Program-made: the position numbers and the translations under genes
NCBI GenBank assembly: GCA_963815455.1
Contig: CAWFGO010000001.1
Location: forward strand, 1,408,001 to 1,472,000
DNA length: 64,000 nt
Direction: 5' to 3'
Source of the DNA: an uncultured Verrucomicrobiae bacterium
GTDB taxonomy: Bacteria; Verrucomicrobiota; Verrucomicrobiia; Chthoniobacterales; UBA10450
Notes under the pieces: generated by a model
Databases searched by the model: none
Seen by the model: only the letters and a program-made list of their open reading frames with translations
What the model was told of the DNA's origin: nothing
In this document: positions 1 through 64,000 of the stretch, piece by piece
Layout: each line of letters starts with the position of its first letter
Numbering within the stretch: position 1 is the first letter of the stretch

Positions 1-934
1 CGTTTAAGTTTTTCGCTTCCGACTCCGAATAACCGCGCCGGCGCAGAAAAGTGCCGTTCGCTTCCAGCAGATCACCTGTCTGGTTCAGGACGTAAATGGA
101 ATCGCCCGATGTTTCCAGCAGGGTCTTGTAGCGAAGCGCTCGTTCGGCAAGGGCTTCTTCGACGCATTTTTGTTCAGTAATGTCGCGCGCGATAGTAGAT
201 GCGCCGGCAATCTCTCCTTTGCTGTTCCTGGTCGGTGACACCGTTAGAGAGACGGAAATCTGCCTGCCGTCTTTGCGAAGGCGCGTGGTCTCGAAATGTT
301 TAACGGGTTCGCCACGTTTGATCGACTCCAGGATCCTGTCGATTTCAGCGGCCTGTTCCGGTCGAGTCAGAATCGTGATCGGGCGGCCAATCGCCTCGGA
401 GGCCGAGTAACCGTAAATCCTCTCTGCGGCCGCATTCCAGGAGACGATCACTCCATTCAGTGTCTTGCTGATAATGGCGTCATCGGAGGAATTGACGATC
501 GCCGCCAACTCCGCATCTGCTCGCTCTGCTTTAAGACGCTCGGTGATATCAATACTCGCGCCGCCCACCATTTCGACAGCGCCAGTTGAGTCGAAGATTG
601 GAAATTTGGTCACCAGTGAATGGCGAGCTTCACCATTCCGAAAATATGGCTCAACCATTTGCAGCGGTTTGCGGGTGGCGATGACAGTTTCGTCGTTACT
701 GCGAAAGGTGGCGGCAATTTCCGCCGGCCAGAGATCGGCGTCTGTCTTACCCAGCCAGCCCGCCCGATACGGCTCCAATTGCGCGAGCAGGTGGTTGGTA
801 AAGACATAGCGTCCCTCCAAGTCCTTCATCCATGCGTATCCCGACAAATGGTTCATGAAAGTCGCGAACCGCTGTTCGCTCTGCCGTAGCGTTTCTTCCA
901 ATGAAGGCACGTTCGATTTACCGGGCAATGTCAT
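1..934 (-). CDS. Multi-PAS domain sensor protein (likely histidine kinase N-terminus), truncated at window edge
   Basis: Manual minus-strand translation from ATG 934: MTLPGKSNVPSLEETLRQSEQRFATFMNHLSGYAWMKDLEGRYVF...LAAIVNSSDDAIISKTLNGVIVSWNAAAERIYGYSASEAIGRPI...RLRKDGRQISVSLTVSP...IARDITEQK; classic PAS/PAC repeats; probable 1-nt indel near 46-50. Confidence 0.85.
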   Translation of the reverse strand, partial: MTLPGKSNVPSLEETLRQSEQRFATFMNHLSGYAWMKDLEGRYVFTNHLLAQLEPYRAGWLGKTDADLWPAEIAATFRSNDETVIATRKPLQMVEPYFRNGEARHSLVTKFPIFDSTGAVEMVGGASIDITERLKAERADAELAAIVNSSDDAIISKTLNGVIVSWNAAAERIYGYSASEAIGRPITILTRPEQAAEIDRILESIKRGEPVKHFETTRLRKDGRQISVSLTVSPTRNSKGEIAGASTIARDITEQKCVEEALAERALRYKTLLETSGDSIYVLNQTGDLLEANGTFLRRRGYSESEAKNLN

Positions 935-1349
935 CGCTGAGTGCGTCACTATCGTCTACGGCTTTTCTCAGCCGAAGTTCTCGAAAAACTTTAGGAATTT
1001 TGTTTGCCAAAAAATCAAGAAGGTTTGTCTCGTCGCGTCTGTTCCGGATCGGAGATGTCCATCTTGCGCAGCCGTCGCCAGTCCAGCCGGCGAAAGGAAG
1101 CAGTGCTGCGTCGCAGGTATAGAACTTCCCCAGCCGTCGCCCTTTTCGGCCCGGCGCCCCACCGCAGTTAGCTCCGTGGGACATATCTCCAGGTCCTGGA
1201 ACCGAAACCTAACCAGCCCGAGGCCCTTCCCGCAAGACAGTTTTTTTCGTCTCATCCCGTATTTCGTCATGATTGGATCAAAGCTCCGTACTTTGCGCAG
1301 CGACCATCGGTCCGTTCCTGGCTGGTTTGTTCAGTCCGCCGGATTTTGC

Positions 1350-1625
1350 ATGAACAAACAGGGTATCGACGATCTTCTCTCCGCCATCATCAGCAGCGGA
1401 GACGGCATCTCCGACCTGCTTTTTACACCGGGCAAGCCGCCGTTAGTCGAGTCATACGGCAGTTTGAACGAATTCTCGATCGAAACACCAACCGATCTGG
1501 CCCGAACCGACGCTCCCAAACTAATCCTGCTCGACCTCTTTTCTCCGGGAGGCGAAATTCGAGTGTCTCGTCGCATTTATTTATTTTATTCTCATTACAG
1601 GAGTGGCCGCACGGTCGGTAGGTGA
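1350..1625 (+). pseudogene. PilT/PilU-like N-terminal fragment joined to receiver-like remnant
   Basis: MNKQGIDDLLSAIISSGDGISDLLFTPGKPPLVESYGSL resembles the PilT N-terminus (SDL..G.PP), followed by ARTDAPKLILLDL (REC-like), then stop; no Walker motifs. Confidence 0.5.
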
Positions 1626-1850
1626 AAATGATCCAGTTGGCGCTTTTACGGTGATTTGACTCGTCGTTCCTGTTGCTCGCGCTCCTAACGATTCGCGGAT
1701 GTCGCAACAACTAAAACCGGAGTGCCTGCCATCGGATTAGTCCTGCTCATTATGGTACAGCGTAGTGCATGCAGTAGACGGCTATCTGTGAGGGCAATTC
1801 TCAGATGGACGAGTGTAACGAGATACCTGAACTGCGACTCATGCTCGCGC

Positions 1851-2624
1851 CTATGCGGCGGGTTCCCCAACGCGAAGACTCATGCCCATGACCCGAAAGA
1901 TTCGGTCGCGTTTCTCCAGGTAAGCCGGCGAATCAAGATCCCGCGGCCGCGGAAGATCGACATCGACAATTTCCTGGATGGTCGCCGGCCGATTGCTCAT
2001 GACCAGAACGCGGTCCGCGAGCTGGATCGCTTCTTCAATGTCGTGGGTAACGAACAGGATTGTCTTCTTTTCGCTTTGCCAAATCCGCACCAGGTCGTTG
2101 CGCATTTTTAATCGGGTCATGAAATCGAGCGCGCCGAACGGTTCGTCCATGTAAATGATGTCCGGATTTGCGGCGAGAGCGCGGGCGATCTCGACCCGTT
2201 GACGCATGCCGCCGGATAGCTCTCTCGGATAAGCGTTCTCGAAACCGCGCAAGCCCACCATGTCGATGTAATGGGCTATGACGCGGTCGCGGTCGATTCG
2301 AGCGCGGTTGCGCAAACCGAATCCGACATTTTCATGCACGTTCAACCAAGGGAAAACGCCGTTCTCCTGGAAAACAAAAATCCGGCGCGGATCGGGACCG
2401 CGGACCGGCTCGCCTTCAACCGCCAGGTCGCCGGAGTTCGCCTTAAGAAATCCGGCCACAATATTGAGCAGCGTGGATTTGCCGCAACCGCTCGGCCCGA
2501 CGATGCAAACAAATTCCCCGTGGGCGACTTCAGCGCTCACGTTTTCAAGCACATCGATCTGTTCGCCAGGTTGTTTCCCCGGGAAACCAATAGAGACGTT
2601 CCGAATCGAGACCGCGGTTTTCAT
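1851..2624 (-). CDS. NitT/TauT family ABC transporter ATP-binding protein
   Basis: [35 protein letters not shown]; start at MKTAVS. Confidence 0.93.
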   Translation of the reverse strand: MKTAVSIRNVSIGFPGKQPGEQIDVLENVSAEVAHGEFVCIVGPSGCGKSTLLNIVAGFLKANSGDLAVEGEPVRGPDPRRIFVFQENGVFPWLNVHENVGFGLRNRARIDRDRVIAHYIDMVGLRGFENAYPRELSGGMRQRVEIARALAANPDIIYMDEPFGALDFMTRLKMRNDLVRIWQSEKKTILFVTHDIEEAIQLADRVLVMSNRPATIQEIVDVDLPRPRDLDSPAYLEKRDRIFRVMGMSLRVGEPAA

Positions 2625-2630
2625 GAGGGA

Positions 2631-2789
2631 AATGACGAATAACGAATGACCCGCCCTCGCCAGGCTTCGGCGTGGCAGGCGAATGACGAAGAAACAACGA
2701 AGCACGAATTCATTTAAGAGTAGCTGCCAGTTTCGTTATTCGATTATTTGGATTTGTTTTGGCATTCGACATTCGGATTTCGTCGTTGC
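2631..2789. repeat. Degenerate ~7-nt tandem repeats (AATGACG-like) in inverted arrangement, interrupted by a 30-nt hairpin element at 2651-2680
   Basis: AATGACGAATAACGAATGAC[30 nt]GAATGACGAA ... TTCGTTATTCGATTATTTGGATTTG...ATTCGACATTCGGATTTCGTCGTT. Confidence 0.6.
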
Positions 2790-2798
2790 GAAGCGTTT

Positions 2799-3767
2799 TT
2801 AGCGCTTCGCGTAGCCCCAGCGCACTTCGTCGAATTTTTCCAATTGCCGGACAAGCAGATCGAGACCCAAACCGATAAAACCGATCATCACCATTCCTGC
2901 CACGACCAGGTCGTAACGCTTGCCGGCGTTGCGGGCATCGATAATCAGGTAACCGAGACCGCTATTGACCGCGATCATTTCCGCGGCAACCACGACCAGC
3001 CAGGCAACACCGAGGGCAATACGGATTCCGGTGATGATCTGGGGCAGACTCGCGCGAAAAATCACCTGACGAAAAAGTTCGGCGCCGCTCAGGCCAAAGT
3101 TTTGCGCCGCGCGCAAGTAGACCGGTTGCATGTTTTGCACTGCGGCAATGGCCGAGACCGTGATTGGAAAAACACTGGCGAGAAAGATCAGAAAAATCGG
3201 CGCGGCATCGTTCACGCCGAACCAGAGGATCGCGACTGGAATCCAGGCAATCGGTGAGATCGGGCGAAGAATTTGCAAGATCGGATTGAACGCCTGGAAC
3301 GCCCGGCTGTACCAACCAAGAACGAGTCCCGCCGGCACGCCGACCAGGACGGCGAGCGCGAATCCCCACGTCACGCGAAAGAGCGAGGCGACGATATATT
3401 TAACAAGCAAACCTTTTTGAAACAGCTCGACGATCCCGCGAAGGACTTCGCCCGGCGTTGGAAAGAGGACGCTGCCCGAAAGCCGCACCGCGATTCCCCA
3501 CAGCGTAAAAAACAGCGCCAGCATTCCGATCGGGCGAATGATCCGCCAGAATCGCGAATCGGGATTTTGAAGCGACGATGTCGATCGTCTCGCATCCTTC
3601 CGGGGAGGACAGGCCGCTGGCCTGTTCTTTTCGGCAGCCTGCCGGAAAGCCTGGGGGGCCGTGCCTACGTCTACCTCTGTGGAAAGGTCCTTCGATGCGT
3701 CCGGCAAACTGCCGGACGCCGCAGGCTGGCAGTCTGCGCTCCCCAGAGTGTCCGATTCCGCGCTCAT
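2799..3767 (-). CDS. NitT/TauT family ABC transporter permease with repeat-derived N-terminal extension
   Basis: LRPISPIAWIP, EAA-like YLRAAQNFGLS, VVAAEMIAVNSGLGYLI; ATG overlaps the upstream gene's TGA. Confidence 0.92.
   Translation of the reverse strand: MSAESDTLGSADCQPAASGSLPDASKDLSTEVDVGTAPQAFRQAAEKNRPAACPPRKDARRSTSSLQNPDSRFWRIIRPIGMLALFFTLWGIAVRLSGSVLFPTPGEVLRGIVELFQKGLLVKYIVASLFRVTWGFALAVLVGVPAGLVLGWYSRAFQAFNPILQILRPISPIAWIPVAILWFGVNDAAPIFLIFLASVFPITVSAIAAVQNMQPVYLRAAQNFGLSGAELFRQVIFRASLPQIITGIRIALGVAWLVVVAAEMIAVNSGLGYLIIDARNAGKRYDLVVAGMVMIGFIGLGLDLLVRQLEKFDEVRWGYAKR
3602..3744. repeat. GGAG-type REP doublet (four hairpins) inside permease CDS
   Basis: GGGGAGGACAGGCCGCTGGCCTGT...GCAGGCTGGCAGTCTGCGCTCCCC; ends nearly identical to intergenic copy at 17578-17711. 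Confidence 0.85.
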
Positions 3768-4801
3768 TTTTTTGGCTCCCAGTCGTAAGGCTGCACCGCG
3801 CTGTCGTCGGTTACAAACGAGGTGTCTGCGTAATCGTCGAAATGCGCGGTGCCGCTTAAAATGCCGGCGGCGCGTCCGAGTTTTTCAATTTCCTCGAAGT
3901 CCGGTTTACGCAGTATGAGGTTGGTGTACTTCACTCGATCAGGCGGTTTACTCAGCACGAAGGCCAGCAGTCGCGGATCCTGATTGTAATAATGATTGGC
4001 CACGAACTGCGCTGCTTCCATCCGGTGTTCCATGGTTTTGTCGATCCATTTGCCACTCTTGGCGATGCCGTCGACCAGGCGTTGCACTTCGTCGCGATGA
4101 TTCCTGATCATGTCCTCATGCACGGCGAGCACACACGAAATGAAATTTGGCCACACATCTTTCGTTAGCCAAAGCACGCGTCCGTAACCGTCCAATTCCG
4201 TCTGGGCCATGAACGGCTCGCCGCTCGAAATCGCGTCCACGGCCCTGGCGTAAAGCGCCGCCGGCATGTCGGGTGGCGGCATCTCAACAAGATCGACATC
4301 GCCCGGCGACATGCCTGCTTGCTCGAGCGCACGAAAAATCAGGAGGCGTTGATTGGAGAACCGGTTTGGCACCGCGATGCGTTTGCCCCGCAAATCCTGC
4401 ATCCGATAAATCTGCGAATCTTTGTGCACGACGACAGCGGAACCGTCGCGATGCCCGAGATAGACGATTTTGATCGGCACGCCTTGTTCGCGAAGCGCGA
4501 TCGCCATCGGAGCAAGAATGAACGTCGCCGGCGTATAGCCTGAGAGGTAGGCCTCTTTCAGTTCCGGCCAGCCATTGAACCGGACTGGATCGAAAAGGCT
4601 CTCACCAACGATCTGCTTGTTGATGAAATCGGTAACCGGGCAAGTGAGATGACACGTTACCGGAAGAAATCCGATTCGGATTTTATTGGAGGCAGTCGCG
4701 CGTTTCGGATCGAACAAATGCAGATTGAGCCAGGCATGAACGAGGGTGATTAGCGCCAGCCAGCCGATGGCGATGAGGATGAGAGTTTTGCGGAACGACA
4801 T
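3764..4801 (-). CDS. NitT/TauT (CmpA/NrtA-like) ABC transporter substrate-binding protein
   Basis: N-terminal TM/signal, IGFLPVTCHLT, DLRGKRIAVP, EMPPPDMPAAL, GEPF; start MSFRKT. Confidence 0.9.
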   Translation of the reverse strand: MSFRKTLILIAIGWLALITLVHAWLNLHLFDPKRATASNKIRIGFLPVTCHLTCPVTDFINKQIVGESLFDPVRFNGWPELKEAYLSGYTPATFILAPMAIALREQGVPIKIVYLGHRDGSAVVVHKDSQIYRMQDLRGKRIAVPNRFSNQRLLIFRALEQAGMSPGDVDLVEMPPPDMPAALYARAVDAISSGEPFMAQTELDGYGRVLWLTKDVWPNFISCVLAVHEDMIRNHRDEVQRLVDGIAKSGKWIDKTMEHRMEAAQFVANHYYNQDPRLLAFVLSKPPDRVKYTNLILRKPDFEEIEKLGRAAGILSGTAHFDDYADTSFVTDDSAVQPYDWEPKK

Positions 4802-4819
4802 GGAAACTGGGTGAGCAGT

Positions 4820-4843
4820 GTAGCCGCTTCGCCATCCGAAGCG
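4820..4843 (+). repeat. GTAG-REP hairpin
   Basis: GTAGCCGCTTCGCCATCCGAAGCG, similar to the REP at 11678. Confidence 0.55.
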
Positions 4844-4928
4844 AGACGGAGATGCAGCGCGGGGACGGCTGGCGCGTTTTCCCAAGGCGAGGAAACGCAT
4901 CCAAGGAAATCAACTGGCGACTTATTTC

Positions 4929-5920
4929 TTATCCGGGTGCCGCAGATAAAGCGCATCGGCCGCCGATGTCGATGATAGCGAAATTAAAGCCGAGATACTC
5001 TGCGCCAAGGAAACCCGCATTCGATTCCGACGCGATTTTCGAGCGCAGACAGATCTTCCGGGTAGATTGACTACCGCCACTTCCGCGTTTGTGAGCGTAA
5101 AGCCGCCGATGCTTTAGTTCTTTCACATTGGCGCCGGTTCATCATTTGTGAACCTCCTCCAGAGCCAGTCGTCGGAAAAATGCGGGAGTGGGTCAAAGCG
5201 CAATGTCCGCCTTGAGCGGCGACTTGTTTATCAATAGAGCGTGGTGGACGAGCCGGTATCGAGAAGAAATCTCGTTGCATGCCCATTGAGAGAGCCTTCG
5301 ACATCAAAATGAGCCGTCGAGTTCAACCGAATGGGCACCCGGGTGAATCCTTTGCCCGCGAGAAAACTCGCCAGCTTTTGGCTGATACTACTGCTCGGGC
5401 CGTTCGGATTAACGTAGAGCATGTGCCGGGTGCAATCGATGATCATCCCAAATTTGTCCATCTCATGTAAACCAAGAAGCCCATTGCATGTGTTGGCAGG
5501 CGGCGATGTTGACTGGTAGTGTCCGGTTGATCCCGTATGCGTGCTCGACAGGAGGGCCGACTGGGCACATTCGTCAAGACACAGTTGCCCATGGCAATGC
5601 TCTTGACCTTGCTTTTGTCGTACCGCTCCCAGCGCGGCTAAATGCCCCGGCTACGGCGACTTCGTTTGCTCAACTTGAGCCCGAACGTGTCCTCATGCTG
5701 TTCTTGTCGATGAGCGTGAATCGGTGCGCCGGTGTCGATCATCAGCGCGGCCTTTTGATTGTTAATGGCAACCGGCGCGAACAAATGGTTGCCGAAAGCG
5801 CAGTTCGAGCTTGGCGCCGGCGAGTCCCTGGCCTGCCAGGAAACTGGTGAGCGTCTGCGACTGGGTTGAGAGCGGAGCGAGGGTCGCGATTAAAAGCGTC
5901 CAGACGAATAATCTTTTCAT
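4929..5920 (-). CDS. Secreted two-domain retropepsin-like aspartyl protease (multiple frameshifts)
   Basis: Signal peptide MKRLFVWTLLIATLAPLS; AALMIDTGAP and RFLLDTGSSTT motifs; GFLGAEYL..FAIID C-terminal motif, spread over several frames. Confidence 0.75.
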
Positions 5921-5958
5921 GCCAGCAGGCTATCAAATACCCGATAACCAGTGCAAGC

Positions 5959-8190
5959 CTAGAGCAACTGATAAGGATCGACATCGACAGCGACTGCCAC
6001 GTCCTCTGGGAACGGCAATTTATCGAGCGTTTCGCGAATGAGCCGGCTCAGACGCATGATCGCTTCGCCGCGGATCAAAATGTGAAAACGAAATTGTCCC
6101 TGCAACTTTTCCAGCGGCGCGGGGGTCGGCTCGCCCAGGATGAATTCGTCCGGGAGCGTTTCTTTCAATCTGCGCTTTAATGTTTCGGCCGAAAATTTCG
6201 AGCGCGCTTCGTGGGCCGAGCGCACCGTGATCAGGATCGCGTGCTTGAACGGGGGAAAATCGCAACGTTCGCGAAATTCGAGCTCCTGCTGAAAGTAGCC
6301 GGCGAAATCGTGGTGCCGGGCAAACTGGATCGACGGCGAAAACGGCGTGTAGGTCTGGACAAATACTTCGCCCGGCGTGTCGCCGCGCCCGGCCCGGCCG
6401 GCCACTTGGGTGAGAAGCTGGAACGTTCTTTCACCGGCGCGAAAATCCGGCATATGCAGGGCGAGATCGGCATTGATGATGCCGACGAGCGTGACGTTCG
6501 GAAAATGCAGGCCTTTGGCGATCATCTGCGTGCCGACGAGAATGTCGATCTTGCCGCTTCGAAAACTTCGCAACGTCTCCCGATACGATTCCTTGCGCGT
6601 CATCGAGTCCGCATCCATGCGACGCACCACGGCCTTGGGGAAAATCTGGGAGACCGTGGCCTCAACTTTCTCCGTGCCGAAGCCGGCGTAGATCAGCGCG
6701 TCCTTGCCGCAAGCCGGACATTTTTTCGGCACCGCCGCGGTGTGTCCGCACAAATGACAGCTCAACCGGGCAAAATGGCGGTGGAATGTGAGCGCGACAC
6801 TGCAGTTCGGACAGTTGCGCGCTTCCCCGCAGTCGCTGCACAGCAGCGACGTGGAAAATCCGCGCCGATTCAAGAACAGAATCGTCTGCTCGCGTTTTTC
6901 CAAACGATCGGCCATGGCCGCGCGCAATTTGTCGGACAAAATGGCGATCGACTTTTGTTTGCGTCGTTCCTGGCGAAGATCGACAACGCGCATCAGCGGC
7001 ATTTGTTTGTCGTCGATTCGTTGGGTGAGCGTGGCCAGCCGATACTTGCCGGTGGTCGCGTTGTGATAACTCTCGAGCGACGGCGTAGCGCTTCCCAGAA
7101 CCACGACGCACTTCTCGATCTTCGCCCGAACCACCGCCACGTCCCGGGCGTGATAACGCGGCGCTTCCTCCTGTTTGTAGGTATTCTCATGCTCTTCATC
7201 GACCACGATGAGCCCGAGATTTTGTAGCGGCGCGAACACGGCGCTGCGCGGGCCAATGGCGATCCGGGCTCGGCCGGAATGAATCTTGTGCCATTCATCG
7301 TGGCGCTCGCCTTCGGACAAATGGCTGTGCAACACCGCAACGGCGTCCTGCGCATCGGCGAAGCGGCCCTTGAATCGCTCAACAGTTTGCGGCGTAAGCG
7401 AAATTTCCGGAACTAAAACAATCGCGGTGCGTCCCCGTTCCAACGTTGCCCGGATCGCTTGCAGATAGATTTCCGTTTTGCCGGAGCCGGTGACGCCATG
7501 AAGCAAAATCGGGTGGGCATTCTCGGGCGAATCGAGCGCTTCCCGAATTTCCTTCAGCGCGAGCGCCTGCTCTTCGTTCAAAACGAGGTTCGAGGTCTGC
7601 ATGAATTGCTCGTCGCCATGCGGATCGCGCACCACGGCTTCCTCGCGCAATTCGGCCAGACCACGTTTCACGAGTGCGCGCAGGGTTTGATTATCGAGCG
7701 ACGTCTTTCGCAGAAGCTCAGCCGCGGGAACAGGCGCCTCCAGTTGGGCGATGGCTTCCAAGAGTTCGGCCTGCCGCGGCGCGCGCTTCCGCAATTTCTC
7801 CAACTCTTCTTTGTCGATCTTGCGTCCGGGCTGAACAAACAATCGTTTCTTCCAGCCGACTTCCGCGCGCCGAATTACCTGGGGCAACAGACTGCGCATG
7901 ACCGTTTCGACCGGACAGCAATAATAAGAGCCGATCCATTTCGCCAGCTCGAGCAACGGCTCGCTCAAAATCGGGGCTTCGCCCACAACCGCTTCGATCG
8001 GTCGAATTCCTGCCGCTTCGCTTCGGTCGAGCGTGGCCACCACCGTCGCAAGCCCCGATTTATCGCGAAAGGGAACACGCACCCGCGAACCAACGCTGAC
8101 CCGCTCCGCCAGAATTTCCGGCACGGAATAATCCAGCTCGCGATGGATTGCGCGATCCATAATTACCCGGACGTAGCTTGGCTTGATCAT
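5959..8190 (-). CDS. priA: Primosomal protein N' helicase
   Basis: LHGVTGSGKTEIY, VVDEEHE, LGSATPSLES, two Cys4 clusters, GTQMIAKGLHFP, QVAGRAGR. Confidence 0.97.
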   Translation of the reverse strand: MIKPSYVRVIMDRAIHRELDYSVPEILAERVSVGSRVRVPFRDKSGLATVVATLDRSEAAGIRPIEAVVGEAPILSEPLLELAKWIGSYYCCPVETVMRSLLPQVIRRAEVGWKKRLFVQPGRKIDKEELEKLRKRAPRQAELLEAIAQLEAPVPAAELLRKTSLDNQTLRALVKRGLAELREEAVVRDPHGDEQFMQTSNLVLNEEQALALKEIREALDSPENAHPILLHGVTGSGKTEIYLQAIRATLERGRTAIVLVPEISLTPQTVERFKGRFADAQDAVAVLHSHLSEGERHDEWHKIHSGRARIAIGPRSAVFAPLQNLGLIVVDEEHENTYKQEEAPRYHARDVAVVRAKIEKCVVVLGSATPSLESYHNATTGKYRLATLTQRIDDKQMPLMRVVDLRQERRKQKSIAILSDKLRAAMADRLEKREQTILFLNRRGFSTSLLCSDCGEARNCPNCSVALTFHRHFARLSCHLCGHTAAVPKKCPACGKDALIYAGFGTEKVEATVSQIFPKAVVRRMDADSMTRKESYRETLRSFRSGKIDILVGTQMIAKGLHFPNVTLVGIINADLALHMPDFRAGERTFQLLTQVAGRAGRGDTPGEVFVQTYTPFSPSIQFARHHDFAGYFQQELEFRERCDFPPFKHAILITVRSAHEARSKFSAETLKRRLKETLPDEFILGEPTPAPLEKLQGQFRFHILIRGEAIMRLSRLIRETLDKLPFPEDVAVAVDVDPYQLL

Positions 8191-8201
8191 GCAATTCTGC
8201 C

Positions 8202-8274
8202 CGTAATCGTGCTCGTGCACCTGCTCAAGATCGACTATTAGTCAATCGAGCACGAGCATGATCCGGAGCACGAA
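8202..8274. repeat. Inverted GAGCAC/GTGCTC hexamer-type repeat between divergent priA and slt
   Basis: ATCGTGCTCGTGCACCTGCTC...TCGAGCACGAGCATGATCCGGAGCACGA. Confidence 0.5.
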
Positions 8275-8276
8275 TA

Positions 8277-8882
8277 ATGATTAGGTTTTTGTTCAAGTTG
8301 ATCCTGTGCGGGCTGCTCGCGCTTGGAGCGGGCTTTGCCTATATCGCGATTCAATCGGGCGATCCGGTTTACTCGGTCTTCGAATGGGTCAGCCCGGCCC
8401 GGTTTCGCCAATACGACAACCTGATCCGATCAATCGCGGCCGAAAATCAGCTCGATCCCATGCTGATAAAATCCGTCGTCTGGCGGGAGAGCCGATTCGA
8501 TCCGCAAAAATTCGGCAGCGCCGGCGAGCGTGGCCTGATGCAGGTCAGCGATAAGGCGGCCGACGAATGGGCCCGCGAAAATAAGATCGACAACTTCCGC
8601 GTGGAAGATCTGTTCGATGCGAAAACGAATCTCAGTGCCGGTGCGTGGTATTTGCGGCGCGCCTTCGATCACTGGCAGTATCAATCCGATCCGCTCCCAT
8701 TTGCCCTGGCCGAATACAATGCCGGAGCGAGTCGGGCTCAGCGCTGGGCCGGCGGCAGCGGAACCACGACGCCAATGCCGGCCCGAGATTTTGTCCGCAA
8801 CATCGATTTTCCCGGAACCCGCAAATACGTCGATTCGGTGATCGAGCGTTACCAATTTTACAAGCGGCGCGGGAGAATGTGA
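8277..8882 (+). CDS. Lytic transglycosylase (SLT domain)
   Basis: VWRESRFDP, GERGLMQV, ALAEYNAG, TRKYV. Confidence 0.93.
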   Translation: MIRFLFKLILCGLLALGAGFAYIAIQSGDPVYSVFEWVSPARFRQYDNLIRSIAAENQLDPMLIKSVVWRESRFDPQKFGSAGERGLMQVSDKAADEWARENKIDNFRVEDLFDAKTNLSAGAWYLRRAFDHWQYQSDPLPFALAEYNAGASRAQRWAGGSGTTTPMPARDFVRNIDFPGTRKYVDSVIERYQFYKRRGRM

Positions 8883-8883
8883 A

Positions 8884-8932
8884 GTAGCACAGGCTTCCAG
8901 CTTGTGGGGCGGGCAGGCGTCTCGCCTGCCGA
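8884..8932 (+). repeat. Solo GTAG-REP, same family as ends of the RAYT insert in carB
   Basis: GTAGCACAGGCTTCCAGCTTGTGGGGCGGGCAGGCGTCTCGCCTGCCGA; 43/49 identical to 62603-62651. Confidence 0.9.
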
Positions 8933-8933
8933 A

Positions 8934-9821
8934 TCAGGAATATTTACCGCCGATCTCTGCGTTCAGCTTGATCACGTTTGTAAAGGACGGACCTATCGGC
9001 ACCTCAACGCCGCGTTGTTGCAGCGCCTCGATCACGCTTTCCGTGGGAATGTTTCCGATCAGCGAATCCTGCGCGAAGGGACAGCCGCCCAGACCGCCGA
9101 TGGCGGAATCGAACCGTCGGCAGCCGGCATCGTACGCCGCGAGAATTTTCCCCACGGCTTCGGCGCGCGTGCTGTGCAAATGCACGCCAATCTCACCGAT
9201 GTCGATCTTCGAGGACTGGACAACGCGCTTAATTAATTCAGGTCCGGCGAGGCCAACGGTATCGGCCAGGGAGATCGTTCGAATACCGTTCGCGGAAATT
9301 TTCTCAATTGCTCGGGTCAGTTCCGCTTCGCCCCAGGGGTCGCCGTAGGGATTGCCAAACGCCATCGAAACATAAACAACGATGGCGATGTTCGCGCGGT
9401 CGGCCTGCTTCTTGATCGCCTCCAAAACGCGAAAGTTATCTTCGAGCGATTGATTCTGATTACGGCGCAGAAACGTTTCCGAAATTGAGCAGGGATAACC
9501 GAGTGTTGAAACGCGCCCGGTGGCGATGGCGCGCTCGGCGCCTTTCTCGTTCACAACAATCCCAATAATCTCGACCGCGCCCTTTGTAGGGGAAGCTGAC
9601 AGCTTCCCTTCCGGCAGATCAAGCTGGGCCAGCACTTGTTCGCTATCCGCCATTTGCGGCACCGCCTTTGGCGAGACAAAGCTCACCGCATCGATGTGTT
9701 TAAATCCCGCACCGATGAGCCCGCGCAAATACTGGACTTTCAGCTCGGTCGGGATTTGTCGATGGAGTCCCTGCCAGGCATCGCGAGGGCATTCGATCAA
9801 TTTCACGGATTCGCCGGACAT
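8934..9821 (-). CDS. Hydroxymethylglutaryl-CoA lyase
   Basis: IECPRDAWQG, SFVSPKAVPQMAD, LADTVG, GVHLH, GGLGGCPFA, GNIPTE. Confidence 0.92.
   Translation of the reverse strand: MSGESVKLIECPRDAWQGLHRQIPTELKVQYLRGLIGAGFKHIDAVSFVSPKAVPQMADSEQVLAQLDLPEGKLSASPTKGAVEIIGIVVNEKGAERAIATGRVSTLGYPCSISETFLRRNQNQSLEDNFRVLEAIKKQADRANIAIVVYVSMAFGNPYGDPWGEAELTRAIEKISANGIRTISLADTVGLAGPELIKRVVQSSKIDIGEIGVHLHSTRAEAVGKILAAYDAGCRRFDSAIGGLGGCPFAQDSLIGNIPTESVIEALQQRGVEVPIGPSFTNVIKLNAEIGGKYS
9586..9608 (+). repeat. GTAG-REP hairpin inside HMG-CoA lyase CDS
   Basis: GTAGGGGAAGCTGACAGCTTCCC, translated on the minus strand as EGKLSASPT. Confidence 0.75.
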
Positions 9822-9875
9822 TTGGGCAACATGCGCGAAATGTGAAAAGCCGCGAATTTTCGGTAAAGGTGGACT

Positions 9876-11681
9876 GTGACCAAAGAGCAAATCGCTGGCG
9901 CGCTTCAGCAAATCGCGACGCTTTTGGAATTGAAGGATGAAAATCCGTTCAAGATTCGCGCCTATGCCAACGCCGCGCGTTCGATTGAAACTTTCGGCGG
10001 AAACCTCTCCGATTTGCAGGACGAGGAAGCGCTGGCCAAAATCCCGGGGATCGGCAAGGCGATCGCGGCCAAGATTGGCGAACTGGCCGCAACCGGCTCG
10101 CTAAAATATCTGGAGGAGCTTCGCGCGGATTTTCCGGCGGCGATTCTGGAATTGTTTTCCATCCCGGGGCTCGGCGCGAAGAAAATCAAAGCGCTTCATG
10201 AAAAGCTTCAGGTCAGCTCGATCGATCAGTTGCTGAAAGCATGCGAATCCGGCCGGGTGGCCGAGTTGCCTGGGTTTGGCGAAACCACCCAGCAAAAACT
10301 TTCCGATGCCATCGCCAAACGCACGGCGCACGCTGGCTCGTTTCAATTTGGCGAGGTTGCGGCCGAAGCGGAAACGCTGCGGACCGATCTGGCGGCGCAT
10401 CCCGACGCGCTGCATGTCGATGTTGCGGGAAGTTATCGACGCCGGAAGGAGATCGTGCGCGATCTCGACTTTATCGTGGCCACCAAAAAACCGGCTGCGA
10501 TCACGAAATTTTTTGCGGAGCATTCGCTGGTGGAATCGATCATTGCCCGGGGGCCCACGAAAACGAGCGTCCGCTTGCGATCCGGCATTCAGGCCGATCT
10601 CCGCGTGATTAGCGGAGCCGAGTATCCCTTTGCGCTCAATTATTTCACTGGCAGCAAGGAGCACAACATCGAAATGCGTAACCGCGCTCTCAAGCGCGGT
10701 TGGACATTGAACGAGTACCGGCTCGCTCCGTTGCCGCCCGATCCGAAAGTGCGAGCCGCACGGGCAGATAAAGCCGGAGGGGCGAAAAGCGGCGGACGGG
10801 AAGTCGGAAAATTAAAAATTCCAAAGATCCACGATGAAGCGGATCTCTATCGCGCGGTTAATCTCGATTTTGTTCCACCCGAGCTCCGCGAGAACTGTGG
10901 CGAGTTTGACGCCGCCGAAAAGCACGCGCTTCCGAAATTGATCGAGAAGGAAAATCTGCGCGGCACATTTCACTGCCATACCCTGGCCAGCGACGGGCAC
11001 GCTTCGTTGGAAGAAATGGCGGACGCAGCGCAGGAACTTGGCCTGGAATATTTGGGTATCGCCGATCACAGCCGCAGCTCGATTCAGGCGCACGGGATCG
11101 ACGAAGCGAAACTGCGAGCGCAGGTCGCCGCGATTCGCAAGCTCAACAAGAAATTCGATGGGTTTCGCCTATTCGCAGGGGTCGAGTGCGACATTCTGCG
11201 GGACGGCGCGCTCGATTTTCCGGATGAAGTTTTGGCGCTACTGGATTACGTCGTCGTTTCCGTTCATTCCGTTTTCAATCTGAGCGAAGCGGACATGACC
11301 AAGCGCGTAATTCGTGCCATAGAGAATCCATTCGTCACCATGCTGGCGCATCCGACCGGGCGATTGCTTTTGAAGCGCGAGGCGTATCAGATCGATATCC
11401 CGGCCGTTCTCGATGCAGCGGCGCGTACCGGCACATGGATCGAACTGAACGCGGCGCCCAAGCGGCTCGATCTCGACTGGCGCTGGTGGCCCCTGGCCAA
11501 ACAAAAAGGAGTCAAATGCGTGATCAATCCGGATGCTCATCGCACGGAGCGGTTACAGGATCTTTGGTACGGCATTGGCATTGCCCGAAAAGGCTGGTTA
11601 ACAAAAACGGATGTGGTGAACTGCCTGCCCCTGGCGAAGATCGAGAAGGCGCTGCGGGCGAAGCGGACAGCGATGATGTAG
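9876..11681 (+). CDS. polX: DNA polymerase X / PHP 3'-5' exonuclease
   Basis: ENPFKIRAY, HhH IPGIGK, AGSYRR..VRDLD, YFTGSKEHN, PHP HCHT..SDG, DH, AHPTGR, DAH. Confidence 0.95.
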   Translation: MTKEQIAGALQQIATLLELKDENPFKIRAYANAARSIETFGGNLSDLQDEEALAKIPGIGKAIAAKIGELAATGSLKYLEELRADFPAAILELFSIPGLGAKKIKALHEKLQVSSIDQLLKACESGRVAELPGFGETTQQKLSDAIAKRTAHAGSFQFGEVAAEAETLRTDLAAHPDALHVDVAGSYRRRKEIVRDLDFIVATKKPAAITKFFAEHSLVESIIARGPTKTSVRLRSGIQADLRVISGAEYPFALNYFTGSKEHNIEMRNRALKRGWTLNEYRLAPLPPDPKVRAARADKAGGAKSGGREVGKLKIPKIHDEADLYRAVNLDFVPPELRENCGEFDAAEKHALPKLIEKENLRGTFHCHTLASDGHASLEEMADAAQELGLEYLGIADHSRSSIQAHGIDEAKLRAQVAAIRKLNKKFDGFRLFAGVECDILRDGALDFPDEVLALLDYVVVSVHSVFNLSEADMTKRVIRAIENPFVTMLAHPTGRLLLKREAYQIDIPAVLDAAARTGTWIELNAAPKRLDLDWRWWPLAKQKGVKCVINPDAHRTERLQDLWYGIGIARKGWLTKTDVVNCLPLAKIEKALRAKRTAMM

Positions 11682-11756
11682 CCGCCTCGCTGTGTCGAGG
11701 CGTATGCGTGGCATGGGCTTCCAGCCCATGTCCCATCGGCAGGATGCCGATGCTAC
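11678..11756. repeat. GTAG...CTAC REP cluster between convergent polX and antiporter
   Basis: GTAGCCGCCTCGCTGTGTCGAGGCG; GTGGCATGGGCTTCCAGCCCATG; CATCGGCAGGATGCCGATGCTAC. Confidence 0.8.
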
Positions 11757-11760
11757 GGTC

Positions 11761-13323
11761 TCACCCGCCCAGGCGGGTCTCGGCCAGATCGAGATCGCGC
11801 TGGATCCGGCGCAGCGCGTCGTCGTTTATGACCCGCTCATTGCGAAGGCGGATAATGGTCTGGCGCTCCACATCGAGCGCCCGTTGCTGAAGCCGTTGAA
11901 ATTGCGGAGTCGCGATCTCGCCCCGGCATTCCTCGGGCTTATCCGCGCACAACTCGAGTTGTTGCATCCGCTCGTCGTACTCCACGCGCAATCGTTGCAC
12001 GGCATCGACGGCGAATTCCCCCTTCACCGAGAGCTGTTCGATCAAAGCAATAGCGGCTTTGTTTGCTTCCACCCGCGCCGTTCGCTCCTCTTCATCGGTC
12101 GCACCGTCGCCGCGAATTCGTAGTTTTCGAATCACGAAGGGCAGGGTGAGTCCTTGAAACACCAGCGTAGTGAGAATGACGCAGAAGGTGAGAAACAAAA
12201 TGTAGTTCCGGCCGGGAAACGCGAACGGCAACGCGAATGCCGCTGCCAGCGAAACGACGCCACGCATGCCTGCCCAGGCCACCACAGCGACGCTCTGCCA
12301 TTCGGGGAACGGCTCGCGGGCCCGGATTTTCTTGCTGAGCAAGAACGGCAAATACCCGCCCGGAAACACCCAGGCAATTCGAACGAGCACAACTGCTGCG
12401 CTAACCAGCAGTGCATTCTCGATGGGCGAAAAGAGCGACTCGCGCTTCAGCGAGTGCAGGATTTCAGGCAGCTGCAATCCGATTGTGATGAACACAAAGC
12501 CGTTGATGAGAAACACCACGATCTCCCAGAACGCGAATGCCTGGAGACGATACCGCGCTTTCACGATGAGCGGCGAATGCCAGCCGAGATAAATCCCGGA
12601 CGTCACCACGGCAAGGACCCCGGAAACATGCAAGCGCTCTGCGGGCAGATAGGCCAGAAACGGTGTGAGCAACGAAACGGTAATTTGCACCGGCGGATCG
12701 TCCAAGTGCCGATGCACCCAGCGAATGGCCAGGCCGACCAGCCAGCCAAAGCCAATCCCGCCTGCCGCGACCCAAACAAAACGCAAGCCGGCCTGCCCTA
12801 ACGAGAAACTTCCAGTCACTACCGCGGCAACCGCAAATTGGAGCGCCACCAGCGCGGTCGCGTCGTTCACCAGGCTTTCCCCTTCCAAAATGATTTGGAT
12901 CCGATGCGGGACCGGGAGCCGCCGAATAATACTCGTCGCCGCGATCGCATCCGGCGGAGAAACAATCGCGCCCAGGGCAAAGGCCGAAGCCCACGGCAAC
13001 CACGGAATGAGCGAGTGCGCCACCCAGGCAACGACGACCATCGTGAACAAGACCAGACCGATCGCGAGCAGTAGAATCGAGCGCAAATTTCGCCGGAAAT
13101 CGCGCCAGGAGGTGAACAAAGCTGCTGGATAAAGAATTGGCGGCAAGAAGAAGAAGAAAACAATGTTCGGATCGAGTTTCACTCCCGGCAGGCGCGGAAT
13201 GAAACTCAAGACCAGGCCGACCAGGACGAGCACGACCGGATACGGCAGGGCAAGTTTCCGCGCGAACAGGACCGACGCCGAGACGATCGCGAAGAGAAGA
13301 ACGATGATTTCTGACTGGTGCAT
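11761..13323 (-). CDS. Na+/H+ antiporter, CPA1 family (NhaP/YjcE-like)
   Basis: GAIVSPPDAIA, LEGESLVNDATAL, HVSGVLAVV, AGMRGVVSLAAA, QGLTLP. Confidence 0.93.
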   Translation of the reverse strand: MHQSEIIVLLFAIVSASVLFARKLALPYPVVLVLVGLVLSFIPRLPGVKLDPNIVFFFFLPPILYPAALFTSWRDFRRNLRSILLLAIGLVLFTMVVVAWVAHSLIPWLPWASAFALGAIVSPPDAIAATSIIRRLPVPHRIQIILEGESLVNDATALVALQFAVAAVVTGSFSLGQAGLRFVWVAAGGIGFGWLVGLAIRWVHRHLDDPPVQITVSLLTPFLAYLPAERLHVSGVLAVVTSGIYLGWHSPLIVKARYRLQAFAFWEIVVFLINGFVFITIGLQLPEILHSLKRESLFSPIENALLVSAAVVLVRIAWVFPGGYLPFLLSKKIRAREPFPEWQSVAVVAWAGMRGVVSLAAAFALPFAFPGRNYILFLTFCVILTTLVFQGLTLPFVIRKLRIRGDGATDEEERTARVEANKAAIALIEQLSVKGEFAVDAVQRLRVEYDERMQQLELCADKPEECRGEIATPQFQRLQQRALDVERQTIIRLRNERVINDDALRRIQRDLDLAETRLGG

Positions 13324-13343
13324 CGTTAATTCGAAAAGCAGTT

Positions 13344-13372
13344 AACCACGAATGAACACGAATTGACACGAA
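13344..13372 (+). repeat. ACCACGAAT-GAACACGAAT-type short tandem repeat
   Basis: AACCACGAATGAACACGAATTGACACGAA; sister copy at 16228-16258. Confidence 0.7.
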
Positions 13373-13398
13373 AGGAATGCGTCCAAGACTTCCGCGCT

Positions 13399-13471
13399 GT
13401 AGCCGAGGGCGTTGACCTCGGCCGCTGCGGCGAGAATAACTCAAATAGCCGCGGTCAGCGGCCGCGGCTAC
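13399..13471. repeat. GTAG...CTAC REP doublet
   Basis: GTAGCCGAGGGCGTTGACCTCGG ... CCGCGGTCAGCGGCCGCGGCTAC. Confidence 0.85.
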
Positions 13472-13828
13472 AGCTTTGGCCTTCGCCCGGTTTGCCTGTA
13501 GTTCCGCTAGATGTTTCTCGGACCAGCGGCAAAGCCCCTGCAGCGGCTCGATCAATGTCCGACCGAGCCGGGTCAGGGAATACTCCACTTTCGGCGGCAC
13601 GACCGGATACACTTTGCGTTCGACGAGACCGTCACGCTCGAGACTGCGCAACGTCTGCGTCAGCATTTTTTGCGAAATGCCGCCGATCTCCCGCTGCAGC
13701 TCGGCGTAACGCATCGTGCCGCCGGCCAGAATTTGAATCACCAACGCCGTCCATTTGTCTGCGATCCGATCCAGCACGAGGCGGGAAGGACACTGCGGCT
13801 CTAGAACAGAAGGCGGAGATTTGCCCAT
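13468..13828 (-). CDS. HxlR family winged-helix transcriptional regulator (3' end uncertain)
   Basis: CPSRLVLDRIADKWTALVI, GISQKMLTQTLRSLERDGLV, VPPKVEYSLTRLG; no in-frame stop; an out-of-frame TAG lies in the adjacent REP. Confidence 0.88.
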
Positions 13829-14006
13829 GGCCCTTCCTATCTTAAGTCCAACTGGCACGCAACATCCCAATTGGTGCGTATAGGCAAGATCGACATGTAG
13901 TTGACGCTCGATTCGGTTGATCCGAAATTCGAGAAATGCCAACCATGACTTTCCCAAACGAAGAGCCTGTGGCTCTCGATTTTCTATCGCCGGCCCGCAG
14001 GTAAGT

Positions 14007-14068
14007 GTAGGGGCGGGAGTGTCGCCCGCAAATTCGAATATTCTCGCGGCCGGCAAGGCCGCCTCTAC
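14007..14068. repeat. GTAG...CTAC REP doublet
   Basis: GTAGGGGCGGGAGTGTCGCCCGC ... GCGGCCGGCAAGGCCGCCTCTAC. Confidence 0.75.
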
Positions 14069-14085
14069 AGTAAAACCAGCGTGCA

Positions 14086-14235
14086 ATGAAGGTTCTCATC
14101 ATAGGTTCGGGCGGCCGCGAACATCCGCCACCGCGAGGCTACGGCGGGACAGGCGCGCTGGCTTTGAAATTGAAGGATCGGCAAGGGGCGATCGAATTTT
14201 TTGCCGGACAATGTGCTCTTGCCTGGCACTCCTAA
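14086..14235 (+). pseudogene. purD: Duplicated purD 5' fragment carrying a 30-nt insertion
   Basis: MKVLIIGSGGREH[PPPRGYGGTG]ALALKLK...*; parallels the real purD start at 14974. Confidence 0.8.
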
Positions 14236-14247
14236 AGCTTGCAGAAT

Positions 14248-14715
14248 ATGAGCATGCCGGTATTTGACGAACTCCCGTTGGAGCGCGCCTCCGAACGCGC
14301 ACTGCGGAACGAGTGGCAGCGGCTGGAGCGCTATTTGGAGCACCATAAACTGTCGCCGTTAGAGGGCTGGAAGCGTATCTATGAAGAATGGCGAGCGGCC
14401 TATGAATATTTTCGGGCGATAGAACAGCAGACACTTTATGCCCCGACCGAGGATGAGAATCCAATCACGCCAGATGCTGAATCCCTTCATTTTCACGGCA
14501 AGCTGCTGCGCCTCCTCCTCGAATCCGGGGAGGACTGGTTCAATTTCTTGATGACTCTAACGCTCGATGAATCTGAAGAGATGGAGCGGATGGAGTACAA
14601 TTCTCGCCTCTACACGCTTCTGGATGCCTTGAAGGAGTCCTTGATTCTTTGGCACTCGGCGGAACCGGCCAGCGGCCGGGATATCAGACGGCTTTTTTCA
14701 AACGCTGCCGGATAA
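14248..14715 (+). CDS. Hypothetical protein (acidic, helical, ~155 aa)
   Basis: Clean ORF with protein-like composition; 9 nt from the next ORF. Confidence 0.65.
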   Translation: MSMPVFDELPLERASERALRNEWQRLERYLEHHKLSPLEGWKRIYEEWRAAYEYFRAIEQQTLYAPTEDENPITPDAESLHFHGKLLRLLLESGEDWFNFLMTLTLDESEEMERMEYNSRLYTLLDALKESLILWHSAEPASGRDIRRLFSNAAG

Positions 14716-14724
14716 GAACGGCGC

Positions 14725-14958
14725 GTGTCACTCGGTCCTAAATTAGAGGAAATCTTCGCGGCGTGGTACGAGTTTGACCACGCGCCAGACGAACAAACGA
14801 AGGGGTTGCGCCGTGCGCACAGAGACACGCTGATTCGTTCTGCCTTGCTCCCTCATGATCTGAGAATTATCGATTTCTTGCGCACGTATCGCGACGATTA
14901 TAGAAAATGGATCATCGATTCGAAGCTGGATGCGCGGTTTCGAAGACGGCGATACTAG
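14725..14958 (+). CDS. Hypothetical protein (77 aa)
   Basis: GTG start, tightly spaced between the upstream ORF and purD. Confidence 0.55.
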   Translation: MSLGPKLEEIFAAWYEFDHAPDEQTKGLRRAHRDTLIRSALLPHDLRIIDFLRTYRDDYRKWIIDSKLDARFRRRRY

Positions 14959-14973
14959 TGAATTGCTTATGCT

Positions 14974-16249
14974 GTGAAGATTCTTGTAATCGGAAGCGGT
15001 GGCCGCGAGCATGCGCTGGCTTGGAAATTGAAACAATCGGCACGCGTCGATCGGAATTTTTTGCGCGCCCGGCAATGCGGGAACGGCGTTGATCGGCGAC
15101 AACGTTGAAATCAAGGTTAGCGACCTGCCTGCGCTGGTTCGGTTTGCGAAAGAGAACAATGTCGACCTGACGGTGGTCGGGCCGGACGATCCGCTGGCGG
15201 CTGGGATTGTCGATCTTTTCACTGCTGAGAAACTGCGCGTGTTCGGGCCTACCAAATCGGCTGCGCGGCTCGAGTCGTCGAAGATTTTCGCCAAGGAGCT
15301 GATGCGTGCGCAAAACATTCCGACTGCGCAGGCGGGAACGTTTTCAAATAGCGACGACGCGCTGCGATATTGCGAGCGACTTCAGTTTCCGGTGGTGATC
15401 AAGGCGGACGGCCTCGCACTCGGCAAGGGTGTGATCATTGCGTCCGACGCCGCGGCGGCAGGATCGACAATCGATGAGATGATGAATCAAGGACGGTTTG
15501 GCGAAGCGGGCCGGAATATTGTGATCGAGGAATTTTTGCGCGGTTCGGAGTGTTCATTGCACGCGTTGGTCGATGGTGGGAATTATCTGATGCTGGAAAC
15601 GGCTCGCGATCACAAACGCGCTTTTGATGGCGACAAGGGCCCGAACACCGGCGGTATGGGCGCGTTTAGTCCGGCTAATAATTGGAGCGCCGAACTTCAA
15701 AAGCAGTTCGATCAGAAAATTATGCGCCCGCTGCTCGATGGGTTGCGCGAACAGGGAATCGCATTTCGCGGGCTGCTTTTTCCGGGGCTCATGATCACCG
15801 ACACCGGCGCGCGCGTGCTTGAATTCAATTGCCGGTTTGGCGATCCGGAGACGCAGGCCATTTTGCCGAGAATGAAATCGGATTTGCTGCCGCTGCTCGA
15901 AGCGACGATCGACAAGAAGATCGACAAGTGCGCAATCGAATGGGACCCGCGCCCGTCGGTCACGGTCGTGCTCGCTTCGGGTGGTTACCCGGACAAATAC
16001 GAAACGGGCAAACCGATCTCGGGCCTGGATGAAGCGGCAAAGCTTGATGACGTCCAAATCTTTCACGCCGGAACGCGGCGCGCGAATGGCGGCATTGTGA
16101 CTGCCGGCGGGCGAGTGCTTGCGGTCACGGCGTTAGGATCGACAATCGACGCGGCTCGGACTCGGGCATACGAAGCGGCTTCACAAATTCATTTCGAGGG
16201 TTGTCGTTTCCGGCGCGATATTGCTGCAACCACGAATGTACACGAATAG
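14974..16249 (+). CDS. purD: Phosphoribosylamine--glycine ligase (1-nt frameshift near 15055)
   Basis: MKILVIGSGGREHALAWKL then (shift) FCAPGNAG; VIKADGLALGKGV, GPNTGGMGA, EFNCRFGDPETQ, GGRVL. Confidence 0.95.
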
Positions 16250-16258
16250 ACACGAATT
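16228..16258 (+). repeat. ACCACGAAT-type short tandem repeat forming the purD C-terminus and stop
   Basis: AACCACGAATGTACACGAATAGACACGAAT. Confidence 0.7.
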
Positions 16259-16294
16259 TGGGAGCGTGCGGACATTGTGCCCGAGGCGTGCGTT

Positions 16295-16368
16295 GTAGCG
16301 TCCGCTGTCCCCATCGGATTGTGCGTAATCGCCGGGCGCGTTGATGCGCTGAGGACAGCGCACGCTAC
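16295..16368. repeat. GTAG...CTAC REP doublet
   Basis: GTAGCGTCCGCTGTCCCCATCGGA ... TGCGCTGAGGACAGCGCACGCTAC. Confidence 0.75.
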
Positions 16369-16427
16369 AGCCAAAAGAGGATCGGCCGATTGAGCGAATG
16401 TGAAATGCGGGTAAGATCGACTTGGCG

Positions 16428-17558
16428 ATGTTCCGCTCCACCTGGCCGGCGTTGATCGGCGTCTTGATAACGGCGAGTAGCTTCGCGCAATCGCCTTCTC
16501 CGCCTCCGGCGTCGCCGAATCGGCCGCCCACGCCCACGAAATCGAGCCCGCCCCCTGCGCCGTCGCCCTCGGCCACGCCGACGACGAACGAACTGATTAA
16601 CTTGTTAAGCCAGACTGATCTTCAGGCAATCATCGCGCTGTTGAAGAGCAATTTCACAAACCCGGAGGCGCTTGGCGAAGTGGAATTGAATCGCGCAACG
16701 GTCCAGGGCTTGATCGATCGGCTGTCGCGCGGCGTAATGCTTTTGCCGGGCCCGAAAAGCGTGCAGTCAGAACCGGCGGCGCCGTTCTACAGCGAAATCA
16801 TGGAGGGACACATCGGTTACTTGCGCCTTGGCACGCTTAACGCCGCCAATCTTCAGTCGATGGACAAGGCTCTCGCCACGTTTGCTTCCAAGAAAGTGGA
16901 CGCGCTTATTGTCGATCTTCGCGCCAGTGGACCGGCTAACGATTTCCCAGTAGCGGCTGATTTTGCGAAACGTTTCTGCCCGAAAGGCAAACCGCTCTTT
17001 GGATTACGTAAACCGGCAGCGCGGCAGAATCGCGTCTTCACATCCGACCGTGATCCGACGTTTCAAGGCTTGATCACGATATTAACTGATGGTGAGACCG
17101 CTGGCGGGGCCGAAGCGCTGGCCGGCGCGCTGCGGACCTACGACAAAGCGATGATTATCGGCCAGCCGACCGCCGGTCGCGCGGTTGAGTATTCGGACCT
17201 GCCTTTGCCGAGCGGCGCAATCTTGCGCGTGGCGGTGGCCGAAGCGGCGTTGCCGCAGGGCCAGGCGTTGTTTCCCGGCGGCATAAAGCCGGATTTGCCG
17301 GTGGAGATGTCGATGGTGGACAAGCGGCAGATTTTTCAACGAAGCGCCGAAAAGGGAATGGGACAATTCGTTTACGAAACAGAACGGCCGCACATGAACG
17401 AGGCCGCGCTTCTCGCGGGGACAAACCCTGAGGTGGATGCGGCCGAGGCAGCACAACGGCGTCGCGAGCGGGGTCCGGAGAAACCGGCCATGCATGACGT
17501 GGTATTGCAACGCGCGCTCGATCTGGTCACCTCGCTCGAGATTTACGAGAAGCGGTAG
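16428..17558 (+). CDS. Exported S41 (CtpA-like) peptidase homolog, catalytic residues apparently lost
   Basis: Signal peptide and Pro-rich linker; IGYLRL, LIVDLR, TAGGAEALAG, IIGQPTAGR, GIKPDL, DVVLQRAL. Confidence 0.8.
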   Translation: MFRSTWPALIGVLITASSFAQSPSPPPASPNRPPTPTKSSPPPAPSPSATPTTNELINLLSQTDLQAIIALLKSNFTNPEALGEVELNRATVQGLIDRLSRGVMLLPGPKSVQSEPAAPFYSEIMEGHIGYLRLGTLNAANLQSMDKALATFASKKVDALIVDLRASGPANDFPVAADFAKRFCPKGKPLFGLRKPAARQNRVFTSDRDPTFQGLITILTDGETAGGAEALAGALRTYDKAMIIGQPTAGRAVEYSDLPLPSGAILRVAVAEAALPQGQALFPGGIKPDLPVEMSMVDKRQIFQRSAEKGMGQFVYETERPHMNEAALLAGTNPEVDAAEAAQRRRERGPEKPAMHDVVLQRALDLVTSLEIYEKR

Positions 17559-17577
17559 TTGCGCGTAATCGGCTTTC

Positions 17578-17711
17578 GGGGAGCACAGGCCGCTGGCCTG
17601 TAGTTCGCGGCAGCTTGCCGCGAACATGTTGCGCGAACTCGAGTCGTTGGCATTGCGTAAATGCATTCGGCGCAGCGGCCGAATGCTGCAGGCTGGTAGC
17701 CTGCGCTCCCC
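17578..17711. repeat. GGAG-type REP doublet between convergent genes
   Basis: GGGGAGCACAGGCCGCTGGCCTGT...GCAGGCTGGTAGCCTGCGCTCCCC; same ends as 3602-3744. Confidence 0.88.
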
Positions 17712-17720
17712 AGAATCGTG

Positions 17721-18416
17721 TTATGCCGCCTTCGGCATTAATGCCAGCACGCGCGCTTTTTTCGCGCCGTAGTCCAGAGAGCGAAAAACGCGGATCTCTT
17801 CGAGGCGGCGCATTCCGTTTAGGGTGTCGAGATAACGCGTGTAGCTCGAAGCGAGCTCGGTCGTTTCGAGATAGCGGCCGCGCAAATTGGCGTCGCGAAA
17901 TGCATCCGGGCAACTTCTGGCGAAGAGATGAAAGCGCAGCCAGCGGCGATCGGTTCTTGAAACGCGCTGCGTTTTACGGAAGAAGGCGACGAACAACAAC
18001 AGCACGAGATAGGTGTCCACCTGGGCCTGAAGCTCGAGGTTGCGTGCAAAATCTTCGGAAGCGATTTCGCGCGCGCCGCTCTTAAATTGAAGCGCGGCAT
18101 GAAGCGCGTGATTGATCTCTTCCACGAACATGATCAGGGAGCGAATATTGCGATCGGTCAGACCGGCCCGCGGATCATGACGCTCGAGCTGTTCGATTAA
18201 CCAGCGCGAATAATAAATCCCGACGTAAAGCCGGTCGCCGGTCCGGCGGAGAAAAGTGCGAGCCAGCTCGCTGAGCTCGCGAGCGGATCGTCCGGCGAGG
18301 ATCGACAACTGCGCGGAACGGTGCCGATCGATCAGGCAATCTTCGAGATTGATTCCAACCTGCGCGTAAGTGCGCTCGAACAACTTCTGGATTTGGCTGA
18401 ACAGGGTCTCGTTCAT
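17721..18416 (-). CDS. Hypothetical protein with zincin-like motif variant
   Basis: FVEEINHALH...NLELQAQVD; start overlaps the upstream gene's stop. Confidence 0.7.
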   Translation of the reverse strand: MNETLFSQIQKLFERTYAQVGINLEDCLIDRHRSAQLSILAGRSARELSELARTFLRRTGDRLYVGIYYSRWLIEQLERHDPRAGLTDRNIRSLIMFVEEINHALHAALQFKSGAREIASEDFARNLELQAQVDTYLVLLLFVAFFRKTQRVSRTDRRWLRFHLFARSCPDAFRDANLRGRYLETTELASSYTRYLDTLNGMRRLEEIRVFRSLDYGAKKARVLALMPKAA

Positions 18417-19105
18417 AGCAGGATCGAACCGGCTCCGGCGTCATCAAGCGAAAGGAGGCGATCGGAAAGCTCATTGAGAGCGAGCCGCACATCGTGGAAC
18501 CGGCCCGCCAATCCTTCGAACACGTCATCGAGTTCGCAGCGACGCGCGGTGGCGTGCGAGGCGACAAGTTGATAGTTAGTGCGGCCGACTTGTTCGTAGA
18601 ATTCGATGTCGGGCGCACCGCGCATGCTGCGGCGTTGGGTGTTCTCGTGAAAAATACCGCTAACGAATAGTGAGTAGTTTCCGGCATGAGCACGAAGCAG
18701 AAAGGCCTGCTCCGGCGTCGCTCGTTCCAGCGCGATGAGCATGTCGGAAATATATTGCCGGCCGCGATTCTCCTCGTTGTCCGGCGCGACCAGCCGATTG
18801 GCACGCGAAAATGTCTCCAAAAGTGAGCCGACGTAATCGGACAGTTTGCGATCGGCGATTCCGGCCTGTCGCAAAACATGCCGGGCCAGCACGTAGAAAT
18901 AAAATTGCGAAGAAATCCGCAGCTGTCCCGGGTTCGACAGGATCGCTTCCATCAAACCCGGATGATCGAGCACGGAATCGCGCGTTTCCGCGTCGCTGAG
19001 AAGATCGACAAGGGAAACGTGATCGGTCTTGGAACGGGCGAGGGTGCGGACGATAAAATCGAAATCCGTAGCGGTGAACCGCTCCCGACAATTCGCCCTA
19101 ATCAT
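18413..19105 (-). CDS. Hypothetical protein
   Basis: Clean 230-aa ORF (YVGSLLETF, AGNYSLFVSGIF, FYEQVGRTNY), coupled to the downstream gene. Confidence 0.75.
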   Translation of the reverse strand: MIRANCRERFTATDFDFIVRTLARSKTDHVSLVDLLSDAETRDSVLDHPGLMEAILSNPGQLRISSQFYFYVLARHVLRQAGIADRKLSDYVGSLLETFSRANRLVAPDNEENRGRQYISDMLIALERATPEQAFLLRAHAGNYSLFVSGIFHENTQRRSMRGAPDIEFYEQVGRTNYQLVASHATARRCELDDVFEGLAGRFHDVRLALNELSDRLLSLDDAGAGSILL

Positions 19106-19202
19106 CGCGTCCTCTTTTATACGATACCGACGAGACTGGAAGCAAGCTTGTTCGATGCCATGCGCGATTTGCGCCCGAGGCGCCGCCGGCTTTGGTTTGG
19201 AT

Positions 19203-19616
19203 ATGCGCAGCCCGATTCGCTTCCTCGCCTTCGTCCTGCCTTTTGCTTTCTGGTTCGGTTCGACGGCCTCGGCACTGACGCTGAATCTTCCTTACGGAAC
19301 GCTCACGCCCGGGTTTGGGATCAAAACGCGCGTGGGAACATTTGATCACGCCGTGCTCTACTCACCCTCTCCCGTCGTGCCGCCAGGCACGATACCGCCT
19401 CGTTTCCACGGACGCGGTGTTTTCATTCTCGATCTTAATACCGCCCGAGGAACCGTGAACGCAGCCCGCGTTTTCAAAAGCACAGGCAACCAACAGGTCG
19501 ATGCCGCCTTGGTCGTGGAATTGCAAAAATGGCGTGTGCGACCGCGAATGATCTACAAGTTGTACGTGCCGGTGACCGTCACGACTCCCGGGAAATTCGT
19601 CTTCGGGACGCCCTAG
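19203..19616 (+). CDS. Exported TonB C-terminal-like domain protein
   Basis: Signal peptide; GRGVFILDL..RGTV..ARVFKSTGNQQVDAALVVELQKWRVRP...VPVT. Confidence 0.65.
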   Translation: MRSPIRFLAFVLPFAFWFGSTASALTLNLPYGTLTPGFGIKTRVGTFDHAVLYSPSPVVPPGTIPPRFHGRGVFILDLNTARGTVNAARVFKSTGNQQVDAALVVELQKWRVRPRMIYKLYVPVTVTTPGKFVFGTP

Positions 19617-19626
19617 CCGAACTTGG

Positions 19627-22600
19627 CTAATTCGTTTTCGCCGGATTTCGATCCGGATAGGGCGGAATCGGCGGCAGGTCGTAACGCTTGGTCTTCAGCT
19701 CGTCCTGGATTTCCTGGATCCCGCGGTCGAGCTGCTGATCTTCGCCGCGGAATTCCTTGGCCGGATCGTTATCGACCACGATATCGGGATCGACGCCGTG
19801 GCCTTCGATGATCCAGCCTTTGCCCTCTTTCGAATAAGGCGCGAACTCCGGCTTGAAAAGATTTCCGCCGTCGGTGAGCGGCAATGGATTGCGAATGCCG
19901 ACTACGCCACCCCACGTGCGCTTGCCAATTAGTTTGCCCAGGCCTAACGATTTAAACCGGAACGGAAAAATGTCGCCGTCGGACGCCGAGAACTCGTCGA
20001 TCAACGTGACCATCGGACCGGTGAAGGTCTGCGATGGATCGGTTTGAGGCGCGCTGTTACGCGCCATCTCGATCATAACCAGCGCGCGCCGGAGTCGCTC
20101 GATCACGAGCGGCGAGACGAATCCGCCGCCATTGCCGCGCACATCGACGATGAGCCCTTTCTTGCGAATCTGCGGGAAATAATGCTTGGTAAACTCGTTC
20201 AGGCCGGACTGTCCCATATCGGGGATGTGAATGTAGCCGACTTCGCCACCGGTTTTCTTCGTGACTTCATCGAGGTTCTTTTGCACCCAGGCCAGATAAT
20301 AAAGCGGCGCTTCATCGGCCGTGGGCACGACGGTAATATCGCGCGCGCCGGCGTCGGCCGGCTTGGAATTGACTCGCAGAATAACCTGCTTGCCGGCGGT
20401 ACCGATAAGCGCGTCGTAAAGATTCGGCATACCGGAAACGGGCGTGCCGTTAATGGCGAGAAGATAATCGCCTTCCTTCACATTCAGGCCGATTTCCCGA
20501 AGCGGCGAGCGCGTATCCTTGTCCCAATTTTCTCCGGGCAAAATCCGGTCGATCCGGTAGGCGCGCGTGGCCGGGTCGCGCGAAAGTTCCGCGCCGAGAA
20601 GTCCGAGTTTGATCCGCGGGGTCTCCGGGCGTTCGCCGCCGGCGACGTAAGCGTGGCCATTATTCAACTCGCCGATCAGTTCGCCGACGAGATAAGTGAG
20701 ATCGTTGCGGTGATTCACGAACGGAAGGAGCGCGGCGTATTTGTCGCGCGTCGCTTTCCAATCGACCCCGTTCATGTTCGGCGCGTAAAAGAAATCGCGC
20801 ATCTGGCGCCAGCATTCGAAATAGATCTGATTCCATTCGGCGTGACGGTCGAGGCGCATGTCGAGGCCGGCCAGCTTGAGCTTGTAATCTTTTCCGCTCT
20901 TCTCGTCCTTGATCTCGATCTTGTCCTTGGGCAGATCGATCACGGCGTAATCCTTCTTGATCTTGACCAGCATCTTTTTGCCGTCGCGGGTGATTTCATA
21001 ACCGTTCACGTCGCCGTGCACGGTCTCTTTGCGATCTTCCAGACTGTAGGAACAGAGATGATATTTCCTGTCGCGACCGTCATCCTCATCGTCGTTGTCC
21101 TTCTCGTCGGCCAGGGTGTGACGAAGATAAAAGATCCGGCCGTCCACCAGTCGGAGATTGCTGTATTCGGCAGACTCAATGTCGAGCGCGGCGAGGCGGT
21201 CCTGAATGCCGTCGATGTCGATCTTGGTTGGCGTTGGCTTCTTATCTTTCGCGTCTTTTGATTCGCCCTTCTTGTCGCTCGATTTTTTATCCTCCGATTT
21301 TTTGTCGTCCTTTGATTTCTCCTCGTCCTTTTTCTTATCGCCTTTTCCCACTTCGTCGCTGCGCGGAGCGAGGGGCGACTCGGTTTCCTTGGCCAGCGTG
21401 ATCAGATAAACGCGGTCCAGATCGCGGTAAACGTTGGAGAAATCGGTCTGGCCAAAGATCGGCTTGAAATCGCGGCTCGAGGTCAAAAGAAGATATTTGC
21501 CATCATCGCTGAAAGTGGTGTTGCTGGCCGAATACCAGCTATCGGTCACGGCCACGGTCTTCTTGTTCGCTAGCGAATAGAGGTACGCCTTCTCGCCGTC
21601 GTTCTCCTCCGGTCGGGACCAGGCGATCCATTGGCTGTCGGGTGACCAATCGTAGCTGCGAATCTCGCCGAACTTGTCCTGATCGACTTCGGTCACGGCT
21701 TTGCTGGCGACATCGACATAGCGCAAACGCTGCAAACGATCGCTCCAAAGCAGCTTCTTAGAATCGGGAGACCAGATCGCTTGATAATAATATGTGTCGG
21801 CTCCCTTTGTGATTTGTTGTGGCTCGCCTTTGCCATCCTGCGACCGCACATAAAGCTCGTTCTCGCCGGTGGCGTCGGAATTGTAGGCGATCCATTTGCC
21901 GTCGGGCGACCAGACTGCGTCGCGCTCGTGGGCGTTGGATGTTCTGGTTAAATTGCGCGGCGTGCCGTCCCGTCCCGGCACGGAGTAAAGGTCGCCCCGG
22001 GCCACGACGATGACGCGTTGCCCGTCCGGAGCCGGAGTTACCGACTCGATATGTTTGGATGCATCGACCATCGAAGGACGCCCCGACGCGAAATCTTCCT
22101 TGATCTCGATCGGTACCGGCGTCGCCTGTCCTGTGCTCAAGTCGTAGCGCCAGACATAGCCGGCCTGTTCGAACACGACTGCGTCTTTGCCGATCGACGG
22201 AAACTTAATGTCGAAATCCTTGAACTGCGTAAGCTGTTTCGTGTTTTGGCCGTTCAAGTCGATCGAGAAAAGGTTCATTCGGCCATCCCGATCGGAGAGG
22301 AAATAGATCAGGTTGTCGGGACCCCACATTGGGCAAATGTCCTGCGCGGGGTTGTTGGTCAGGCTCTTCGTTTCACCGGTCTTGAAATCGTGGAGCCAGA
22401 CGTCGTCGGCCATGCCGCCGCGATAATGCTTCCAGGTGCGGAATTCCCGGAAGACCCGGTTATAAACCATCTTGGAATCGTCCGGCGAAAACGAAACGAA
22501 TCCGCCGCGCGGCACGGGCAACTGCTGTGGCAATTCGGTATCGAGGCCGACGGTGTAAAGCTGACCGATGAAGGAATCGAACGATTTTTTCCGGGTGCGG

Positions 22601-23031
22601 AAAACAACGAGCGGCTTGGTGTTTTCCCACGTCATCACGATATTGTTAGGCCCCATCCGGTCGGAAATGTCGTCCCGGCCGAGGGTTGCGGTGATGGTCA
22701 AGCGCTTTGGCTCGCCACCGTCGCCAGGCATCACATAGACTTCGGTATTGCCATCGTAATGCGAGGTAAAGGCGAGCTGTTTCCCGTCCGGCGAAAAATG
22801 AGGGAACGAAGCGTATCCGGGCCCGCTCGTTAGACGCCGCGCGATGCCACCCTCTTTGGCGACGGTGTAAAGTTCCCCGGCGTAGCAGAAAACGATCTGA
22901 TTGCCGTTCGTGGTCGGGAAACGAAGCAGGCGGGTGGTGTCGGGCAATTTTTGGTCCGCGCCTTGGCTGATCGACAATAGACCGGATGCAACAACAAGAA
23001 GCGAAAGGAAGAATCGAAAATGGATGCTCAT
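19627..23031 (-). CDS. Tricorn protease homolog (S41, beta-propellers + PDZ)
   Basis: LLRFPT, repeated WSPDGK, WRQMRDFFY, GYIHIPDM, DVRGNGGG, FSASDGD, GKRTWGGVVG, IEGHGVDPD. Confidence 0.95.
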   Translation of the reverse strand: MSIHFRFFLSLLVVASGLLSISQGADQKLPDTTRLLRFPTTNGNQIVFCYAGELYTVAKEGGIARRLTSGPGYASFPHFSPDGKQLAFTSHYDGNTEVYVMPGDGGEPKRLTITATLGRDDISDRMGPNNIVMTWENTKPLVVFRTRKKSFDSFIGQLYTVGLDTELPQQLPVPRGGFVSFSPDDSKMVYNRVFREFRTWKHYRGGMADDVWLHDFKTGETKSLTNNPAQDICPMWGPDNLIYFLSDRDGRMNLFSIDLNGQNTKQLTQFKDFDIKFPSIGKDAVVFEQAGYVWRYDLSTGQATPVPIEIKEDFASGRPSMVDASKHIESVTPAPDGQRVIVVARGDLYSVPGRDGTPRNLTRTSNAHERDAVWSPDGKWIAYNSDATGENELYVRSQDGKGEPQQITKGADTYYYQAIWSPDSKKLLWSDRLQRLRYVDVASKAVTEVDQDKFGEIRSYDWSPDSQWIAWSRPEENDGEKAYLYSLANKKTVAVTDSWYSASNTTFSDDGKYLLLTSSRDFKPIFGQTDFSNVYRDLDRVYLITLAKETESPLAPRSDEVGKGDKKKDEEKSKDDKKSEDKKSSDKKGESKDAKDKKPTPTKIDIDGIQDRLAALDIESAEYSNLRLVDGRIFYLRHTLADEKDNDDEDDGRDRKYHLCSYSLEDRKETVHGDVNGYEITRDGKKMLVKIKKDYAVIDLPKDKIEIKDEKSGKDYKLKLAGLDMRLDRHAEWNQIYFECWRQMRDFFYAPNMNGVDWKATRDKYAALLPFVNHRNDLTYLVGELIGELNNGHAYVAGGERPETPRIKLGLLGAELSRDPATRAYRIDRILPGENWDKDTRSPLREIGLNVKEGDYLLAINGTPVSGMPNLYDALIGTAGKQVILRVNSKPADAGARDITVVPTADEAPLYYLAWVQKNLDEVTKKTGGEVGYIHIPDMGQSGLNEFTKHYFPQIRKKGLIVDVRGNGGGFVSPLVIERLRRALVMIEMARNSAPQTDPSQTFTGPMVTLIDEFSASDGDIFPFRFKSLGLGKLIGKRTWGGVVGIRNPLPLTDGGNLFKPEFAPYSKEGKGWIIEGHGVDPDIVVDNDPAKEFRGEDQQLDRGIQEIQDELKTKRYDLPPIPPYPDRNPAKTN

Positions 23032-23219
23032 AGAAGTAAGGAGAGTGAAAGTCATCACACTGCCGTCGAATAAATCGGATGCAACTTTGATTTCATTCCA
23101 AGGCAGGCGGGCAGACGTTTACCAAGTTTAAAGACGCCGCCGGGCGCCGATTTTGGCTATTTTGTCTAGTTACTCATTAGCAATCCTGCGAGTTGCGGGC
23201 ACAAAACAGGAGGTTGTTA

Positions 23220-23462
23220 CTACCAGAGGCGCTTTTTCGCGAATGCGTGGCCTGACCCAGATTTGAGATAACGCTCAAAGGCTTCTGCCTTAGCTTGGTC
23301 GGCGAACGCAATATATGTCGTCAGTTTCCAAGGCCTGAACTTTGAAGAGTGGAAGGATTTTCCCGCGTTGTGCTCTCGGAGCCGTTTTTTGAGATCAGTG
23401 GTCATTCCCACATAACGTTCGCCTTCCTTAATGAGACTCTCAATTAGGTAAACGTAATACAT
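23220..23462 (-). CDS. Small GIY-YIG nuclease
   Basis: MYYVYLIES...YVGMTTDLKKRLREHNAG...RPWKL...AEAFERYLKSGSG; AGGAGG RBS upstream. Confidence 0.92.
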   Translation of the reverse strand: MYYVYLIESLIKEGERYVGMTTDLKKRLREHNAGKSFHSSKFRPWKLTTYIAFADQAKAEAFERYLKSGSGHAFAKKRLW

Positions 23463-23539
23463 CGTAGTCCCTCCTTCGCTGAAGCTTCGGAGGGTAATAA
23501 TATACTTGACCGACCGCTTCATTGGCATATTCTGCTCGC

Positions 23540-24490
23540 ATGAACGCACCCGAAACTTTGCTCGAAGCAGTCTCGTATTTCAGCAATCCAGAGAACGCTT
23601 TCCAGTTCTTTGTCGGCATTCGCTGGCCGCGTGGAGTGCGTTGTCCGCGCTGCGGTTCTGATAAGGTGACGTTCCTCGCAAACGCGAAGGTGTGGAAATG
23701 CAAAACTCCGCACCCAAAGCAAAAGTTTTCGGCAAAGGTCGGAACGATCTTTGAAGATTCGCCGATTGGCCTGGAGAAATGGCTTCCCGCAATGTGGCTC
23801 GCCGCTAACTGCAAGAACGGAATCAGTTCTTACGAGTTGCACCGCGCGATTGGCGTAACGCAAAAGACCGCTTGGTTCATGTTGCAGCGGATTCGGCTGG
23901 CAATGCAGGACGACTCTATCGAGAAAATGAAAGGCCGTGTTGAAGCCGATGAAACTTTCATCGGCGGACTGGCTCGGAACATTCACAAGAATAAGCGCAA
24001 AGTTCGTGGAACAGGTGGAATCGGTAAGGAACTGCCGTGATTGGACTCTTGGAACGCAATTCGCCGAATCAATCCTCTCGGGCGTTCGTTGCAAGGTTAT
24101 TGAGAACGTGCGCCGTCATCATGTCGATTCGCTGAGGTGCGCGAGAATGTCGAAAAGGGGACGGATAGTTTTCACGGATGCTCTGGATTCCTACAACCAG
24201 CTTTCGGGTGAATACGTCCACAACGTAATCAATCACGCTGAGTGCTATGCCAAAGGACACGTCCACACTAACGGGCTTGAAAACTTTTGGTCGCTCCTGA
24301 AACGCGCGCTGAAAGGAACCTATGTAAACGTTGAGCCTTTTCATTTGTTCGGGTATCTCGATGAACAAGCGTTTCGGTTTAACGAGCGCAAAGACGACGA
24401 CCAAGGGCGATTTGTTAAGGCGCTCGGCGGCGTTGTGTGGAAAAACTTTGAAATATGCCAAGCTCATCGCGGCAGAGGGTGGTGATGGCA
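23540..24490 (+). pseudogene. IS1595-family DDE transposase (frameshifted near 24025-24140 and 24440)
   Basis: RWPRGVRCPRCGS Zn ribbon, GISSYELHRAIGVTQKTAWFMLQRIR, VEADETFIGG, VFTD, VHTNGLENFWSLLKRALKGTY, YLDEQAFRFNER. Confidence 0.9.
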
Positions 24491-24639
24491 TTCAATTTCC
24501 GAGACGTGGCAAACGGCATAGCAGCATTTCATGATCTATGCGCAGCGCGACTAGCAATGATAACTCCGATAAAGATGCCGAAAAACAATCCGACCGCGCC
24601 GAAGACAGCGCAAAGAAAACGACTAGCGGCCGAAGTAAT

Positions 24640-25446
24640 ATGAGCGGCTTCATATCGTTTCTGTTCAGCGCGATCGTGTTCGTCATTACATTTGGGTTCG
24701 TTCTCGGATACATGTTCAAAGGTACTTACCAAGGTTACGTCGCTAGCATGTACTGGGGATTCGCAGCATATGTCGCCGCTGGCGTCGCTATCTTTTCGGG
24801 GTTTCATTATTTCGTCCTTGCGCCGTCCAAGGCAAATACGCCGCGATTGTCCTTCTCCGTTGCACAGGAACTTGCGATTACGAGTCAAAAATATGACAGT
24901 CCATCGTTCTGGTTTGGATTCGAGAACGGAACCCAAATGTATTTGTCGCCTGTTAGTGATGTCATGTACGTCCGATTGACTAACGGACTGGAATCTAAGC
25001 CACTTCTCATTGATTCCTATTTCCTTGAGGTTCGCGTTTCTGGCAAGCCGTGGAAGTACGCTACCCGTTTTCGGCAGCGCGATATTGAGCGAGGGAAAAT
25101 ATTCTCGACTTTTCTTCAAAACGGTCCCGCTAACTCTGTGGAAGTGACGGAAACGGTTCCACAATTCGAGCAAGTTATTAGAGAGAAAAACATTGGGGCT
25201 GGCGAAACTGTCAGAGGATTGATTTTTGTCGAACGCCCAGCGGGTTACGACGCCCACCCCGACGCCCGCCAGTGGCGACTTACGATTCGGGACGTGAATG
25301 GCGCAGAGGGGAATGCAGTAATAACACGATCTACTATGCCGCGCGGGGACGACTCTATTACTGAGCTTTATTTCAAGCCTGGCAAACGAACCGATATTAC
25401 TGGAATGACCTTCATTCTTTACAGCAAAACAGGTCGTTATCGTTAG
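24640..25446 (+). CDS. IS passenger: membrane-anchored hypothetical protein (2 N-terminal TM helices, beta-rich domain)
   Basis: ORF inside the TIRs, visibly more AT-rich than the flanks; alternative start 24538. Confidence 0.7.
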   Translation: MSGFISFLFSAIVFVITFGFVLGYMFKGTYQGYVASMYWGFAAYVAAGVAIFSGFHYFVLAPSKANTPRLSFSVAQELAITSQKYDSPSFWFGFENGTQMYLSPVSDVMYVRLTNGLESKPLLIDSYFLEVRVSGKPWKYATRFRQRDIERGKIFSTFLQNGPANSVEVTETVPQFEQVIREKNIGAGETVRGLIFVERPAGYDAHPDARQWRLTIRDVNGAEGNAVITRSTMPRGDDSITELYFKPGKRTDITGMTFILYSKTGRYR

Positions 25447-25470
25447 AGACGAACCGCATAAACAAGTGAC

Positions 25471-25641
25471 ATGAAGAACACTGAAACACGCGAGGAAACG
25501 CTTGCGCGATTGGCTGAGGATTCCAGCGAAGGAAAGACATCGGCCAAACGATTCGAGGCCCTGGTTAGGCGGGTAGCGAAAACGCCAACGCCAGCAGTAA
25601 GAGCCAAGGAATCGGACACATCGGAAGCAGCGAGCGAATAG
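25471..25641 (+). CDS. Small IS-associated hypothetical protein (56 aa)
   Basis: Manual translation MKNTETREETLARLAEDSSEGKTSAKRFEALVRRVAKTPTPAVRAKESDTSEAASE, just inside the right TIR. Confidence 0.5.
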   Translation: MKNTETREETLARLAEDSSEGKTSAKRFEALVRRVAKTPTPAVRAKESDTSEAASE

Positions 25642-25817
25642 ACCTTTCGCCCTGTCACGGCGGCAGCGGCACAATAGGCCAACCGCACGGTCGGTCAAGT
25701 ATATTATTACCCTTCGGAGGGCGTCCTGCTTCCCGCAATCGTGCATCGCTTTCCTGCCGAGCGCACTGTGGTTCGAAGCCGGCGCCAGTTCTGCGAAGCG
25801 CGTAGCGCGAAGCAGGA

Positions 25818-25904
25818 CGGAAGGGGTGGGATTCGAACCCACGGTGGGTTACCCCACGCTCGATTTCGAGTCGAGTGCCTTAAACCGGACTCAGCCACCC
25901 TTCC
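25818..25904 (-). tRNA. tRNA-Ser(CGA)
   Basis: GGAAGGGTGGCTGAGTCCGGTTTAAGGCA-CTCGA CT CGA AA TCGAG-long variable arm-GTGGGTTCGAATCCCAC-CCCTTCCG; CCA not encoded. Confidence 0.95.
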
Positions 25905-26094
25905 AAATTTGGCAAAGAAGAAAGCGCCCAACGATCCGAGCCGGACGGGCGGTTAACGTCCAACATCCAAGGCCCAATGCAAACGCCATTTGCCCATGCG
26001 ACGGCAGGATGCTCATCCGTTTCATCCGCGTAATCCGCGGTCTGCCTGAGCCCCAAAAAATGTTACAATTTTTGTCTTGCCGCGTTTGCCCTTT

Positions 26095-26142
26095 CCACTG
26101 CATATTGTGCGTCCGCCCGGGAGGCTCCGCTATTACTTGTTG
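26095..26142 (+). promoter_or_regulatory. Tandem NrdR boxes
   Basis: CCACTGCATATTGTGC and CCGCTATTACTTGTTG with starts 32 bp apart, upstream of an RNR gene. Confidence 0.6.
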
Positions 26143-26232
26143 TTCACCGGTATTTCCGACTGTTCACAGGTTATTAGCGTCGCTGTTCACCGGTATTGAC
26201 AACAATTAACAACCTGAACCCCCCTCCCAATC

Positions 26233-29200
26233 ATGATTCAACTCAAACCAGGAATTGCGCCGGCATCGCTCAACAAACCCCGAAAATCGACCGATCGCCG
26301 CAAACAACGGAGCCAAAAAAAGAAAAATCCGGGCTTGCATTTTCAGCGTGTTTTTAGCGACCCGGCGGTGTCGCCATTCGATCAAATCGAATGGGAGCGT
26401 CGCACGGCGGAGATCGGCGACGACGGCGGCAAAGTCATTTTCAAGCAGGAAAATGTCGAAGTTCCGAAGAGTTGGACGGCTCTGGCTACGAAGATCGCGG
26501 TCTCGAAATATTTTTACGGCGACATCAGTCACGGCACCGACCCGAGCAAGAATGGCCGGGAAACTTCGGTGCGCCAACTGATTCAGCGGGTGACGCGAAC
26601 GATCGCGGATTGGGGAATTGCCGATGGCTACTTTGCCGATACGGAATCGGCGGACACGTTTTACAACGAGCTGACCTGGCTGTGCCTGAATCAGTTCGGG
26701 GCCTTCAATTCGCCGGTCTGGTTCAATGTCGGTCTTTATCATGAGTACGGAGTGGGCCGGAACGCCGGAGCGGGCAATTACTTTTACAACCGAGAGAGCG
26801 GCCAAGCGGAGCGCGCGGCCACTCAGTACGAATACCCCCAGGGCAGCGCCTGTTTCATCCAAAGTGTTAACGACACGATGGAAGACATCATGCGACTTGC
26901 CACGAGCGAAGCAATGCTCTTCAAGTACGGCAGCGGCACCGGCAGCGATCTTTCCACCTTAAGATCGACCAGGGAAAAATTGAGTGGTGGTGGGAAACCG
27001 AGCGGGCCGCTGTCGTTCCTGAAAGTTTACGATCAGGTGGCCAACGTGGTGAAGAGCGGCGGCAAAACGCGACGCGCGGCCAAGATGAACACGCTCAAGG
27101 ATTGGCACCCCGACATCGAGGAGTTCATCGATGCGAAACAGAAGGAAGAGAAAAAAGCGTGGGCGCTAATCGAGAGCGGTTACGACGGCAGTTACAACGG
27201 CGACGCCTACGGGTCGGTCATGTATCAGAACGAAAACCTGAGCGTCCGGGTGAGCGACGAGTTCATGGAAGCCGCTCTGGAAGGCCGCGAATGGTGGACG
27301 CGCCGCGTCACTGACGGTCAACCGTGCGAGAAAAAGGAGGCGCGCGCGTTGCTCCGCAAAATCGCCGAGGGCACCTACGTCTGCGGTGATCCCGGGATGC
27401 AGTTCGACACCACGATTCACAAATGGCACACCTGCAAGGGGACGGACCGGCAAAATTCAACGAATCCGTGTTCGGAATATCTTTTTCTCGATGACACCGC
27501 GTGCAACCTGGCCTCGCTCAATTTGATGAAATTCAAGGACGAAGACGGCGCGTTCGATGTGAAGCGATTCAAGTCGGCGGTGCGGGTGTTCATTACGGCG
27601 CAGGAGATCATCGTCGATAACGCCAGTTATCCGATCAAAGAGATCGCCGAGAACTCGCACATTTTCCGCACCCTCGGGCTTGGTTACGCCAATCTCGGGT
27701 CGCTCATCATGAGTTACGGTTATGGATACGACAGCGTCGAAGGCCGGGCGATCTGCGGCGCGATCACGTCGATCATGACCGGCGAAGCCTACGAGCAAAG
27801 CGCGCGAATGGCGCGAGCCATGGGGCCGTTCCCCGGTTATCGCGACGCGCGTTGCAGCGGCGTGTCCAAGCCGGTCTCGAAGAACAACGTCGCGGCGATG
27901 CAGGAAGTGATCGATCTCCACCGTTGCGCGGTGAACGAAATCCCGGACACCGAGGAATTCGGATATTTGAAACAGGAGGCGAAGGAGGTCTGGAACAGCG
28001 CAGCCGAGCTGGGCAAACGCTACGGTTATCGCAACGCCCAGGTCACGGTGCTCGCGCCTACCGGCACGATCAGTTTCCTGATGGATTGCGACACTACCGG
28101 GATCGAGCCCGACATCGCGCTGGTGAAATACAAACTGCTCGCCGGCGGCGGCATGTTGAAAATCGTTAACCAAACGGTCAAACTTGCGCTGGAAAAACTC
28201 GGTTACAATTCCGAGGAGGTCGAACGGATCATCGCGCATATCGACGCCTTCGACACCATCGAGGACGTGACCGATACCGACGGTTCGAATATTTCGTCAG
28301 GGCTGAAACCGGAACATCTCTCCATTTTCGATTGCGCGTTCAAGCCGTTTAAGGGCGAGCGCAGTCTTAATTACATGGCGCATCTGCGGATGATGGCCGC
28401 GGCTCAACCGTTCCTGAGCGGCGCCATTTCGAAGACGGTGAACCTGCCGGAAGCGGCCACCGTCGATGAAATCATGAACGCTTACGTCGAAGGCTGGCGG
28501 CTCGGGCTGAAATCGGTCGCCATGTATCGCGACGCCTCCAAGCGGTCCGCGCCGTTGAACACGCGCAAGACGAAAGACATGGGCGGCGCCGATGCTGACG
28601 CCGCTGGCGCGGATGTCATGGTCGAACCCGCTGAGCTTCAGCAGCGCATCCTCGAGCTCGAAGAAGAATTGTCGATGTTGCGCGGCAAACTGGACCGACC
28701 GTTGCGGCATCGGATGCCCGACACCCGGATGTCGTTAACGCACAAGTTCGAGATCGCCGGACACGAAGGCTACATCACCGTCGGTCTCTACGAGGATGGA
28801 ATGCCGGGCGAGTTATTCATTCAGATGTCGAAGGAAGGCAGCACCATCGGCGGGCTCATGGACACAATCGGCACGCTGACCTCGGTCTCGTTGCAGTACG
28901 GCGTGCCATTGGAGAACCTGGTGAAGAAATTCGCCTATCAACGGTTCGAGCCGAGCGGGTTCACCAAAAATCCCGATATTCGCAGCGCCACCAGCATCAC
29001 CGATTACGTATTTCGCTGGCTCGGTTGCCAGTTCATCAAAGGGTACAAGGAAGCGACCTCGCCCAACCGCGGTCAGCCGGAACTGCCGATGAAAGAAATC
29101 GCCGAGATCGAAAAGAAGGCTGTTAACCGTCCCGTGCCCGATCTCTCTCGGACCGGCGAAAAAGAGCTGATCGACGTGATCACCAGCGACCACTCCCCGC

Positions 29201-29391
29201 ATGACGGCTCACCCCAATTTAAGGCCAGCTCCCCCGAAAGCATTCGGGGCAGCCACGCCGAGCGAGTCAAAGAAGCGCTCGGCAACATGTTCATGGACAT
29301 CACGTGCTCGGTCTGCGGCAGCACCAAAGTCATCCGCGCCGGCGCCTGCGGCGTCTGTACCGAATGCGGCACTAGCCAAGGCTGCAGCTAA
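26233..29391 (+). CDS. nrdJ: Class II (adenosylcobalamin-dependent) ribonucleotide reductase
   Basis: FNSPVWFN, SACFI, GGKTRRAAKM, TNPCSEY, ACNLASLNL, LGLGYANLG, APTGTIS, SGAISKTVN, TSCPD-like C-terminal domain with C..C/C..C. Confidence 0.96.
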   Translation: MIQLKPGIAPASLNKPRKSTDRRKQRSQKKKNPGLHFQRVFSDPAVSPFDQIEWERRTAEIGDDGGKVIFKQENVEVPKSWTALATKIAVSKYFYGDISHGTDPSKNGRETSVRQLIQRVTRTIADWGIADGYFADTESADTFYNELTWLCLNQFGAFNSPVWFNVGLYHEYGVGRNAGAGNYFYNRESGQAERAATQYEYPQGSACFIQSVNDTMEDIMRLATSEAMLFKYGSGTGSDLSTLRSTREKLSGGGKPSGPLSFLKVYDQVANVVKSGGKTRRAAKMNTLKDWHPDIEEFIDAKQKEEKKAWALIESGYDGSYNGDAYGSVMYQNENLSVRVSDEFMEAALEGREWWTRRVTDGQPCEKKEARALLRKIAEGTYVCGDPGMQFDTTIHKWHTCKGTDRQNSTNPCSEYLFLDDTACNLASLNLMKFKDEDGAFDVKRFKSAVRVFITAQEIIVDNASYPIKEIAENSHIFRTLGLGYANLGSLIMSYGYGYDSVEGRAICGAITSIMTGEAYEQSARMARAMGPFPGYRDARCSGVSKPVSKNNVAAMQEVIDLHRCAVNEIPDTEEFGYLKQEAKEVWNSAAELGKRYGYRNAQVTVLAPTGTISFLMDCDTTGIEPDIALVKYKLLAGGGMLKIVNQTVKLALEKLGYNSEEVERIIAHIDAFDTIEDVTDTDGSNISSGLKPEHLSIFDCAFKPFKGERSLNYMAHLRMMAAAQPFLSGAISKTVNLPEAATVDEIMNAYVEGWRLGLKSVAMYRDASKRSAPLNTRKTKDMGGADADAAGADVMVEPAELQQRILELEEELSMLRGKLDRPLRHRMPDTRMSLTHKFEIAGHEGYITVGLYEDGMPGELFIQMSKEGSTIGGLMDTIGTLTSVSLQYGVPLENLVKKFAYQRFEPSGFTKNPDIRSATSITDYVFRWLGCQFIKGYKEATSPNRGQPELPMKEIAEIEKKAVNRPVPDLSRTGEKELIDVITSDHSPHDGSPQFKASSPESIRGSHAERVKEALGNMFMDITCSVCGSTKVIRAGACGVCTECGTSQGCS

Positions 29392-29505
29392 GACGGATCC
29401 TAGTCGTCTTTGATTCGCTCGTATTGGACAGGCGCGCTCTGCTCGCTACAATGGCTGCCTCGCCGTTTCGGCTTTGAAGCTTTTCAGGATCGGCGGCCAA
29501 TTCTT

Positions 29506-31287
29506 ATGACTGAGACGGAAGCGCAACGGCAAAAGGAGATTCAACAGGCGGAGGAGCTGCTTTTTAGCGGGCCGCAGGCGGTGGGGTTTGCCAAGGGGCT
29601 TTTCCAGGGGCATTTCGTGTCCGACTGGGTGATGCCGTATCCGCGGATTGCGTCGTCGGAACAACCGGAGATTGATCGGACGCTGGCTGAGCTGCGGGAT
29701 TTTCTCGATAAGAATCTTGATCCGGCGGAGATCGATCGCATCGCGGATATTCCGCGGAGCGTGATCGACGGACTGGGGCGCGTGGGTGTGCTCGGGGCGA
29801 CGGCGCCGAAAGAAATTGGCGGTCACGGGTTTTCGCAGTTGGCTAACTGCAAGATCCTTGAGGAGATCGGGACCCGGTGTGCATCGACATCGGTATTTGT
29901 TAACGCGCATCATTCGATCGGCATCCGGGCATTGCTGTTGTTTGGGACGGACGAACAAAAACGGCGTTGGCTCCCGAAACTGGTCACTGGTGAACAGCTC
30001 GCGGCCTTTGCCCTGACCGAACCCGAGGCGGGTTCGGATGCCGGCAACGTGCAAATGACGGCAACGCCGAGCGCGGATGGCTCGCACTTTGTTTTGAACG
30101 GCGAGAAGCGTTACATCACCAACGCGGCGATCGCGCAGGTGCTTACGGTCATGGCGCGAACGCCGGTGCCGGGCTCGGACAAGACTGCGATCACGGCGTT
30201 TCTGGTCACGCCGGACATGCCGGGATTCAACATGATCGAAGGCCGGATGCCGAAGCTCGGGATTCGCGGGACGGCGACGGCGCGGTTCGAATTGCGCGAT
30301 GTGAAAGTGCCAAAGGAGAACGTTCTCGGGAAACTGGGCAAAGGCCTGAAGGTCGCGCTGACGGTGCTCGATTTCGGTCGGACCACTTTTGGCGCGTGCT
30401 GCACTGGGAGCGCGAAGACGTGTTTGAAGCTCGCGGTCGAGCACGCGAACACGCGAAAACAGTTCAATAAGACGCTGGGCAACTTTCATTTGGTCAAAAA
30501 GAAAATCGCCAAGATGGCGGCGGACGCCTACGCGATGGAAGCAATGACCACGATGACGGCGGGGTTCATCGATCGCGGTCTGGAAGATTACATGATGGAA
30601 ACGGCGATGTTGAAGGTGTTCACGACCGAGCGGCTGTGGGAAATCATCAACGAGACGTTCCAGATCCACGGCGGCTCGGCGTATTTTAACGATTCACCGC
30701 TCGAGCGGATGTTGCGGGACGCGCGGATCAATCAGATCGGCGAAGGGAGCAACGAGGTGCTCACGTCGTTCGTCGCACTGGTCGGAATGCGTGGGCCGGG
30801 CATGGAGTTCAAGGAAATTTACGACACGATGTTGAAACCGACGCGCGAAGGCGGGATTGGCAAGGCGTGGACGGCGGGGATGAATCGATTAGGAGCGAGC
30901 ATTCGCACGCCCGACGTGCCGGTGCAGAGCGAGCAGCTCAAATCCCGGGCGGGACAACTGGGCAGGTTGATTTGGCGTTTCAATTTTGCCGTGAACAAAT
31001 CGCTGATCGCGTATCGGGAACCGATTCTCGATATGCAGCTGGTCCAGGAACGAATCGCCAACACGGCCATGGATCTTTTTGCATCGACATGCGTGTTGAG
31101 CCGTTGGGAATCCGAGCTGCAATCGGCGCGTCGCAATGGCCAATCGGCGCCATCGGAGCACAAGGCGGCGGATCTTTTCCTTCGCCAATCGTTCAGGCGA
31201 ATTCGCGGTTTCCTCGACGGCCTAAGTCAGAACGACGACAAAGCCGTGCTGGACACGGCTGATTCGGTGCTGGGGAAATCTCATTAG
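29506..31287 (+). CDS. Acyl-CoA dehydrogenase (VLCAD/ACAD9-like)
   Basis: AFALTEPEAGSDA, LNGEKRYITN, KLGIRG, LDFGR, RKQF, QIHGG, RDARINQIGEGSNE. Confidence 0.94.
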   Translation: MTETEAQRQKEIQQAEELLFSGPQAVGFAKGLFQGHFVSDWVMPYPRIASSEQPEIDRTLAELRDFLDKNLDPAEIDRIADIPRSVIDGLGRVGVLGATAPKEIGGHGFSQLANCKILEEIGTRCASTSVFVNAHHSIGIRALLLFGTDEQKRRWLPKLVTGEQLAAFALTEPEAGSDAGNVQMTATPSADGSHFVLNGEKRYITNAAIAQVLTVMARTPVPGSDKTAITAFLVTPDMPGFNMIEGRMPKLGIRGTATARFELRDVKVPKENVLGKLGKGLKVALTVLDFGRTTFGACCTGSAKTCLKLAVEHANTRKQFNKTLGNFHLVKKKIAKMAADAYAMEAMTTMTAGFIDRGLEDYMMETAMLKVFTTERLWEIINETFQIHGGSAYFNDSPLERMLRDARINQIGEGSNEVLTSFVALVGMRGPGMEFKEIYDTMLKPTREGGIGKAWTAGMNRLGASIRTPDVPVQSEQLKSRAGQLGRLIWRFNFAVNKSLIAYREPILDMQLVQERIANTAMDLFASTCVLSRWESELQSARRNGQSAPSEHKAADLFLRQSFRRIRGFLDGLSQNDDKAVLDTADSVLGKSH

Positions 31288-31291
31288 CGTG

Positions 31292-31396
31292 GTGGATCGC
31301 GATCTCCGAGCGCGATGCTAACCCACCCGGCGCAAGCCGGACATTTAGCGCCTGAGGCGCTGTGTTTTCCCAACGCGCCCGGAGGTCGCGTTCCAC
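31292..31396. repeat. GTGG...CCAC REP doublet
   Basis: GTGGATCGCGATCTCCGAGCGCGAT ... AACGCGCCCGGAGGTCGCGTTCCAC; related to the REP in pstC. Confidence 0.75.
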
Positions 31397-31437
31397 CGGC
31401 CCAAAAGCTGGCCCGGTTTTAGCTGCAAAGGTGGGGC

Positions 31438-32193
31438 ATGTACCTCACCACCCTCAAAGCAAAGGCGGCTAATTTTGTCCATCTTAGCAGGAAGTCCGAA
31501 TGTTCTTCCTGGGAAAATTTCGTGCTGGAAGTTTGTCCGGCCGGGAGACATGTGCTGCAGATCGGGAACGGTCACGCTCGAATCGTTGGCGATCTTAAAC
31601 GCAACTTCTGCCACGTTACGGAGCGCGTTTTCGCGGAGAGCTCTCGGCCGACAGGATCGACATCGGCCGCGTCCGCATTACCGGAGAACGTGGCGTGGTT
31701 CGATCGAATCCTCTTGCTGGATCTAGTCGAGCAGTTGCCTGATCCCGAAACTTTCATGGAGACACTGCGCGAGAAAATGGCGCGGTGCGGATCGGAGGTA
31801 ATCGTTACAGCATCGAATGCCCGGTCTCGGACCGCGCGATTTGTGAGCACACTTTTCAAATGTAGTTCCAATCGCAACGGAAACGGAACTTCCAGAGTCG
31901 GACGCCGACATTCTTTCACCTTCAAGTCTTTGTGTCTATTGCTGGAGCGGGCCGGCTACGAGATTTTGGAAGCGCGAGGCGTTTCGGCGCCGCGTCCATC
32001 TGTTATCAAACAGACTGCTCGGGGCCGGGCGTTGGCGAAGCTCGATCAACTTTTGCTCAAGGCATCGAAGCATTTGTTCTCGGATCAAATCTGCCTGCGA
32101 GTCCGGCCGGTTGCCGCTGGACGACGGGTTTTCCAACAGTCGGCCACGACTACGATGACGTTGCATCCGCAAGCGCTTGGCCGGGTTGCCTAA
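31438..32193 (+). CDS. Degenerate class I SAM-methyltransferase-like protein
   Basis: VLQIGNG (degenerate motif I), FDRILLLDLVEQLPDPE, FTFKSLCLLLERAGYEI. Confidence 0.55.
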   Translation: MYLTTLKAKAANFVHLSRKSECSSWENFVLEVCPAGRHVLQIGNGHARIVGDLKRNFCHVTERVFAESSRPTGSTSAASALPENVAWFDRILLLDLVEQLPDPETFMETLREKMARCGSEVIVTASNARSRTARFVSTLFKCSSNRNGNGTSRVGRRHSFTFKSLCLLLERAGYEILEARGVSAPRPSVIKQTARGRALAKLDQLLLKASKHLFSDQICLRVRPVAAGRRVFQQSATTTMTLHPQALGRVA

Positions 32194-32238
32194 GGCAGGC
32201 GGCAGTCGGATGGCTCATTTCTAGCTCTCAAGAAGCTC

Positions 32239-33554
32239 ATGCGCCTAAATGAGCTGGAACTCAGCGCGCCCGCGGCGGTGACCTTTGGCCAAGCGACGGC
32301 GCCCCCCCCGCGTCTGGAATCATCGACGCGCCAACCTTGGCTGGCCGAAATCGCACGAACATCGGGCCCCCGAGTCCTGCTGGGATCGATTATCGCCATC
32401 GGGATCTTGCTCCGGCTGTTTTTGCCCAGTGGGTTCACATCTGTGGGGTTCGATGAAAATCTGTACCGCACCTATATCGGAGCGCTTGATGAAGTCGGCG
32501 TCTCGAAATATCCGGCCTTGATTGATGGATTCATCACGAATCAGCTCAACCCGCATCACCAGGCGATTCTGCCTCCCACCCGCATCTTCTACATTGTAGG
32601 CGGCTATCTTTACCATCACCTCTTCGGGATGGCTCCGTTGACCGCCTTACACAGCCTCTCGTGTCACTTTAGCATTTTGACGCTGGTGATTTCAGCGGCT
32701 TTTTGCTGGCGCCTAACGAAGCGCTGGGATTTCACCGCGGCGGTCACCGCGTTGGTTGCGTTCGCGCCGACTCAAATCCACATCGGGCAACACGCACTGA
32801 TCGACGGCGTTTTCGGCTTTTGGGCGCTTCTGGTGATCTGGTTGCTATGGGAAAACCTGAGACAGCCAAATTCTGTCCGCTGGCTGGTCGGTTATGGGGC
32901 GGCGCTGGCCGCTCTGGTGATGACAAAAGAAAACGCCTTCTTTGTTTTCCTGGCTGTTCTGGGAATACTTGTCGGCAACCGCTGGCTTAAACTGGGCTGC
33001 GTTACCCGCCAGCTCGTGCTGACATCTTTTGCCGGGGCAACCATTGGTTTTGCCATTGTTGTGATAGCGGCAGGAGGTTTCGAACAATTTGTGCTGGTGT
33101 TCGAACTGCTCCGGCAAAAGGTCCCGATTTTGCCCTACACCATTCACACTGGAGGCGGACCGTGGCATCGCTATTTGGTAGATATCGTCCTAGTCAGCCC
33201 GATCATCACCGTCCTGGCTGTGGCAAACGTGCTTCGGCCCGGCCCTCCGCGGATCGCGGCCGTCGCTATTTGGCGGCGTTCTGCTGCCTGAGCTACGCCG
33301 TGTTAACCGCGTTTCCGGACGGAATGAACCTTCGATACATCGTGATGCTGGACATGCCGATGCGATTTCTCGCGGTGACCCAGTTATTCGCCTTGAGCGC
33401 AAACTGGGCGCACCTGCGAAAGCCACTGCTGACCGCCGCGGTGTTGCTCTTGTGCGCCTACGATTTGCGACAACACAATGTCCTTTTCGTCAAAGGCGGT
33501 TTGTACGAGCTGGTTACCGAAGGTTTGGTGCGCACTCAGGGAATCGTCAAATGA
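32239..33554 (+). CDS. GT-C (ArnT/PMT-like) multi-TM glycosyltransferase, frameshift near 33240
   Basis: GFDENLY loop after TM1, many TM helices, VMTKENA; C-terminus continues in 33162-33554 frame. Confidence 0.7.
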
Positions 33555-35055
33555 ACAGGAACATTCTCCTGCCATCCGCTTCAATTGGACAGGCCGCGCT
33601 CGCGCCCGGGCTGCACGTGTTCCCAGCGCCGGGCGAGCTGGAAACCAATCCACTGCTCGAGCGACACATCGAACAAGCCGCGACGTTTTACGACAATCAC
33701 GCTGTGCCCGAAACCTGGTTCGGGCGGCAGTACAGGCAACGCCTCGCGCATTACTACCGGGACTGGATTCCGGCGGATGCAAGCCTGTGCGAAATCGGGT
33801 GCGGCAGCGGAGCCTTGCTCGAACTTCTCCCTAACCGTGACGTTAGCGGAATAGACGTTTCGCGAGTGCAGATCGAACACGCCCGCAGGCGAATTCCCCG
33901 CGGGAGTTTCCACCGGGGCGCCGGCGAGACCTTCATCTTCAAGCGGACATTCGATTTCATTATCATATCCGAAACAATCAATTTGGCGGGCGACGTGCAG
34001 CGGATGTTCGAAAATATTCGGCAGTGCTCGCGCGGCGATACCCGATTGGTGCTGAATTTTTACAATACGCTGTGGAAACCTTTGTTGGGCCTGGCGACGG
34101 CGCTGGGCTTGAAATCCAGGCAGCCGGAATTGAACTGGCTTAGCCGGGCGGATGTTCGGAACCTGCTGGCGCTTGCTGACTGGGAGGTCGTCCGGGAAGA
34201 AGCGCGCGTGCTGATGCCGGTCCCGTTTCTTGGCCTGGACAGGCTGCTCAATCGGTTTCTGGCGCCCATACTGCCCTCATTCTGTCTAACCATTTTCATG
34301 GTGTGCCGTCCGATTTTTCATGGCTCCGGGCATGGGAAAAAAACTGTGTCGATCCTCATCCCCGCGAGAAACGAGGCCGGAAACATTGAAGCCGCCGTGC
34401 AGCGGGTCGGCCGGTTTGCGTCAAAAGGTGAGATCATTTTTGTGGAAGGGCACTCGCAAGATAACACTTGGGCCGAGATCGAGCGGGTGCGTGACAGGTA
34501 TTGTCACCTGGATATCCGGGCCGTGCGGCAGACCGGGCGCGGAAAGGGCAACGCGGTGCCGAAGGATTTGCCATCGCGCGGGGCGATCTCCTGATGATTC
34601 TCGACGCCGATCTGACAATGCCCCCGGAAGAACTGGAGAAGTTTTACGAGGTTGCAGCTTCCGGCAAAGGCGATTTCGCGAATGGCGTGCGGCTCGTCTA
34701 CCCGATGGAGGGCGAGGCGATGCAATTTTGTAATATGGTCGCGAACAAGCTTTTTGGTTATGCCTTTACATGGCTTCTCGGCCAACCGGTAAAAGATACA
34801 CTTTGCGGAACGAAAGTGCTTCCCCGCCGGGGACTACGAAAAGATTGTCCGGCACCGTAGTTTCTTTGGCGACTTCAACCCGTTCGGCGACTTCGACCTG
34901 CTCTTCGGAGCGAGCAAGCAACACTTAAAGATTGTCGATGTGCCGATCCGCTACCGGGACCGGCAGTATGGATCGACCAACATCCAGCGTTGGCGCACGG
35001 CCTCCTCCTATTGCGAATGGTCTGGTTCGCTGCTCGCAAAATCAAATTCATCTGA
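33551..35055 (+). CDS. SAM-methyltransferase / GT2 (polyprenol-phosphate glycosyltransferase-like) fusion, frameshifted
   Basis: CEIGCGSG; SILIPARNEAGNI, FVEGHSQDNT, GKGNAV; ILDADLTMPPEEL; DTLCGTKV; PFGDFDLLFGA; VPIRYRDRQYGSTNI. Confidence 0.85.
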
Positions 35056-35056
35056 C

Positions 35057-35815
35057 ATGGAAGCTGTCTGTTCGCTCGCCCAGCACAATATTGAAATTCA
35101 CGAGAATCGCCGCTCGTGGGTAGGCAAGCCGGTTCTGCAAAAAATCTATAGAGGATTCCATCGTCAGATCGCGCGCGCGTGCCGCCACGACCTGACTGGT
35201 CCGACGGTCGAGATAGGCTCAGGCCTGGGCCAGATCAAAACGGTGATACCCGATTGCATTACGACCAACGTCTTGCCAAATCCGTGGCTGGACCAGACCG
35301 AAAACGCGTATCGCTTATCGTTTGGCAATGACTCGGTCGCGAATCTCATTCTGTTCGACGTTTGGCATCATCTGCGTTATCCCGGCACCGCACTCATGGA
35401 GTTCCAAAGGGTTCTCTCCGCCGGCGGTAGGCTGATCATTTTTGACCCCTGCATGAGCCTGGTAGGGCTGATCGTCTATGGTCTGTTTCATCACGAACCG
35501 CTCGGTCTGCGCAATCCAATCACGTGGTTCGCGCCGGAGAATTGGGATACTGGGAGCGCCGATTACTATGCCGCCGCCGGAAACGCATGGCGCGTTTTTT
35601 GTCGGTCGCGCCGCCGTCAGCTTTGCGGTTGGCGAACAGTGAGCGTTCGGCGTGCGGCGGCCCTTTCGTACGTCGCTTCAGGTGGGTTTCGCGCCCCGCA
35701 ACTTTATCCCTTGGTCATGTTGCCGACGCTCCAGCGCATCGATGCCATGCTGGATCATGCGCCGGCACTCTTCGCTACCAGATTACTGGTTGTTCTGGAA
35801 AAGGCGGCCCGATAA
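35057..35815 (+). CDS. Class I SAM-dependent methyltransferase
   Basis: VEIGSGLG, LFDVWHHL, FQRVLSAGGRLIIFDP. Confidence 0.85.
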   Translation: MEAVCSLAQHNIEIHENRRSWVGKPVLQKIYRGFHRQIARACRHDLTGPTVEIGSGLGQIKTVIPDCITTNVLPNPWLDQTENAYRLSFGNDSVANLILFDVWHHLRYPGTALMEFQRVLSAGGRLIIFDPCMSLVGLIVYGLFHHEPLGLRNPITWFAPENWDTGSADYYAAAGNAWRVFCRSRRRQLCGWRTVSVRRAAALSYVASGGFRAPQLYPLVMLPTLQRIDAMLDHAPALFATRLLVVLEKAAR

Positions 35816-35873
35816 CGCGGTCGCGATCTTGCTGGGCTCAGCTTGGTCGTAAGAGAGGCGAGGCAAACAAAAC

Positions 35874-37727
35874 CTACTGCGAATACCGCGCGATCTCTTG
35901 CTGCAACTCGACGAATTCCGCTTGACCAGGAATAAGCTCGAGCGCCTTCGCAACTTCAGCTCCAGCGCGCTCGATGTCGCCGCCTTGAAAATGCGCTTCG
36001 GCGAGCAGGAAATAGGTTTTTGCGCTGCGCGGATTTTGTTGGAGAGCTTTGGCAAGAAAAGTCGCGGCGATGGTCCAGCGCTTTTCCTCCAGCGCGAGGA
36101 TACCGAGATTGTTGAAAGCGCCTTCGTGGTTGGGATCGAGCTGAAGCGTGACGCGGTAAAAGGATTTCGCCGCTGTTCTTTCGCTTTGCGCGAGACGCAA
36201 ATTACCTAGCGCAAAATTCGTTTCGGCGTTATCCGGCACGTAAGCGTAAGCAAGGCTGAGCTTGCGGTCCGCGGTGGCGAGGTCGTTTGATTCCAGCGCC
36301 CGCCAACCTGAGTTATAGCTATCGAGAGCCCATAGCGACGGATCGCGTTGCGGCCAACCGACGCAGATTGTCGAGCAAAGCAGCAGCGCGAGGTAAATTG
36401 CGGCAACCCGGAGCCTTTTCGTAGCGCAAGCCTGCCAGAAGATCGACAATCCGCAGGCGGCGAACAGGAGCAGGCCGGGCACGGCCGCAAGGCGGTAACG
36501 CTCGGTGACGAAAACCGGGAGCAGCGCAAACATGTGCAACAGGATCGCGGCCATAATCCATCGCGAGACCGGGAACTTGCGCCAGGCGATAAGCAGACCG
36601 GGAATGGCCAGCGCGGCGACAACTCCAAACGAAAGCCCGGGAAAAATGACGCCGTTTTCTCGCAGGGCGGTAATCATGCTGAGATCGTCGTACTGAAATG
36701 CGGCCCAAAAGTTTTTTGCCTTGGTGAGGAGCAACGTGAGCCAGTCGCCGAAATTATGCCGGATGTAATCTTTCGCTTTGCCCGACCAATAGGCCGAGAT
36801 TTCCGATCGCTTCAGTGAGTGCCCGGCGGCCTTTTCTGCTGCATCGATCGAATCGGTCAGCATGGCCTCCTGCCCGGCATGCAGGCCGGGCGGAAACCTG
36901 GGATAGCCGGTCGCGATCGGATTATTGCCGATCCAAAAATTGACGCCGCCATGGGCGGAGAGAAAGACGGGATCGCGCGCGACGAAATAATTATGCAGCC
37001 AGCAAGGCGAGGTCCCGACGCCGATTCCGGCAAAAAGAAGCGCCGCGGCAACGATGTTGGAAACGAACGGGCGCCCGCTCCCGGCTGGTTTGGGTTTCAA
37101 CAATATCGCGGCGAGCAGCAGCGGCACAAGAAAGAGGATCGTGGCCACGCCCATCGCGGCGAAACCCACAAACAGGCCGTACCCGAAACAGGCGAACCTG
37201 CCGGGTGCAAGGTCGCGTCGGACGGCGAGCCAGACGACCAGCCAGAAAACGAAAACGAGCCAGACGGTCGGCATTAGGATTACGGCGTAGGCTTGGGCGG
37301 GGGTAAAGAGCGCCCAGCCGAGGGCGGCCGAGGCCCCGACGATCGGCCCGGCCCGCGATGCGTTGCCGGGGCCATCGTTTGTTGCAAAAATTCGGACGCC
37401 TAGTTTGTAGATGATCACCGCCGTCCCCGCTTCCAGGCAGGCCTGAAGCAATCCGGGGATAAATGGGCCGTAACCGACAAGCTTGTAAATCAAGGCCAGC
37501 AGGTAGGCGTAGAGCGGCAACCCGTAGAACGCCAGGTGGTCGGTGAATTGACCTTCCAATATCCGCCGCGCCCACGCGTCGTAAAAATGCATATCTCCCC
37601 GTGTCGGCAGCAGGAAGGGAGACTCGGTCAATCGGACCAGGGCGGCGAGCCTAATGAGAAACACAACTGCGAAAATGCCATGAGCGGCCCCAAGGAAAGG
37701 CAAGAAGGCTGGCTTCAGGGATTTCAC
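35874..37727 (-). CDS. GT-C (ArnT-like) membrane glycosyltransferase with C-terminal TPR repeats
   Basis: GDMHFYDAWA, PLYAYLLA, GGVNFWIGNNP, ERYRL, TPRs (NFALGNL, FNNLGIL, YFLLAEA). Confidence 0.8.
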   Translation of the reverse strand: MKSLKPAFLPFLGAAHGIFAVVFLIRLAALVRLTESPFLLPTRGDMHFYDAWARRILEGQFTDHLAFYGLPLYAYLLALIYKLVGYGPFIPGLLQACLEAGTAVIIYKLGVRIFATNDGPGNASRAGPIVGASAALGWALFTPAQAYAVILMPTVWLVFVFWLVVWLAVRRDLAPGRFACFGYGLFVGFAAMGVATILFLVPLLLAAILLKPKPAGSGRPFVSNIVAAALLFAGIGVGTSPCWLHNYFVARDPVFLSAHGGVNFWIGNNPIATGYPRFPPGLHAGQEAMLTDSIDAAEKAAGHSLKRSEISAYWSGKAKDYIRHNFGDWLTLLLTKAKNFWAAFQYDDLSMITALRENGVIFPGLSFGVVAALAIPGLLIAWRKFPVSRWIMAAILLHMFALLPVFVTERYRLAAVPGLLLFAACGLSIFWQACATKRLRVAAIYLALLLCSTICVGWPQRDPSLWALDSYNSGWRALESNDLATADRKLSLAYAYVPDNAETNFALGNLRLAQSERTAAKSFYRVTLQLDPNHEGAFNNLGILALEEKRWTIAATFLAKALQQNPRSAKTYFLLAEAHFQGGDIERAGAEVAKALELIPGQAEFVELQQEIARYSQ

Positions 37728-37845
37728 GTGGGAACTAAAGCACGAAGCGTGCGCCAGACGGGCGTAGATGAGAGGGCCGGCCACCCCGATTTGGCGGCGA
37801 TCCCGGGGGTTGCGCCGTTGTAGAAACCATAAAAACAGCTCCTGC

Positions 37846-37862
37846 TTGGCACTAACACTGCT
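37846..37862 (+). promoter_or_regulatory. Sigma-54 -24/-12 promoter upstream of pilin genes
   Basis: TTGGCACTAACACTGCT = GG-N10-GC. Confidence 0.65.
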
Positions 37863-37934
37863 CTTTAAACGCCTGTTCGCGAAAAGTATCGCGGACCGCA
37901 ATCAAACACAAACCAAGGAAGAAGATACAACATC

Positions 37935-38337
37935 ATGTTAAGAAATATCAATAAACGTCGCGGGGGCTTCACCCTCGTGGAAATTATGATCGTGGTCGCG
38001 ATCATCGCGTTGCTGGCAGCCATCGCCGTGCCCGGATTCCTCCGTGCCCGGAAGCGCTCGCAAGCTACGCGCATCCTCAACGATCTGCGCATGATCGACG
38101 CGGCCGTCGACCAATACGCCATCGAAACGAACCGGACCTCCGGAGCGGCGGTGCCCTTCTCCGACTGGAAGGTCTACCTGAAAAAGGGCTCAGTCGCTCT
38201 ACAACACGGGCAATAGCATTCTGGGATCGGCCTACGGTACGCAAACCGTGGACCAAATCCCGCAGGTGCCATCGGCGGACTTGGCCACATTGTCCGACGT
38301 TGCCGACACCGGTTTCTGGTCGCCCTACGGGCCGTAA
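37935..38337 (+). CDS. Type IV pilin 1 (1-nt frameshift near 38195)
   Basis: G^FTLVEIMIVVAIIALLAAIAVP; after the shift LYNTGNSILGSAYGTQTVD...TLSDVADTGFWSPYGP*, colinear with pilin 2. Confidence 0.88.
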
Positions 38338-38470
38338 CGGATTCTGACGATTCATTCTCCTGTCACCGAAATGGTTCGGTGGCAGGGAATGAGTTGTGAG
38401 GACCAGCCCGGCGCCGCCGCCAGCGCTCATCCCAACTCGCATTAATAATAACAATTAAACAAGGGGAACT

Positions 38471-38875
38471 ATGTTAAGAAAATTATCAGCAAGACGAGCC
38501 GGCTTCACGCTGGTGGAAATCATGATCGTGGTCGCGATCATCGCGTTGCTGGCAGCCATCGCCGTGCCCGGATTTCTCCGGGCCCGCAAGCGTTCGCAAG
38601 CCACCAAGATCCTGAACGATCTGCGTATGATCGATGCCGCGGTCGATCAATATGCAATCGAAACCGGCCGCACCAGCGGCGCCACCGTGGAGGTCGCCGA
38701 TTGGACCAACTACGTTAAGAAGGACTCGATTCTTTACCTAACTGGCCAGAATCTATTCGGCGAAGATTATGGAGCGCAGACGGTCGATTCGTTGCCAGGT
38801 GTGACCCAGAATGCCTGGGACACGTTGTCCGACGTCGCCGGAAGCGAGTTCTTCTCGCCTTACGGACACCCCTAA
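38471..38875 (+). CDS. Type IV pilin 2
   Basis: G^FTLVEIMIVVAIIALLAAIAVP prepilin cleavage/methylation motif with E5; AGGGG RBS. Confidence 0.93.
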   Translation: MLRKLSARRAGFTLVEIMIVVAIIALLAAIAVPGFLRARKRSQATKILNDLRMIDAAVDQYAIETGRTSGATVEVADWTNYVKKDSILYLTGQNLFGEDYGAQTVDSLPGVTQNAWDTLSDVAGSEFFSPYGHP

Positions 38876-38901
38876 CCTTCGGTTTCCGTTAGCTCATTTA
38901 T

Positions 38902-38941
38902 GGGAGCGTCCTTTCGACGACGAAAGGACGCTCTCGATTTT
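38902..38941 (+). terminator. Intrinsic terminator after pilins
   Basis: GGGAGCGTCCTTTCG-ACGA-CGAAAGGACGCTCTC followed by T-run. Confidence 0.75.
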
Positions 38942-38952
38942 AACGACAGGCT

Positions 38953-41067
38953 GTGCCAACTCCCACTCCTTCTCGCAACCCGGTGAGGATAATTTTGAAT
39001 TATTGTCGTCGCGAATGGCTACGCGTCTGTTTTCTTGCCATCGTTGCCTTCATCGTGCGCGTGCCCGCGCTGCAAGGCGAGCCTATCTGGGACGATCTCT
39101 ATCTGGCCCGCGATAATCCATTCATCAAGAGCCCGCTCCTGATCCTGGAGGCATTTCGACATTATCTCTTTTTGGATTCCCTTTCGGTCTATTACCGGCC
39201 GGTCCAAAATATTTCATACGTTTTCGATTACTTTTTTTGGAACACGGATACCTGGGGCTTCCATTTGACGAATGTGCTGCTCCATGTCGCCAGCGGAATC
39301 CTGCTTTATTTTCTGCTCCGGCAATTGTTCGCCTCTCTGCTTCTGCGCCGCGCTTCAATCGCGGTCCGGGCGCGGGCGTTAAAGCGCTTCCCCTGGATTT
39401 CGCTGGCGGCGCTTTTGGTGGCGCTTATCTGGGTTGTCCATCCCGTGCATAGTGCAGCGATCGATTACATCTCTGGCCGCGCCGACAGTCTGGCATTTCT
39501 TCTGGCCAGCTCCGGCTGGCTGCTTTTCCTCCGGGGAAGAAGGACCGTCTGGCCCATCGCACGCGGCTCGCTCTACTTTCTGGCGGCTTTTTGTGGCCTG
39601 CTCGCGTTGTGCTCGCGTGAGATCGCCTTTGTTTGGATGTGCCTCTTCGTGGCCCACCTGGTTTTTATTGAGAGAAGCGCGCCCTGGCGCTTCCGTATTG
39701 GGGCCATTGTTGCCTGCGTCACGGTTATTGCCATCTATGCCGGCTTGCGCCAATTGCCCGGGCCGCGCGTTACGCAATCCAGTGAAAACTGGGCCGCTCC
39801 CGTTCGCGCCGCGCTGATGGCGCGCGCACTCGGTGATTACGGCCGGTTGATGATCTTCCCGTCGAACCTGCATATGGAACGCACGGTCTTTGACCCCGCT
39901 GCCGTGCGTAGCGATGCCGGCTGGCGAAACGAAATCGGCGTCGAGTATCTGTCGATCCTGGGTTTGATGATCGCGGCCGCTTTTGTTTTTGGATGCGCCT
40001 GGCCAGGACCCGGCCGAACCGCGCGAATCTTCGGCGCGAGCTGGTTTATCGCTGCCTACCTGCCGATCTCGAATATCACCCAACTTAATGCCACTGCGGC
40101 TGAGCACTGGCTTTACCTGCCCAGTGTCGGATTCCTCATTTTCGTGGCGGGCTGCATCGTCGAACTTCCGCGACGGCATTGGAAATTTGCCGTTACTGGC
40201 GCTCTTTGCGCAGTCACGGGGCTGAGTTTTCGCAGCTACGCGCGCAGCACAGATTGGGTCACACCTGAGACGTTCTATCGGCGCACGCTTGCGGCCGGAG
40301 GCACCAGCGCCCGGGTTGGTCTTAACCTTGGCCAAATTCACGCCGGCCGGGGCGAGTACAAGCAAGCGGAAAAGATATTTCGCAAGGTGCTCGAGATTGC
40401 GCCGGATTATCCGATTGCCCTGAACAACCTCGCCAGTGTTCTGGCCCGGCAAGGAAGGGACAAGGAAGCGGAAGCTCTGTTTGCGCGGCTCGAAAAAACT
40501 TCGACGGAAATGCGCGGGGAATATCCGCGCACCTGGGTGGGCGCGCTGAACCTCGCCCGGATGCGACACAACGCGCACAACGATGAGTCTGCCCTGGCCA
40601 TTCTCGAGCAAGCGCGAAAAGATTATCCCGAAGTTTGGGAACTGATCAGTTTTAAGTCGGAAATCCTGCGCCAGACCCTGGGACCAGATGCTGCGTTGCA
40701 TTTGGTTGAAGACTTTTCCCGTGCGAATTGGTGGCACCACCGTGCCGCCCTTGCTCTTGGACGTTTGTATGCGCAAGCGGACCATGTCGATCTTGCCGAC
40801 GCGGCGCTGCAGCGTGCCAGTTGGCTCGACGTGCACGATACCGAGGCCCTGCGGCTCATTGTTCAGATGCGATTGGGCCAAAACGAATTCAAGGAAGCGC
40901 TCCGAACCCAGCGGCGTTCGATCGCACGTCAACCAGACCAGCCGCGTCAATATGTTTTGCTCTCCGACATCCTGGACAAAATGGGACGCAACGCGGAAGC
41001 GCGCGCCGCGTTGGCAAAAGCTTCACAACTGCGCTCACTTGTGCAGAATCAGCTAACCGCCAATTGA
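38953..41067 (+). CDS. TMTC-like GT-C protein glycosyltransferase with TPR repeats
   Basis: IWDD, YYRPV, FHLTNVLLH, VHPVHSAAIDYISGRADSL, AEHWLYLPSVG, C-terminal TPRs. Confidence 0.85.
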   Translation: MPTPTPSRNPVRIILNYCRREWLRVCFLAIVAFIVRVPALQGEPIWDDLYLARDNPFIKSPLLILEAFRHYLFLDSLSVYYRPVQNISYVFDYFFWNTDTWGFHLTNVLLHVASGILLYFLLRQLFASLLLRRASIAVRARALKRFPWISLAALLVALIWVVHPVHSAAIDYISGRADSLAFLLASSGWLLFLRGRRTVWPIARGSLYFLAAFCGLLALCSREIAFVWMCLFVAHLVFIERSAPWRFRIGAIVACVTVIAIYAGLRQLPGPRVTQSSENWAAPVRAALMARALGDYGRLMIFPSNLHMERTVFDPAAVRSDAGWRNEIGVEYLSILGLMIAAAFVFGCAWPGPGRTARIFGASWFIAAYLPISNITQLNATAAEHWLYLPSVGFLIFVAGCIVELPRRHWKFAVTGALCAVTGLSFRSYARSTDWVTPETFYRRTLAAGGTSARVGLNLGQIHAGRGEYKQAEKIFRKVLEIAPDYPIALNNLASVLARQGRDKEAEALFARLEKTSTEMRGEYPRTWVGALNLARMRHNAHNDESALAILEQARKDYPEVWELISFKSEILRQTLGPDAALHLVEDFSRANWWHHRAALALGRLYAQADHVDLADAALQRASWLDVHDTEALRLIVQMRLGQNEFKEALRTQRRSIARQPDQPRQYVLLSDILDKMGRNAEARAALAKASQLRSLVQNQLTAN

Positions 41068-41197
41068 AGGCGTCGGAAACAAGCTTCGGCGGGCCAATGA
41101 GCTCGAAGGGTAAAAGGCATCCGAAAACAACAACCCACTGATCGCGCCGCCGCGCTGGCCAGCGCGCCAATTTCCGCTCGGACGCAAATCGCCGAAA

Positions 41198-41485
41198 TTA
41201 ATCTTTCGGCGGTGGCCCGTTTCGGAAGATGATCATATCCGTTGCGGTGGTCGGGATCGGCCCTCTGATTCGATCGCAGGGCTGCACAATTGCAGAGTCT
41301 GAGATCAACGTATAACAGACTTTCTTGACCGTTCTTGCTTTCTTAATCGGCCGCTGCTTTTCCGAGACGATTACGTTTTTTCCCGGATCGGCGAACGCCG
41401 ACGCGCAAAATGCGAGCGCAAGCACCATGCCCACGCATCGCACCGACCAACCGAACCGGCGACCATGCCTAGTGTCAGTTGTCAT
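41198..41485 (-). CDS. Small exported hypothetical protein
   Basis: Signal-like VGMVLALAFCASAFA then CYTLISDSAIVQPCDRIRGPIPTT. Confidence 0.5.
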   Translation of the reverse strand: MTTDTRHGRRFGWSVRCVGMVLALAFCASAFADPGKNVIVSEKQRPIKKARTVKKVCYTLISDSAIVQPCDRIRGPIPTTATDMIIFRNGPPPKD

Positions 41486-41544
41486 GGCGCTATTATCGGA
41501 CTCGTTGCTGAAAGATACAATCAAAATGGCAGGGATTCCGGGCG

Positions 41545-43999
41545 TCAGTTCTCCCAGAGAAAATGTTCCAACCGCAGGCGGTTGAGGCGGGTCTTGGCTT
41601 CTTCGCTTCGGCTTCCTCCAGCCGACGCCAGTTTTTGGTAAACCGCGACCGCCGACTCCCATTTTGCTTCATCCTCCAATAACCGGGCGGCGTTGAATCC
41701 CGCCTTGTAAAACCAGAAAAGTTCGCGCCGCCGGTCGGGGCGCGCCTCGTTTTCCAGGACTTGATAAAAGGTGGCCAGAGCGCCGGCCCGATCGCCGTCC
41801 TTTTCCAAACAGACCCCCTTCTTGAACAGCGCCTGGTTGCGCCAATGGATTGGCGCCTCATTCTCAGAGGCGAGCTGGTCGTAGGCCTCAATCGCGCGCC
41901 GATAATTTTCGCTTCCGCCCTTCTCGAAAAAAATGTCGCCTTTGCCGCAAAGTGCCTCGCGTTTCTCCGTCGGGCGGGCATCGCCTTTCAGCACTTCGTC
42001 GTAGAGCGAGAGCGCGTCCTGCGGTTTACCCAGTTTGCGTTCGATCACGGCTTGTTCGTTGCGCGCGGCCCACTTCAGTTCGCCATTCAGCTGCACCACC
42101 CGATCGAAAAGCACAATGGCCCGGTCAAGCGAGTTCGCGCCCATACTCGACATGGCCGATTCCGCCGCGAAAAAGAGCGCTTTCTCGGTCAGCCCGCCGG
42201 CCGGATTTCGTTCTGCCAGAATTTCGAATTGGGTTTGCGCGTTCGGGAAATCCTGGCGTCGATAGTAGGTCTCGGCGAGCTTCATGCGAACGTCGGGCCC
42301 GAACGGCGAATCGGGATGGCGCTGGAGAAAACGGCCGGCCAGCTCGATAACTTTTGCGTCGTTCCCCTCGGCCAGATCTTCAATCCAAATCATGAGATAA
42401 TCGGCGCGCTCGGCCGCAGCGGCGGTCGGTTGGGCCTCCGCGGCGCGGGCCAGGTTTTTTCGCGCGTCATCGAGACGCGGGGGCACGGCGTGAAACGCCA
42501 ATTCGGCCAGGGCCACCCACGCTTCCGACACGCGCGGATTTTTGGGAAAATCGCGGACAAATTCTCGCAAGGTTTGCGTGGCTTTCTTGTCACCGTTGGC
42601 CGCCCGGGCCAGACCATCTTCCAGTCGCAATTCGACGCGTGCGATCCTCGTCGCCGCCTTGCTTTTCGAATTCGTTGTAATCGGCCAGAAAACGAGCGTG
42701 ATCGTTCATTTGCAGCGAACCGGCCGAAGCATTAAAAAACGCCAGCTTCGCAAATGGTGAAGACGAATGGGCGACTTGCTCGTAGGCGGTAGTCGCCACA
42801 TCGAAGCGTCCGGCGAGATAATTTGCTCTGGCGGCTAACAAGATCGATTCGAGCGACCATTGCCGCTTCCGGCCGCAGCTGGCGCGCATCGTTTAGAACC
42901 GCGATCGCCTGGTCGAAATGTCGATCTTCGATTGCCAGCCGGGCAAAATCCAGAAATGCTCCGGCCAGCGCGGGAGATTTTGCGCCCTCGCGGCGCAGGC
43001 CCGCAAAGAATTTGCAGCGCGCGGTCGCGGTGTCCGGCCCGAAGATCGAGCCGGGCCAGATACCACCGGGCCAGGCTGCGTCTCGGCTGGCCGGGATCGC
43101 GCGATCCACCGCTCCAGCTCAGACCGCGACGGTTTGCGTTGCGCGCGATAAAGTTCGTCCAATTTCGCGAAAATGCGGGCAAGATCGACATCGTTCGGAT
43201 GATGTTCGATAAAATCTTCCAGCACATCGTCACCGGTCTCGGCCGTTTTTAATTGCAGATGCGCATCGGCGATGGAGAAGAGCGCCGCTGTCAGGATCGA
43301 ATGACTGGCACCCTGAGGTTTCTTGAGAAGCGACTCAAACACAGGAATGGCGCGTTCGGGATGGTGGTCGACCATTTCCAGGCGACCACGCAGGAAATGC
43401 CGGGTTTTTCTTTCCGACGCCGCTTTCGGCTGCAGCTTATCGAGCAATCGCTTCGCATTCGTGGCATCGGACTTATCCAGATAAATTTCGGCGGCACGCA
43501 ATTGCGCCCGCACGCTCCACTGTGGATCGCGAAAGAGCGTCAGGAACTTGTGCAGGGCCTCGTCGTCTCGACCCAGGGCGCGCAGCATTTCACCGGCCCC
43601 GAAGACGGCGCCGGCGCGCATGGCCAAATCCTGGCCGGCGGCGACCTTCTCGTAGAGCGGGAGCGCGTCCTTCCATCGATCCAAGCCGGCCAGAGCTTGG
43701 GCGCGACAAAATTGGGCCGAAGAAACATTTCGTAAACGCGGATCCTCGAGCAGTTTGAGAGCGTCGAGCGGCTGCCGGGCAGCGATTTGAGCTTCGGCGA
43801 GCTTTTCCGCGGTTGCACGCCATTCCGGTTCAGGAAGTTTGTGGTTGAGCAACGTTTGCAGACGGGCGACGGCAACTTCCGGCACGCCCTCCGCCAGCGG
43901 CGCACTCGCTTTTGCGAGCTCGGCAGAAAACTCCGCTCGCGCAAATGGCGCGAACACCGCGAGAAGCCCGACAAGAAATGTGGCTCCGATCCGGTTCAT
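41545..43999 (-). CDS. Large exported TPR protein (several frameshifts 42630-43110)
   Basis: Signal [25 protein letters not shown]-like repeats in successive frames ending [11 protein letters not shown]. Confidence 0.8.
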
Positions 44000-46941
44000 T
44001 TTCTGTCCAAGAGCGGCCGCAGATACGTCCCGATGTGACTCTTCGGAAGATCGACAATCTTCTCCGGCGCTCCGGCGCCAACAATGTCGCCGCCCTGTTC
44101 GCCGCCTTCCGGACCGAGATCGATGATCCAATCCGCGCACTTTAATCATTTCCAGGTTATGTTCGATCACGATGAGCGTATTGCCGGCGTCGCGAAGTTT
44201 CATCAGCACTTGCAGCAATTTCTCGATATCGGCGAAATGCAATCCGGTCGTCGGTTCGTCCAAAATGTAGATGGTGCGTCCGGTCGCTTTCTTCGCCAGT
44301 TCGGTCGCGAGCTTTACCCGTTGTGCTTCGCCGCCGGAAAGTGTCGTGCCGGCCTGGCCAAGCTGCAAATAACCCAGGCCAACATCGAGCAGCGCGTTGA
44401 GCTTGTCCGAGATGCTGGGCACGTTTCGGAAAAAGCGCGCCGCTTCATCGATCGTCAGGTCGAGCACGTCGGCGATATTTTTTCCCTTATAGGTGATCTC
44501 GAGTGTCTCGCGATTGTAACGCCGGCCCGCGACAAACTTCGCATTGCACATACACGTCCGGCAAAAAGTGCATCTCGATCTTAATCAAGCCGCCGCCTTC
44601 GCAATTTTCGCAGCGGCCGCCCTTCACATTGAAACTGAAACGGCCCGCGTCGTACCCGCGGACGCGAGCCGTCGGCAGTTGCGAGAAAAGTTCGCGGATC
44701 GGCGCAAACGCGCCGGTGTAGGTGACCGGATTCGAGCGCGGGGTGCGCCCGATCGCGCTTTGATCGATTACAATCGCCTTGTCGATTTGCTCGACGCCGC
44801 GCAATGCCCGATATGCGCCCGGTTTTTCCTTCGAATTGTAAAAGCGGCGAAACAACGCGCGCCGCAGGATATCGTCCACCAATGTCGATTTTCCGCTCCC
44901 GGAAACGCCGGTTACGCAGGTGAAACAGCCCAAGCGGAAATGCGACATCGATGTTCTTTAGATTATTTTCCGCGGCCCCTTCGAGAACCAACCAGCCTTC
45001 TTCATTTTTTGCTTCGCGATTTCGGACAGAGCGGGGTTTTGTGCGCTGCTTGGGAACCGGGATTCGTAAGCGACCAGAAAGATAATCGGCAGTCAGGGAA
45101 TTCTTCGCCGCGCAGAACATCTTCAAGTGTTCCCTGGGCCACGATCTCGCCGCCGCGCGGTCCGGCGCCCGGGCCAAGATCGATAATGTGATCGGCGGCG
45201 CGAATGGTTTCCTCGTCATGCTCGACGACGATAACGGAATTGCCAAGATCGCGCAGCCGGCGCAAGCGTCCCGAGCAGACGGGCATTGTCGCGCTGGTGC
45301 AGGCCGATGCTCGGTTCGTCGAGAACATAAAGTACACCGGCCAGGCCGGAACCGATCTGAGTGGCCAGGCGAATTCGTTGCGCTTCGCCGCCGCTCAACG
45401 TCCCGCTCTCGCGATCGAGCGTAAGATAGCCCAGACCGACCTCGACCAGGAATTGCAGCCGCGATTGAATTTCGCGGACGACGTCGGCCGCGATCTGCTT
45501 CTGTGGCGCGGTCAGGGCGAGATTGTCGATGTAACGCGCCGCCGCCTCGGTCGTTTGTTCGCTGAATTGATGAATGTTGAGCTCGCGACCGTCTCGATCC
45601 TTGATCGTAACCGCGAGGATTTCCGGCTTTAGCCGCGCACCGCCGCATTTTTTGCAGGGCACCCGCGTCATAAACGAGCGGATGCGGTTGCGGGTGAACT
45701 CGCTCTGGGTTTCTTCGTAGAGTCGCTGCATCTGCGGCACCAGACCTTCAAACGGACGGTTCTTTTCTCCGCCTGCTCGCGATTTATCGGAGTTGCCGCC
45801 GAACTTCATCTCAATCGGCTGGCCATTCGTGCCGAAATAGAGCGCATCTTTGAATTCGTTCGGCAAATTGGCGAACGGCACATCTTCATCAACGTGAAAA
45901 TGTTTCACCAGCGCGCCTTGCAAATGCCGATAGTAAGCCTGCATCCGCTTGGTGCCGCGTCGCCAGGGCATAATCGCGCCTTCGGCAATCGTTTTTCCCG
46001 GATCCGGGATCATCAACTCGGGATCGAGAACCTGCTGCGTCCCGAGCCCGTGACAGGCCGGACAAGCTCCGAGATGGCTGTTGAACGAAAAATGTTTCGG
46101 GCGTCAGCTCGCCCAGCGTAAATCCGGTTTCCGCGTTTCCATAATCGGTCGAGTAGCGCACTTCTTCCCAGTCTCCTAATTGGGCGTTGGGCGTGGATCT
46201 TCGGTTGGCTTCTCCTCTTCAGCGCCACCAATCGGTTCTCGCCCCATCTCAGCGCCGTTTCCATCGAATCGGTCAACCGCACGCGGATCCCTTCCCGAAC
46301 CACGAGTCGATCGACCACGGCCTCGATCGTGTGCCGCATGTTTTTCTTCAGACCGGATCGGATCGGGTCGATCCAGCTCGACGATTTCCCCATCCACGCG
46401 CACCCGGACAAAGCCTTCGCGTTTTGCCTTTTCGATCACATCGCGAAATTCGCCGCGTCTGATCCTGCACCAGCGGCGCCAGCAAAATGATTTTCGAGTC
46501 CGGCGCATAGGCCAGGACTTGATCCACAATTTGTTGCGGCGTTTGGCGGTGAATCGGCTGACCCGTCGCCGGGATCGTGGGGCTGGCCGACCGCCGAGAA
46601 AAGGACGCGCAAGTAATCGTAAATCTCCGTCGTGGTGGCGATTGTCGATCTTGGGATTTGCGCCCGCGCTGCGCTGCTCGATGGCGATGGCGGGAGAAAG
46701 GCCCTCGATGAAATCGACGTCCGGCTTTTCCATCTGATCGAGGAACTGCCGGGCGTAGGCCGACAGGCTCTCGACGTATCGCCGTCTGCCCCTCCGCATA
46801 CAGGGTATCGAAGGCGAGCGACGATTTCCCCGAGCCGCTCAGCCCGGTGATGACGACCAGCTTCTCCCGCGGGATTTCGACGTGGAGATTTTTGAGATTG
46901 TGCTGGCGCGCACCACTGATCTTGATAACTTGCGCAGGCAT
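43996..46941 (-). CDS. uvrA: Excinuclease ABC subunit A (many frameshifts)
   Basis: [104 protein letters not shown]. Confidence 0.95.
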
Positions 46942-47010
46942 TTTGACGAAAAATGTCGAACCTTTAAGTCAAGCACAGCCGCCCCGTTTCTCCAGCGAAA
47001 TTCCCCGAAA

Positions 47011-47268
47011 ATGAAGGATACCGGTCAACCCATCACCCCTGCCGAACTCGAGCAGTTGCGAAAGAAATTCAGCGAGATCAAGCACTCGATCAATAACGCC
47101 CTTGCCGTCATGATGGCGCTTTCCGAGATGTCGCAACGCCGGCCCGATTATTCCGAGAAGCTGGCCAGCACCGTCTTGAGCAAAGCGCCCCAGATTGTCG
47201 CCAGCTTGCAGGAATTTACCCAGGCCTTGAACGAGAAGGCGGGAATCAAAGCGGCCGAACCGAAGTAG
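47011..47268 (+). CDS. Small helical protein with HisKA/DHp-like H-box
   Basis: [20 protein letters not shown] resembles an H-box; directly upstream of phoB. Confidence 0.65.
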
Positions 47269-47291
47269 TTTCATCCCGACAGCTGCTGGGT

Positions 47292-47989
47292 ATGGAAGCG
47301 GCATCCGGCCGGAAAATCCTGATCGTCGAGGACGAGAGGGACGTTGTCGATCTTCTCACCTTGAATCTTCGTAAAGCCGGCGGGTTTGCGGTTTCGACGG
47401 CCCACGATGGCGTGACTGGGCTGAGCAAAGCCCGTTCGGAAAAGCCGGCCTTCATCATTCTGGATCTGATGTTGCCGAAAATGCCGGGCCTGGAAGCTGT
47501 GCAAGATCCTGAAGACCGATTCCGCCACGCGCCACATACCGATCATGATGTTGACCGCCAAAGCCGAGGAAATCGATCGCATCGTGGGCTTGGAGTTTGG
47601 GGCTGATGACTACGTCACCAAACCGTTCAGTCCGCGCGAAGTCGTGTTGCGCATTCAAGGCGATCCTGCGCCGGGCCGAGGTAAAACAGGATGACGAACG
47701 TCTCACCGCCGGTTCGATAACAATCGATCCGGCCCGCCACGAAGTCTCCGTTAGCGGCAAGCGGGTGAATCTCACCAGCCTCGAGTTCAAACTTTTGCGC
47801 ACCCTGATGCAGCGACGCGGCCGGGTCCAGGCCCGCGACCGTTTGCTCAACGAAGTCTGGGGTTACGAAAGCGTGATCGACACTCGAACGGTGGATACCC
47901 ATGTGCGCCGGTTGCGCGAGAAGCTGGGCAAGGCCGGCGATGTTGTCGAAACCGTGCGTGGCTTTGGTTACCGCTTGCGGGAAAAATAG
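47292..47989 (+). CDS. phoB: OmpR/PhoB family response regulator (two frameshifts)
   Basis: [59 protein letters not shown]; upstream of phoR-pst. Confidence 0.88.
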
Positions 47990-47995
47990 ACGCGC

Positions 47996-49325
47996 ATGTT
48001 TTGGATCCTCGTCTGCGCTATCGGCGCATCGGCAATTGGCCTGGTTTGGGTGGCCTGGCGAAAATCGACCGCGCCCTGGCGCCATGTCGAAAATCTTGTT
48101 GGACCAAATATCGCGCGGTGAACGCCCGCGAACGTTTTTGGTCGAAGGCGGCGCCGGATCGAAGCGGGTCGGCCTCGCGCTGGAGAATATTTTTGCGCGT
48201 CAGGAGGAACTCGAGCGGCAGATCGCCGGGCGCGAATCCGGCACGCAAACGATCCTTCGCGCGATGCAGGACGGCCTTCTGGTAGTCGATTCGAGCCGGC
48301 GCGTGATGCTGATGAACCGCGCTTTTCGTAAACTGTTCGGCCTGCCCAGAACTTCGCCCGGCACGCCGCTGCTCGATTTTCTCCGGGATGCAGATTTGGA
48401 GCGGCTCATCGCGGAAACGCTCCGGACGGGTGAAGTGATGCAGAGCGAATTGGTTCTCCCGGGTCCTACCGCCGAACGGCATGTCGAGATCAACGCCGTC
48501 CCGATGAAGGACGATGTCGATCTTACCACCGGCGCGGTGATTGTGTTTCACGACATCACCCAGCTGAAACAAGCCGACCGGGTCCGTCGCGATTTCGTGG
48601 CGAATGTTTCACACGAATTGCGCACACCGTTGTCGATCCTGCGCGGTTATATCGAGACATTGCGTGATCAACCCGAAACGTCGCCCGCGGAGCTTTCCCG
48701 GATTTTGGAAGTCATGGAGCGCCATTCCAAGCGGCTCGGATTGCTCGTTGAGGACCTGCTTTCGCTCGCCGAATTGGAATCGAGCACGCCGCATCTGCAA
48801 CTCAACGATGTGCGCCTGGCGGAATTATTCGCCAACGTCGTCCGCGATTGGGAAAGGAAGTTGGCGGACAAGAAGTTGCAAGCAGTTGTCGATCTCGCGC
48901 CGGATACGCCAGCGACCATTCGGGCCGATGAAACGCGGCTCCAGGAAGTCCTCTACAACCTGCTCGATAACGCCGTGAAATATTCTCCCGAAAACGGCGA
49001 GATTCGCCTTCAAGCCGAGCCTCGCAGTGTAGCCGCGGGTCGAAGACTCGCCGTGGAGAGCACTGACCGCGGAACGCACCCGCCCGAAATTGTCCTAAGC
49101 GTCAGCGACGACGGAGTGGGCATTCCGCAGGAAGATTTACCCCGCATATTCGAGAGATTTTATCGAGCCGACAAAGCGCGCAGTCGCGAGCTCGGCGGCA
49201 CCGGCCTCGGCCTCGCCATCGTAAAACACATCGCCCAACTCCACGGCGGCCGGGTCGAAGCCCGAAGCGAGCCGGGCAAAGGCACGACCATTCGCATAAT
49301 CCTGCCGGTTGTCACACAAACGTAA
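47996..49325 (+). CDS. phoR: Phosphate regulon sensor kinase (N-terminal frameshift)
   Basis: PAS, RRDFVANVSHELRTPL, NLLDNAVKY, DDGVGIP, IFERFYRADKARSRELGGTGLGLAIVKH. Confidence 0.9.
49029..49072 (+). repeat. GTAG-REP-derived insert inside phoR
   Basis: GTAGCCGCGG...CTGACCGCGG matches the REP at 13447-13471 (reverse complement GTAGCCGCGGCCGCTGACCGCGG). Confidence 0.7.
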
Positions 49326-49330
49326 CAGTA
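49309..49330 (+). promoter_or_regulatory. PHO box upstream of pstS
   Basis: GTCACA-N5-GTAACA direct repeat with 11-bp period. Confidence 0.6.
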
Positions 49331-49372
49331 AAGCCTTTGACCCCTTGGAGCCGGGTGCGGCAACTTCGTTGC

Positions 49373-50467
49373 ATGAAACTCCAAAGACCTCGCGCTTTTA
49401 CTCGACGGGAAGCTGTCCCGCCTCCGCCGGGCTACGGCGCGGCGAGCACCTTCCCCTACAGGCCAAGAATCATAGGGCTCGCGCTTCTGTTTGCACTGAT
49501 CGGTTCAGCCTGGGCGCAAAACCCGCTGATGATTAACGGCGCGGGTGCGACGTTCCCGTATCCGATCTACTCGAAGTGGTTCGATGAGTATACCAAGGTC
49601 GATCCCTCCGTCCGGTTTAATTATCAATCGATCGGTTCCGGCGGCGGGCAGAAGCAGATTATGGCGCAGACAGTCGATTTCGGCGCATCGGATGGGCCGA
49701 TGAGCGATGACAATCTGTCCAAGGCTCCCGGCAAAATTCTGCACATTCCCACAGTCGCAGGCGCGGTGGTGATGACTTACAACGTCGAGGACAATCCGGC
49801 GCTAAAACTCGATGGCGAGACGATTGCCGGCATTTTTCTCGGCAAGATAAAAAAGTGGAACGACCCGAAGATCGCGGCCACGAATCCGGGAGTAAAATTA
49901 CCGGACAAAGAAATCATTGTGGTCCATCGCTCCGACGGCAGCGGCACGACATTTATTTTCACCGATTACCTGAGCAAGGTGAGTGCGGAATGGAAAGGGA
50001 AGGCCGGGAACAACACGTCGGTGAATTGGCCGACGGGGATTGGCGGCAAAGGGAACGAAGGCGTAGCCGGCCAGGTGAAACAAACGCCGGGCGCGCTCGG
50101 TTACGTGGAATTGATTTATGCGATCCAGAACAAAATGTCCTACGCGGATGTGAAAAACGCTGCGGGCGAATTCGTTAAGCCAACATTGGAATCGGTGACG
50201 GCCGCTCTGGCCACGGCTGATGTCCCGGATGATTTCCGGTTTTCGATGACGAACGCGCCGGGCAAGGACGCTTACCCGATCGCGGGCGCGACCTGGCTGC
50301 TGGTTTACCAGCAGCAGAAGGACGCTGCCAAAGGCAAGAAGGTGGTCGAGTTTTTGAAATGGGCGCTGACCAAGGGCGAAGGAATGTCGAAGCAGCTCGA
50401 TTACGCGCCATTGCCGGCGGCGCTGCAAGAGAGGGTTCTTAAGCGGGTCGGAGAGATCAAGTATTAG
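49373..50467 (+). CDS. pstS: Phosphate ABC transporter substrate-binding protein
   Basis: GAGATFPYP, YQSIGSGGG, DFGASD, HRSDGSGTT, GGKGNEGV, GYVE, YPI. Confidence 0.96.
   Translation: MKLQRPRAFTRREAVPPPPGYGAASTFPYRPRIIGLALLFALIGSAWAQNPLMINGAGATFPYPIYSKWFDEYTKVDPSVRFNYQSIGSGGGQKQIMAQTVDFGASDGPMSDDNLSKAPGKILHIPTVAGAVVMTYNVEDNPALKLDGETIAGIFLGKIKKWNDPKIAATNPGVKLPDKEIIVVHRSDGSGTTFIFTDYLSKVSAEWKGKAGNNTSVNWPTGIGGKGNEGVAGQVKQTPGALGYVELIYAIQNKMSYADVKNAAGEFVKPTLESVTAALATADVPDDFRFSMTNAPGKDAYPIAGATWLLVYQQQKDAAKGKKVVEFLKWALTKGEGMSKQLDYAPLPAALQERVLKRVGEIKY
49407..49459 (-). repeat. GTAG-REP with nested 30-nt element in pstS leader
   Basis: GGGAAGCTGTC[CCGCCTCCGCCGGGCTACGGCGCGGCGAGC]ACCTTCCCCTAC; host matches reverse complement of the 9586 REP. 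Confidence 0.8.
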
Positions 50468-50468
50468 C

Positions 50469-51476
50469 ATGGCGCAGGCGACTTTCGTCGGCGCACCCGG
50501 AGGTCGCGCCCTACCTTTGGCAGAAATGCGCGCTGGGGCGAAGATGGCCAGGCCGTCGCGGTATGCCGATAAGGCATTCGAGTGGCTTACGCTCGGGATG
50601 GCGATGGCCGTCATCGTGCTGGTGTTTCTTATCGGCTGGCAACTGGCGCGCGGCTCATCCCTGGCGATCCAGAAATTCGGATTCAATTTTCTGGCAACAT
50701 CGACATGGGATCCGGTGGCGGAACAGTTCGGCGCGTTGCCGTTCATTTATGGAACAGCGATCTCGTCGCTCATAGCCCTGGTAATTGCCGTGCCGCTCAG
50801 CATTGCGACGGCGATCTATCTCACGGAACTCGCGCCGCGCTGGATTCGGCAGCCGCTCGTTTCGCTGATCGAAATGCTGGCGGCGATTCCGAGCGTGATC
50901 CTCGGATTATGGGGCATCTTCGTGATGATCCCGTGGCTCCGCGATCATCCATTTCCGTTCCTGAAGGAAACGCTCGGTTGGACGCCGTTGTTTACCGGCC
51001 CGATCTACGGGCCGAGCATGCTGGCTGGCGGAATCATTGTTGCGATCATGATTTTGCCGATCATCACGTCCATCTCGCGGGAGATTCTGCGCAGCGTTCC
51101 GAACTTGCAGCGGGAAGCGGCCTACGCACTCGGCGCGACCCGTTGGGAAGTCACGCGCATCGCAGTGCTCAGTTATGCCAGGAAAGGTTTGTTCGGCGCG
51201 GTCATTCTTGGGCTCGGCCGAGCGCTGGGTGAAACAATGGCCGTTACGATGGTGATCGGCAATACGCCGCAGATCGCAGCGTCGCTCTTCAAGCCCGGTT
51301 ACACGCTGGCCAGCGTCATTGCCAATGAATTCGCCGAAGCGACGACTGATCTTTATCTGGCGACGCTGTTTGAAATCGGGCTCGTTCTTTTTGGAGTGAC
51401 GATTTTGGTGAACCTGATCGCGCAGCTTCTTCTCAAAACCATGACCAACACTTCGGCGACCCGGGCCGTTCAATAA
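50469..51476 (+). CDS. pstC: Phosphate ABC transporter permease
   Basis: FGALPFIYGT, EMLAAIPSVILGLWG, REAAYALGATRWE, LGRALGETMAV. Confidence 0.96.
   Translation: MAQATFVGAPGGRALPLAEMRAGAKMARPSRYADKAFEWLTLGMAMAVIVLVFLIGWQLARGSSLAIQKFGFNFLATSTWDPVAEQFGALPFIYGTAISSLIALVIAVPLSIATAIYLTELAPRWIRQPLVSLIEMLAAIPSVILGLWGIFVMIPWLRDHPFPFLKETLGWTPLFTGPIYGPSMLAGGIIVAIMILPIITSISREILRSVPNLQREAAYALGATRWEVTRIAVLSYARKGLFGAVILGLGRALGETMAVTMVIGNTPQIAASLFKPGYTLASVIANEFAEATTDLYLATLFEIGLVLFGVTILVNLIAQLLLKTMTNTSATRAVQ
50490..50514 (-). repeat. GTAG-REP in pstC N-terminal region
   Basis: Reverse complement GTAGGGCGCGACCTCCGGGTGCGCC, translated as GAPGGRALP. Confidence 0.75.
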
Positions 51477-51478
51477 CC

Positions 51479-52336
51479 ATGGGGGCAGCTCGAGCTAACA
51501 ATCATACCTGGCGCACCATCAAGAGTGCGCTTGCCTCCGCCGGAACCTTTGTTTCGGCGATCCTGGTTATCGCGCCTCTGGCCCTGGTCTTTTTCTACGT
51601 GCTTAAAATGGGCGCCGGAGCGGTGAACCTCGATTTCTTTACTCATTTGCCGACTCCGGTAGGCGCTCACGGCGGCGGTATGGCCAATGCCATCGTTGGA
51701 ACGCTGGAGTTGCTGGCGCTCGCTTCCATCATCGGAATCCCGATTGGTGTTTTGGGCGGCGTGTATCTCGCCGAGTACGGCACAGCGCGCGCGAATTCGT
51801 TGCTCCGCTTTGTCGCCGACGTGCTCAACGGCGTGCCATCGATCACCTGGGGCGTTGTCGTTTACGGACTCGTCGTGTTGCGGTTCAAGGGGTTTTCCGC
51901 CTATGCCGGTGGGCTCGCCCTTGGGTTGATCATGATTCCGCTGATCCTGCGAACGACCGAAGAAGTAATCTTGCTGGTGCCGAATGGTTATCGCGAAGCC
52001 GCCCTCGCGCTCGGGATCGCGCGCTGGAAAACAATCGTGCACATCGTGATAAAGACCGCTTCCAAGGGGATCATTACGGGAATCCTGCTTGCCCTGGCCC
52101 GGATCGGCGGCGAAACCGCTCCGCTCCTATTCACCGCTTTCGGTAACCGCTTCTGGAACCACAGTCTGAACGAGCCGATTGCCGCGCTGCCACTGCAGAT
52201 TTTTACCTACGCGATTTCCCCCTATGACGATTGGCATCGCCAGGCCTGGGCCGGCGCCCTTGTGCTCGTCACCGGGGTTTTTTGCGTTAATGTGCTGGTG
52301 AGATTTCTCACCCGTCAGCGCGCCGCATCGGTGTAG
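51479..52336 (+). CDS. pstA: Phosphate ABC transporter permease
   Basis: [50 protein letters not shown]. Confidence 0.96.
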
Positions 52337-52347
52337 GAATTCTCGAA

Positions 52348-53199
52348 ATGGTTGCCTCGCTTATGCCGTCGCCAGATCCAGTCATCCTCGAACATCGCGA
52401 GGCGCGCGGGACTGATTCTACGCCGGAGCCCGAGTCGGCACTGCCCCTGGCTTTCGAGGTAAGAAATCTGTCGATGTGGTACGGCGGCAAGCGCGCCATC
52501 GATGATGTAACGCTCAACATCCCCGCAAAAGCGGTCACCGCCATTATCGGGCCGAGCGGCTGCGGGAAATCGACGTTTCTCCGTAGTCTCAACCGGATGC
52601 ACGAGCTGGTGCCGCGAACACGCATTGAAGGTTCGGTGCTGTTGCATGGCGAAAATCTTTACGCCAAGGATGTCGATCCCGCCGTTGTGCGTCGCCGAAT
52701 CGGCATGGTGTTCCAAAAATCGAATCCGTTCCCGACGATGTCGATCGGCGAAAACGTGATCATCGGGCTGCGCCTGAATGGAGTGCGCGACCGGAAATTT
52801 CTAAACGAACAGTTGGAAAAATCGCTGCGGATGGCGGCGCTTTGGGATGAAGTAAAGGACGATCTGCACAAGGCGGGCACGAGTTTGTCCGGCGGGCAAC
52901 AGCAGCGGCTGTGCATCGCCCGCGCGCTGGCGGTCGAGCCGGAAGTAGTTTTAATGGACGAACCCTGTTCGGCGCTCGACCCGATCGCCACGGCCAAGAT
53001 CGAGGAACTCATTCACGGACTCAAAGCTCAATACACCATCGTCATTGTGACTCACAACATGCAGCAGGCGGGGCGTGTGTCCGATTTCACCGCCTTCTTT
53101 TATATCGGTCGGCTTATCGAGCTTGGGCTTACCACAAGAATCTTCACCAATCCAAGCCAAAGACAGACCGAGGATTATATTACAGGGCGGTTTGGATAA
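52348..53199 (+). CDS. pstB: Phosphate ABC transporter ATPase
   Basis: [59 protein letters not shown]. Confidence 0.97.
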
Positions 53200-53275
53200 T
53201 GCTGTAGGGGAAGCGTTGCACTTGCCGAGGCGGGAGGAAGAGTGAGAGTAAGAGCGAATGGAGAGGGAAATTGAG

Positions 53276-53962
53276 ATGACCCCACCGAAACATATTCTTG
53301 GGACATTTGATCAGGCACTGGCTTCGCTGCGCAACGACGTGCTCATGATGGCCGGCTTGGCCGAGCGCAGCCTCGACCGTGCGATCAAGGGCTTGCTCCA
53401 GCGTGACGACAATCTTTGCGCTAACGCGATCGCGGATGACGAAGAGATCGACCAGCTGGAAAAACAGATCGACAAGGACGGCGTAGATATTTTGCTGCGT
53501 TATCAACCCGTGGCGTCCGATTTGCGGCGGGTGATTGCGGCGATGAAACTTTCCCCCAATATCGAGCGCGTGGGCGATCAGGCCACCAGCATTGCCCGGC
53601 GCGCCCGAAAATTGAACAGGCATCCGGCTTTGCCCGAAGTGGAATTGATGGTTCCAATCCGAGCGCACGCGGTCTCGATGTTCAAGGACAGCGTCGATGC
53701 GTTCGTCCACGAAGATGTCAATCTTGCCCGGGACGTCGTTTCCCGCGACAACGTTCTGGACGAAATGAATCGGGCGGCCAATCGCAAGCTGACCGAACTC
53801 ATGGCCAAGAATCCGGATCACCTTCGCGGCTATCTCAATTTGATCTTTGTTGCCCGCTGTCTGGAACGCGTAGGCGATCACGCCACCAACATCGCCGAGG
53901 ACGCCGTTTACGCCGCCGCGGCCGAGGATATTCGGCATCAACCTTTCGTTGCCTCGAGCTAA
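53276..53962 (+). CDS. phoU: Phosphate transport system regulator
   Basis: DEEIDQLE, QPVASDLR, IERVGD, LERVGDHATNIAE. Confidence 0.95.
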   Translation: MTPPKHILGTFDQALASLRNDVLMMAGLAERSLDRAIKGLLQRDDNLCANAIADDEEIDQLEKQIDKDGVDILLRYQPVASDLRRVIAAMKLSPNIERVGDQATSIARRARKLNRHPALPEVELMVPIRAHAVSMFKDSVDAFVHEDVNLARDVVSRDNVLDEMNRAANRKLTELMAKNPDHLRGYLNLIFVARCLERVGDHATNIAEDAVYAAAAEDIRHQPFVASS

Positions 53963-53974
53963 GACATGGGCCTA

Positions 53975-54065
53975 GTCATCCTGAGCGCAGCGCAGCGGAG
54001 TCGAAGAATCCCGTGACAATGCGTTCTGGAGCTCAACGGGATTCCTCGACTGCGCTCGGAATGAC
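53975..54065. repeat. GTCAT...ATGAC palindromic repeat
   Basis: GTCATCCTGAGCGCAG...TCGAAGAATCCCG...CGGGATTCCTCGACTGCGCTCGGAATGAC; copies at 57463 and 60977. Confidence 0.85.
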
Positions 54066-56313
54066 AGAAACTACGGTTGCCCCTCCGAAGATTTTCGAAT
54101 CGGCCCATGAGCGCTTCGGCGATCCGAAAAATTTCATCAATCGCGAGCTGAGCTGGCTCGAATTCAATCGCCGCGTCCTGGAAGAAGCCCAGGACCCGAG
54201 CCAGCCGCTGCTGGAGCGGGTGAAATTCCTGATGATTGTCGCTTCGAATTTCGACGAATTTTTTGAGATTCGCGTCGCCGGCATCAAACAGCAGATCGAA
54301 AGCGAGACGAGCGACATTGGGCCGGACGGGTTGACCCCGACGGAGACGTTTAATCGAATCCAAAAAATCGTGCGCGAACTCGTGAGCAAGCAATACGCGC
54401 TTTGGAAGGATGAATTGGTGCCGGCGCTGTCGAAGCACGGTATTTATGTGCGTGAAATTTCTCGACTCGGCGCGAAACGGGCGGCCTGGGCCCACCGCTA
54501 TTTTCAGCAGGAAGTTCTCCCGATGCTTACCCCTCTGGCGGTGGATGCCAGCCATCCGTTTCCGCACTTGTTGAACCGGAGCCATAATTTGCTGGTGCGG
54601 GCGCGCACCCGCCGCGGTGGCGAACGTTTGCACGCGATCGTGCAGGTACCGCGAGTGGTGCCGCGGCTGATCCTGATGCCGCGGTCGGCCGGGGCGGGCG
54701 AGCCGTGGGAATACATTTATCTCGCCTCTCTTATCACAAAGCACATCGGCGAATTGTTTCCCGGGCTCATCATCGAGGACGCACACGCATTTCGTATTAC
54801 GCGTAACAGCGATCTCTACATCGACGATGAAGAGGCAGAGAACCTTCTGCGCACGATCGAGCAGGAATTGCGGCGCTCCAGCCGGGGCGATGCCGTTCGC
54901 CTGGAGGTGGAAGCCGATTGTCCGAAAGATTTTCTAGGATTGCTCCTCGAATTTTTCGATCTGTCCGAAGCGGACGCGTACAAACTCGACGGGCCGCTTT
55001 CCATGACCCATCTGGCCCCGCTGTTGGCGAACGACGCATTTGCCAAAATAAAAGATCGTCCGTTTCAGCCGGCTCGCGATCCGGCCCTGCCGCCACATGC
55101 TGATTTTTTCGAAGTGCTGCGGCGGCAGGATGTGTTGCTGCATCATCCTTATGACAGTTTCGATCAAGTGGTAGAACTGATTGAATCGGCGGCCAACGAT
55201 CCGCAGGTTCTCGCGATAAAGATCACGCTGTATCGCACCAGTGGCGATTCGCCCATTGTTGAGGCGTTGATCGATGCCGCCAATGCCGGCAAACAGGTCA
55301 CCGCCATCGTGGAGCTACGGGCGCGATTTGATGAGGCGAGCAATATTCAATGGGCCCGGCGCCTGGAGGAAGCAGGCGCCCACGTCATTTACGGCGTGGT
55401 TGGATTAAAGACGCATTGCAAGACGCTGCTGATCGTGAGACGCGATGCCGACCAGCTGCGGCGCTATGTCCATCTCGGCACCGGGAATTATCATCCGCGT
55501 ACCGCCCGCACTTATACCGACTTCAGTTTGCTCACAACCCAGCCGCAATTGACCGAAGAGGTCGCAATCGTCTTCAACACGCTTACCGGTCTGGCTGGTT
55601 ACCCGGGCCTGAAAAAACTAATGGTCGCGCCGTTCGATCTGCACAGCCGTCTGATCACGTTGATCGAGCGCGAACGGGACAACGCGCGCGCGGGCAAACG
55701 GGCCCGCATCTTCGCGAAACTCAATGCGCTGGTGGACGAGGAGATCATCGAAAGACTGTACGAAGCTTCCTGCGCGGATGTGACTGTCGATCTTGTTGTG
55801 CGCGGTATTTGTTGCCTGCGGCCGAAAATTCCGGGACTGAGCGAAAATATTCGTGTCATCAGCATTGTGGGCCGATTTCTGGAGCACAGCCGGATCTACT
55901 ATTTTGAAAACGCCGGCGACCCGCTGGTTTATCTTTCCAGCGCCGATTGGATGCCACGCAATTTCTTCCGACGCGTCGAGGTGGCGTTTCCGATCGAGAC
56001 GACGGCGTTGCGGGATCAAATGGTTAACGAGGTCCTGCCGCGATTCTTGAACGATCGGGTCAAGGCGCGCGAGCTACAGCCAGGCGGAACCTACCGGCGC
56101 TTGAAACCGGAAGGAAGCGAAGCGCGTCTCCAGGCGCAATGGCAATTCCGCGAAGTTTCCCGTGAGCGAGCAAGAAAAATGAGCGGCTCGAAGCGAAAGA
56201 AGCGCTCGGATAAATTGATCCCGATCACGGATCCAGAATCGATCGCCGCAACGGCGGATCGCGGGCCGGGATCAACGGTCCCGCCTGCACCATCGATAGC
56301 GAAGAAGCCGTGA
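54061..56313 (+). CDS. ppk1: Polyphosphate kinase 1
   Basis: NRELSWLEFNRRVL, DEFFEIRVAG, HPFP, LLHHPY, ELRARFDE, LKTHCK, GTGNY, GRFLEHSR, SADWMPRN. Confidence 0.97.
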   Translation: MTETTVAPPKIFESAHERFGDPKNFINRELSWLEFNRRVLEEAQDPSQPLLERVKFLMIVASNFDEFFEIRVAGIKQQIESETSDIGPDGLTPTETFNRIQKIVRELVSKQYALWKDELVPALSKHGIYVREISRLGAKRAAWAHRYFQQEVLPMLTPLAVDASHPFPHLLNRSHNLLVRARTRRGGERLHAIVQVPRVVPRLILMPRSAGAGEPWEYIYLASLITKHIGELFPGLIIEDAHAFRITRNSDLYIDDEEAENLLRTIEQELRRSSRGDAVRLEVEADCPKDFLGLLLEFFDLSEADAYKLDGPLSMTHLAPLLANDAFAKIKDRPFQPARDPALPPHADFFEVLRRQDVLLHHPYDSFDQVVELIESAANDPQVLAIKITLYRTSGDSPIVEALIDAANAGKQVTAIVELRARFDEASNIQWARRLEEAGAHVIYGVVGLKTHCKTLLIVRRDADQLRRYVHLGTGNYHPRTARTYTDFSLLTTQPQLTEEVAIVFNTLTGLAGYPGLKKLMVAPFDLHSRLITLIERERDNARAGKRARIFAKLNALVDEEIIERLYEASCADVTVDLVVRGICCLRPKIPGLSENIRVISIVGRFLEHSRIYYFENAGDPLVYLSSADWMPRNFFRRVEVAFPIETTALRDQMVNEVLPRFLNDRVKARELQPGGTYRRLKPEGSEARLQAQWQFREVSRERARKMSGSKRKKRSDKLIPITDPESIAATADRGPGSTVPPAPSIAKKP

Positions 56314-56999
56314 AGAAGAGAGTCCTTGTGATAGACGTCGGCGGCTCCAACGTGAAGCTGATGATCTCGCGGGCAACCAAGCGAAAATTCAAGTCCGGTC
56401 CGAAGATGACGCCGCGTGCGATGGTGGCGCAGTTGAAACCGCTGGTGCGCGACTGGAAATTCGACGTCGTTTCGATGGGATTCCCCGCGCCGGTGGGTAA
56501 CGGCCGCATCCTGGGCGAGCCGAAAAACCTTGGGCCGGGATGGACCCGATTTAATTTTGAAAAGGCGTTGGGCAAACCGCTTCGTATTGTGAACGACGCC
56601 GCCATGCAGGCACTCGGCAGTTATCGCGGCGGCCGGATGCTTTTCCTCGGTCTCGGCACCGGGCTGGGATCGACATTGATTTGGGAAACGAACGTGCTCC
56701 CGCTCGAGCTTGGCGATCTGCCCTATGGCGACCGGGAGATTATCGAAGATTATCTTGGTAAATCGGGAATGAAACAGCTCGGCGAAAAACAATGGAGGCA
56801 GGAGGTCTTGAGCGCGGTCGCGCAATTGAAGAAATCGCTCATTGCCGATTACGTTGTGCTGGGCGGCAGCGGCGCGAAAAAATTCGACGAGCTGCCTAAC
56901 GGGATGGAGCTGGGGCATAACCGGAACGCTTTTCTGGGAGGCGTTCGTTTATGGCAGGTCGAACCGCGCACAGGCAGCCGGAAGTGGAACATCATGTAA
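56310..56999 (+). CDS. ppgK: ROK family polyphosphate glucokinase-like protein
   Basis: IDVGGSNVK, GFPAPV, VNDAAMQALG, LGLGTGLGS, ELG; coupled to ppk1. Confidence 0.8.
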   Translation: MKKRVLVIDVGGSNVKLMISRATKRKFKSGPKMTPRAMVAQLKPLVRDWKFDVVSMGFPAPVGNGRILGEPKNLGPGWTRFNFEKALGKPLRIVNDAAMQALGSYRGGRMLFLGLGTGLGSTLIWETNVLPLELGDLPYGDREIIEDYLGKSGMKQLGEKQWRQEVLSAVAQLKKSLIADYVVLGGSGAKKFDELPNGMELGHNRNAFLGGVRLWQVEPRTGSRKWNIM

Positions 57000-57001
57000 A
57001 T

Positions 57002-57463
57002 ATGCAAATCTACTTTCTTCGACACGGCGAAGCCGACTGGCCGGATTGGAAAAAATCCGATGACGAACGTCCGCTAACGAAATACGGAAAGCGGGAAATG
57101 CGCGAAGTGGCGAAATTTCTCGGGCGCTTGAAGGTGCGGCCCGGCCTGCTCGTCACGAGCCCGTTGCCGCGCGCCGCCCAAACCGCCGAAATCGCGGCCG
57201 ATTATCTGACCACAAAACTGCGGCGGGACGAGTTGCTCGCGCCGGGATTTGGAATGAAAGAGCTGAGCACCGTGCTGAAGCGGCATCGCGCGAAAGTATT
57301 GATGTTAGTCGGGCACGAGCCGGATTTCACCAATGTCATTGCTGGATTGACCGGGGCCAGGCTAAAACTTTCCAAAGGAGGGGTCGCCCTGCTCGATGTC
57401 GATCCTGAATCGGAAGAGGGAAGACTACTCTGGTTGTTTCCGCCGAAGCTGGCCAAGAGTTAA
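57002..57463 (+). CDS. sixA: Phosphohistidine phosphatase
   Basis: FLRHGEA, DDERPLT, TSPLPRAAQTA, LVGHEP. Confidence 0.9.
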   Translation: MQIYFLRHGEADWPDWKKSDDERPLTKYGKREMREVAKFLGRLKVRPGLLVTSPLPRAAQTAEIAADYLTTKLRRDELLAPGFGMKELSTVLKRHRAKVLMLVGHEPDFTNVIAGLTGARLKLSKGGVALLDVDPESEEGRLLWLFPPKLAKS

Positions 57464-57541
57464 TCATTCTGAGCGCGGCGAAGAACCTCGCGCACGACCC
57501 CGGATGTTGCTTGTGAGATCCCTCGCTGCGCTCGGGATGAC
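57463..57541. repeat. GTCAT-family palindromic repeat
   Basis: ATCATTCTGAGCGCGGCGAAGAACCTC...GAGATCCCTCGCTGCGCTCGGGATGAC. Confidence 0.8.
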
Positions 57542-57658
57542 ATGCTTCGCTTGCATTTATGAGATAACTATCGCTTCTAATAAACATTACCTCCAACACT
57601 TCCACACAATCATTCCGAACACGGCCTGATGGGTTTTGGGACCAACTCGATTACTAAA

Positions 57659-59461
57659 ATGCCCTACCAACCAATCGAAAACTACGGCGTCATCGGGGAC
57701 CTTCACACGGTTGCGCTGGTTGGAATGAACGGCTCGATCGATTTCATGTGTTTCCCCAATTTCGATTCGCCCTCGATTTTTGGCGCGTTGCTCGACGATC
57801 GAAAGGGCGGCCGGTTTCAACTCACGCCCATTCTCACCGGAGAACGGCGCAAGCAGATTTATCTGCCCGACACAAACATTCTGTTCACGCGATTTCTCGC
57901 CGCCAATGGAGTGGCAGAGGTGTCCGATTTCATGCCGATCAAGGCGGTAGGTCACGCCCATCACCTGGTCCGGCGGGCCAAGGCAGTGCGTGGCGAGCTG
58001 AACTTCCGCATGATCTGCGCCCCGGCCTTCGATTACGGACGTGCCGGTCACCGGGTCGAAGTCCAATCGGACGGAATCCTTTTCACCAGCGAGGCGCCGG
58101 ATCGCCTGACGCTGCGATTGCGTACGAAGATTCCTGTAAAAATCGAAAATGGCGCCGCGATCGCTGAGTTCAAACTGTCGGCAGGCGAAACTGCAGCCTT
58201 TATCCTGGAGGACGCCGGGCAAAGCCACGGAGCGGCCGCAGATCCCGATTACGTCTCGGCGGTCTTTAAGGAGACAATGAACTTCTGGCGGCAATGGATC
58301 CACAAATCGTCTTACAAGGGACGCTGGCGTGAGATCGTTAACCGCTCGGCGCTTACGCTCAAGCTTCTGACGTTCGCGCCCACTGGCGCCATGGTTGCCG
58401 CTCCCACCTTCAGTCTGCCGGAGGAGCTGGGCGGGGAGCGCAACTGGGATTACCGGTTTACCTGGATTCGGGACGCTTCGTTCACGCTCTACGGTTTGAT
58501 GCGGCTCGGTTACACCGGCGAAGCAGCGGCCTTCATGCGCTGGATCGAGGATCGCTGTCACGACGCAAGCTCGGATGGCTCTTTGCAAATCATGTACGGG
58601 CTGGACGGGCGCCGCGATCTTGTCGAAGAAACGCTGTCGCACTGGGAAGGCTACGCGGGCTCGTCGCCGGTGCGGATCGGCAATGGCGCGGCCGGGCAGT
58701 TGCAGCTCGATATCTACGGTGAGCTGATGGATTCGGTTTACATTTACAACAAGTTTGGCCAGCCGATCTCATACGATTTCTGGCAAAGTCTCGTCCGGCT
58801 AACAGATTGGCTCTGCAAAAATTGGCAGCAACCCGACGAAGGCATCTGGGAGGTGCGGGGCGGGCGCCACGAATTTCTTTACTCCCGCTTGATGGCCTGG
58901 GTGGCGGTAGATCGCGCAATCCGGCTGGCGATGAAGCGATCGTTCCCCGCGCCGCTCGATCGCTGGCATCGGGTGCGTGACGAGATTTACACGGATATCT
59001 ACACTAACTTTTGGAACAACGACCTTCAGTCCTTCGTGCAATACAAAGGAGCGCGGACTGTCGATGCCTCCACTTTGCTGATGCCGCTCGTGAAATTCAG
59101 TGGCCCAACCGATCCGCGCTGGCTCTCGACCTTGCGCGCAATCGAAAACTCGCTGGTCGAAGATTCGCTGGTTCACCGATACAACATCGCCGATGCGGCT
59201 CCCGATGGCCTCTCCGGCAAGGAAGGCACTTTCAACATGTGTTCGTTCTGGTTTGTGGAATGCCTTTCCCGAGCAGGCGATCTGGAGAAAGCGCGCTTCT
59301 TTTTTGAAAAAGCAACCGGTTATGCGAATCACCTCGGCCTTTATTCGGAGGAACTCGGCCCGTGCGGTGAACACCTCGGCAATTTCCCACAGGCGTTCAC
59401 CCATTTGGCCCTGATCAGCACAGCTTATAATCTCGATCGGACGCTCTCCGGTCTAAGATAG
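57659..59461 (+). CDS. GH15 glycoside hydrolase (trehalase/glucoamylase-like)
   Basis: IENYGVIGD, AAPTFSLPE, RNWDYRFTWIRD, QLDIYGE, DEGIWEVRG, GLYSEE, GNFPQAFTH. Confidence 0.93.
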   Translation: MPYQPIENYGVIGDLHTVALVGMNGSIDFMCFPNFDSPSIFGALLDDRKGGRFQLTPILTGERRKQIYLPDTNILFTRFLAANGVAEVSDFMPIKAVGHAHHLVRRAKAVRGELNFRMICAPAFDYGRAGHRVEVQSDGILFTSEAPDRLTLRLRTKIPVKIENGAAIAEFKLSAGETAAFILEDAGQSHGAAADPDYVSAVFKETMNFWRQWIHKSSYKGRWREIVNRSALTLKLLTFAPTGAMVAAPTFSLPEELGGERNWDYRFTWIRDASFTLYGLMRLGYTGEAAAFMRWIEDRCHDASSDGSLQIMYGLDGRRDLVEETLSHWEGYAGSSPVRIGNGAAGQLQLDIYGELMDSVYIYNKFGQPISYDFWQSLVRLTDWLCKNWQQPDEGIWEVRGGRHEFLYSRLMAWVAVDRAIRLAMKRSFPAPLDRWHRVRDEIYTDIYTNFWNNDLQSFVQYKGARTVDASTLLMPLVKFSGPTDPRWLSTLRAIENSLVEDSLVHRYNIADAAPDGLSGKEGTFNMCSFWFVECLSRAGDLEKARFFFEKATGYANHLGLYSEELGPCGEHLGNFPQAFTHLALISTAYNLDRTLSGLR

Positions 59462-59479
59462 CCGAAATCGCAGGCAGAT

Positions 59480-60406
59480 TTATGTAACGAGCTTCTCGGC
59501 CAGGGAAGGTGAGTTTGCCTTTTCCCAATCTTCCAGCCAGCCGGCGATGCGCTCGCCGAAATCGCGGGGGCGCTCGGCCCAAAACCGTTCGGACAGATCA
59601 GCGGCGCCCCGTTGCAAATCGCCCTGGCTCACCTCAATCACGGCCAGCAATTTGCGGCCTTCGCGTTCCCAATCCGATTTCCCGTGCTCGCTGCGAAGAC
59701 GGTCGCTCAGAAAACTCAAGTCGTGGGCGCGGCCCAGCAAATCACCCACCGAACGCAAGTCGTCGCTCAAGGTTTTCAGCACCACCGGGTTGGCCGGCCG
59801 CAGGATGCGCAATTGATGCCAGAGCGTCTTGGCCTTGGTCCGGAACGCGTGAAAGTTTTCCGTGCTCGGACTCGCCTTGGCTTTGGCGAGCGCCTTGCGA
59901 GCGTCCTTGTAGCTCGATTGCACGGCGCAACGCAGTTGTTTGCAGGTGAACTGGTCGAGCGACCAGCGATCTGCATCCGCCAAGGCCTGGTCCAGCATCG
60001 GGACGGCTTGCGTTTGCCACTCGGCAAACGCGGCCATGAAATTTTCGAGTTCCAATATCAACATCGATTCCAGTTTTTTGTAGGCATGGCGGCCCTTGCG
60101 TTGATTGATTCCTTGAAGCTGCCGCACGGTTTGCAACCGCACCTCGGCATCGCGGATGTCTGAAGTCATTCGCCCGACGTTGCGGAGGCAATGATCTGTC
60201 TTGCGGAACAGGCCGCGCCCGATTTCCTTGCGCACCAACCGTAGCGCGGCCCGGGCCTTCTTGAGATGTTTACGAGTTTCATGAACCGGCGTGTCGCGTG
60301 TCTCCATCTCACCCTTGGCAATGGCCATGGCGCCGGCAATTTGTTTCCGGCAAATCCGGCGGAGATTTTCGCCGAGCGATTCGCTGTGTCGTAACTGATA
60401 ACTCAT
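59480..60406 (-). CDS. CHAD domain (polyP-binding) protein
   Basis: VHETRKHLKKARA, RDAEV, FHAFRTKAK, LGRAHDL. Confidence 0.9.
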   Translation of the reverse strand: MSYQLRHSESLGENLRRICRKQIAGAMAIAKGEMETRDTPVHETRKHLKKARAALRLVRKEIGRGLFRKTDHCLRNVGRMTSDIRDAEVRLQTVRQLQGINQRKGRHAYKKLESMLILELENFMAAFAEWQTQAVPMLDQALADADRWSLDQFTCKQLRCAVQSSYKDARKALAKAKASPSTENFHAFRTKAKTLWHQLRILRPANPVVLKTLSDDLRSVGDLLGRAHDLSFLSDRLRSEHGKSDWEREGRKLLAVIEVSQGDLQRGAADLSERFWAERPRDFGERIAGWLEDWEKANSPSLAEKLVT

Positions 60407-60414
60407 TGTCGATC

Positions 60415-60891
60415 CTATTCGCGCGCCAATCGCACGTTGCTGTAACGTTTTTCACCGGTGATCTCACGCCCAAACCAGCGCGGCGGCTTAAACTTGCGGC
60501 AGCTCGTATGGTTCGGAAATTCCACCTCCACTACCATCAAACCATGGTTGCGCCCGTGATAAATATCGACCTCAATCTTGAGATTTTTCCACGGCATTTC
60601 GTAGCGCGTTTTGCGCAATCGGCGGCCCCTGGTCGCGGGCCAGAGCGTGGCAAACTGCTTCGCGCTTAGCCTGATCTCCCGCTCTTCCCTGGCTGTCCCT
60701 CGGCCGACCTTAAAAGTGAGTGAAGGCACCTTGCTCTTTTTTCGCAGGCGCACATGACGCCCGCCGGGTTCGTTGGCCAGGTAGCCCTGGGCCAGCTGGA
60801 AATGTCGCGACCGAAGGATCGCCGCGGGCAACAGTTTGATCAGGAATTTGCGCTCGATCTCGCGCGACGAGACATGATGCGGCCGGCCCAT
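60415..60891 (-). CDS. CYTH domain triphosphate tunnel metalloenzyme
   Basis: EIERKFL, QGYL, VRLRK, REERE, KTRY, EVDIY, VEVEF, YSN. Confidence 0.92.
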   Translation of the reverse strand: MGRPHHVSSREIERKFLIKLLPAAILRSRHFQLAQGYLANEPGGRHVRLRKKSKVPSLTFKVGRGTAREEREIRLSAKQFATLWPATRGRRLRKTRYEMPWKNLKIEVDIYHGRNHGLMVVEVEFPNHTSCRKFKPPRWFGREITGEKRYSNVRLARE

Positions 60892-60976
60892 CCCATTTAC
60901 TCAATCGTTTTCCGCGCGTACAGCCAAGAATTATCCGTGGGAAAATTTGGCCGCAATGGCGATCTTTCGAACGCCT

Positions 60977-61115
60977 GTCATCCTGAGCGCAGCGAAGGAT
61001 CTCGCGAACGCAGGCGCGCTTGCATGCTTCGATCCTTGTTGCTGCTGGCCAAATGCCGTGAACGCTTGCGCGATAATGGACCCACTGCGGGGTCCCTCGC
61101 TTTGCTCGGGACGAC
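60977..61115. repeat. GTCAT-family palindromic repeat
   Basis: GTCATCCTGAGCGCAGCGAAGGATCTC...GGTCCCTCGCTTTGCTCGGGACGAC. Confidence 0.8.
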
Positions 61116-61172
61116 ACGAATGTGAGTTCGAGCGTGAAGTTCGGCTGATTTGCTTTATCATCCCGCGCGCAG

Positions 61173-64000
61173 ATGCCGCGGAACGATCACATCAAGAAAA
61201 TCCTGCTTATCGGCTCCGGTCCAATCGTGATTGGGCAGGGCTGCGAGTTCGATTATTCCGGTGTCCAGGCCTGCAAGGCGCTGCGGGAGGAGGGGTACCT
61301 GGTCGTGTTGGTCAACTCCAACCCGGCCACGATCATGACCGATCCGGAGTTTGCCGATCGGTACTTATATAGAGCCAATCACGGCCGAGGTCATCGAAGC
61401 GATCATCGAGCGCGAAAAGCCGGATGCGCTTCTGCCGACCATGGGCGGACAAACCGCGCTCAATGCGGCCATGGAGTTGAATCGCAGCGGCGCGCTCGCC
61501 CGGCACGGGGTGAAATTGATCGGCGCCAATGCCCAGGCCATCGCCAAGGGCGAGGATCGACAACTGTTCAAGGAAGCGATGTTGCGAATCGGCCTCGACG
61601 TGCCGCGGTCCGGGATTGCGCGGTCGATTGTCGATGCTAATCGCGTGGCCGATGAAATCGGAAAGTTCCCGCTTATTATTCGCCCGGCATTTACCCTGGG
61701 CGGGAGCGGCGGCGGCATTGCCTACAATCGCGACGAGCTCCAGGAAATCGCCGATCGCGGCCTGTCGCTTTCCCCGGTTACCGAAGTTCTCATCGAAGAA
61801 TCACTCGTGGGCTGGAAAGAGTTCGAGATGGAAGTGATGCGCGACCGGATGGACAACTGCGTAGTCGTCTGTTCCATCGAAAATTTCGACCCGATGGGCG
61901 TGCATACCGGCGATTCGATTACGGTCGCGCCCGTACAAACACTCACCGACAAGGAATACCAAATGATGCGCGACGCGGCCTTCGCCGTGATCCGCGAGAT
62001 CGGGGTCGAGACCGGTGGCTCGAATATTCAATTCGCCGTGCATCCGGACACCGGCCGGATGGTCGTGATCGAAATGAACCCACGCGTCTCGCGTTCGAGC
62101 GCGCTGGCTTCGAAAGCCACCGGATTCCCAATCGCCAAAATCGCCGCGAAGCTCGCGGTTGGCTACACGCTGGACGAAATCAAGAACGACATTACCCGCG
62201 AAACGCCAGCCTGTTTCGAGCCGACCATCGATTACTGCGTGGTCAAGGTTCCGCGGTTCACCTTCGAAAAATTTCCGCAAGCGGACCCGACCCTGACGAC
62301 GCAGATGAAAAGCGTCGGTGAAGCGATGGCGATTGGCCGAACATTCAAGGAAGCGCTGCAGAAAGCGTTGCGCAGCCTCGAGATCAAACGGTTTGGGCTC
62401 TGCGACGACGGCGCCGACAAACATGTCGATCCCGAAACATTGCGCCTGAAACTTTCGGTTCCGAATGCCGAGCGCATCTTCTATATGGCCCAGGCATTCC
62501 AGGACGGCATGTCGATCGATGAAGTCTTCGACCTGACGAAGATCGACCGGTGGTTTCTTCGAAACGTGGCGGAGATTGTCAAGGAAGCGCGCTCTCTCCT
62601 TCGTAGCACAGGCATCTTGCCTGTGGGGCCGGCGGGCGTCTCGCCTGCCGAACTGGAAGCCCCCATAGGCGTTTCCGCCCCTCAATTCCATGCGGTGGAT
62701 CCGCGCGACGCGGTCGTCAGGCCCCGCCGAAACTTGCCGCATTGGGAGCAAGCGGGCGCCACGTATTTCGTAACCTTTCGTTTGGCCGACGCCGTCCCAC
62801 AGGAAGTTCTTCGCCAATGGAAGGAGGAATTGCAGACGTGGATGAAATTTCATCCTGAGCCCTGGGATGCTGCAACCAAATACGAATATCAAAAGCGATT
62901 TCGGGACGATCGGGAGCAATGGCTCGATCAGGGCCGCGGTGAATGCCTGCTCAAGAAGAGTGACATTTCGGGCATTGTGATTGATTCACTGGGACATTTC
63001 GATGGTCAGCGTTATTTGCTGGACGCGTTCGTGGTGATGCCGAATCACGTGCATGTCCTCGTCCAGCCGGTGGCGGGTCAGTCCCTTTCCGATATCCTGC
63101 ATTCTTGGAAATCGTTTTCAGCCAAGGCGATTAATCGCCTCCTCGAAAGGACGGGGCCGGTTTGGCAGGAGGAGAGCCATGACCGAATCGTGCGCGATTT
63201 AGAGCATTTGATCCGCTGTCGCGATTACATCACGCGCAATCCGGAGATGGCGCGGCTGCGAGAAGGCGAATTCGTGTTGTATGCGACCGGAAGACTGGAG
63301 ACGAGTTTAGACTCGACAGGCGGGTCGCCTGCCGGCCCCACAGGCAAGATGCCTGTGCTACAACCGCTCCTCCGCGCAAAAAAGCTGGGCTTTTCGGATC
63401 GGCAACTGGCGGTAGCAGCGAACCGGACCGAACACGAAATCCGCGCCGGCCGGAAATCGGCGGGCATTCTCCCAACCTATCGGCTCGTCGATACCTGCGC
63501 GGCGGAGTTTGAGGCTTACACACCTTACTATTACTCGACCTACGGCGACGAGAACGAGCGGCGCGAGAGCGGCAAACGCAAGGTCATGATTCTCGGCGGC
63601 GGACCGAATCGGATCGGCCAGGGAATCGAGTTCGATTACTGCTGCGTCCACGCAGCATTCGCCCTGCGCGAACTCGGATTCGAAACGATCATGGTTAACT
63701 CGAATCCGGAAACGGTTTCGACCGATTACGACACGAGCGACAAGCTTTATTTCGAACCGCTCACGCTCGAAGACGTGCTCAACATTTACGATCAGGAAAA
63801 GCCGGAAGGCGTGGTCGTGCAGTTCGGCGGACAAACGCCGCTCAATCTCGCCAACGGTTTGAAAGAAGCAGGCGTGCCGATCCTGGGAACGCAGCCGGAG
63901 AGCATCGAGACCGCGGAAGATCGACAATTGTTCGCCGCCATGCTCGACAAACTCGGGCTGCGGCAAACGCCGAGCGGCTCGGCGGTCAGCGCCGATGAAG
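61173..64000 (+). CDS. carB: Carbamoyl-phosphate synthase large subunit with in-frame RAYT insert (1-nt frameshift near 61362; truncated at window end)
   Basis: [98 protein letters not shown]. Confidence 0.96.
62603..63361 (+). mobile_element. REP-flanked RAYT (Y1/HUH transposase) module inserted in frame in carB
   Basis: [19 protein letters not shown]...[11 protein letters not shown]...WKSFSA...[12 protein letters not shown]...YITRNP between 49-bp inverted GTAG-REPs (62603-62651; 63313-63361). Confidence 0.93.

Follow-up and report, generated by a model that had tools for sequence, protein, structure and literature searches.

Base-exact hairpin insertions of about 30 nt in Verrucomicrobiota and a tRNA-linked GIY-YIG nuclease as their candidate mobiliser

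The 64 000 nt stretch of an uncultured Verrucomicrobiae genome analysed here (the window) contains three related 30-mers that interrupt unrelated sequences, which raises the question of whether a unit this small can be mobile and, if so, what moves it. A sequence-only reading had described the 30-mers as copies of an extremely small, non-autonomous unit with precise insertion. All three were confirmed, and the pattern proposed for them matches the window exactly three times when up to three mismatches are allowed, against 0.01 matches expected from 100 shuffles. However, the ends first assigned have to be shifted to the left by one base, which places the copies at 2650–2679, 14124–14153 and 49417–49446, all on the forward strand.

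Copy 1 (2650–2679), which has a C:G end pair and belongs to what is here named family A, is inserted 5′ of a C in a block of heptamer tandem repeats with an inverted counterpart (2630–2790, ends approximate). Without the insert, the heptad junction is found at 38 other places in the genome, and the whole block is missing from a relative, G011. Copy 2 (14124–14153; T:A end pair) splits the purD motif GGREH within its His codon. While this motif is indeed interrupted, the host is not an intact gene but a pseudogene fragment, a decayed duplicate of the 5′ part of purD (14086–14238, forward strand) in which 50 codons are followed by a stop. The full purD (14974–16249, start approximate, forward strand) is 890 nt downstream of the relic and has an empty site, as does purD in relatives; a single frameshift close to the start of this gene may be an assembly error. 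Copy 3 (49417–49446; C:G end pair) is nested in a GTAG-type repeat, the empty junction of which is found 18 times elsewhere in the genome. The 45 nt repeat and the 30-mer together make up a 75 nt in-frame insert (49385–49459, forward strand) in the signal peptide of a PstS-like phosphate-binding protein (gene at 49373–50467, forward strand), where both nested inserts are translated and add 25 residues. The 75 nt insert is missing in G001, a genome of the same genus, and is skipped by one contig of sequencing run X3. Deletion of 30 nt therefore restores a recognisable host in each case, as had been claimed. At the orthologous empty sites of copies 1 and 3 the entire host repeat is missing, so these sites alone do not define the ends, and the contigs of four sequencing runs include no joint that skips just the 30-mer. 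Among the matches listed for the site of copy 3 there is no RNA record. Elsewhere in the window, two 227 nt direct repeats (37965–38191 and 38501–38727) that are 81% alike lie 536 nt apart.

The element can be written N-CCGCC-TTC-GC-loop-GC-TAC-GGCG-bulge-G-N′-CARG, where N, the first base and the one missed at the left end, pairs with N′, the fifth-last base. N and N′ form a Watson–Crick pair in 109/117 copies in this genome (C:G in 77, T:A in 25, G:C in six and A:T in one), in 112/118 copies in relatives and in 305/327 deduplicated sites pooled with those from other phyla. For the 327-site set, sites with identical flanks were removed, rows from this genome were limited to a single mismatch, and sites with less than 25 nt of flank were dropped. 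No search pattern constrained N, N′ or the base that follows the element; most other columns were set by the strict pattern, so that their constancy outside this genome is by construction. Both ends are constant to the base. In the proposed fold, a 6 bp stem with one bulge is followed by a 3 × 3 internal loop, a 2 bp stem and a variable loop, with the 4 nt CARG as a tail; on the reverse strand, each side of the internal loop is G-N-A. In an alignment of 80 of the 284 distinct copies, 94.9% of cells are paired and six of the nine pairs have two-sided changes. The hairpin reported earlier is supported by this covariation and not by folding energy, because single copies fold no better than shuffles (z −1.5 to +0.4). 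The tail bases do not covary with the flanks. None of the 327 copies carries a GTAG or CGTC tag, and the foot on the reverse strand is CYYG.

When the 3.62 Mb genome was searched with the two arms of the element, 98 copies with up to two mismatches were found, compared with none or one in two 6-mer shuffles. With the last base unscored the census reached 117, a few entries of which represent relics of leaders or decayed copies and not dispersed inserts. The copies are 28–33 nt long. A unit length of 30 nt holds for the window copies and for 48/117 overall but is not fixed, as 60/117 are 31 or 32 nt (30 of each). This assembly seems to contain indel errors, one being the purD frameshift, and forms of 31–33 nt are equally common in other assemblies. 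Approximately 55 of the 117 sites fall inside a repeat of the CGTC or GTAG type, a short tandem repeat or another copy of the element, and near the rRNA operon the element is nested in itself several levels deep. Multi-level nested hairpin copies lie at L278:10980–11200 (C5, approximately 160.5 kb), a few kb upstream of a 16S rRNA gene, and a block that is nearly the same follows 2.7 kb later. Another dispersed copy is found at the 3′ end of tRNA-His, and nine of the 117 sites are at ATCGA^C, an over-represented word. Among the commonest words of the genome are two 7-mers that resemble a HIP-type motif, ATCGACA and GATCGAC, of which the latter occurs at 2.75 times its second-order expectation.

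A strict form of the pattern was present in 15/24 genomes of the same taxonomic family and in 1/16 of other families, and in 23 of 200 further genomes drawn from the phylum. The genomes compared included three unpublished ones, namely G015, with eight copies of the element, one leader (L415) and one row among the carriers, and G003 and G008, which are non-carrier rows in the table of 41 genomes; none in the 200-genome set is flagged as unpublished. Among the matches listed for GTDB contigs, most were from Verrucomicrobiota and the others, going by record titles, were from Acidobacteriota, Lentisphaerae, Kiritimatiellae, Planctomycetota, Desulfobacterota, Patescibacteria, Nitrospirota and Proteobacteria. 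Viral contigs contributed 11 element loci but no convincing relative of the nuclease encoded in the window.

Comparison of filled and empty orthologous sites revealed precise insertion. In the region encoding the N-terminus of a class II aminoacyl-tRNA synthetase, presumably glycyl-tRNA synthetase, the genome studied here (G000) contains a family A copy, G011 contains a different 30-mer that starts with T (family B) at the same G^C bond, and the site is empty in three of the four relatives found. Judged from these alignments, this bond is the best proof of the ends of the element. A site in a racemase gene is empty in 4/4 relatives, and one in a glycosyltransferase gene is cleanly empty in 2/5. 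From the 118 sites in relatives, 14 could be mapped to G000 on both flanks; approximately seven of these are empty there, three of them clean to exactly 30 nt, and two are filled in both genomes, which are of different genera. No close strain with an empty site lacking only the 30 nt was found. Family B is a second 30 nt insert, with two adjacent hairpins and covarying ends, that is present in 26 copies here (including G000 C1:970190 and C2:215612; L488–L511) and in 15/24 genomes of the taxonomic family. Most of its insertions are at G^C or A^C, many of them in frame, and in one gene it occupies the same bond as family A.

The claim that there is no multi-base target duplication was borne out, as empty sites with a single junction base outnumber those with a doubled base by 1306 to 29. 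Where the first base of the element differs from the following base, the host consensus favoured the downstream base at 15 sites and the upstream base at 11, and the sites with high counts are mostly on the following-base side. Insertion is 5′ of one base, with no loss and no multi-base duplication, and the net insert is the element itself. The combination of IS terminal inverted repeats and a multi-base target duplication that would mark a MITE was not found. The base after the insertion is predicted by N′. A G at N′ is followed by C in 159/183 copies and a C by G in 27/36; when N′ is A, T follows in 39/103 copies, compared with 9/224 otherwise, although these copies sit before C as often (44/103). 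As the post-insertion base tends to complement N′, N usually resembles a 1 bp duplication. No other flank position, +2 and +3 included, pairs with the element, so the coupling is limited to one target base, and there is no replication-strand bias (65 to 52 copies by GC skew). We conclude that the unit almost certainly is, or was, mobile. The empty orthologous sites, the fixed ends and the co-occurrence with one nuclease group described below all support the original view of a very small, non-autonomous unit with precise insertion.

The length of 30 nt had also been taken to preserve the reading frame. According to a dicodon model, 20/111 copies of 30 nt are in a coding context (10/48 in this genome and 10/63 in relatives), compared with 0/124 copies of other lengths. 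Frame preservation therefore applies to copies in genes but not to the family; because other lengths occur solely outside coding context, it reflects selection on the copies that have survived inside genes. Copies within open frames are mostly in the sense orientation (25/30), which is explained in part by a stop codon on the opposite strand.

The window also contains a gene for a stand-alone GIY-YIG nuclease of 80 aa (23220–23462, reverse strand), a member of the sister group of the candidate mobiliser discussed below. Immediately upstream, on the same strand, is a leader hairpin (23469–23494) with the architecture of the element, i.e. stem, G-N-A, 2 bp stem, loop, G-N-A, stem. The leader is split by an IS1595-family element (23493–25711) flanked by an 8 bp target duplication, and its 5′ part (25720–25814, reverse strand) is directly behind tRNA-Ser(CGA) (25815–25905, reverse strand; C1 1433815–1433905; identified with ARAGORN), the host of the cassette. 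The transposase of the IS1595-family element is in two frames. Reading of the flanks identified two GIY-YIG genes in this genome with an element-like hairpin architecture upstream, this one and another behind tmRNA. The latter, in contig C5, is the closest cassette in the genome to the candidate mobiliser.

The candidate is a close group of 16 loci, defined by an E-value cut seen after the search and with one broken gene added by hand, that the tree does not resolve as one clade. The leaders at 10/16 of these loci include an inverted, near-perfect copy of family A, and the outer family A stem with a long loop, inside which the inverted copy lies, is likewise present at 10/16. The inner copy and outer stem were absent from 12 distant GIY-YIG loci and were found at two and one of 82 sister-group loci and in 15 and one of 1500 random windows, respectively. 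In an independent set, 23/36 leaders had the family A pattern. The close loci are directly behind a tRNA or tmRNA in 13/16 cases. The outer stem starts at the CCA of the tRNA and is followed by another CCA, a geometry that matches that of a dispersed insert, and some cassettes have a short form at the tRNA CCA bond. Cassettes also form leader–gene–leader tandem arrays, of 364 and 402 bp. At L444 and L460, three near-identical nuclease cassettes are in tandem behind one tRNA and a fourth leader closes the array. Rfam searches of four cassette loci returned nothing beyond the tRNA or tmRNA. The catalytic-type residues Y17, R27, H31 and E63 are invariant in 14/14 nucleases. The structural model has a pLDDT of 94 and the nearest solved folds are HIGLE, BH0048 and Slx1 (E 0.001–0.01); the candidate is thus predicted to fold like Slx1 or HIGLE.

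The sister-group leader hairpin is itself dispersed, with up to 35 copies in genomes that have sister leaders. Genomes with sister-type leaders (G150, G221 and G129) contain 18–35 sister hairpins and no strict family A copy, and those with A-type leaders (G128 and G234) contain 5–9 family A copies and no sister hairpin. Dispersed sister hairpins keep the N:N′ pair and mostly also the CARG tail. The gene is present in 18 of 19 genomes with at least three sister hairpins, though the pattern also matches leaders and inflates low counts, and one genome with 10 sister hairpins has no match to the gene. Other small GIY-YIG genes in this genome (G000 C3:553128, C3:491045, C1:174056 and C1:532651) are behind tRNA-Pro or tRNA-Met with a duplicated 3′ half of the tRNA, or inside 23S rRNA, and each subgroup has its own flanking structure. 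A further GIY-YIG subgroup (L420–L424, L432, L434 and L435) has a different short hairpin upstream and is often near fragments that, by eye, resemble integron integrases. Several leaders and tRNA relics (G000 C5:219990, C1:591404 and C1:174056; L418) are interrupted by a short perfect palindrome around AAGCTT, which is probably another micro-element.

Co-occurrence with a nuclease or transposase family had been suggested as a check. In 41 genomes, whole families did not discriminate carriers of the element, as Y1 transposases were present in 36, four-helix-bundle proteins in 34 and GIY-YIG proteins in 39. Counts of GIY-YIG genes gave the strongest correlation with the element (rho 0.56). With the window protein as query, matches at E ≤1e-18 were found in 12/17 carriers and 0/24 non-carriers, and at E ≤1e-8 in 15/17 and 4/24. 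In a profile search of the 200 phylum genomes, with the prediction recorded beforehand, matches at E ≤1e-12 were found in 21/23 carriers and 55/177 others, and at E ≤1e-24 in 19/23 and 39/177, so that one GIY-YIG group does track the element. The first look at co-occurrence in this set scored at most 28 candidates per genome. These genomes are kin rather than independent, and p-values overstate the association. Carriers without a good nuclease match are G007 (99% complete, eight copies), G022, G185 and G077, and 39/58 genomes with a strong nuclease match have no strict copy of the element. Outside the phylum, 4/5 carriers have a nuclease match and 2/5 an A-like leader. Ssn-type and four-helix-bundle genes do not track the element, and an Ssn-like protein was found in 2/23 carriers with a single-sequence query. 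No recurring mobiliser emerged from a Pfam scan of 150 open frames near clustered and viral copies, with frames of over 450 aa and two short ones set aside; the genes identified were of ordinary kinds. Left and right halves of the element were also sought separately, which gave nested and decayed copies with no gene-bearing element between them. Overall, the element is very probably tied to the nuclease cassette.

On balance, we lean towards a micro-hairpin that derives from the cassette leader and is cut out and delivered in trans by the GIY-YIG nuclease, acting on single-stranded DNA. We infer mobilisation by this nuclease because its leader holds the same hairpin, because element and gene co-occur, and because there is a precedent in SsnA, a related single-domain GIY-YIG protein that cuts single-stranded DNA beside its own hairpin repeat (PMC11893778). 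The nuclease would recognise the strand with the two G-N-A strands of the internal loop and cut flush at both ends of the element. N′ would pair with N inside the element before it pairs with the base at the target, like the guide bases of IS200/IS605 and REP elements, in which guide-like pairing sets the target or cut site (PMC8266576). The dispersed element would be the end hairpin of the cassette acting alone, with a pairing of three bases in the cassette (TGG with the tRNA CCA) relaxed to one, leaving it free to land in repeat loops, heptamer arrays, itself and protein surface loops. The joints would presumably be sealed by host ligase or repair. The nuclease accounts for cutting and not for joining, and we know of no GIY-YIG nuclease that joins DNA. 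No excision, circle or transposition was observed, and many copies in identical repeat hosts may have spread together with the host.

A bolder version, which we put forward only tentatively, would amount to a new class of transposition in which the 80-residue Slx1-like nuclease is the only enzyme that the element encodes. The nuclease would excise a 30 nt single-stranded hairpin that closes into a dumbbell, one guide base pair would pick the target, and insertion would be scarless. The tRNA-linked cassette would be the autonomous form, each nuclease subgroup would have its own micro-hairpin, and loops of 10 residues would have been added to housekeeping proteins across many phyla. The dumbbell intermediate is without direct support, because the circular folds predicted for 10 sampled copies were weak and inconsistent.

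The hairpin could instead have left the cassette leader as RNA. Processing of the tRNA trailer would yield a short hairpin RNA, from which a host polymerase or reverse transcriptase would make DNA at nicks introduced by this or another nuclease. The outer stem starts exactly at the tRNA CCA, and the trailer RNA would carry the hairpin. The sense orientation of copies in open frames and the even replication-strand counts also fit, and RNA intermediates have reportedly been proposed for the small dispersed repeats (SDRs) of cyanobacteria. However, copying at nicks would be expected to blur ends that are exact to the base on both sides, the sense bias is partly due to the stop codon on the other strand, no reverse transcriptase turned up beside copies in the frames scanned with Pfam, and SsnA is inactive on RNA (PMC11893778). 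We consider this route unlikely.

It appears more doubtful still that the element is a REP-like singlet moved by an HUH/Y1 transposase of the RAYT or IS200 type, able to cut and join single-stranded DNA, and that the nuclease leader merely shares or has acquired the hairpin. Three hallmarks of IS200/IS605 and REP elements (PMC8266576) are present, as there is no target duplication, the imperfect hairpin has 4 nt at its foot as a tail, and one base pairs with the cut site. This genome has 16 Y1 genes, and Y1 genes are present in 20/23 carriers in the phylum set, including both that lack the nuclease. However, they are also present in 115/177 other genomes of that set and are common regardless (36/41 and 135/200 genomes), and their counts correlate less well with the element (rho 0.37). 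No Y1 match was found in the family A carriers G159, G210 and G224 or in G150 and G129, which are rich in sister hairpins. The element has no GTAG tag, and none of 12 Y1 loci inspected is flanked by the hairpin. These 12 of the 16 loci, read by eye with the four fused Y1 domains set aside, have other repeats, and one includes the element solely as an insert in its GTAG repeat. One RAYT-like Y1 domain is in the window (61173–64000; L066:1–3156), inside the frame of the carbamoyl-phosphate synthase large subunit and between inverted GTAG repeats (62603–62651 and 63313–63361), with no stop. Three more Y1 domains are in frames of 900–1500 aa.

Passive spread, in which old insertions hitch-hike in REPs and heptamer repeats with the help of recombination and the link to the nuclease comes from common ancestry and an overall load of selfish DNA, would fit the approximately 55/117 sites in other repeats, the recurrence of identical host-plus-insert composites, the two sites filled in different genera and the clustering of carriers in one family (15/24 versus 1/16), but is improbable given unique insertions in unrelated housekeeping genes with empty orthologues, nesting several levels deep, a hairpin within the leader itself that general load does not explain, and Ssn-type and four-helix-bundle genes that fail to track the element.

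Excision and delivery of the hairpin by the GIY-YIG nuclease remains our preferred reading. The family resembles several known systems. The SDRs of Nostocaceae, reportedly described by Elhai et al. in 2008, are said to be 21–27 nt long and confined to a subgroup of cyanobacteria; to our knowledge they encode nothing and have no known mobiliser. Both groups are very short, precisely inserting hairpins, found in heptamer tandem repeats and in themselves, with structures backed by compensatory changes. Both also use an over-represented oligomer as target (HIP1 for SDR5 and ATCGA^C at 9/117 sites here). The features typical of SDRs, namely a length below approximately 40 nt, dispersal, precise insertion evidenced by empty sites, and nesting in itself and in heptamers, are all found in this family. 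However, it differs in its length of 28–33 nt, its presence in many phyla, far outside cyanobacteria among the records listed, its target-pairing rule and its candidate enzyme. SDRs are treated in PMC4390886 and mentioned in PMC3116915 and PMC2884548.

The Ssn nucleases (SsnA, cd10448) and their NTS/SRM repeats have a repeat–gene–repeat layout, and their authors propose mobility (PMC11893778). Here too, a single-domain GIY-YIG protein of approximately 80–100 aa is tied to a dispersed hairpin repeat. However, 0/327 copies match the SRM pattern, which finds 20 sites in this genome. The Ssn-like genes of the genome are flanked by CGTC-type repeats and group apart from the candidate (89/99), which is behind tRNA CCA ends; the CGTC-flanked proteins, taken as Ssn-like, share 34% identity with the candidate and form a separate group in the tree. 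Insertion of SRM into genes is rare, and we know of no target rule described for it. The family shares with REPs and REPINs an imperfect hairpin of 20–40 nt, many copies, a 4 nt foot, non-autonomy, guide-like pairing and some copies in frame (PMC3733652, PMC6006769 and PMC8266576). It was correctly held to be distinct from the GTAG-REPs, as the GTAG/CGTC tag is missing in 327/327 copies and the element is a single exact-ended unit rather than a doublet, has REPs as its targets and was not found flanking a Y1 gene. Rickettsia palindromic elements are likewise palindromic inserts translated in frame in housekeeping proteins but are longer or CGTC-tagged and restricted to a genus (PMC3733652). 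Literature searches turned up no account of this family or of a connection between it and a tRNA-linked GIY-YIG gene, though the supplementary tables of repeats and atypical hairpins in PMC3733652 and PMC6006769 could list it.

How mobile elements of 20–30 nt move has been an open question since SDRs were described, and the family described here brings to it base-exact ends, a target rule and a candidate enzyme of 80 residues. Its copies explain odd, proline-rich stretches of 10 residues inserted into proteins from uncultured bacteria, and they are precise markers of lineage history. Should the nuclease prove to cut its own hairpin in single-stranded DNA, the Ssn concept would gain a second group, linked to tRNAs. 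Should it drive insertion as well, the system would be among the smallest known for transposition.

Follow-up and report, generated by a model that had tools for sequence, protein, structure and literature searches.

The carB locus and its insert

The window (the whole 64,000-nucleotide stretch of DNA analysed here) ends inside carB, and the frame of this gene runs through a 759-bp unit of 253 codons (62603-63361) that starts with GTAG and ends with CTAC (Table 1). The carB frame (ORF 61351..63999, 3′ end open) crosses the whole unit stop-free; within the insert, the other two forward frames contain 8 and 7 stop codons and the three reverse frames 5, 9, and 4. The unit is bounded by inverted-repeat arms of 49 nt each, which are 45/49 (92%) complementary and have 661 nt between them. 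In single-stranded DNA, each arm was predicted to form two GC-rich hairpins (-19.3 kcal/mol for the left and -17.8 kcal/mol for the right, GTAG strand), with a fold z-score of -4.7, and 0 of 200 shuffles folded as well. As read from the predicted folds, the four differences between the arms comprise two loop changes and two stem changes that preserve pairing.

Table 1. Features of the carB locus and a further REP copy, in window coordinates
Feature	Position	Strand	Remarks
Further copy of the same REP family	8884..8932	+	C1:1416884-1416932; 88% identical to left REP
carB 5′ part, N-terminal ~63 codons	61173..61361	+	Frame differs from rest; ORF 61173..61640 matches CPSase_L_D1 residues 7-64
One-base frameshift (extra base) in carB	61358..61362	+	Probably an assembly indel
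carB first ATP-grasp half and first part of oligomerisation domain	61363..62602	+	Pfam CPSase_L_D2, CPSase_L_D3
Left REP, GTAG foot and two hairpins	62603..62651	+	Inverted-repeat arm; translated as 16-residue peptide
N-side spacer, 25 codons	62653..62727	+	Fast-evolving, remains open; pLDDT <50 in model
RAYT core, 172 codons	62728..63243	+	LPHW, HUH, WQEESHD, YITRNP; Pfam Y1_Tnp
HUH of RAYT core (H-V-H of MPNHVH)	63046-63054	+	MPNHVH spans 63037-63054
Catalytic Tyr codon of RAYT core (YITRNP)	63226-63228	+	
C-side spacer, 22 codons	63244..63309	+	dN/dS 0.05-1.34
Right REP, inverted copy of left REP	63313..63361	-	Inverted-repeat arm; translated as 16-residue peptide
carB resumes: remaining oligomerisation domain and second half	63362..64000	+	Gene leaves window, ends C1:1473118

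Between the arms, the translated carB frame contains the motifs VTFRLAD, MPNHVH, WQEESHD, and YITRNP. No in-frame Met codon precedes the RAYT domain and no stop codon ends the unit; the carB frame is continuous on both sides, with junctions that read R/STG...PVL/Q. Pfam Y1_Tnp scored 27.0 bits on the insert (cut-off 23), while the NCBIfam model REP_Tyr_transpos reached 71.2 bits against an equivalog cut-off of 80 and the IS200 model 18.1 bits against a cut-off of 55. The AF2 model of the insert had a pLDDT of 87.1, and its top Foldseek match was 4er8_A, the E. coli RAYT in complex with a REP hairpin (E 3.1e-6; TM modest at 0.39/0.58), followed by the TnpA proteins of ISDra2, IS608, and IS200; a profile search of solved structures also placed 4er8_A first (E 4.7e-6). 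The catalytic Tyr sits in helix 200-216 of this model. N148 and H149 were invariant, and H151 nearly so, among 79 sequences, and a 10-residue HUH stretch was invariant across 21 carB chimeras; Y314, N318, and P319 were invariant in alignment A2, as were motif residues generally. Relative to known RAYTs, the core has an extra helical insert of ~40 residues ahead of the HUH strand. Its motif pattern, NHVH / WQ / YIxxNP, is consistent with subclasses 2.4 and 2.7 of Quentin 2018 (PMC6006769). When the chimera was modelled, the CarB helices and RAYT core were confident and residues 106-130 and 340-358 had pLDDT <50; these segments contain the REP-coded peptides and adjoining spacer, the second corresponding to the last part of the C-side spacer plus most of the peptide from the right REP.

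The insertion lies in the CarB oligomerisation domain: the CPSase_L_D3 match before the insert spans only profile positions 2-53 of 80 (Pfam), and, in E. coli CarB, residues 377-471 align with the 100 aa before the insert and residues 491-586 with the 100 aa that follow it. An earlier note on this DNA had described a RAYT with two REP ends lying in frame in this domain, as a stop-free 759-bp GTAG...CTAC insert with 49-bp inverted double-hairpin repeats (45/49), both translated, around a full Y1-transposase domain without a stop of its own or an ATG ahead. The absence of in-frame stops, the arms and their predicted ssDNA folds, the open carB frame through both arms, the Pfam Y1_Tnp match with all motifs present, and the CPSase_L_D3 domain split by the insert agree with this description.

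Toward its 5′ end, carB carries a one-base frameshift, which the earlier note does not mention. A tblastn search with CarB of a relative (G004) gave two pieces, in frames 1 and 2, meeting at C1:1469361-1469363; relatives read ...FADRTYIEPI... in a single frame across this site, and seven metagenome contig rows (runs X1 and X2), from relatives rather than this strain, have one base fewer at 61358-61361. The extra base near 61360 is probably a long-read assembly error; were the frameshift real, carB here would be broken. The alaS gene of the same genome likewise has one frameshift.

Evolution and distribution of the nested unit

Evolutionary rates were taken from five close pairs of carB-site loci. 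The RAYT core had dN/dS of 0.07-0.11, as against 0.01-0.07 for the CarB flanks, and, to judge from these values, it is under strong purifying selection in the carB frame. Both spacers were relaxed (dN/dS 0.24-0.71 on the N side and 0.05-1.34 on the C side) with the frame remaining open, and the N-side spacer of the present genome (G000) had only 43-47% nucleotide identity to those of L090 and L091. The REP ends were 92-98% identical at the nucleotide level between species (0.93-0.98 for the right REP), with pS of 0-0.15 versus 0.13-0.63 in neighbouring regions, and lineage differences in the hairpin stems were paired changes. This conservation could come from concerted evolution with dispersed REP copies rather than from selection on the carB copy.

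The carB-embedded RAYT copies fell in one clade (support 88/83), and their holders were scattered over the CarB tree. A Mantel test correlated host with RAYT distances (rho 0.46, a value reached in 2 of 2000 permutations); outliers were present. Since core dS differs from flank dS in some pairs (for L093/L094, 1.16 in the core and 0.38 and 0.72 in the flanks), the history was not purely vertical.

Within its own genome, the RAYT body is single-copy DNA, and the REP has 26 related sites, several of them 94-100% identical (blastn-short). Four of 16 PF01797 matches in this genome lie inside open frames of 922-1507 aa, namely those of carB, alaS, metH, and recG, and each of these nested units has its own terminal inverted repeat. 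Another RAYT gene of the genome (C1:202084-202800) has itself received REPs that leave its reading frame undisturbed. The 41 genomes examined from the order gave 55 matches to the Y1 domain, 27 of them within open frames of at least 500 aa. The search for Y1_Tnp domains fused inside housekeeping proteins that the earlier note had suggested yielded many. The carB unit, which that note treats by itself, is one of four nested units in its genome and belongs to a phylum-wide habit.

Among relatives, the alternative states of the CarB site that the note had suggested looking for, empty and otherwise occupied, were both found. The loop is occupied by this RAYT in five genomes (G004, G005, G006, G024, and G035) and by a different RAYT subfamily in G021, while neither RAYT nor REP pair was present at 22 of 28 readable carB sites, the site of the same-genus genome G001 being empty. 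Four seemingly empty sites (G013, G016, G017, and G023) retain REP scars, and G018, sister of the holder G024, has a REP pair at the site.

The chimera recurs well beyond this set. At E ≤ 1e-10, 1576 long proteins matched; among the best 120 of these, 109 had both CarB flanks, and in 102 of those 109 all four catalytic motifs were intact. Independent assemblies with the same carB chimera number >100; they come from several sources and bear the labels Candidatus Udaeobacter, Chthoniobacterales, or Verrucomicrobia. One source names the product 'carbamoylphosphate synthase large subunit/REP element-mobilizing transposase RayT'. A six-frame check made without a gene caller placed both CarB flanks in one open frame at 20 of the 36 best species-genome loci, and at L111 both junctions were likewise in frame. 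Both junctions and the spacers were in frame at all 21 readable carB-site loci, in addition to the copy described here, and 24 elements together had 0 in-frame stops, while the two alternative frames had 141 and 216.

The same RAYT clade occurs in many unrelated proteins, with another Pfam family present in 46 of 58 long representatives, and also as a stand-alone gene of ~211 aa. Its other hosts include LeuRS, ValRS, MmeI/Eco57I-type enzymes, RecG, XseA, PdxA, Dtd, MqnA, and HypF, and dozens of housekeeping proteins with such domains were found in Verrucomicrobiota and other phyla. Extra REPs multiply within the linkers of nested units.

A transposase unit as a probable internal domain of CarB

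We consider it probable that the insert is a REPtron maintained inside CarB as a domain that is translated but not spliced out, with carB providing its expression and the essentiality of the gene shielding it. A REPtron (a RAYT/TnpA-REP-type HUH tyrosine transposase gene with two inverted REP ends) would have entered carB in frame, at a variable loop on the surface of the oligomerisation domain that is bracketed by positions equivalent to ~477 and ~487 of the E. coli protein. Having no start, stop, or promoter of its own, the unit would be transcribed and translated within carB; the resulting protein would have roughly 1,320 residues, with a separately folded RAYT domain that hangs from two flexible linkers coded by the REP hairpins and spacers. 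The continuous frame suggests that insert and CarB are made as one polypeptide; because the RAYT has no start of its own and yet shows dN/dS of ~0.1, it appears to be translated from carB. The sequencing runs that contained the stretch comprised 18 of DNA, with shares all ≤ 0.09, and 0 of RNA. CarB presumably tolerates the insert because the site is a loop, and the element would be hard to lose because nonsense, frameshift, or sloppy deletion would destroy a single-copy essential gene, so that carB essentiality would protect it. The unit would be inherited mostly along with carB over evolutionary time, with occasional loss by in-frame internal deletion leaving REP scars and occasional re-occupation of the same loop by a different RAYT lineage. 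Kept by selection, the RAYT domain most likely still binds and cuts cognate REP hairpins in ssDNA, which would maintain the dispersed REPs, and it would act as a nuclease while tethered within large, multimeric CarB. The earlier note had offered a tolerated CarB-RAYT fusion that borrows carB expression, and frame conservation together with purifying selection makes this the most likely state.

That note had also offered removal of the unit at the DNA or RNA level through pairing of its terminal repeats. CarB would then be made after the RAYT had precisely excised the unit from ssDNA in part of the population, or after the unit had been removed from the mRNA via the paired REP arms, with the in-frame state incidental or a back-up. 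IS200/IS605-type Y1 transposases do excise seamlessly, the REP ends look like perfect substrates in their arms and predicted folds, precise excision would restore a normal CarB loop, and presence and absence are patchy among close relatives, the empty same-genus site being an example. We nevertheless regard removal as unlikely. Routine removal would leave no constraint to preserve the open frame across both junctions and the drifting spacers, but all 21 readable loci were in frame at both junctions and the 24 elements had no in-frame stop; a RAYT without its own start would also not be expected to show purifying selection of the strength observed (core dN/dS 0.07-0.11). Within 62300-63700, an Rfam scan at E ≤ 1 gave one chance-level sRNA-model listing (22.7 bits versus a gathering score of 37.2) and no group I or II ribozyme. 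The losses in relatives left scars and so appear to be deletions and not seamless excisions. The short metagenome contigs aligned to the stretch come from relatives and bear neither on the junctions nor on excision in this strain: where one REP joins another (for example 62639>63332, 9 letters apart), the contig has a REP pair at a different place in another organism, and carB contigs that skip 62546-63478 come from relatives with other loops. A need for removal at either level has no support.

Less likely still is that the RAYT is a domesticated host domain that serves CarB or pyrimidine/arginine metabolism and is not selfish. Bertels and Rainey reportedly hold RAYTs to be domesticated and vertically inherited. 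The abstract of PMC8266576 takes this view of RAYTs in general, and the strong purifying selection on the core and its long co-descent with carB would fit such a role. Against this, the same clade resides in many unrelated proteins (the 46 of 58 above) and as a stand-alone gene, most relatives do well without a RAYT in carB (22 of 28 sites), the REP ends are conserved as nucleotide sequence, and their cognate REP family is dispersed in the genome.

That this carB copy is a decaying pseudogene, or the arrangement an assembly artefact, is very improbable: the frameshift near the 5′ end and the incompleteness of a 90%-complete genome, in which a second carB could be unassembled, would allow it, but the remaining 1260-aa frame is intact and 77% identical to CarB of G004, the same chimera stands in >100 independent assemblies from several sources, and alaS has a similar single frameshift. 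A second intact carB beside a decaying copy, which the earlier note had considered, was rejected, as tblastn with the whole carB frame found none in the 90%-complete genome. Also rejected were a chance open frame (0 stops versus 4-9 in the other frames, conserved across species), an intein (no splicing motifs), and an intron or IStron (no ribozyme).

More tentatively, and as an idea that we would rate below even odds, nested RAYTs may be a class of mobile element in their own right, a kind of 'non-splicing intein' derived from an ssDNA transposon. Its transposase would be active while tethered in essential enzymes, using the promoter, start codon, and essentiality of the host gene; particular protein loops would be re-colonised, with REP scars perhaps serving as landing pads. 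Such a class would explain why one CarB loop is home to divergent RAYT lineages, a second subfamily among them, why REPs multiply in the linkers, and why dozens of housekeeping proteins in Verrucomicrobiota and other phyla bear a RAYT.

A transposase would ordinarily be expected to lie in intergenic DNA or, where it inserts into a gene, to disrupt it. In this case an entire transposase unit appears to have persisted over long stretches of evolution as a translated domain within single-copy core enzymes, and its holders include some of the most abundant soil bacteria. If the chimeric protein is produced and active, it would represent a third way for selfish DNA to live in essential genes, beside inteins and self-splicing introns; REPs and RAYTs would need neither their own promoter nor their own start for expression, and many 'fusion or annotation error' proteins dropped by Y1-transposase surveys would be accounted for. 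The natural large domain insertions in CarB, several aminoacyl-tRNA synthetases, MetH, and RecG would also be useful maps of permissive sites.

Comparison with known systems

IStrons combine an IS200/IS605-family element with a group I intron, and RNA splicing makes them harmless. They resemble the carB unit in being Y1-transposase elements that sit in genes without inactivating them; however, the 759-bp unit has no room for a ribozyme, and its harmlessness would come from in-frame translation. With inteins, the unit shares the state of a selfish coding element that lies in frame within conserved and in many cases essential genes; like them, it depends on the host gene for all expression, is difficult to delete without killing that gene, and recurs at the same sites across lineages. 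The intein C-terminal consensus is His-Asn plus a nucleophile, whereas the C-terminal junction of the carB unit (...MPVL/Q) lacks these, and a Pfam scan of the whole carB frame contained no intein or Hint family, in line with the earlier note's statement that intein motifs are absent. Because nothing suggests protein splicing, the RAYT domain presumably stays in the mature protein. 'Intein-like', as that note had put it, is therefore a fair analogy for the persistence of the element but, with no splicing motifs, not for its mechanism.

REP-type hairpins lie in frame in genes for known proteins, where they are read as 20-30 extra residues; intragenic GTAG/CGTC REPs are commonest in Opitutus terrae, and Rickettsia RPEs are likewise in frame (Di Nocera 2013, PMC3733652). 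The carB unit is alike in that both of its REP ends are translated, and REP-only inserts and scars occupy the same CarB loop of relatives. Those repeats are non-coding and stand alone, whereas the carB unit carries a whole autonomous transposase under purifying selection. The passages of PMC3733652 consulted make no mention of a RAYT inside a host ORF, and literature searches on RAYTs, REPs, and Y1 transposases gave no description of a whole RAYT translated inside a host gene; the list of intragenic REPs in Additional file 3 of PMC3733652 could bear on this point.

The closest counterparts are REPtrons, that is, RAYT or TnpA-REP genes flanked by inverted REPs (PMC3333891; PMC8266576; Quentin 2018, PMC6006769). 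With them, and with E. coli TnpA-REP (PDB 4ER8) as the best fold and profile match, the carB unit shares the HUH and Tyr motifs, GTAG-footed inverted hairpin ends, a single-copy RAYT with a dispersed cognate REP family, and mostly vertical descent. According to Quentin 2018 (PMC6006769), REPs have inserted in tnpA-REP genes of subclass 2.4 with the reading frame kept, which is the reverse nesting, a REP within a RAYT as opposed to a RAYT within a host gene. Known RAYTs are extragenic genes that stand alone, each with a start and a stop, whereas the carB unit lies inside an essential gene as part of its translated sequence.

The RAYT unit within the carB reading frame

The element within carB, a RAYT (REP-associated HUH/Y1 transposase) with two inverted REP ends, had the structure that the earlier note had claimed for it. 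Specifically, its length is 759 bp, it begins with GTAG and ends with CTAC, and its terminal repeats are arms of 49 nt each, complementary at 45 of 49 positions. In predicted folds each arm comprises a GTAG foot followed by two GC-rich hairpins, with energies of -19.3 and -17.8 kcal/mol on the GTAG strand (z -4.7) and weaker ones on the complementary strand (-16.7 and -15.7). The carB frame, said to run through the insert without a stop, indeed has none, versus 8 and 7 in the other forward frames; the three minus-strand frames have 5, 9, and 4. The flanks of the insert aligned with E. coli CarB residues 377-471 and 491-586, which places the unit in a loop of the oligomerization domain, and ahead of it the Pfam CPSase_L_D3 match reached only profile position 53 of 80.

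The Y1-transposase domain was also recovered (Pfam Y1_Tnp, 27 bits; cut-off 23). An AF2 model of the insert, from a 79-sequence alignment, had a mean pLDDT of 87.1 and a pTM of 0.78, with low confidence only at residues 1-20 and 231-254, the REP-coded parts. Foldseek placed 4er8_A (E. coli RAYT in complex with a REP hairpin) at the top (E 3.1e-6), followed by the ISDra2, IS608, and IS200 transposases, and a profile search of solved structures agreed with this ranking. Because the NCBIfam RAYT equivalog model scored the insert at 71.2 bits, under its cut-off of 80, we designate it a divergent RAYT-type subfamily (A hereafter); it contains an extra helical segment, which separates the first strand from the HUH hairpin. 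In a model of the 433-aa chimera segment (mean pLDDT 69), the CarB helices and RAYT core were confident, while pLDDT was <50 at residues 106-130 and 340-358, which include the REP-coded peptides and the adjoining spacer between REP and RAYT core.

As the simplest account, CarB and the RAYT would be made as one polypeptide. Lacking a start and yet under purifying selection, the RAYT would have to be translated from the carB start, and the second half of CarB, also without its own start, follows in frame, so that translation would have to continue through the right REP. The Pfam scan detected no intein family, and the sole Rfam listing for window 62300-63700 (E ≤ 1) was an sRNA model under its gathering score. 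The tethered RAYT domain may still cut REP DNA, and the unit could be protected by the essentiality of its host gene; proteolysis might or might not ever free the RAYT domain from the chimera. A second intact carB, which the earlier note had named as counter-evidence, was not found by tblastn of the own genome (90% complete): the whole 1260-aa frame found only itself, the remaining matches being to the RAYT part or of weak ATP-grasp similarity.

Codons 1 to ~63 of carB (ORF 61173..) are in a different frame from the rest, with one extra base near 61358-61362. Relatives have a single reading frame across the matching point, one base is absent there in seven contig rows (two metagenome runs; contigs of relatives, not of the own strain), and alaS of the own genome has one similar frameshift (C2 ~126006-126055), although neither metH nor recG shows any within the range compared. 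On these grounds we consider the extra base, and likewise the alaS frameshift, to be probably assembly errors (long-read assembly indels). Separately, the intergenic region upstream of carB holds a different dispersed repeat of ~35 nt (window ~60973-61010), and blastn of window 60960-61125 against the own genome gave 118 matches, many 90-97% identical.

Features of the RAYT units and REP sequences (C, contigs of the own genome; A2, alignment of 21 carB chimera segments)
Feature	Location	Strand	Details
carB frame	window 61351..63999	+	open at window end; in the genome, PF01797 in long frame of 1260 aa
carB RAYT unit	window 62603-63361	+	
Left REP arm	window 62603-62651		
Right REP arm	window 63313-63361		
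Solitary REP of the carB element's family	window 8884-8932		88% identical to left arm
alaS frame			PF01797 in long frame of 1118 aa
alaS RAYT unit, in frame	C2:124450-125042	-	two ~23-nt inverted pairs; second, shorter subfamily
metH frame			PF01797 in long frame of 1507 aa
metH RAYT unit, in frame	C3:170734-171311		33-nt inverted repeat; second, shorter subfamily
recG frame			PF01797 in long frame of 922 aa
recG RAYT unit, in frame	C5:91074-91712		32-nt inverted repeat; second, shorter subfamily
Extra linker REP segments	A2 columns ~100-170 and ~385-445		

RAYT units in relatives and in other genes

At the DNA level the RAYT body has one copy in the own genome, and the other 37 match rows span the REP ends alone. 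Its REP family occupies 26 sites including the two ends (blastn-short), several of them 94-100% identical and most near ORF ends. PF01797 matched 16 times, including four matches inside long open frames (carB, alaS, metH, and recG), and each of these units ends in inverted repeats of its own, the REP type differing from unit to unit. Downstream of its RAYT insert, the metH frame (C3:169636-174156) also has a REP-only in-frame insert in its C-terminal third (...GSTGCQPAVAGSLPATS...RQAAETNRLAACAP...).

Among 41 genomes of the same order (own included), 27 matched the insert, with 55 matches in all; for 27 of these matches the surrounding open frame was 500 aa or longer. The search for occupied alleles found subfamily A in the same CarB loop of five relatives (G004, G005, G006, G024, and G035). 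Subfamily A was also present in valS (G010 and G032), at the C-terminus of a cation-efflux protein (G025), and as stand-alone copies (G012, G013, G017, G027, and G030), and the second, shorter subfamily (B) was in recG, alaS, metH, and the carB loop of G021. Of 30 CarB loop loci surveyed, 28 were readable; a cut or shift affected the G006 and G024 loci, yet both hold the RAYT. Readable loops contained subfamily A in four cases (315-336 aa), subfamily B in one (301 aa), and a REP pair without RAYT in one (G018; 98 aa), and the apparently empty sites that had been sought made up the other 22, at 61-104 aa. Rows from G003, G008, and G015 derive from genomes flagged as unpublished, and no conclusion rests on them.

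Proteins of 446-2000 aa gave 1576 matches at E ≤ 1e-10. Nearly all of the best 120 were CarB chimeras (~1313-1402 aa), which came from several sources and whose organisms were labelled by depositors as Verrucomicrobia, Candidatus Udaeobacter, Chthoniobacter, or Chthoniobacterales; the CarB flanks were present on both sides in 109 of these 120, of which 102 kept all four motifs. Proteins of similar length to the insert yielded 4270 matches, many of them ~211 aa stand-alone forms. A 50%-identity representative library gave 10304 matches at E ≤ 1e-3, with 58 of the best 150 having at least 380 aa. Y1_Tnp fusions to other proteins were indeed present, in that 46 of the 58 contained another Pfam family, the partners including CarB, LeuRS, ValRS, MmeI/Eco57I-type restriction-modification enzymes, HsdR, RecG, a DinG-like helicase, XseA, DprA, Mur ligase, PdxA, MqnA, Dtd, poly(A) polymerase, B12-radical SAM enzymes, HypF, and adenosine deaminase.

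A scan of species genomes returned 389 relatives; in 20 of the 36 best loci, which were those examined, a single open frame included the CarB flanks on both sides. Both junctions of L111 were in frame, with a later stop, and L113 was cut by a contig end. Two further CarB sites also held subfamily A, one before HPILVD in the C-terminal half (L095 and L102) and the other ~25 aa upstream of the usual site (L110). The C-half site held REP-only in-frame inserts in G005 and G035.

Constraint and history of the element

Nei-Gojobori dN/dS, calculated for each region separately in five close pairs, was 0.07-0.11 for the RAYT core, 0.01-0.07 for the CarB flanks, 0.24-0.71 for the N-side spacer, and 0.05-1.34 for the C-side spacer. 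In the same pairs the REP ends were 92-98% identical in nucleotides with a pS of 0-0.15 (0.13-0.63 in neighbouring regions), and between the own genome and L090 identity was 98% for the left REP, 47% for the adjoining spacer, and 78% for the CarB flank. Region by region, these values show three different constraints: the RAYT core is constrained at the protein level, the hairpins at the nucleotide level (or else homogenized with dispersed REP copies), and the spacers solely to stay open. Paired stem changes occur between lineages (e.g., CACAGGCA/TGCCTGTG, CACAGGCG/CGCCTGTG, CACAGGTT/AACCTGTG, and CATAGACC/GGTCTGTG). Summed over 24 elements, there were 0 stops in frame, compared with totals of 141 and 216 for the two remaining frames, and Y..NP and a 14-residue motif stretch were invariant across A2. 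Extra REP-coded segments, all in frame, were located inside the linkers (REP-coded peptides plus spacers) of seven loci (L097, L098, L101, L104, L106, L107, and L109); REPs seem to proliferate inside the nested unit.

The six carB-embedded subfamily A copies grouped in a single clade (support 88/83, present in 86% of bootstrap trees) and the valS-embedded pair in a separate one (93/79), while in subfamily B the host label switched among recG, alaS, metH, carB, and stand-alone. Holders were scattered over the CarB tree (6 changes, at least 4 forced): G001, sister to the own genome (G000) and of the same genus, has an empty site, and G018, with its REP pair, was sister to the holder G024 (99/95). 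Host clades fit the RAYT split {G000, G004, G024} | {G005, G006, G035}. Host and RAYT distances correlated across 20 elements (Mantel rho 0.46, a value reached in 2 of 2000 permutations), with L095 (different site) and L105, L107, L109, and L112 (missed by the motif pattern) left out; outliers included L096/L100 (flank 0.039, core 0.395) and L104/L116 (0.047, 0.465). The DNA of 'empty' loops retained REP scars, namely single hairpins (G013 and G017), a fragment (G016 and G023), and the decayed REP pair of G018, while G009, G010, G011, and G012 had a common 23-codon loop without a scar. Together, the two trees, the distance correlation, and the scars point to long co-descent with carB, during which the unit was repeatedly lost through internal deletions that kept the frame and was occasionally replaced, or inserted anew, at the same loop. 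For L093/L094, synonymous divergence was 1.16 in the RAYT core, exceeding that of flanking carB (0.38 and 0.72), which hints that the element was exchanged between lineages by recombination.

Relation to known REP systems

A stand-alone RAYT of the own genome (C1:202084-202800) has REP-like repeats that separate its HUH motif from its Tyr motif without breaking the frame, the arrangement described for subclass 2.4 by Quentin et al. (PMC6006769). RAYT genes with two inverted REP ends (REPtrons) are already known, and two papers describe in-frame insertions of REP or RPE sequences in genes (PMC3733652) and of REPs inside RAYT genes (PMC6006769); the latter set aside proteins that were longer than expected, taking them for fusions or errors of annotation. 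Annotation pipelines have already given such proteins double names, and one source calls the chimeras 'carbamoylphosphate synthase large subunit/REP element-mobilizing transposase RayT'. Neither our literature searches nor the sections consulted of PMC3733652, PMC6006769, and PMC8266576 yielded a description of a whole RAYT/REP unit that is inserted in housekeeping genes and translated with them. The parts are known, and what appears to be new is the whole unit translated inside housekeeping genes, of which the carB insert is a clear and well-conserved example.
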